Shown: positions 1 through 23,482 of the stretch, in pieces
How the letters are laid out: every line of letters starts with the position of its first letter
How positions within the stretch are numbered: position 1 is the stretch's first letter
Assembly (NCBI GenBank): GCA_016839785.1
Contig: JAEOTQ010000218.1
Span: 1-23,482 of the forward strand
From: Candidatus Hodarchaeota archaeon
Lineage (GTDB): Archaea > Asgardarchaeota > Heimdallarchaeia > Hodarchaeales > Hodarchaeaceae
Reading direction: 5' to 3'
DNA length: 23,482 nucleotides
Position numbers and translations under genes: made by a program
Notes under the pieces: generated by a model
The model's database searches: none
What the model saw: only the letters and a program-made list of their open reading frames with translations
What the model was told of the DNA's origin: nothing

Positions 1-773
1 ATACGGTCACTAATGGGTTGGATGGTATCTATCTCATGGATTGTTTGCGCTCCGTTGAGCACGGCAACTGTACGCTCAATACCCATTCCTGTATCCACAT
101 TATGTTGAGCTAATTTTTCAAATGTACCATCTGCTAACTTATTATAGCTCATAAAGACATCGTTCCAGATTTCAAAGTATTTTCCACAGTGACATCCTGG
201 ACGACATGTCTTTGAGCAAGCTTCTTTTCCAGTATCGAAAAACATCTCCGTATCGGGACCACAAGGTCCAGTAGAACCAGCAGGACCCCACCAATTATCA
301 ATACGTGGGAGAAAATAAATTCGTTCATCAGGAATACCCATCTTACGCCATATTGCTGCGGATTCCTCATCTTTGGGGACATCTTCATCCCCCTCAAACA
401 CAGTTACCGATAATCGATTAGGATCAATACCTAGCCAGTCTGGAGAAGTTAAAAATTCCCAGCTCATTGAAATGGCTTCTTCTTTGAAGTAATCACCCAA
501 TGACCAATTTCCTAACATTTCAAAAAATGTTAGGTGGGTTGGATCCCCCACCTCATCAATATCTCCCGTACGAATACATTTTTGACTATTGGCTATTCGT
601 TTTCCCGAAGGATGAGGTTCACCTGTAAAATATACCTGTAATGGATGCATCCCTGCAGTTGTGAAAAGAACTGTTGGATCATTTTCTGGAAAAATAGATG
701 CAGAAGGGATTATTACATGATTTCTTTCCTTAAAAAATTGAAAATACTTCTTCCTTAAAGTATTCGAATCCAT
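1..773 (-). CDS. alaS: Alanyl-tRNA synthetase, N-terminal aminoacylation domain (partial, runs off left edge)
   Basis: Manual translation from ATG at 773 gives [45 protein letters not shown]...[39 protein letters not shown]...[18 protein letters not shown]...EIWNDVFM...[10 protein letters not shown], which are AlaRS signature motifs. The frame is open to the window edge, so the ORF track missed it. Confidence 0.96.
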
Positions 774-803
774 TGTTAGTCTACCATTTGATTATCTATT
801 TAT

Positions 804-3800
804 TTATGATTCAATGGTGATAGAAACTTTCCGTGTGTTTCCTTGAGGATCTTGGATTGCCCACTCTTTTTTAAATCCCTTTTTAGTAGCTGAAAAATCC
901 AGATCGGTTGCTAAGACTTCGTCCTTAATCAAAGAAGTATAATTTGTTACAATTTTCTTTGTATTTGGATCTAATTTTGTCACATGTACCGAAATGTTTG
1001 CGTCATAAGCTAACTCTAAATCTTTCCGCATAGATTGTATTCGACGGATTAAATCCCGCACGAATCCTTCTTGGATCAGTTCGTCAGTTAAAGACAAATT
1101 TAGGAAGAGATCTCCTTCTTTGAAACTAGTTCCACTAAATCCTTCTTTTTCTGTGATTCTAACTTCAAGGTCATCTTTATCTATGGTGAGTTCTTCTCCA
1201 TTGATAGTAACTTGATACTCACCTTTTTCCTCTAAAATCTGAGCAATTTCTTTAGCAGTTGAACCTTTCTGGGCTTTCATCCATGTAGCCACGTCATTTG
1301 CATTTTTCTTATACTTTGGCCCAAGTTGCTTAAAATTTGGAGCAAGTTCAATGTCTTGGAACTCTAAAGGATTATTAGAAAATTCTAATGATTTAACATT
1401 GAGTTCTTGCATAACTAAATCTTTGCATGAAGTCACTGCTTTTTTTCCAGAAGCACTACTTACTATAATTACCTCTTGAAGGGGCCAGCGTGCTTTTAGA
1501 TCTTTCTTTGCTCTGATAGATCTTCCGTTAGTGATTACTTCACGTGATATTGCTACACTTTCTTCAATCTTTGGTTTTACTCTCTTGGCATCTGAAACAG
1601 GGTAAGTTTCTAGATGAACACTATCTAAACCATTTCCCTGACTTCGTACTAAGATCCTATACATTTCCTCGGAAAGGAATGGTATGAGAGGAGCCAGTGC
1701 CTTGGATAAAGACTCGAGGATTTCATATAATGTTGAGTATGCTGATTTCTTTGATATAGTTAATGATTTTTCCCAAAATCGACGACGAGACTGACGAATC
1801 CATAGATTAGATAAATCATTGGTTAAAAAGTTCTTCAGCGCCTTTGTTGCACGATGAACTGCTAGATTGTCAAATGCTGTATAGACTTCTTTGAGTGTAT
1901 TATGATACCGTGATAAGATCCAGCGATCCAATAACGGGCGTTTCGAATATGCGACCTTATATTTCTTAAGATTCGGGGAATAATCATCAAGATTTGCATA
2001 AGTTATGAAGAATGATAAGACATTCCACAACGGAAGAAAGAATTCCTTAATTTCATCCTCAAGTAAAATAAAACCGAATCGAATATCATTCCAAGTAGGA
2101 ACGTTGAAGTACAACCACCGGACAGGATCAGCTCCGTATTTTTCAAAAGCTTCCTCAGGATAGATTACACTCCCACGAGACTTTGACATCTTCTTACCCT
2201 CTGCAGTAAGCCCATGTCCTGTCGATAGACATGATTTGTAGGCACGTTCATCAAAAACCACTGTAGAAATCGCTAGAAGCGAGTAAAACCATCCCCGTGT
2301 TTGATCTATTGCTTCTGTTATGAAATCAATTGGAAAATGTTTTTCAAACTCATCTTTATTCTCAAATGGATAGTGCCATTGAGCAAAAGTTGCTGATCCA
2401 GAGTCATACCAGCAATCGATAACATAAGGCTCCCGTGTGGCTTGAGTCTGACATGTTGCACAATGAACTTCAATGTTATCTACATCAGGTTTATGAAGTG
2501 AGAAATCCTTTGGTAAACCGCCTTTAGTAAGTTTGTTTAATTCTTCCCTACTTCCAACAATGAATTCATGGCCATTCTCGCAGGTCCAAATTGGTAATGG
2601 TGTACCCCAATATCTGGAACGAGAAAGAGACCAATCTTTTAACTCGTCAAGAAAATTTCCAAAACGGCCATCTTTCAAATGTTTCGGAACCCAACGAATC
2701 TGTTGATTCAATTCTCTTATTCGTTCACGAACTTGACTCATACCAATAAACCACGATTCCATAGCATAGTAGAGCAATGGCGAGTCACATCTCCAACAGA
2801 ATGGATAAGTATGAGTTATTTCCTCTACACGCAACAGTTTATTATCCGCCTTCAATTTCTCCATGATTTTTGGATCTGCGGCTTTAACGTGCATTCCTCC
2901 AAAATCTGGCATATCATCAACGAAATTTCCGTTTTCCAAAACTGGGTTGAACATCTCCACACCAATCTCTTTGCAAAGATCATAATCTTCAATACCAAAT
3001 GCAGGAGCACAATGAACTATACCAGTTCCATCCTCCATTGATACAAAATCGGCTGCTACAACGAAATGTGCTTTTCCAGTCTTATTTTCTGCAGTATAAG
3101 GAAAGAGAGCCTCATATTCTATACCAAGAAGGTCCTTTCCACGATATTCTTGGATAACTGTTTTTTCTGTAGGAAACACTCGTGTGAGCAAAGCTTTTGC
3201 AAAGATTAGATTTTCTCCTTCATGTTCTACTTCAACGTAGGATTCTTCTTCATTGACAGCAAGAACTAGATTAGACAGAAGAGTCCACGGAGTGGTTGTC
3301 CATGCTAAGAAATGACGTCTAGGCTCCCCTTTAATTTGAAATTTTATAAATATACTAGGATCAGTCGTTTCTGCATATCCTTGAGCGACTTCGTGAGATG
3401 AAATAGAAGTTCCACAGCGGGTACAATAAGGAACCACCTTATGGCCTTTAAAAAGTAGTTTTTTGTTGTAAATTTGTTGCAGTGACCACCAAACAGATTC
3501 AACGTAGTTTTCAGCCATAGTAATATATGCTCGTGGTAAATCTAGTTGAACTCCTAGTCGTTCATCCATGTCTTCCCATTCATTTACATATCGCATAACA
3601 GAAATTCGACATTCTTTAATGAAACGATCAACCCCATACGCTTCAATGTCTTCTTTGTCTTTTAGCCCAAGATCCTTTTCTACTTCGATTTCTACAGGTA
3701 AACCATGGCAATCCCATCCACCGATCCTTGGAGAAACAAAATGACCAGTCATCGTTTTAAAACGAAGAAATACGTCTTTGATTGCACGTGGTAATACATG

Positions 3801-3974
3801 GCCTATATGCGGAAGACCATTAGCAGTTGGAGGGCCTTCTAGAAAAATGTAAAGCGGATTTTCACTTGATTCCTCTTGGACACGTTTTTCTAGGCTTATC
3901 TGCTTCCAATATTCCAATACGTCTTTTTCACGCGTTGGAAGATCAGGTTTAGCTGGTAATGTCGGAAATTTCAC
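804..3974 (-). CDS. ileS: Isoleucyl-tRNA synthetase (archaeal/eukaryote-like type 2)
   Basis: 1056 aa with EGPPTANGLPHIGH, GWDCHGLPVE, WTTTPWTL, GTGIVHCAPAFG, WSLSRSRYWGTPLP, EAIDQTRGWFY and KMSKS. The type-2 C-terminus includes EGFVRDLIRRIQSMRK. Confidence 0.97.
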   Translation of the reverse strand: MKFPTLPAKPDLPTREKDVLEYWKQISLEKRVQEESSENPLYIFLEGPPTANGLPHIGHVLPRAIKDVFLRFKTMTGHFVSPRIGGWDCHGLPVEIEVEKDLGLKDKEDIEAYGVDRFIKECRISVMRYVNEWEDMDERLGVQLDLPRAYITMAENYVESVWWSLQQIYNKKLLFKGHKVVPYCTRCGTSISSHEVAQGYAETTDPSIFIKFQIKGEPRRHFLAWTTTPWTLLSNLVLAVNEEESYVEVEHEGENLIFAKALLTRVFPTEKTVIQEYRGKDLLGIEYEALFPYTAENKTGKAHFVVAADFVSMEDGTGIVHCAPAFGIEDYDLCKEIGVEMFNPVLENGNFVDDMPDFGGMHVKAADPKIMEKLKADNKLLRVEEITHTYPFCWRCDSPLLYYAMESWFIGMSQVRERIRELNQQIRWVPKHLKDGRFGNFLDELKDWSLSRSRYWGTPLPIWTCENGHEFIVGSREELNKLTKGGLPKDFSLHKPDVDNIEVHCATCQTQATREPYVIDCWYDSGSATFAQWHYPFENKDEFEKHFPIDFITEAIDQTRGWFYSLLAISTVVFDERAYKSCLSTGHGLTAEGKKMSKSRGSVIYPEEAFEKYGADPVRWLYFNVPTWNDIRFGFILLEDEIKEFFLPLWNVLSFFITYANLDDYSPNLKKYKVAYSKRPLLDRWILSRYHNTLKEVYTAFDNLAVHRATKALKNFLTNDLSNLWIRQSRRRFWEKSLTISKKSAYSTLYEILESLSKALAPLIPFLSEEMYRILVRSQGNGLDSVHLETYPVSDAKRVKPKIEESVAISREVITNGRSIRAKKDLKARWPLQEVIIVSSASGKKAVTSCKDLVMQELNVKSLEFSNNPLEFQDIELAPNFKQLGPKYKKNANDVATWMKAQKGSTAKEIAQILEEKGEYQVTINGEELTIDKDDLEVRITEKEGFSGTSFKEGDLFLNLSLTDELIQEGFVRDLIRRIQSMRKDLELAYDANISVHVTKLDPNTKKIVTNYTSLIKDEVLATDLDFSATKKGFKKEWAIQDPQGNTRKVSITIES

Positions 3975-4065
3975 CTTAATAACCTTGAATTATTCTTTTG
4001 GGGTCGAAATATTGTACAATCGCCAAAAAAAATAATAAGTAAAAAACTTTTATCGCCAGTTTTCT

Positions 4066-4085
4066 AAAAAACAGATCTATCTGTT
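4066..4085 (-). terminator. Possible terminator/attenuator hairpin in the ileS leader
   Basis: The minus strand reads AACAGA-TAGA-TCTGTT followed by TTTT, about 90 nt upstream of the ileS start. Confidence 0.3.
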
Positions 4086-4158
4086 ATTCTTCTACGAATG
4101 GTAATAATGCCTTATCTTTCCATCGATTTACATTGGATAGATTCAGGTTAATATGAAA

Positions 4159-4227
4159 ATCTCCTCCTATTTATTCCCCATCACTACTTTAGGGAGGTCG
4201 AACCCGCTGGTTCTTTAGGAGGGAGAC
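4159..4227 (-). promoter_or_regulatory. Candidate structured RNA element (three-way junction) upstream of ileS
   Basis: A GC-rich island in an AT-rich spacer. The outer stem 4160-4169/4216-4226 encloses hairpins GAACC-AGCG-GGTTC and TCCCTA..TGGGGA (minus-strand reading). Confidence 0.35.
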
Positions 4228-4294
4228 TGTTCAGTTTATTACAGTATTAGAAGAAATATCAGATTTAATGAACTCAAATGTTAAAAAACACTAA

Positions 4295-5041
4295 CTAAAT
4301 ATCCTGCCATCCAAGAACTTGCTTGAAATCCAATTGGATCAAGTTATTAGTTGTAAATTGCTTTTCTTGTTTACCCGGGGAAGTCCATAATCCTATCCTC
4401 CCGTCAGGTGATAAGCAATTATCAGATATAAACGATGCAAAGATATCCATCATTTGAATTTTTATTATTCCCGTGCTGTACACAAAAGTCACATTCCGTT
4501 GACCAGAGGCGGCAGTTTCATATCTAAAAGACTTTTCATTGCCAATCAAAAAGGATAACACGTAACAGCCATATGTCTCTGGTAGATAACTCTCAAGAAA
4601 AGCTTTTTTCACGAATTTCAGAAAGGAGTCAAAATTTTTGTCGAAACAAGTAATGCTCAATAATCCTGAAGTACGCAACTCCTCTGAGGTAATCTTTTCA
4701 AAGTAATTCCTTGCTTCTTGAGTTTTGTAATGATCGAGGAAGAGTTCACCAAGGAGAAAATTCATTCTGTTTTGCTCATCATTGTAAAGATAATTATCTA
4801 TTATATGATCAATATTTACCCGAGGATCGATATCAAGAGTAAAACCGAAACTTTTATTCCTCATTCTCTGAATAAGTCTTTCAAATCTTGCATTTATTTT
4901 CAAACCAGGAGCTTCTCGTTTGGTGACTTGTGTAAATAAGGCTTCAGCTAGTTCCATAAATTCCTTTTCATCTACTGACTTTGGAGTTGTTTTTTCTCTT
5001 TCAGACAAGTCATAAATCTTTCTACGGTCTTTAATTTCCAT
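4295..5041 (-). CDS. Hypothetical protein with one TPR-like helical segment
   Basis: 248-aa ORF with an ATG start. The segment NFLLGELFLDHYKTQEARNYFEKI resembles a TPR repeat; no family was recognised. Confidence 0.7.
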   Translation of the reverse strand: MEIKDRRKIYDLSEREKTTPKSVDEKEFMELAEALFTQVTKREAPGLKINARFERLIQRMRNKSFGFTLDIDPRVNIDHIIDNYLYNDEQNRMNFLLGELFLDHYKTQEARNYFEKITSEELRTSGLLSITCFDKNFDSFLKFVKKAFLESYLPETYGCYVLSFLIGNEKSFRYETAASGQRNVTFVYSTGIIKIQMMDIFASFISDNCLSPDGRIGLWTSPGKQEKQFTTNNLIQLDFKQVLGWQDI

Positions 5042-5510
5042 TTTAAAAAAGGTCTGCCTCAGTCAATGAGGTTTTAGAAATTAAAAACGACGTAAGCCTA
5101 TTTATTTGTGCGAAATATTGGGGAATAGAAATTTTATCAACTTTAAATAATACACTCTGTTTTTGAAATCATGATATCCATTTATCGATTTCAGTATCAG
5201 TTTCAGATGAGAAGGAGCGCTTTAACAGGATATCCTCCAAGATTTTGACGCCGTATCCAAAGAATCTTTATTTTTCTTGATTATCATTCGGGTACGACTA
5301 ACTTTTGTATAAATTTTGACAATAAAGTTATCTTGTTGATCCGATTGTGCGATCGTCTTGCTTTTATTAATTCCTTTTATAAATGAAGTTTGATAATTAA
5401 GCAGAAGAAGATAGGGGAAAAGTAGAATACAAAGCCTTTTCAACCTCGAGAAAGATTTTTTTAACAATAAATCATTTTCACAATCGAATATCCTTACTTA
5501 TCCAGTCGAG

Positions 5511-5906
5511 TTGTTACTAGTGTCGGAATCCGCACAAAAAACCATAGATGTTGTAGCTAATGTCTTTAAAAGCGAAAATGCCGAGATACCGTTGTGTATT
5601 TCTGTAGTTCTTGCTTCTGAAGGATTTGAACTCTATTCCACAAAAACATGTGATCCTGCTGAAATGGAGGCTTTGACTGTATTAGGCTTGATAGCTTTTG
5701 AGGAATTAAAAACTTCTATAGCCTCAAGGACGAATGAACAAATCAATATTCTAATCTTTAGAACAACAGAGCGCGAATGTTATGTAGCTCCAGTCTCAGA
5801 TGATATATTTCTAGTAGCTGCTGCGGCTCCAGGAACAGTAGGGAATGTAATGCCATTATTAGACGGTTTAAGTGCTCAAGTGAAATATGAATTATCAAAG
5901 TTGTAA
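5511..5906 (+). CDS. Roadblock/LC7 (MglB-like) domain protein
   Basis: About 130 aa with the roadblock pattern: helix, VVLASEGFELYS, helix EALTVLGLIAFEEL, strands INILIFRT/CYVAPV/DIFLVAAA, then GNV and a C-terminal helix. The true start may be GTG 5520. Confidence 0.75.
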   Translation: MLLVSESAQKTIDVVANVFKSENAEIPLCISVVLASEGFELYSTKTCDPAEMEALTVLGLIAFEELKTSIASRTNEQINILIFRTTERECYVAPVSDDIFLVAAAAPGTVGNVMPLLDGLSAQVKYELSKL

Positions 5907-5912
5907 ATAAGT

Positions 5913-6746
5913 GTGAAAGCGATGAACTATAAACGTCTTCAATCTGTTGCAGAAGAAGCTGCACGAATGGCTGGATCTTTCCTTCGATTAATGTCTTTTA
6001 AAGATTTACAAATGTTTAGGAAAGGAGTAGGAGATGTAACAACGAACTTCGATCTTGAGAGTGAACGTCTTATAAAAAATCATATTTTGATGCATTTTCC
6101 AGGCCACACTTTACAAGCAGAAGAATCAGCATCAGAAGATCAACTCTCCACAGAAACAGTAACTTGGTTCATTGACCCTCTAGATGGAACGAAAGCATTT
6201 CTCAGAGGGAATTTAGCATTTGTATGTATGTCCATAGCTGCTTGGGATGAAACGGGTCTATTAGCAGGAGTGGTCTATAACCCTTTTACTGATATGTTAT
6301 ATTCAACTGCAAAGGATAACTCTGTATTCCTAAATGGATCTATTCTCCCTCCTCCAAGAGTACATCATCTATCTGAAGCTAGACTTCTTGTTGATTTTTC
6401 AAAACAAATTTCTGATGATTTAAAAAAGGAATTAGCAGTAGCTGATCTAGATGGAATTATTGGGCGATCATACCGATTAGGCGGAGGAATCTCTCAACAT
6501 TTAATGTTGATAGCTCAGGGAACTCTTCATGGAGGTATCTTTTGGGGTATAGGAAGGAAAGGAAAGTTCTGGGATATTGCTGCAGCAACTTTAATTCTTG
6601 AACAGTTAGGAATTAAGATAACCACACTTGAAGGAAAATCAGTCCACCCAACAGATACAATTTTTGATCAGCTTGTTATCGCCTCCCCTTCTCTTCACAA
6701 AGAATTACTTGAATGGGTTGAAAAATTGAAAACTAAGTATTCTTAA
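5913..6746 (+). CDS. Inositol monophosphatase family (SuhB/FIG superfamily)
   Basis: Motifs DVTTNFD, AEES, WFIDPLDGT, GVVYNP and WDIAAA. Confidence 0.92.
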   Translation: MKAMNYKRLQSVAEEAARMAGSFLRLMSFKDLQMFRKGVGDVTTNFDLESERLIKNHILMHFPGHTLQAEESASEDQLSTETVTWFIDPLDGTKAFLRGNLAFVCMSIAAWDETGLLAGVVYNPFTDMLYSTAKDNSVFLNGSILPPPRVHHLSEARLLVDFSKQISDDLKKELAVADLDGIIGRSYRLGGGISQHLMLIAQGTLHGGIFWGIGRKGKFWDIAAATLILEQLGIKITTLEGKSVHPTDTIFDQLVIASPSLHKELLEWVEKLKTKYS

Positions 6747-6750
6747 CGGA

Positions 6751-7518
6751 CTAATCATCCGGATCATCAAGGAATTCAGGTCGAAGTTTTAACCTTTGAA
6801 CAGGACGACCTTCTTCTGTGTAACCAATCGCACTGAATTTATTAGATTGTATGAAATGTTCATAGAGAGTCTGTTGCAGTTTTCGGCCGAGGACAAATCG
6901 GTCACCTAATTCAAAGAAGTCGAGTTGTAATGAAGCAGCCGAATCTTTAAATGCTTTTAATATCCATTTACGAAGGTATTTTTCAAGGCCAGAACTCTTG
7001 GCTAAACGTGAATGAATTTCTTGAGCATGATGTATTTCAACACTTTGAGTACTATTAGTTTTGGTTTCGTTTAGATATCTAAGCAATTTCTTCTTTATAT
7101 CTTTAGGGGAATTTTCACTCGTATAATTAATCGTGATTCTCTTTTTATGCTTCTCATAGCTCCTCTTTTCTTCCTCAAATAAGTATAGAATCAGGTCATC
7201 AATAATTTCAGTGGCGTCAGTAAAAGCACTCAAATTGATTTCCAACAAAAATTTCGGGTTAATTACTCTCCAGTGCTTAATTTCCCTTCCTGCTTCATTT
7301 TTTTCCATTTGATATCGTGCTAAACCTAATTCTCTTAATTTTTCAAGATGATGAAGAATTGTAGGAATTTTTTTCCCCATTCTATCTGCTAATTGAGAAG
7401 CAGTAACTCCCTTAGGAGAAGCTGTATTCATAGAAAGGAGCATTCCTAGTCTAGTCGGGTCAGCTAGGGCTTTTATAACTGGTATAACTTCTCCAGGGTC
7501 AGTAAATGTAGGATCCAA
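6751..7518 (-). CDS. ArsR/SmtB-type winged-helix regulator with long C-terminal extension
   Basis: KALADPTRLGML...TASQLADRMGKKIPTILHHLEKLRELGL followed by a wing (GREIKHW), plus about 160 additional residues. TTG start. Confidence 0.85.
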   Translation of the reverse strand: MDPTFTDPGEVIPVIKALADPTRLGMLLSMNTASPKGVTASQLADRMGKKIPTILHHLEKLRELGLARYQMEKNEAGREIKHWRVINPKFLLEINLSAFTDATEIIDDLILYLFEEEKRSYEKHKKRITINYTSENSPKDIKKKLLRYLNETKTNSTQSVEIHHAQEIHSRLAKSSGLEKYLRKWILKAFKDSAASLQLDFFELGDRFVLGRKLQQTLYEHFIQSNKFSAIGYTEEGRPVQRLKLRPEFLDDPDD

Positions 7519-7635
7519 AAAAATCTGCTCCTAACTTATCATTCCTTTCTCTGTTTAAAAACTGACATCTAATGGCACAAACTAAATCAGTAGCTGGGTT
7601 TTTTTCTCCCTATCTCTATACATTTATTGGTTTGC

Positions 7636-7938
7636 TTATAGTGAATCTGATCCAGCTTCAGGAATTGGCGGGGGAGACCATTTTTTCATTATAATCACTC
7701 CTAAGAGTAATACAAATCCACCAGCTACAAGTAATAACCCGACTAATAACCCGTCGAAGTAATTTAAATGATTTGTTTTAGTTGTTTCTATAATTACTCC
7801 AGTAATACTAAACAGTCCGAGTATCATTGTCATTAAACTTGCTGTAAACAAGATCCAATAAATAAATGGGTTTAAAGTTGTGTTAGGGGTAGATAGAGTC
7901 ACTTTTTCTTGAAATGACGTATCATCAGAGCTGCTCAT
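7636..7938 (-). CDS. Small hypothetical membrane protein (2 TM)
   Basis: Two hydrophobic segments (FIYWILFTASLMTMILGLFSITGVII and GLLVGLLLVAGGFVLLLGVII) and a Pro-rich tail. ATG 7938 (MSSSDD) is preferred over the track start at 7995. Confidence 0.7.
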   Translation of the reverse strand: MSSSDDTSFQEKVTLSTPNTTLNPFIYWILFTASLMTMILGLFSITGVIIETTKTNHLNYFDGLLVGLLLVAGGFVLLLGVIIMKKWSPPPIPEAGSDSL

Positions 7939-8151
7939 TAATTCACTTTCCAATTCTAATAGTATCTTAAGAATATTATATCTTTTCTTTAACATAAAAG
8001 CGAAGTAACAACTTTTATTTCTTAAATGGTAGGAGGAGAATCATTCAGGAATTAAAAAAGCAAATAGGTCATTTTCAACAATTTTCAGGTATTCTATGTA
8101 ATATGCTCATAATATCCCTGCTTTAGAACTAAGGGGATTAATGAAGTATTT

Positions 8152-8412
8152 ATGCAACAGTTAACTCAGCCGATCTCTGATGAAAGGATTCATGATTATC
8201 GGGTACGAAATTATACTCACGAAGCGATCGATCAAGGCGAATTATCTTGTTTAGTCCAATTTATAGCATCATTAGACGTATGTAAAGTATGTGTCAGAGA
8301 GATTCCCAAGATTCAATCATCTTTTGGATCAGAATTGGATTTTTCTATTGATTTCGATAATAAAACTCTGGATATTCGATATGGCCGAAGATCTACTGTT
8401 TCTGGCTGGTAG
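8152..8412 (+). CDS. Small hypothetical protein
   Basis: 86-aa ATG ORF in an otherwise empty gap. It contains CKVC and is followed by a T-tract. Confidence 0.6.
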   Translation: MQQLTQPISDERIHDYRVRNYTHEAIDQGELSCLVQFIASLDVCKVCVREIPKIQSSFGSELDFSIDFDNKTLDIRYGRRSTVSGW

Positions 8413-8546
8413 TAATACTTCATCAATCTTTTTTAATCGGCTAGTCGTCATCTTTTAACATATTTTTTACCTGGTTCACTTGAAAGAAGGAAGATTTTCT
8501 ACAAAGAGTAAATTTTTAACACGATTATTCGTCGAACTCACTTGAA

Positions 8547-9254
8547 ATGCCAAGAGAAAAAATCACTCACAATATTGGTAGGAAATTTCACAGACGTACG
8601 GATAAAGAAAAGCAGATCTTAACTCAGCTAAGAAAACAATCAAAATTTTATCTGAACTTACTAAAAGACAATGGGATCAAGGCGTTTATTCACGGATCAG
8701 TTGCACGTGGAGACGTGAATCAAGCTTCTGATATTGATATTAACATTCCATATCATGTACCCTCGTTTCGATTAGATGTGATAGAAGAATTCGAAAAATC
8801 CGAACGACGGATAATCATGGGAACACCAAACTCAACTATTAAAGGCTTATTCGTGATTGATGAAAAGGTTTCATTAACTTTTCCATTAACACCGCCTACG
8901 GAGCGTGAGATTGATTTTTATAGGTTTTCAGGACTAATGTATCTAGAAGAATTATTAGAAAAGGTAGGGGTCCCCGGAGTTACAAAGCAATTACTCTTAA
9001 TTGAACCAACGAGGACAGGTTATTGGTATTCATCACTTTTAAGTCAAAAAAAGACGGCAATGAAATTTTTGAATGTTTCTCAGCGAATAATTGATGAACG
9101 AATTCGTGTTTTAACACGTCGAGACAAAATAGGAAGGACTGGGGTAATTCTGGATTATTCCTTCCCTCCCACAACTAATTTTGAACAAGCACTCCATCAT
9201 TTAAGCTCTCAAAATCCCATTGTACGCAATCAGATAAGTAGATCAAATAAATAA
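8547..9254 (+). CDS. Archaeal Pol-beta-superfamily nucleotidyltransferase (COG2413-like)
   Basis: HGSVARGDVNQASDIDI (GS..DxD), plus TPNSTIKG, EIDFYRFSG, VPGVTKQLLLIEPT and ERIRVLTRRDKIGRTG. Confidence 0.88.
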   Translation: MPREKITHNIGRKFHRRTDKEKQILTQLRKQSKFYLNLLKDNGIKAFIHGSVARGDVNQASDIDINIPYHVPSFRLDVIEEFEKSERRIIMGTPNSTIKGLFVIDEKVSLTFPLTPPTEREIDFYRFSGLMYLEELLEKVGVPGVTKQLLLIEPTRTGYWYSSLLSQKKTAMKFLNVSQRIIDERIRVLTRRDKIGRTGVILDYSFPPTTNFEQALHHLSSQNPIVRNQISRSNK

Positions 9255-9324
9255 ATTGAATAATACATTTGAATAATTGTCAATCACTATTCTACTTCAA
9301 TTTATAGAATTTTTCTTAGAGAAA

Positions 9325-10167
9325 ATGCTTTCCGATCAATCAATTGACAGACGTTGGCTTGTTCGCACCTATGATGAAAACAAGGTGTTATTAGTATCAG
9401 ATTTACATCTTGGTTTCGATGTCGAATGGTATAGAAGAGGTCTTTGGACAAAAAAACCAAGCTGGTCACTAGAAATCATACAAAGTCTCAGAAATGATGT
9501 TTTGAAAGTAAACCCCTCTCATTTAATAATTTGTGGCGACTTAGAACATCATTTTAGGATTAGAAGAAAAAAAGAAGGAGAAAACTCTCATATAATCATT
9601 CCAGAAGAAGTACAAAGTTCAATTCTACATAATTTTCAGACGCAAATTCTCGAGATACCTGATCTTGACGTAATACTAGTTCAGGGTGAAAATGATGTGT
9701 CACTCTATCAGCAATTGGAAGATGAATGCCAAATAGTATCTTCTGAAGGGATATCATTTTTTGATAACCAACTGGGAATATTTCATGGCCAATTACCTCC
9801 ATACAAAGAGATTGTTTTTGCTTCAGAAATAATAGTTGGTCATCTCCATCCTGAAATCGAATTAAAAGATGATTTACAAATTCGTCATAAATTTCCAGTT
9901 TTTTTACAATTACAGCTTCCAAGAGAAGATTTATTTCCCTTATTTCAATTTCCCTTTGAATTAGATGAAATTGGCATGGTTGATATGGTTTCGATTACCA
10001 TTCTCCCTACATATAATCACTTCTTATCAGGTTATGTAATGAATATAATTGGTGGAGGCAAGAAACTTCATAAACCATATCCAATACTTCGATCAATACT
10101 CCACCATCCAAATGCACAGGTTAAAATGACTGATGGAATTGATATAGGACTGCTAACAGATATCTAG
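9325..10167 (+). CDS. Calcineurin-like metallophosphoesterase (COG1407/MPE-like)
   Basis: Motifs SDLHLG, GDLEH, G(EN)D, FHG, GHLHP and LPTYN. ATG 9325 is preferred over TTG 9277. Confidence 0.85.
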   Translation: MLSDQSIDRRWLVRTYDENKVLLVSDLHLGFDVEWYRRGLWTKKPSWSLEIIQSLRNDVLKVNPSHLIICGDLEHHFRIRRKKEGENSHIIIPEEVQSSILHNFQTQILEIPDLDVILVQGENDVSLYQQLEDECQIVSSEGISFFDNQLGIFHGQLPPYKEIVFASEIIVGHLHPEIELKDDLQIRHKFPVFLQLQLPREDLFPLFQFPFELDEIGMVDMVSITILPTYNHFLSGYVMNIIGGGKKLHKPYPILRSILHHPNAQVKMTDGIDIGLLTDI

Positions 10168-10180
10168 CACGGTAAACATT

Positions 10181-13021
10181 CTAAGCCCAATATTCCCGTG
10201 TCCGAGCGAAATTTGCCTCATGATGATAGATTGATGTCAATAGGTCCTCAGTTGTTTTATGGGGTTCTCGTAAAATTCGAATAGCGATTGTAGGCCCTAT
10301 TCCACGTCCAGCAAGGACAAAAGCAGCTTTTTTCCCAAATGATAGAATTATATCTGCAGATTTTTTTGCTGTATTTAGTTCCTTTTTTTCATCCTTTGAT
10401 AGTCTAATCTGTTTATTCGTGGATCTTTTTAATAGAGACTTAATACCAGTTTTGTGTTGATTGACAACTGCGATATAACGAGAGTGACAAAGAGGACATT
10501 GAATATCTTCCAAACTTTCAATACGTTGTAACTTCTCATACTTACAAGTCAAGCGCATGCAAACCAAACGAACCCAAGTATTTCGAATTCTTTTCTCAAT
10601 TTTTTCAAGAATGATAGATGAGGGTTTTAACTTCAATACATTTGAGGAGATGGGTTCAGTCGCTGCAAGCGAAAGGGGAGTATCAAAGGAAGCTACAGGT
10701 ACCTCCTCAATTGCAATTTTTTTGTTCTGAATGTCCTCTATGAATTGCATAACGAGATTTTGATTCATATTCTCAGTAAGGATCTCATTAACTGCTTCTT
10801 GTCCAACGATTGTCTCTTTATATCGAGAGACAATGAAACGAGTCATCATAACGGAATTTTCAGCAGATTCAGAAAGAACACCGAATCGTTTTGCCACTTG
10901 CCGGAGACGCCAAGCGAATAAATCTGTACCCTTAATTCGATGTTCTAATAGAGGTTGTACATGCTCAGGTTCAATGGTTTTGAAAATATTCTTAAGACTA
11001 ATTGGACGACCAAGTGATAAGAATATACTATATGGGTCAGTGCGATATTGAATTGAATGTCCCTGACGAGCTCCAATGACTGCCGATAATAGCAATCCCA
11101 GTGTCTCGTTCCCTCTAGAACCTAAAAAACTGTGAATTACTATTTGTCTCCCAGTTGTTTCTATTAACAATTTCCCCTTTTTTGGAGCAAGACCTTTTTC
11201 TTGTTGTTCTCGTAAAAACCTTTTGATTTCAACTTGAATTTCTTTTGTAGTAAATTTGATTGTTGAATCATCTTCAAATAATTCCATGACCGTTGAAGAC
11301 ACAAGTTGCGAAACTGGAATGAGTTCTCCTTCCCATGTAGGAATTGTTGCCTCAGTTATCCCTCTTACTTGCCTAACTTCAACTTTATCATCTTTAATAG
11401 CTAAGAGCTCCCAAGGAGTTCCGTTCAGAATGAAGATAGCTCCTTTATCACCACGAGTAACAATGAATCCTTCATCTAAGTGGCCTACTCGTGCTTGCGA
11501 ACCAACATCAATTACACTATAAGACCGTTTAGTCGGAATACTACTTAAATTCGAATAATAGAATTTATAGGATTTTCTCTTATTTCTAATTGTGATCTTT
11601 CCAGTGTCTGGATCCTTTTCTATGGAGAAAAAGTAATTTTCTTTACCAAACTGCAGAAGGGGCATTAAGTCTTTCAGAGTGAAATGTTGATACGGTGAGG
11701 CTCCAGATATTATCTTGTGAATGGTTTTAACTGATGTTTCCCCGAAATCGAGAAGAATTCCGATAATACATTGAAATAAAATATCGTAAGCATAGGTATG
11801 AATCCTGGTTGGTTCAACTTTCCCTTCCAAAACTCGATTGTTTATTAAAAAGGCCTCTAAGAGCTCTCGGGGAGTTTCTGTTATTATTATACCTTTACTT
11901 TGTTTATCTAGACCGTGCCCTGACCGACCTACTCTTTGAATTAGTGTCTCTATGCGTCGAGGGCTCATATATTGGATTACTAAACTAATAGCCCCAATGT
12001 CAATTCCTAACTCTAAGGAAGAGGTGGCAATAACTAAATCTAAAGTCCCTTCTCTAACATCAGTTTCTGCACGCAAACGACTTTGTGTAGATAAACTGGA
12101 ATGATGGACCTCAAATGATATTTGTTCTTCAGGTGGAGTGAATTCATTATACATTTTGAAACGATAACCAAGAATTTCAGCCTGTTGACGAGTATTGGTG
12201 AATAAAAGAACTGTACCCTCCTCTTGCTCAATAATTTCTAATAAACGTTGAAATCTAGATGCGGCATCTTCAGTAGTATGGATAGTAGTGGGCAAATCTT
12301 TATAATTTTCGTTTAAAACTTTTGGGTAGTCAAGTTGTAAGCTTAGTTTCTTCAAACGTGGAATCTCAACGATACGAGCGTTATTATTCTTTGGAGAGAG
12401 GAATCTCATAACTTCAGATGGAGAACCCACCGTTGCCGATAATCCGATACGCTGAATCGGATTATTCACTCGGTGAGATAATCGTTCTAAAGCTAATGAT
12501 AGCTGGATCCCTCTCTTTGATTCAACAAGCTCATGAATTTCGTCGATGATCACAGTTTGAACATTTCTTAAATGGATACGCCCAAAGATTTTTGCTGGGA
12601 GGAGGGCTTGAAGTAATTCAGGTGTTGTAATAAGTATTTGAGGAGGATTCTTGGTCTGTTTTTGTCGCTCGTAAGGTGTTGTATCGCCATGTCTGACCGC
12701 AATCGTAATTCCTAATTTCGAGGCTAATTGAGGAAGAACTCGTCTAAAAATATCGCGATTTAGAGACTTTAAAGGTGTGACTATCAATACTCTTACAGGT
12801 GTTGGATCACTAAGATTCAGGATTTTATGTAAACATGCAATAATTGTTCCAAAAGTTTTTCCTGAACCAGTAGATGCGACTACAAGAACATCTTCATTTG
12901 AAATTATGGCTTTCAGATATTCAAGTTGACCTGGAGTTGGAGAAATTTCTAAATCATCTAAAATGTCCTGAATTCTCTTATCTAGAAGTTCAAATGACAA
13001 TGGTAGAAATTCTCCTTTCAC
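10181..13021 (-). CDS. lhr: Lhr-family SF2 helicase with C-terminal Cys-rich Zn finger (aLhr1-like)
   Basis: STGSGKT, TPLKSLNRD, RHGDT, ITTPE, DEIHEL..SKRG, GLSAT, HHSSLS, TSSLELGIDIG, QRVGRSGH and IPTWEGE. The C-terminus has CMRLTC..CPLC and LAGRGIGP. The start may be TTG 13000 (MSFELL). Confidence 0.93.
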   Translation of the reverse strand: MKGEFLPLSFELLDKRIQDILDDLEISPTPGQLEYLKAIISNEDVLVVASTGSGKTFGTIIACLHKILNLSDPTPVRVLIVTPLKSLNRDIFRRVLPQLASKLGITIAVRHGDTTPYERQKQTKNPPQILITTPELLQALLPAKIFGRIHLRNVQTVIIDEIHELVESKRGIQLSLALERLSHRVNNPIQRIGLSATVGSPSEVMRFLSPKNNNARIVEIPRLKKLSLQLDYPKVLNENYKDLPTTIHTTEDAASRFQRLLEIIEQEEGTVLLFTNTRQQAEILGYRFKMYNEFTPPEEQISFEVHHSSLSTQSRLRAETDVREGTLDLVIATSSLELGIDIGAISLVIQYMSPRRIETLIQRVGRSGHGLDKQSKGIIITETPRELLEAFLINNRVLEGKVEPTRIHTYAYDILFQCIIGILLDFGETSVKTIHKIISGASPYQHFTLKDLMPLLQFGKENYFFSIEKDPDTGKITIRNKRKSYKFYYSNLSSIPTKRSYSVIDVGSQARVGHLDEGFIVTRGDKGAIFILNGTPWELLAIKDDKVEVRQVRGITEATIPTWEGELIPVSQLVSSTVMELFEDDSTIKFTTKEIQVEIKRFLREQQEKGLAPKKGKLLIETTGRQIVIHSFLGSRGNETLGLLLSAVIGARQGHSIQYRTDPYSIFLSLGRPISLKNIFKTIEPEHVQPLLEHRIKGTDLFAWRLRQVAKRFGVLSESAENSVMMTRFIVSRYKETIVGQEAVNEILTENMNQNLVMQFIEDIQNKKIAIEEVPVASFDTPLSLAATEPISSNVLKLKPSSIILEKIEKRIRNTWVRLVCMRLTCKYEKLQRIESLEDIQCPLCHSRYIAVVNQHKTGIKSLLKRSTNKQIRLSKDEKKELNTAKKSADIILSFGKKAAFVLAGRGIGPTIAIRILREPHKTTEDLLTSIYHHEANFARTREYWA

Positions 13022-13349
13022 ACGTAAACTAGGGTATATTCAGCAATAAATGCTTCGTTTTCCTCTGAGAATGAAAGAGATGATGAAGGGTTTTCAATCG
13101 TTTCCTTACGGGTAATTTACTATAAACTAATCTATTAATTCCAAAAATAAAACTATTGAATATTCGATTATTTAGGATCAAATTAACCATAAATTAATAA
13201 CATTACATGATTTATTTTTCTCTGAGAAGTATGAGTTCGTGAACAGGATATACTAGTTTTTTTTAGAAAAAGGACTATCTTCGAGTATTAACTTATGAAA
13301 TTAACACATTAAACAATTTCAAATCAAGATTATTATTGGTGAGTAATTT

Positions 13350-14276
13350 TTGGAAAATCTAGATATAGGTGCCCAAGCTAGCCAAATTGTAGAAAAAATT
13401 TCTAACGCTATCGAAACCTCAAAAGAGGAACGTGGAATGGATGGAATTGTAATATTATTTTCGGGGTACATTGATTCGACAATCATTGCCAAGATAGCAA
13501 TGGATACATTTGAAGAAGGAGAAATCCAACTTCTAGTCAGATCTGAGAGTATTTTTGATAAACACACCGAAGCACTAGAGAGTTCGATTAAGTATCTGGG
13601 AATCTCGGAATCGAGTATAGTTCATTGCGATATTGCTCCTATTATAAAACCATTTAGCTCTGATGCATTAATTCCTGGTCGATCTCGTGAAGTACCCTCT
13701 CTTTATCAGCCCTTAAGTTATTCTTTACTGAAGTCTTCATTAATTAGAGAGATTGAAGGGAATACTTATGATATGGTGGGAAAAGCAGAATCAGAACGAG
13801 AGCGATTGCTCCATAAGGTAATTGCACATAATAAACTTCGATCTCGAATTCAAATGGCCGTCGCATATTTGACTGCTGAGACAGAAAACGCTCTTCTTTT
13901 GGGTACAATTAATAAAACTGAGCTCCTAACAGGCCTCTTTACTAAATGGGGACATGGACATTGTGCTGATGTTATGCCACTTGGAAATCTATTCAGAACT
14001 CAAATATTACAGCTTGCTGATCATCTAGATATCCCCTCCCAGATAGCAAATAAGGCCAAAGCTGATTTATTACCTGGGATTCAGAATAAATATCAATATT
14101 TTTTTGAACTAAGCTCGTTAGAAGTTGACAGGATTCTCGTTCGATTGGAACATGGACTTTCGACCAAAGAAATTAGCAATCAAACACAAATTAATGCTGA
14201 ATCTATAGAAAAAGTAAATCAATATTTTGCTTCTTCTGTATACACTCGTAGCGCGCCCCTTATCCCAAAAATTTAG
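13350..14276 (+). CDS. Divergent NadE (NH3-dependent NAD synthetase)-like protein, paralog 1
   Basis: SGYIDST (compare SGGxDS), KLRSRIQM, GTINKTE, GLFTKWG, ADVMPLGNL and ADLLPG. A GGTGA Shine-Dalgarno lies at 13338-13342 before the TTG. Confidence 0.85.
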   Translation: MENLDIGAQASQIVEKISNAIETSKEERGMDGIVILFSGYIDSTIIAKIAMDTFEEGEIQLLVRSESIFDKHTEALESSIKYLGISESSIVHCDIAPIIKPFSSDALIPGRSREVPSLYQPLSYSLLKSSLIREIEGNTYDMVGKAESERERLLHKVIAHNKLRSRIQMAVAYLTAETENALLLGTINKTELLTGLFTKWGHGHCADVMPLGNLFRTQILQLADHLDIPSQIANKAKADLLPGIQNKYQYFFELSSLEVDRILVRLEHGLSTKEISNQTQINAESIEKVNQYFASSVYTRSAPLIPKI

Positions 14277-14304
14277 TGTAATGAACTAGTATAGTAATTT
14301 AATA

Positions 14305-15822
14305 CTAGATAATATGAAGAACGAATCCAAGGAATGTTAGATACACTCCACTGAATAGCAAAAGTAGGAGTGAAATAGGTACTAATTTTTTCATGAAGTA
14401 GATAAAATTAAGTGGACGTCCTTCCTTACTCAGAATCGATATCGCTAAAATTGATGCGGCACTCCCAAATGGAGTCAATCCTCCTCCAAAGGCACCGCCA
14501 AAAAGTAATATAAACCATAGATAATGTGGATTGGCTCCAGTTGCTGGGAAACTTTCGACAATAGGAATTAACGCTGCAGTTACAGGAATATTATCCAGAA
14601 TACCACTAACAAAAGAGGATATGAGGAGAATCAGTCCACCTGCGATAATAATATCTCCACCACTGATATCAGTTAATGAATGAGCAATATCTTCTAAAAT
14701 TCCTGTTGCTTCAAGTGTCCCAACTAGGATGAATAATCCAGCAAAAAATAGTAAAGTATCCCAATTTAATTCACGTAAAAGACGATGCTCATCACTACGT
14801 GTTAATACAATGGATAATATACCCCCTATTATCGCGACTACTCCGATTGGGATCCCAAATACAGAATCGGCAAGAATAAACCCAATTATTGTTAAAACTA
14901 ATGATAATGCTGCTAAGTAAAATCTCTGTGTATCCTCCACAACTCCCCATTCGTCAAGAGACAAAATCATTTGCGTATCGAGACTGTCCTGTGTACCTTT
15001 ACCAAGCGGAATATTTTCAGGGGGAAATACTCGTTTAAGGTATATAATTGTTAGAGGAATTGCAAATATCAAAAAAGGGATAGAAACTACTAAAAATTCG
15101 AGAAACTCAATACTTCCTCGAGAACCAACTAAAATTGAAGGAAGAGAGCTAATAAGTGTCGCCATACCAGCCAGGCTTGTTGCTAACACAGCTCCTAAGA
15201 GAAAGGGAGTTGGATCATAATCTAATCCATTGGAGACTGTAAGTATCATAGAACTTATTAGAATCATGGCTGTTACATTAGCAAGAACCGTGGAAAGAGC
15301 AAATGTGAGAAGAAAAGTCATTACAAATAGAGGAAAAACTCGACCTTTAGAAATTTTTAACATACGTATGATGATCCAGTCGAATAATCCTGTTTCTGAA
15401 GTCGCTTCAACTAGAATAGACATCCCGAAAACAACTGCAAGGACTTCCCATTCCATATAACCATGGAAAGGATCACCAGATGGCAGAACAACTAAAGACC
15501 ATTTGAAACTATCAAATAAAAAGGAAGCTAGTAACAAAGAAATGCCGCAGGAGACAAATATAATAGTAATCTGTCGTTCATGGTATAAAGCGACAAGTAA
15601 AAAAGTTCCAACGAAGATGACTCCAAATAAAAGTATATTCGCAATACGTGGAGAGAAACCATAAAGCTGTTGGAAGATTAAATAAGAAATAATTAATCCA
15701 ATTAAACCTATGGCGATTTGAGGGATCCAGGAAGCTCTTAATTGATTTAAATTAAACCATTTCTCATAAAATGACTGAATTGATAACATTAAGGAATTTC
15801 TGTTTCTCTTCTCTTCAGTCAT
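14305..15822 (-). CDS. ArsB/NhaD/CitMHS (IT superfamily) transporter, P-protein/OCA2-like
   Basis: 505 aa, multi-TM, with WEVLAVVFGMSILV..ETGLFDW, LANVT, NWDTLLFFAGLFILVGTLEATG, SGILDNIP and GGGLTPFGSAA. Confidence 0.9.
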   Translation of the reverse strand: MTEEKRNRNSLMLSIQSFYEKWFNLNQLRASWIPQIAIGLIGLIISYLIFQQLYGFSPRIANILLFGVIFVGTFLLVALYHERQITIIFVSCGISLLLASFLFDSFKWSLVVLPSGDPFHGYMEWEVLAVVFGMSILVEATSETGLFDWIIIRMLKISKGRVFPLFVMTFLLTFALSTVLANVTAMILISSMILTVSNGLDYDPTPFLLGAVLATSLAGMATLISSLPSILVGSRGSIEFLEFLVVSIPFLIFAIPLTIIYLKRVFPPENIPLGKGTQDSLDTQMILSLDEWGVVEDTQRFYLAALSLVLTIIGFILADSVFGIPIGVVAIIGGILSIVLTRSDEHRLLRELNWDTLLFFAGLFILVGTLEATGILEDIAHSLTDISGGDIIIAGGLILLISSFVSGILDNIPVTAALIPIVESFPATGANPHYLWFILLFGGAFGGGLTPFGSAASILAISILSKEGRPLNFIYFMKKLVPISLLLLLFSGVYLTFLGFVLHII

Positions 15823-15860
15823 TTAGTAAATCTCCAGAAAATATTCGCACAAGAAAATTG

Positions 15861-15930
15861 GGGGATGTTAATCAGGTTTTGCCTGATTCATAGGCCCTAA
15901 AGAGCTATTAAGCTCTTAACAACCTTAGGT
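15861..15930. promoter_or_regulatory. Cluster of inverted repeats between the divergent transporter and NadE-like paralog 2
   Basis: AATCAGG-TTTTG-CCTGATT (15870-15888), AAGAGCT-ATTA-AGCTCTT (15900-15917) and ACCT-T-AGGT (15922-15930). There is also outer complementarity between GGGGATGTTAA and TTAACAACCTT. Confidence 0.45.
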
Positions 15931-16052
15931 ATATTCATAGTAACGGTATATTATTGTCTTTCGAAATGTTATTGACTAGAGGGGACAAATCAATGGTAGA
16001 GAAAGATAATTTATTAGAAGGCAAGGTCATTCCTTGCGTAGGAGGAGATTAA

Positions 16053-17003
16053 TTGAATTTGGAACAGGCACTAAAAATTGATTCCCAGAAAGCACAATCG
16101 CAGATTGTTGATTTTATGCGGTCGACATTGAAAGAGCGCGATATTGAAGGACTGGTGATCCTTTATAAAGATTGTATTGAAAGTTTAATAAATTGTAAAT
16201 TAGCTGCGCAAACTATTGGATGGGAAAATGTCAAATTAATAGTTCCTCGTGGCCGTTTCAGTACTGACACCACAACACGAAGTTCTGATTTACAAATAAT
16301 TAAAAAACACCTCGAAATTTCTAATGACAACTTAATTCTCGTTAATATCCAACAGGCAGTAACTGCAATAAATAATTTAACTTTTGAAAAATCTAAAACC
16401 GCTTATGGATCAACCACTCTAGGAACCAATCCTCTCTATAATTATAATCTAAGTTATTATCTTCTACGTGGTATGACTCACTCTGAAATTGAGGAGACGA
16501 CATTCACTGCTCCCTCAAGGAGGCCTAAAACTGACCGAGAGATTTACCATCAAAAAACCATTGCTCATTATAAGAGTAAGATTCGTCTTCATATGTTACT
16601 AGGATACTTGGTGGCTGAATCTGAGAATAAATCTTTTCTAGGATCTGTAAATAAAACCGAGTGGTTATTAGGATTATTTACTAAGTTCGGTACTTATCAT
16701 GCGGCTGATTTTCTTCCACTAGCAAACCTCTATCGAACACAAACAGTCCAGTTTGGAGAATTTTTGGGATTAGGAGAATATTTAAGAACCAAAAAGCGGG
16801 AAACTCCCACTAGCTACAAATATCTCTTTGATCTTACCTATCAAGAGGTTGATAGAGTCCTAATTCGGCTTGAAACAGGAATGACTATAGATAATATCCA
16901 CAAAGAAACATCAATTTCGAAAACCAGTATCGAGAAAATAGTAAAAAATCATGCTGGATCTAATTATGCTCGTTGCGTTCCCCTGATTCCCAAGCTTAAT
17001 TGA
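16053..17003 (+). CDS. Divergent NadE-like protein, paralog 2 (PP-loop degenerate)
   Basis: VILYKDCIES occupies the SGGxDS position. It also has KIRLHM, GSVNKTE, GLFTKFG and ADFLPLANLYRTQ. A strong AGGAGG Shine-Dalgarno lies at 16040-16045. Confidence 0.83.
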   Translation: MNLEQALKIDSQKAQSQIVDFMRSTLKERDIEGLVILYKDCIESLINCKLAAQTIGWENVKLIVPRGRFSTDTTTRSSDLQIIKKHLEISNDNLILVNIQQAVTAINNLTFEKSKTAYGSTTLGTNPLYNYNLSYYLLRGMTHSEIEETTFTAPSRRPKTDREIYHQKTIAHYKSKIRLHMLLGYLVAESENKSFLGSVNKTEWLLGLFTKFGTYHAADFLPLANLYRTQTVQFGEFLGLGEYLRTKKRETPTSYKYLFDLTYQEVDRVLIRLETGMTIDNIHKETSISKTSIEKIVKNHAGSNYARCVPLIPKLN

Positions 17004-17024
17004 GAGAAAAGAAAAAGGTTGAGG

Positions 17025-17453
17025 CTAGGGTCGCTCAATTACTAACTTGATTTCTACTGGGATCGTTGTCATATCAAATATTCGACCAACAGGACACATT
17101 TGACGAGCCTTTTCAAGTGCTTTTTGCATTTTTTCTTCAGGTTCATTAGTCACGACTGTAAATACAGAAATCATCTTAGTAACAGTTTCCATCTCCCCGG
17201 GTTTTTCAGCTTCGACCTTTATGTTCACAGAGTCAACTTCTAGCCTCATTTTGTCAACTACTATTCTAAACATAGTGACTGTACAACCTGCATAACCCAT
17301 TATAATATATTCAAGAGCAGTAGCGGCTGTATCTTCACCATTTTGGTATGATGGCAAATCCATAGTCACAGAGTGGCCTCTACCATCATCAACTTCTGTT
17401 AAGTAGCCACGTACCCAACGAGCATTAGATTTTAACACGACATTACCTTCCAT
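17025..17453 (-). CDS. OsmC/Ohr family protein
   Basis: MDLP...GEDTAATALE...GYAGC and ARQMCPV carry the two conserved Cys; 142 aa. Confidence 0.9.
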   Translation of the reverse strand: MEGNVVLKSNARWVRGYLTEVDDGRGHSVTMDLPSYQNGEDTAATALEYIIMGYAGCTVTMFRIVVDKMRLEVDSVNIKVEAEKPGEMETVTKMISVFTVVTNEPEEKMQKALEKARQMCPVGRIFDMTTIPVEIKLVIERP

Positions 17454-17539
17454 ACTGACTCTAGCTACTCTGGTTAAAAATCCTAATTGAAGTAAAATCG
17501 TAGAATGATTCAGAAAATCAAAATTAACCTATAAGCAAG

Positions 17540-17567
17540 AAGAGAAAAATAGGAAGGAAAACCTTCC
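17540..17567 (-). terminator. Intrinsic terminator-like hairpin downstream of the prenyltransferase
   Basis: The minus strand reads GGAAGG-TTTT-CCTTCC then TATTTTTCTCTT, about 30 nt after the stop at 17596. Confidence 0.5.
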
Positions 17568-17595
17568 AAAATTTCCAAAAACCAAAAATTAACAT

Positions 17596-18354
17596 TTAAA
17601 TGAGCATAGAAGCGTAAAGGAACAATAGTGCAATAAGTCCAGCAAAGATACATAGGTGGCCCATACCATCTATGCCTAACATTACACTCAAAGTCTTTTT
17701 ACCAGTTTTTTTATCCGATTCTATATCAGCAATGTCTTGATAGGGCACCAAAGCGAAAACAAGAAGAAAAATGAAGATAGAATAGAGAATTACTGATGAA
17801 TTGATCATCCAATTTTGAGAAAGATAAACCCAGTAGAAAGCTGCGAGATAAGACATAGTAGTAAAAATTTCATGACCCAGAGGTATTTCTTCTGTAAGGA
17901 AATTTACAAAGGTTATAACTATGAGTATTGGAATTCCGATTAAGAACAAACTTAATTGGTCATGATCGAGAAATAAAAGAGTTGCCTGTAAAATCCCTGT
18001 TAAAATAGCGAAGACAGTTATTATACGACCTGCATTGCGTACGGTACTTTCTGTCAATATACCATCACGAATAATCCCCATACCCCCAATGACTTCATCA
18101 TATCCCGAAGCCCAATCTCCTGCCTCATCTCGATAGTGTACTCCAATAGCTGAAATAAGTGTAGCAAAAATCGCAAATACGGCATGGAATAAATTAAGGG
18201 TTAATTCTTGAATTAATCCCTGCACCAGAGCCCCTAACGCAATAATAAGATATGCAATCAAAAATTGAGGACGAGTAAGCTTAATAAATCCTAAAACCTT
18301 TGAAGCTGGTAAAGTTTGTTGTTCATTTGTTTTATTCATTGTAGTTTCTGTCAT
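17596..18354 (-). CDS. UbiA-superfamily prenyltransferase (MenA-like motifs)
   Basis: IKLTRP, a first Asp-rich motif RDEAGDWASGYD, a second QDIADIESDKKTGKKTL, and multiple TM segments. Confidence 0.85.
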   Translation of the reverse strand: MTETTMNKTNEQQTLPASKVLGFIKLTRPQFLIAYLIIALGALVQGLIQELTLNLFHAVFAIFATLISAIGVHYRDEAGDWASGYDEVIGGMGIIRDGILTESTVRNAGRIITVFAILTGILQATLLFLDHDQLSLFLIGIPILIVITFVNFLTEEIPLGHEIFTTMSYLAAFYWVYLSQNWMINSSVILYSIFIFLLVFALVPYQDIADIESDKKTGKKTLSVMLGIDGMGHLCIFAGLIALLFLYASMLI

Positions 18355-18543
18355 AATTAGAACCTTCTACCTAAATATGTATTTACCCTCATTTGAAAAG
18401 CACAGAATAAATCAAATGAGAACATCTTGTGAATTACTTAATAACTAATTTACATACTTTTGTTCGATTAATCGTAGAAAAAGAATTAATTGACAAGGTC
18501 ATCGTTGAACAGTAACTCATATTAATTAATAGAGTGGTAATTT

Positions 18544-19224
18544 GTGACTCTTCCTAATTCTATACCAGCATATTCTGAAAAACAAGAAGGAATACGTTTT
18601 GATCTCCACCATTTAGAAGAAAAATTAATGATTAGCCCACTGAAAAAATTAATGTTCAAATATTTTGAATTCAAGATTTTTAAACGCCTTCTACATTCGC
18701 TTAACATCGATTTATATGGAAAAAAAATCCTTGAAGGAGGGTGTGGAGCAGGATATGGTATAGAAGCGATTTCAAATCACTTCAAACCAAGCGAGTATGT
18801 TGCGTTTGATCTAAATATGGGAATGGTTCGTCGATCCCAGACCAAAATAAAGCATAAAGGACTCTCTGTTAATGTTTTTCAAGGAGATGTCACAGCAATT
18901 AACTTACCTTCTGAAAAATTTGATGCGGTGTTTATATTTACAGTTTTACATCATGAGAAGAATTGGAGAAAAGCATTGAAAGAAATAAATCGCGTTTTAA
19001 AACCTAACGGGTTACTCTTGATCAATGAAATAAATAATCGCTCATTAAATTGGTTTGAACGATATCTGAAGGTATATCATCCGAAATCAGCTCGATTCAC
19101 ATGGGAAATGTTCAGGAATGAGCTCAATCAGGCGGAGTTTACGATTTTACGAGAGTATTTATTCCTTCAAGATTTTGGTTTCTTTGTAGGACGTAAAAAT
19201 TCACTTGAGAAAAAATTCAAGTAA
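18544..19224 (+). CDS. Class I SAM-dependent methyltransferase (Methyltransf_11/UbiE-like)
   Basis: ILEGGCGAG, AFDL, QGDVTAINLPSEKFDAV, LHH and EINRVLKPNG. Confidence 0.92.
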   Translation: MTLPNSIPAYSEKQEGIRFDLHHLEEKLMISPLKKLMFKYFEFKIFKRLLHSLNIDLYGKKILEGGCGAGYGIEAISNHFKPSEYVAFDLNMGMVRRSQTKIKHKGLSVNVFQGDVTAINLPSEKFDAVFIFTVLHHEKNWRKALKEINRVLKPNGLLLINEINNRSLNWFERYLKVYHPKSARFTWEMFRNELNQAEFTILREYLFLQDFGFFVGRKNSLEKKFK

Positions 19225-19231
19225 TTGTTAA

Positions 19232-19534
19232 TCATTCCTTCTTTTTACTCCAATCAGAATTTTCAGGCCATTGATGGTCTGCTTCTAGTGTTTCAATCTC
19301 GAATATAATCCCTGTTTTGGAAGGACAATGAATTTTCCAAACACCATCTGTTTCCCAAGAGCGAGACCCTCCGGCTGCCATACTTAAATAGGGAATTAGA
19401 ACATAATGCGCATCATCGCATAAAATTGTTTTTCCAGTTGGTTTCATAAGGGCATAAGGAGTTTCCCAAGATTCACCTACCTTATGAGGGCAACTTCCTA
19501 GTTTTTGAACTACACGGACTCGGAGATGTTTCAT
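19232..19534 (-). CDS. Small Cys-containing protein, TIGR04076-like
   Basis: The pattern VRVV..GSCPHKVGE...LCDDAH..LIP....GG...IHCP...IIFEIE matches the three-Cys layout as I recall it for this family. Confidence 0.7.
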   Translation of the reverse strand: MKHLRVRVVQKLGSCPHKVGESWETPYALMKPTGKTILCDDAHYVLIPYLSMAAGGSRSWETDGVWKIHCPSKTGIIFEIETLEADHQWPENSDWSKKKE

Positions 19535-19587
19535 GATATCACACCAACAAAGGCATTATTTTGATCTTTCGGATTTCGATACAGAAT

Positions 19588-20133
19588 TTATGTTTGAACT
19601 TTGATAAATGCTCCCTCTTTCAAGAATCGGGATGCCATTTCAACATACTTCTTTTTGAATCTTAAAAGTTCTTCTTTAACCGCCTGTTTTGAGCTATCAT
19701 GAATATTACCAATAATTTTTGCAGAGACGCCAACACCAATAGCCCCTGGTTCAAATTCTTGTCGCTGTCTTGCTAAACCAGCTTCGCCTAAAACAGACTA
19801 TTCTTTCATAACTACATAATCGGATACAACAGCACCCATTCCCACTACGACATAATCTTCAAGTGTCGCATTATGGATAATGCATCCATGTCCAAGGGTT
19901 ACATGATTTCCAATAGAAGCTTCTTCATCCGGTCTAGCGTGAATAATTACATTTTCTTGAATCGAACACCCATCACCAACGCGTACTTTGCCATAATCAC
20001 CCTTTATTCGCGCGCCTGGTCCAATGTAACAGTTCTTACCGATGATTACATCTCCTATTACATCGGCACTTGGGACTACCCATGTTCCCTCTCCAATTTC
20101 AGGCCTCTTACCTTCAAATTCCCATAATGCCAT
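19588..20133 (-). pseudogene. Gamma-carbonic anhydrase-like (YrdA/CaiE/PaaY) gene interrupted by an in-frame TAG at 19798-19800
   Basis: Hexapeptide repeats and the three metal His (IIHAR, GHGCIIH) are present. The frame continues 69 codons past the TAG (SVLGEAGLARQRQEFEPGAIGVGVSAKIIG...KVQT) to TAA at 19588, giving a normal 181-codon length. Confidence 0.8.
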
Positions 20134-20277
20134 GAAAATTACTATAGGAAGGGTTAAGTAAAGAATTTTGCTTCGTTTTCAGTAATTCTCATTGACCCCA
20201 GTTGTTAATGATTGGAACAATCAGATTCCTGGAGCTTTAATAGGTAAACCTCTGAACACAATTCAAAGAAAAACTGA

Positions 20278-21135
20278 TTGACGATGTATTTTTCTCAAGA
20301 AATAACCAAAAATCTACGTGAAAAACGTCCCTTTCTATTATTACTCTTTGGAATATGGATTCTATTAGCACTGGTATTTATTTTCTTTGATCTGCAAATA
20401 TCAATAGTCCTAGTAGATTATAATTCTCATTGGGCTAAATTTGTTGCATTGTATGGAGAAGTTCCTGGCCATATTGTCATAAGTATCAGTATATTCATTC
20501 TGTTTGCTAATGGAGTAAGAAATACCAAATGGTTGGATAATCTAGTCAGGATAATTGTTTTGATTATAAATTCGGTCTTGATCGTCAATATTTTATATGC
20601 ACTTTTTCCACACATCGCAGATGAAGCGGGAGAGGTTATGGTAATGACTGGAATGGTCATGATCTGTCAACTTGTGGCAGTTATACAACTAAAGAAAGCG
20701 GATCTCAATCCTGGAAGAAAACACATTGATTTCGCAAAAATCTCCCTTCTTCTTGCAATCATCAATCCGCTTATATTCGTGCAGACAATCAAAATTATAT
20801 GGGGTAGAACGAGGTTTCGTGACCTAACAGGGGATTATTATGACTATACACCGTGGTTTATTCCCCAAGGAGTAACAGGACATAAATCATTTCCATCAGG
20901 ACACACTGCAATGGGTTGGATGGTCTTACCAATTCTATTGCTTTTACCCAAGATTGGAAAGAGACGTTGGATTGTCCAAGGAATGATTTTTTTGTGGGGA
21001 TTATTCGTGGCAGTTGGCCGGATCGTTATAGGAGCCCATTATGCTTCAGATGCGTTGTTCTCGACTGGAATAGCATTTACAGCTTACATATATCTAATAA
21101 GCGAACGAAAACAAGACAATTCTCAAAAAAATTAA
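20278..21135 (+). CDS. PAP2-family membrane phosphatase
   Basis: KIIWGRTRF, SFPSGH and GRIVIGAHYASD catalytic motifs with multiple TM segments. ATG 20284 is a possible start. Confidence 0.92.
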   Translation: MTMYFSQEITKNLREKRPFLLLLFGIWILLALVFIFFDLQISIVLVDYNSHWAKFVALYGEVPGHIVISISIFILFANGVRNTKWLDNLVRIIVLIINSVLIVNILYALFPHIADEAGEVMVMTGMVMICQLVAVIQLKKADLNPGRKHIDFAKISLLLAIINPLIFVQTIKIIWGRTRFRDLTGDYYDYTPWFIPQGVTGHKSFPSGHTAMGWMVLPILLLLPKIGKRRWIVQGMIFLWGLFVAVGRIVIGAHYASDALFSTGIAFTAYIYLISERKQDNSQKN

Positions 21136-21965
21136 GAAAAGAATTCTTGAAGTGTCATTTGACGTTTTAAATATTTATTTGAGCGTTCAAATCCACTAAC
21201 ATCAAGTTTTTCAGAAGTAAGCGATTTGTGCAGCGTTATTGCATCGTTAATAGCATATCCCGAAAAACGATTGTTGATTAGTACGAAAATAGTGTCGTAG
21301 GAATTCGATTTTTGCACAATCCTGGTCACCCACTCGTTTAAAGCACTTTTTTTATCTAAGAAGACATGTCCAAGTTTTTCGTTCGGAATTAGCTTACGAT
21401 CGCCAAGAAGACGAATATAGTGGAAATCACGATTTTTAATGAGGAATTCATTAGGAAGAAGGAATCTAGTAGTCTCTGCAAGAGCAATTTTACTTGAATT
21501 CAAATAATCACTAAATTCTGGGACTAGCCAAGATTCATCCCGAATTTCCACAACAATATGACCATCAAACTGAGAAACACATTCGTCCAGAATAGCAGTT
21601 AAGAATTTAAAAGATTCTGGTGAATACTTCAACCATGGTGGAAATTGAGCAAGAGTGACTTTGAATTTTTCTTCTAACCCCATTTTTAGTCGAGTATAAA
21701 ACTGCTTTATTATGTCTGGTTTGATTTTGCGTTTAGATGCATGTGTAATATCTCGTGTGAGCTTAGCAGAAAAGATAAAATTATCAGGGGTGTAATAATA
21801 CCAGCCTCTCACCATAGTTTCAGAGGGGATCCGATAAAAAGTTGAATTGACTTCGTTTAACAGAGAATATTGGGCATAGAACTCTAATTCACTAGCAATA
21901 TCAGAAGGGTAGAAGGGGCCACGCCAATGATTATACGCCCAGCCAGCACACCCAAGATATATCAT
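21132..21965 (-). CDS. DUF72 (YecE-like) protein
   Basis: YLGCAGWAY..W..PFYP, EVNSTFYRIP, FSAKL...ITH, QFPP, VEIRD.SW, YIRLLG and NN. Confidence 0.93.
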   Translation of the reverse strand: MIYLGCAGWAYNHWRGPFYPSDIASELEFYAQYSLLNEVNSTFYRIPSETMVRGWYYYTPDNFIFSAKLTRDITHASKRKIKPDIIKQFYTRLKMGLEEKFKVTLAQFPPWLKYSPESFKFLTAILDECVSQFDGHIVVEIRDESWLVPEFSDYLNSSKIALAETTRFLLPNEFLIKNRDFHYIRLLGDRKLIPNEKLGHVFLDKKSALNEWVTRIVQKSNSYDTIFVLINNRFSGYAINDAITLHKSLTSEKLDVSGFERSNKYLKRQMTLQEFFS

Positions 21966-22002
21966 TTGCGAATAATTGAGATTTTCATCTTAATATAAGT
22001 TA

Positions 22003-22569
22003 TTATTCCCCCTTTTTTGAATCCCAATCAGCAAGGGAAAGAAATTTATCAATCTCTGCAAACGGAATGTGATCTCCAATATTCTTTCCATAATAGGACT
22101 TAACAATAATGGAATCACGAATTAAAAAATCAGCAGGTATTAATGTATACTTATTCTCCATTTTACCCAGCCAGTACCCTTTTCTAAACGCCTTGATAAA
22201 TCGGTGTAAGCGAATGGACCCTTTTATATATCCCCAACGGGATGAGGCGACTCCATATTTTCGATAGATTGCATGAGTTGGATCCGCGATAATTGGAAAG
22301 GGAACTTTGTGCTTGGCAGTGACATATTTTTGAATACTCTCCAGAGGTGATTGGAAAAAGGCAATCACCACCAAACCTGCGTTATCATAGACTGGAAATT
22401 TCTGAATTAACTCATTTAAACGAATATTACACAATGGACAAGAAGCATATCTATAGAAACTTAATAGAATAGGACGATCGGTAAAATTGCTTAATATTAT
22501 TTGATTTCCTAAAATATCCTCTACCGAAAAGTCAATAGCTGCTTGGCCATCACGAAGTTTAGTCATCAC
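22003..22569 (-). CDS. AhpC/TSA-like redoxin (thioredoxin fold, CxxC)
   Basis: AIDFSVEDILG, LSFYRYASCPLCN, PFPIIADP...IYRKYGV and IPADFLI. Confidence 0.88.
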   Translation of the reverse strand: MMTKLRDGQAAIDFSVEDILGNQIILSNFTDRPILLSFYRYASCPLCNIRLNELIQKFPVYDNAGLVVIAFFQSPLESIQKYVTAKHKVPFPIIADPTHAIYRKYGVASSRWGYIKGSIRLHRFIKAFRKGYWLGKMENKYTLIPADFLIRDSIIVKSYYGKNIGDHIPFAEIDKFLSLADWDSKKGE

Positions 22570-22666
22570 TACTCAGTGATTAAATTGATGAGCAGTGAAA
22601 TAAAGTAATGGACGAAATATTCGAAGAGCAATCGGAGGAAAAGGGTGCTCTAGAGGAATCATTCCT

Positions 22667-23482
22667 TTATAATGCTATAGAAAACTTCTCTTCTGCATAC
22701 CAAGGATTCTTAACGAGAAATTGATGAAAATTGTCCATTGACTCAGATAATGTGGATTCTGGATAGAACCCATGAGCCAAAATCTTTGAATTATCAATCC
22801 ACACTTCTTGACCTAACTTCTCAAATAAAATTGGTAGAAATAATGAATTCTCTTTGGATTTTTTAAAAGTACGAATGAGTTTAGATAAATAGAAAAGTGG
22901 TTTGAAAAATCCTAATGGAATTGATAAAATTTTTACTTCTTGACGATTCAAGACATGCCCCAGTTCAACTATAAACTCACGAAGCGTCGGTGTAAAGCTA
23001 ACAAGGTTAAATGCTTCTCCATTGCCAATATGAAAATTGCTAAAATGAATTAAAGCTTTTACGACATCTTGAACATCGACCAGACTAATTTTTTCAGACC
23101 CTCCTCCTGGTAAGGGAACATACCGACCGAAAAACATTCTAGCGAAGATATCCGAGGTAACTCCTCGGCCTCCTACAACTCCTGAAGGACGTAATAACGT
23201 AATCAGGCGATCTGGATGGTTCTTTGAATAGTTCCATACATACTGCTCACTTAGACTCTTTGTAAGTTCATAGCTTTTTCTTTGTTTACAATCTATTGGC
23301 TGTTCTTCGGTTACCCCATGTCCATTGGAGTGATGCAGAACTCCGTAAACTGCGATTGAGGAAACAAGTACAAGTTTTTTAATTCTATTAACATGGAATC
23401 CATGGAGGATTCGAGTTGTACCGACCACATTCGTATCGTATAAGAGGGGATAGGGTTGGTAGAAATTAAATATTGCTCCACA
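22667..23482 (-). CDS. NAD-dependent epimerase/dehydratase (extended SDR), 5'-truncated by window edge
   Basis: NVVGT, VSSIAVYG, YELTK (YxxxK), LRPSGVVG and VDVQDV. The frame stays open from 23428 to the window end (CGAIFNFYQPYPLLYDTN). Confidence 0.9.
   Translation of the reverse strand, partial: CGAIFNFYQPYPLLYDTNVVGTTRILHGFHVNRIKKLVLVSSIAVYGVLHHSNGHGVTEEQPIDCKQRKSYELTKSLSEQYVWNYSKNHPDRLITLLRPSGVVGGRGVTSDIFARMFFGRYVPLPGGGSEKISLVDVQDVVKALIHFSNFHIGNGEAFNLVSFTPTLREFIVELGHVLNRQEVKILSIPLGFFKPLFYLSKLIRTFKKSKENSLFLPILFEKLGQEVWIDNSKILAHGFYPESTLSESMDNFHQFLVKNPWYAEEKFSIAL

Follow-up and report, generated by a model that had tools for sequence, protein, structure and literature searches.

What do two relatives of NAD synthetase (NadE) do on either side of a membrane permease in an archaeon of the Hodarchaeales, and do they still make NAD? 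The question is raised by a locus in the window analysed here, the whole 23,482-nucleotide stretch of contig JAEOTQ010000218.1 (Candidatus Hodarchaeota archaeon, assembly GCA_016839785.1), where two NadE-fold paralogs, P1 and P2, flank a permease (Table 1). The two paralogs do lie on the same strand around the transporter, as had been proposed; the permease gene itself, however, has the minus orientation: it runs towards P1, with 28 bp between the two, and away from P2, and the three genes can therefore not form one transcript. A GGAGG was read in the sequence upstream of the TTG start of P2. The divergent P2-permease intergenic regions ranged from 15 to 427 bp (n=16), and no 8-mer was present in more than 5 of these 16 regions.

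Table 1. Features of the NadE-like/permease locus (positions in the window)
Feature	Position	Strand	Remarks
P1, NadE-fold paralog	13350..14276	+	308 aa; PP-loop SGYIDST; GHGHCAD replaces GDGG-xD
IT-superfamily permease, CitMHS/ArsB-like	14305..15822	-	505 aa; converges on P1, diverges from P2
Divergent intergenic region, permease/P2	15823..16052	.	230 bp; presumed promoters
P2, NadE-fold paralog	16053..17003	+	316 aa; PP-loop lost (KDCIES); GTYHAAD

The original prediction of two paralogs with a NadE fold was borne out. Both proteins matched the Pfam NAD_synthase profile PF02540 (115.5 bits for P1 and 70.9 bits for P2, cut-off 21), and they aligned end to end with 35% identity (E 7e-53), far beyond chance. 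The AF2 model of P1 had a mean pLDDT of 74.8, with segment 104-145 below 50, and that of P2 a mean of 65.5. Using Foldseek, the best match of the P2 model was NadE 2e18_A (E 2.6e-9, TMt 0.73), and the top matches were all NadE or NMN synthetase, with NMN synthetase 3fiu among the best. A profile search of P1 and P2 for the USP domain PF00582 gave no match at E <= 0.01.

At the level of the enzyme family the scores were different. Against the NCBIfam NAD+ synthase equivalog NF010587 (cut-off 255) P1 reached 134 and P2 110.9, about half the cut-off, and both failed; TIGR00552 (cut-off 63.65) was passed by P1 (110.5) and failed by P2 (58.7). The orthologs of P1, which share 48-86% identity within the genus-level group, carry the database label 'NAD(+) synthase', which is probably wrong. 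A canonical nadE was found on contig C140 of the same genome (PF02540 249 bits; NF010587 284.2, above the cut-off), with SGGIDS and GDGG present and overlapping a CN-hydrolase gene. Because of this separate gene neither P1 nor P2 is the housekeeping NAD synthetase, in agreement with what had been predicted; P1 is not the only nadE of the genome, and defining motifs of NadE are missing from both paralogs. C-terminal-half matches resembling that to the canonical nadE were obtained in 18 of 21 related genomes.

The most diagnostic change is in the ATP-binding PP-loop, where SGGxDS has become SGYIDS in P1 and KDCIES in P2; it was absent from the list of deviations in the original prediction. PMC3376133 describes SGGxDS(T) as the family's signature, and PMC9283937 as the ATP-binding motif. 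All 23 readable sequences of the P1 clade had the loop SG[Y/F/H]xDST (Y in 17, F in 5 and H in 1), with S-G-x-x-D-S-T invariant among the 23 aligned; in the P2 clade the Gly-Gly or the Asp was retained in none of the 26 genes. The column aligned to residue D173 of the B. subtilis chain (the Asp of TK(Y/F)GDGG; numbering taken from the HMMER alignment) contained Asp in 0/24 P1 and 0/26 P2 genes, the residue being H in P1 (H/R/Y/Q in its clade) and T in P2 (T/I/S). Invariant in the P1/P2 alignments were the equivalents of R139, E162, T169-K170 and D177. From the B. subtilis NadE literature we take R139, E162, K170, D173 and D177 to have active-site roles, that of D173 being catalytic. In both proteins the old active site retains its NKTE...TK...D...P loop and its Arg helix; the loop was the best-conserved segment, averaging 0.86 in column conservation for P1 and 0.88 for P2 (overall means 0.70 and 0.68).

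Other motifs attributed to the pair were all present (NKTE..GLFTK.G..H.AD..PL, the terminal PLIPK, RIQM/RLHM and TKWGHG/TKFGTY), and the GQTDE stretch was indeed missing from both, consistent with loss of the lid. Two proposed hallmarks held in part. The shared insert is an extra segment relative to the canonical NadE of the same genome, but it is not unique, since a wider group of NadE-like proteins of about 300 aa also has one; likewise, the 'new shared His before AD' occurs in P1 and P2, but also in proteins of that group with an intact SGGxDS.

Phylogenetic analysis placed P1, P2, a third group named P3, and 4 metagenome proteins in one clade (support 100/100) on a stem of 1.03 substitutions per site; in FastTree the P1/P2/P3 clade had a support of 99. 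Among 20 other genomes from one genus-level group of Hodarchaeales, 19 contained the family; none of the 280 further Asgard genomes in the sample did. The idea of a trio across Asgard genomes was thus not upheld: the family was found in that single group only, and the exact gene order in 4 other genomes. Neither does the description 'eroded' apply, as both genes are intact and, being under purifying selection, are not eroding (dN/dS 0.05-0.10 for five diverged pairs of P1, and 0.05-0.42 for P2). For the permease, one computed pair gave a dN/dS of 0.04.

These results bear on the explanation that P1 and P2 serve as redundant or back-up synthetases of NAD (or NMN) with a tolerance for odd motifs, the permease linkage being meaningless inherited synteny. 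The database label of the P1 orthologs, the P1 score above the TIGR00552 domain cut-off and the structural match to NMN synthetase 3fiu are all in line with it. We nevertheless regard it as very improbable, in view of the lost (P2) or altered (P1) PP-loop, the replaced GDGG Asp, the equivalog scores at half the cut-off, the canonical nadE in the genome itself with similar matches in most related genomes, the long stem branch, and a linkage that recurs across differing genomic contexts, with co-diversification, as described below.

The permease matched PF03600 (CitMHS) with 172 bits (cut-off 31.9) and PF02040 (ArsB) with 50.1 bits (cut-off 22.2). It was below all NCBIfam equivalog cut-offs (MamN 117/500, ArsB 88/457, NhaD 47/80, DASS 71/199), and as these scores are so far below, the earlier designation 'ArsB/NhaD-type' names its superfamily only. 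The best solved relative was the arsenical pump membrane protein 10tp_A (ArsB; E 6.5e-18); VcINDY-type chains were matched with E 1e-4. The permease falls in cluster c1, which comprises 21 permeases found beside NadE-like genes.

Linkage to the transporter proved to be conserved, as predicted, with P2-permease pairs that recur, co-diversify and were jointly lost in two relatives. P2 was directly adjacent and divergent to a c1 permease for 16 of 26 genes; three further loci had one gene between P2 and the permease, and one had a permease fragment. Two P2 genes (L060 and L064) adjoined MFS transporters instead of CitMHS permeases, and four had no transporter nearby (L028, on a 2.7-kb contig, L048, L066 and L074). 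In five genomes with 2-7 CitMHS genes each, all six P2-clade genes (those of at least 260 bits) adjoined one, in one case only a fragment; a masked seventh P2-like copy, in G016 (L041), had no CitMHS gene beside it. P1 adjoined a c1 permease or P2 for 12 of 24 genes, with three more next to permease remnants and nine without a nearby transporter, and the copy numbers of P1 and P2 per genome were not 1:1. What is conserved is the pair of P2 and permease, to which P1 is an optional addition.

Permease subclades B, C and D were each monophyletic (96-100) and matched P2 subclades. The distance matrices of P2 and permease were correlated (r = 0.50 over 19 loci), a value that none of 2000 permutations reached; this test is inflated by kinship, as are the synteny counts, all compared genomes being from one genus-level group. 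Joint loss was seen twice. G014 shows a clean deletion of P2, next to a permease gene that is broken up into three frames and carries 2 stops; in G002 a deletion has taken P2 along with the greater part of the permease. Both genomes retain intact P1 and OsmC genes. No NadE-like gene was found in the fetched flanks of the intact C-type permeases G004:C196, G014:C185, G002:C45 and G013:C75, or near the lineage-iii permease (C198) of the genome studied here, so that not every permease of the family requires P2. The neighbourhoods included formiminotransferase/cyclodeaminase/FolD genes after a C-type permease, a GGACT gene and genes for M20, M28, M42, M29 and S58 peptidases; MarR-like (c28) and PadR-like (c55) regulators and Ras-family GTPases recurred near P2.

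Could the linkage reflect no more than co-regulation or a common response to stress or nutrients, with P2, alone or together with P1, functioning independently of the permease and its cargo, for instance as a nucleotide-binding stress protein or as a regulator of other targets? Most loci are divergent or convergent and not co-transcribed, four P2 and nine P1 genes stand without a nearby transporter, and the recurrent regulators and GTPases would fit. We think it improbable all the same, given that permeases of three lineages, separated by deep branches (1.16-1.36), all adjoin NadE-like genes, with matching subclades, and that permease decay coincides with P2 deletion in two relatives in which the flanking P1 and OsmC are intact.

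In our judgement, then, it is quite probable that neither P1 nor P2 is an NAD synthetase and that both have a functional link to the permease. The fuller reading that we tentatively put first is that they are lineage-specific, selectively maintained, remodelled NadE-fold proteins, not NAD synthetases, that work with the permease between them as nucleotide-binding partners, with a new catalytic activity or with none. What this work consists of is a separate matter. P1 may still be an adenylating enzyme, because the Ser, Gly, Asp, Ser and Thr of its PP-loop are invariant. Together with the invariant equivalents of R139, E162, K170 and D177, this would fit a neo-functionalised enzyme, in which P1 would be catalytic and P2 its non-catalytic partner, and which would adenylate and then amidate or otherwise modify a carboxylate moved by the permease; the altered PP-loop of P1 would still bind ATP and the new His residues would be catalytic. 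The pairing of P2 with two transporter families, CitMHS and (in L060 and L064) MFS, is more in keeping with a shared substrate than with a specific protein-protein contact. In G020, P1, P2 and an MFS gene are clustered in the same direction, 30 and 53 bp apart, amino-acid and peptide genes occur in the neighbourhoods, and a catalytic/non-catalytic pair has a precedent in the PP-loop family (PMC10067955). The D173-aligned position, on the other hand, varies in P1, which makes a new catalytic role for it unlikely. We know of no active PP-loop enzyme with a bulky residue at the second Gly. Many P2-permease loci are without P1, copy numbers are unmatched, no substrate can be named, and the neighbour genes vary by subclade. 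Overall we consider such an enzyme rather unlikely.

That the tie between P1/P2 and the permease is regulatory ligand sensing rather than catalysis we rate at somewhat less than even odds. The old active site of P1 and P2 would still accommodate a ligand of the adenine-nucleotide type, possibly AMP or ATP in P1 and, in P2, one without pyrophosphate contacts. Assembly could follow the NadE-type dimer, as P1:P2 or as homodimers, and, depending on the ligand, the proteins might modulate the permease or what becomes of its cargo, much as USP-type proteins such as TeaD act on their transporters. A bolder version, which we consider distinctly improbable, is that P1, P2 and P3 constitute a new NadE-derived class of pseudoenzymes, ligand-sensing transporter subunits ('transceptor') confined to Hodarchaeales and wired, in some lineages, to the P2-adjacent Ras-family GTPases. 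If true, it would be an archaeal case in which the sensing of nutrients or energy at a transporter is linked to GTPases.

A literature search, covering few subscription journals, gave no description of such remodelled, permease-linked NadE proteins. Hodarchaeales are placed closest to the eukaryotes and are much used to infer the metabolism of their archaeal ancestor; the 'NAD(+) synthase' label, if wrong, would distort metabolic reconstructions of this order. Should P1 and P2 be ligand-sensing or non-catalytic permease partners, they would represent a new use of the NadE/PP-loop fold and a clear case of pseudoenzyme evolution, with three clades on one stem under purifying selection. The relatives that lost P2, in which the permease decays, offer a natural experiment, and the proteins are small and soluble-looking, which makes binding and activity assays straightforward.

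With NadE (2e18, 3fiu, 1xng, 1ee1/1nsy) P1 and P2 share the fold, the Arg helix, the NKTE, TK and AD..P loop and the C-terminal helices. They differ from it in the altered or lost PP-loop, the replaced GDGG Asp, the missing GQTDE stretch, and a segment between PP-loop and Arg helix of 106-128 residues versus about 72, some 35-55 longer; moreover, they are extra to a canonical nadE and permease-linked. The long (~300 aa) NadE-like proteins (P0081, P0100, P0101, P0104 and L056 of G010), labelled NAD(+) synthase in Latescibacterota, Nanobdellota and Nealsonbacteria MAGs, also carry the lengthened segment in the corresponding position, as well as a G-x-D-H-x-A-D with the His; unlike P1 and P2, they kept SGGxDS and the Asp in G-x-D-H, and they lie outside the P1/P2/P3 clade. 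The permease resembles the IT superfamily (CitMHS, ArsB, NhaD, DASS/VcINDY) in its matches to PF03600, ArsB 10tp_A and VcINDY-type chains, but stays below the equivalog cut-off of ArsB, NhaD, MamN and DASS alike. Ctu1/Ctu2 (Ncs6/Ncs2) is similarly a duplicated PP-loop-family enzyme with a catalytic subunit and a diverged partner without catalytic features, the eukaryotic tRNA thiolase pair being modelled as a heterodimer in the archaeal homodimer mode in PMC10067955. It belongs, however, to another PP-loop subfamily, with a tRNA substrate and no transporter linkage; P2 has no PP-loop, but P1 is non-canonical too, and P1 and P2 copies are not 1:1. The USP and PP-loop folds are related. In contrast to USP-type proteins, P1 and P2 have no PF00582 match, are twice the size and are clearly NadE-derived. 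A table of PMC3673472 gives TeaD of the TeaABC ectoine transporter as ATP-binding. TeaD is a small alpha/beta protein that binds nucleotides, is encoded together with its transporter and regulates it, a role that P1 and P2 may, by analogy, have at their permease.

The two NadE-fold paralogs of the window, P1 and P2, and the permease of the IT superfamily (CitMHS/ArsB-like) between them were all found as intact genes on contig C201, in an assembly of 4.04 Mb that is 84.5% complete. P2 starts with a TTG codon, with GGAGG ahead of it. Full-length alignment of P1 and P2 gave 35% identity (E 7e-53), and every feature that the original prediction had listed as common to the two proteins was found in the alignments. 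Its core inference, that these are probably not housekeeping NAD synthetases, holds; its details hold less well. The picture of two genes sandwiching a transporter missed that the permease lies on the opposite strand, convergent with P1 (28 bp) and divergent from P2 (230 bp). The listed deviations from the canonical motifs were read correctly, but a change in the PP-loop was overlooked, the loop being SGYIDST in P1 and KDCIES in P2. In the available text of the sources, SGGxDS(T) is the PP-loop signature of the enzyme class (PMC3376133) and an ATP-binding motif (PMC9283937). The His that had been called new and the extra segment are both inherited from a wider group of NadE-like proteins of ~300 aa, in which SGGxDS is kept.

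Genes at and around the permease locus of the window
Feature	Position	Strand	Description
Nucleotidyltransferase-like gene and gene for a 296-aa unknown protein	8547-10167	+	
Lhr-type large helicase	10181-13021	-	DEAD, DEAD_assoc, WH_Lhr
P1	13350-14276	+	308 aa; intact; Pfam NAD_synthase 115.5 bits
Permease	14305-15822	-	505 aa; intact; Pfam CitMHS 172 bits, ArsB 50.1 bits
P2	16053-17003	+	316 aa; intact; Pfam NAD_synthase 70.9 bits
Membrane protein	17596-18354	-	252 aa; marginal UbiA match, 35.4 bits (cut-off 34.2)
Cys/His-containing ORF	19232-19534	-	100 aa; no Pfam match

The block from the nucleotidyltransferase-like gene through the helicase upstream of P1 to P1 itself is syntenic in many relatives, and the membrane protein and the Cys/His-containing ORF are conserved beside OsmC in close relatives.

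A canonical nadE, which the original prediction had proposed to look for elsewhere in the genome, is present on contig C140 (locus L001, 641-3718), and P1 and P2 are not the housekeeping enzyme. The C140 protein reached 249 bits against PF02540 and, with 284.2, exceeded the cut-off of 255 for the NCBIfam equivalog NF010587; it contains both SGGIDS and GDGG. Its gene and a CN-hydrolase gene overlap by 11 nt, and their neighbours are a class-II glutamine amidotransferase-like gene and one for glutamine synthetase. Together they resemble a two-subunit, glutamine-dependent NAD synthetase encoded in a cluster, an arrangement that is type C of De Ingeniis et al. and uncommon in archaea, according to the available part of that paper (PMC3376133). 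On NF010587, P1 scored 134 and P2 110.9. P1, aligned by HMMER with the NadE chain of B. subtilis, has kept the counterparts of R137/R139, E162, T169-K170 and D177 and has a His at the position of D173; we take the roles of these residues to be those of the NadE structural literature. The D173 equivalent is never Asp (0/24 P1 genes, 0/26 P2 genes). Four tested features of NAD synthetases failed, and P1 and P2 are therefore not filed as NAD synthetases, though they belong to the NadE fold family.

Both proteins are predicted to fold as NadE. The AF2 models had a mean pLDDT of 74.8 for P1 and 65.5 for P2; the best Foldseek match of the P2 model was 2e18_A (E 2.6e-9, TMt 0.73), and its top matches were all NadE or NMN synthetase. 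The extra segment had a pLDDT <50 in the monomer models (P1 104-145, P2 112-155), and the P2 model was also low at the NKTE-TK loop (199-217) and the C-terminus. In both clades conservation peaks at the old active-site loop, NKTE...TK...D..P (0.86 in P1, 0.88 in P2), compared with an overall mean of 0.70 and 0.68, respectively. The PP-loop region is conserved in P1 (0.81) and no more than average in P2 (0.67). The extra segment is of average conservation overall, yet one motif in it is invariant (NYNLSYxLL in P2, LSYSLLK-like in P1). A match of P2 to HTH_7 (E 0.0029, below the cut-off) was rejected as a DNA-binding domain; it spans C-terminal helices common to canonical NadE. The retained active-site loop and the Arg helix would bind a ligand of adenine-nucleotide type. 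The PP-loop is gone from P2, so that the usual hold on pyrophosphate would be impossible and P2 would most simply be a ligand-binding pseudoenzyme; P1 may still bind ATP. Both proteins probably act as NadE-type dimers.

The paralogs had been described as eroded, which is the wrong word because dN/dS shows that P1 and P2 are under purifying selection. It was 0.05-0.10 in five diverged P1 pairs, 0.05, 0.09, 0.12, 0.23, 0.25 and 0.42 in six P2 pairs, and 0.04 in one permease pair; one near-identical P1 pair (dS 0.03) gave 0.51. P1 and P2 are selected, non-canonical NadE-fold proteins, with the housekeeping enzyme encoded elsewhere. In one metatranscriptomic library (X7), contigs of 151-204 nt, 90-100% alike, fall within P1, the permease and P2 and none in the intergenic bins of the locus, a weak hint on RNA, as DNA may contaminate, most pieces are from relatives and contigs cannot show transcription.

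A search with P1 found 88 proteins, mostly from Hodarchaeales/Heimdall-type MAGs and labelled 'NAD(+) synthase', and when all 1.84 billion representatives were scanned with P2, just 10 proteins reached E <= 1e-30. Among species-representative genomes, with family membership set at E <= 1e-25 to P2, one genus-level group has the family in 19 of its 20 other genomes, the exception being a 1.4 Mb genome that is 71% complete. It was found in 0 of 280 other Asgard genomes, sampled from 69 genera. The 48 loci that were fetched (L numbers, from genomes with G numbers) yielded 24 P1 and 26 P2 genes, 7 genes of a third, degenerate NadE-like clade (P3), one masked copy resembling P2 and one long NadE whose PP-loop is intact. 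Each clade has conserved, clade-specific motifs: SG[Y/F/H]xDST and G-x-G-H-x-x-D in P1, [YF][KRS][DY][CS]xE[SV] and GTYHAxD in P2, SGQxDS and GYGH in P3. In P3 (L030, L032, L039, L047, L052, L063 and L072), which was not found in the assembly of the window, TK is often changed to TS, TT or TP; a 203-aa transglutaminase-core protein follows it in 5/7 loci and an M20-peptidase-like gene precedes it in 3.

A single clade (IQ-TREE LG+C20, support 100/100, stem 1.03) unites P1, P2 and P3 with four metagenome proteins that carry the label Odinarchaeota, and within it P1, P2 and P3 each have 100% support (47 rows); FastTree on 147 rows agrees with this clade. Outside it are NadE-like proteins with intact PP-loops, the canonical NadE of the same genome among them. 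A contig search with the four 'Odin'-labelled relatives gave 15 archaeal loci and one weak bacterial match. All 15 loci are on contigs of the same genus-level group that were already among those fetched, and therefore no new lineage was found. In G010, a long NadE-like gene with intact SGGLDS lies on one strand between AXE1-like esterase and arginase-family genes (L056, 5774-9291).

All-against-all clustering of the locus ORFs gave one large non-NadE cluster, c1, of 21 CitMHS permeases. The linkage to the transporter on which the original prediction depended is conserved: a c1 permease is the immediate, divergent neighbour of P2 in 16/26 cases, and the subclades of the two match. One gene intervenes in 3/26 (L068, L070, L073), and in 1/26 (L040) the neighbour is a CitMHS fragment joined to a Pyr_redox ORF; P2 is found beside MFS transporters in 2/26 (L060, L064), and has no transporter near it in 4/26 (L028, on a 2.7-kb contig, L048, L066 and L074). 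The fused ORF (L040 4819-6846, G016) encodes 675 aa, an N-terminal CitMHS fragment (profile 9-149 of 336) and a pyridine nucleotide-disulphide oxidoreductase; in the window's genome, the lineage-iii permease on C198 is likewise preceded by a related oxidoreductase gene. Because the loci had been picked by their NadE-like genes, the background of CitMHS genes was checked: in five genomes with 2-7 CitMHS genes each, 6/6 P2-clade genes (at least 260 bits) adjoin one, in one case only a fragment, and a masked seventh P2-like copy (G016, L041) has none beside it.

The permeases form three deep lineages (branches 1.16-1.36). Monophyly holds for each of the permease subclades B, C and D (96-100), which correspond to the P2 subclades, also in genomes with two different pairs; one permease lineage sits beside a P1 subclade instead. 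The P2 and permease distance matrices correlated with r = 0.50 over 19 loci (0/2000 permutations as high), a value inflated by genome relatedness. P1 adjoins a c1 permease or P2 in 12/24 cases, with permease remnants in 3 more, and the order P1-permease-P2 recurs in G019, G004, G011 and G006. No 8-mer was common to more than 5 of 16 divergent P2-permease intergenic regions. A complex prediction of P2 (A2) with the permease (A3), run without controls, scored 0.01 (mark 0.32), a result that does not bear on binding either way.

Of all single observations, the strongest comes from deletions in two genomes, which amount to a natural knock-out. In G014, P2 is cleanly absent (window 15960-16970) and the adjacent permease is broken over three frames, with TGA and TAA; in G002 the gap corresponds to window 14577-17024, and P2 and most of the permease are gone. 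P1 and the downstream OsmC are intact in both. P2 and the permease are an evolutionary unit, and the whole is a real, conserved, lineage-specific module. There are exceptions: no NadE-like gene was found in the fetched flanks of four intact C-type permeases (G004, G014, G002, G013) or of the lineage-iii permease on C198, and P1:P2 copy numbers are unmatched between genomes. The C-type permease on C183 of the window's genome starts ~300 bp from the contig end, and its neighbourhood there is uninformative.

Other genes recur at these loci. Five D-subclade loci (L044, L045, L048, L050, L051) carry a gene for a Ras-family small GTPase (PF00071, 120 bits) downstream of P2, after a gap of ~280-330 bp, and tight co-directional GTPase, M42 peptidase and P2 genes are found in G017 (L068, gaps 72 and 53 bp) and G001 (L070, gaps 66 and 53 bp). 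c29, a gene overlapping the end of the B-type permease, had no Pfam or PDB match worth naming.

We favour a regulatory or coupling role, in which P1 and P2 would act at the permease. The chief alternative is a new adenylating enzyme that would act on the cargo, in which P1 would be catalytic and P2 a partner like Ctu2 of the Ctu1/Ctu2 pair (PMC10067955). The MFS-linked P2 loci suit this enzyme better than a regulatory role; in G020, P1, P2 and an MFS gene are clustered and co-directional, 30 and 53 bp apart. The same applies to the amino-acid/one-carbon genes after some permeases. A same-strand glutamate formiminotransferase follows the C-type permease in L043, L053 and L084, with cyclodeaminase next in L043 and L053 and also FolD in L043, a hint, limited to that C-type subclade, of a connection with histidine/one-carbon catabolism.

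A search of the available literature on NAD synthetase/PP-loop pseudoenzymes, NadE in Hodarchaeales and NadE-like variants found no description of such proteins, and a PADLOC scan of P1, P2, the permease, one P3 and one c8 protein gave no family. ESM Atlas look-alikes of P2, with PF02540 excluded, were weak leads of PP-loop type only, the best (0.92) being unnamed clusters whose proteins are 214-221 aa long. No fused (Rosetta-stone) form of P2 turned up at E <= 1e-20 in a search of proteins of 554-2000 aa, which is weak evidence. The NadE-like forms of ~300 aa outside the clade are labelled NAD(+) synthase in MAGs of Latescibacterota, Nanobdellota and Nealsonbacteria. P1 and P2 are not universal stress proteins (USPs) by sequence, but the logic of the favoured regulatory or coupling role would be like that of USP-type proteins such as TeaD, as presented in the available portion of PMC3673472.
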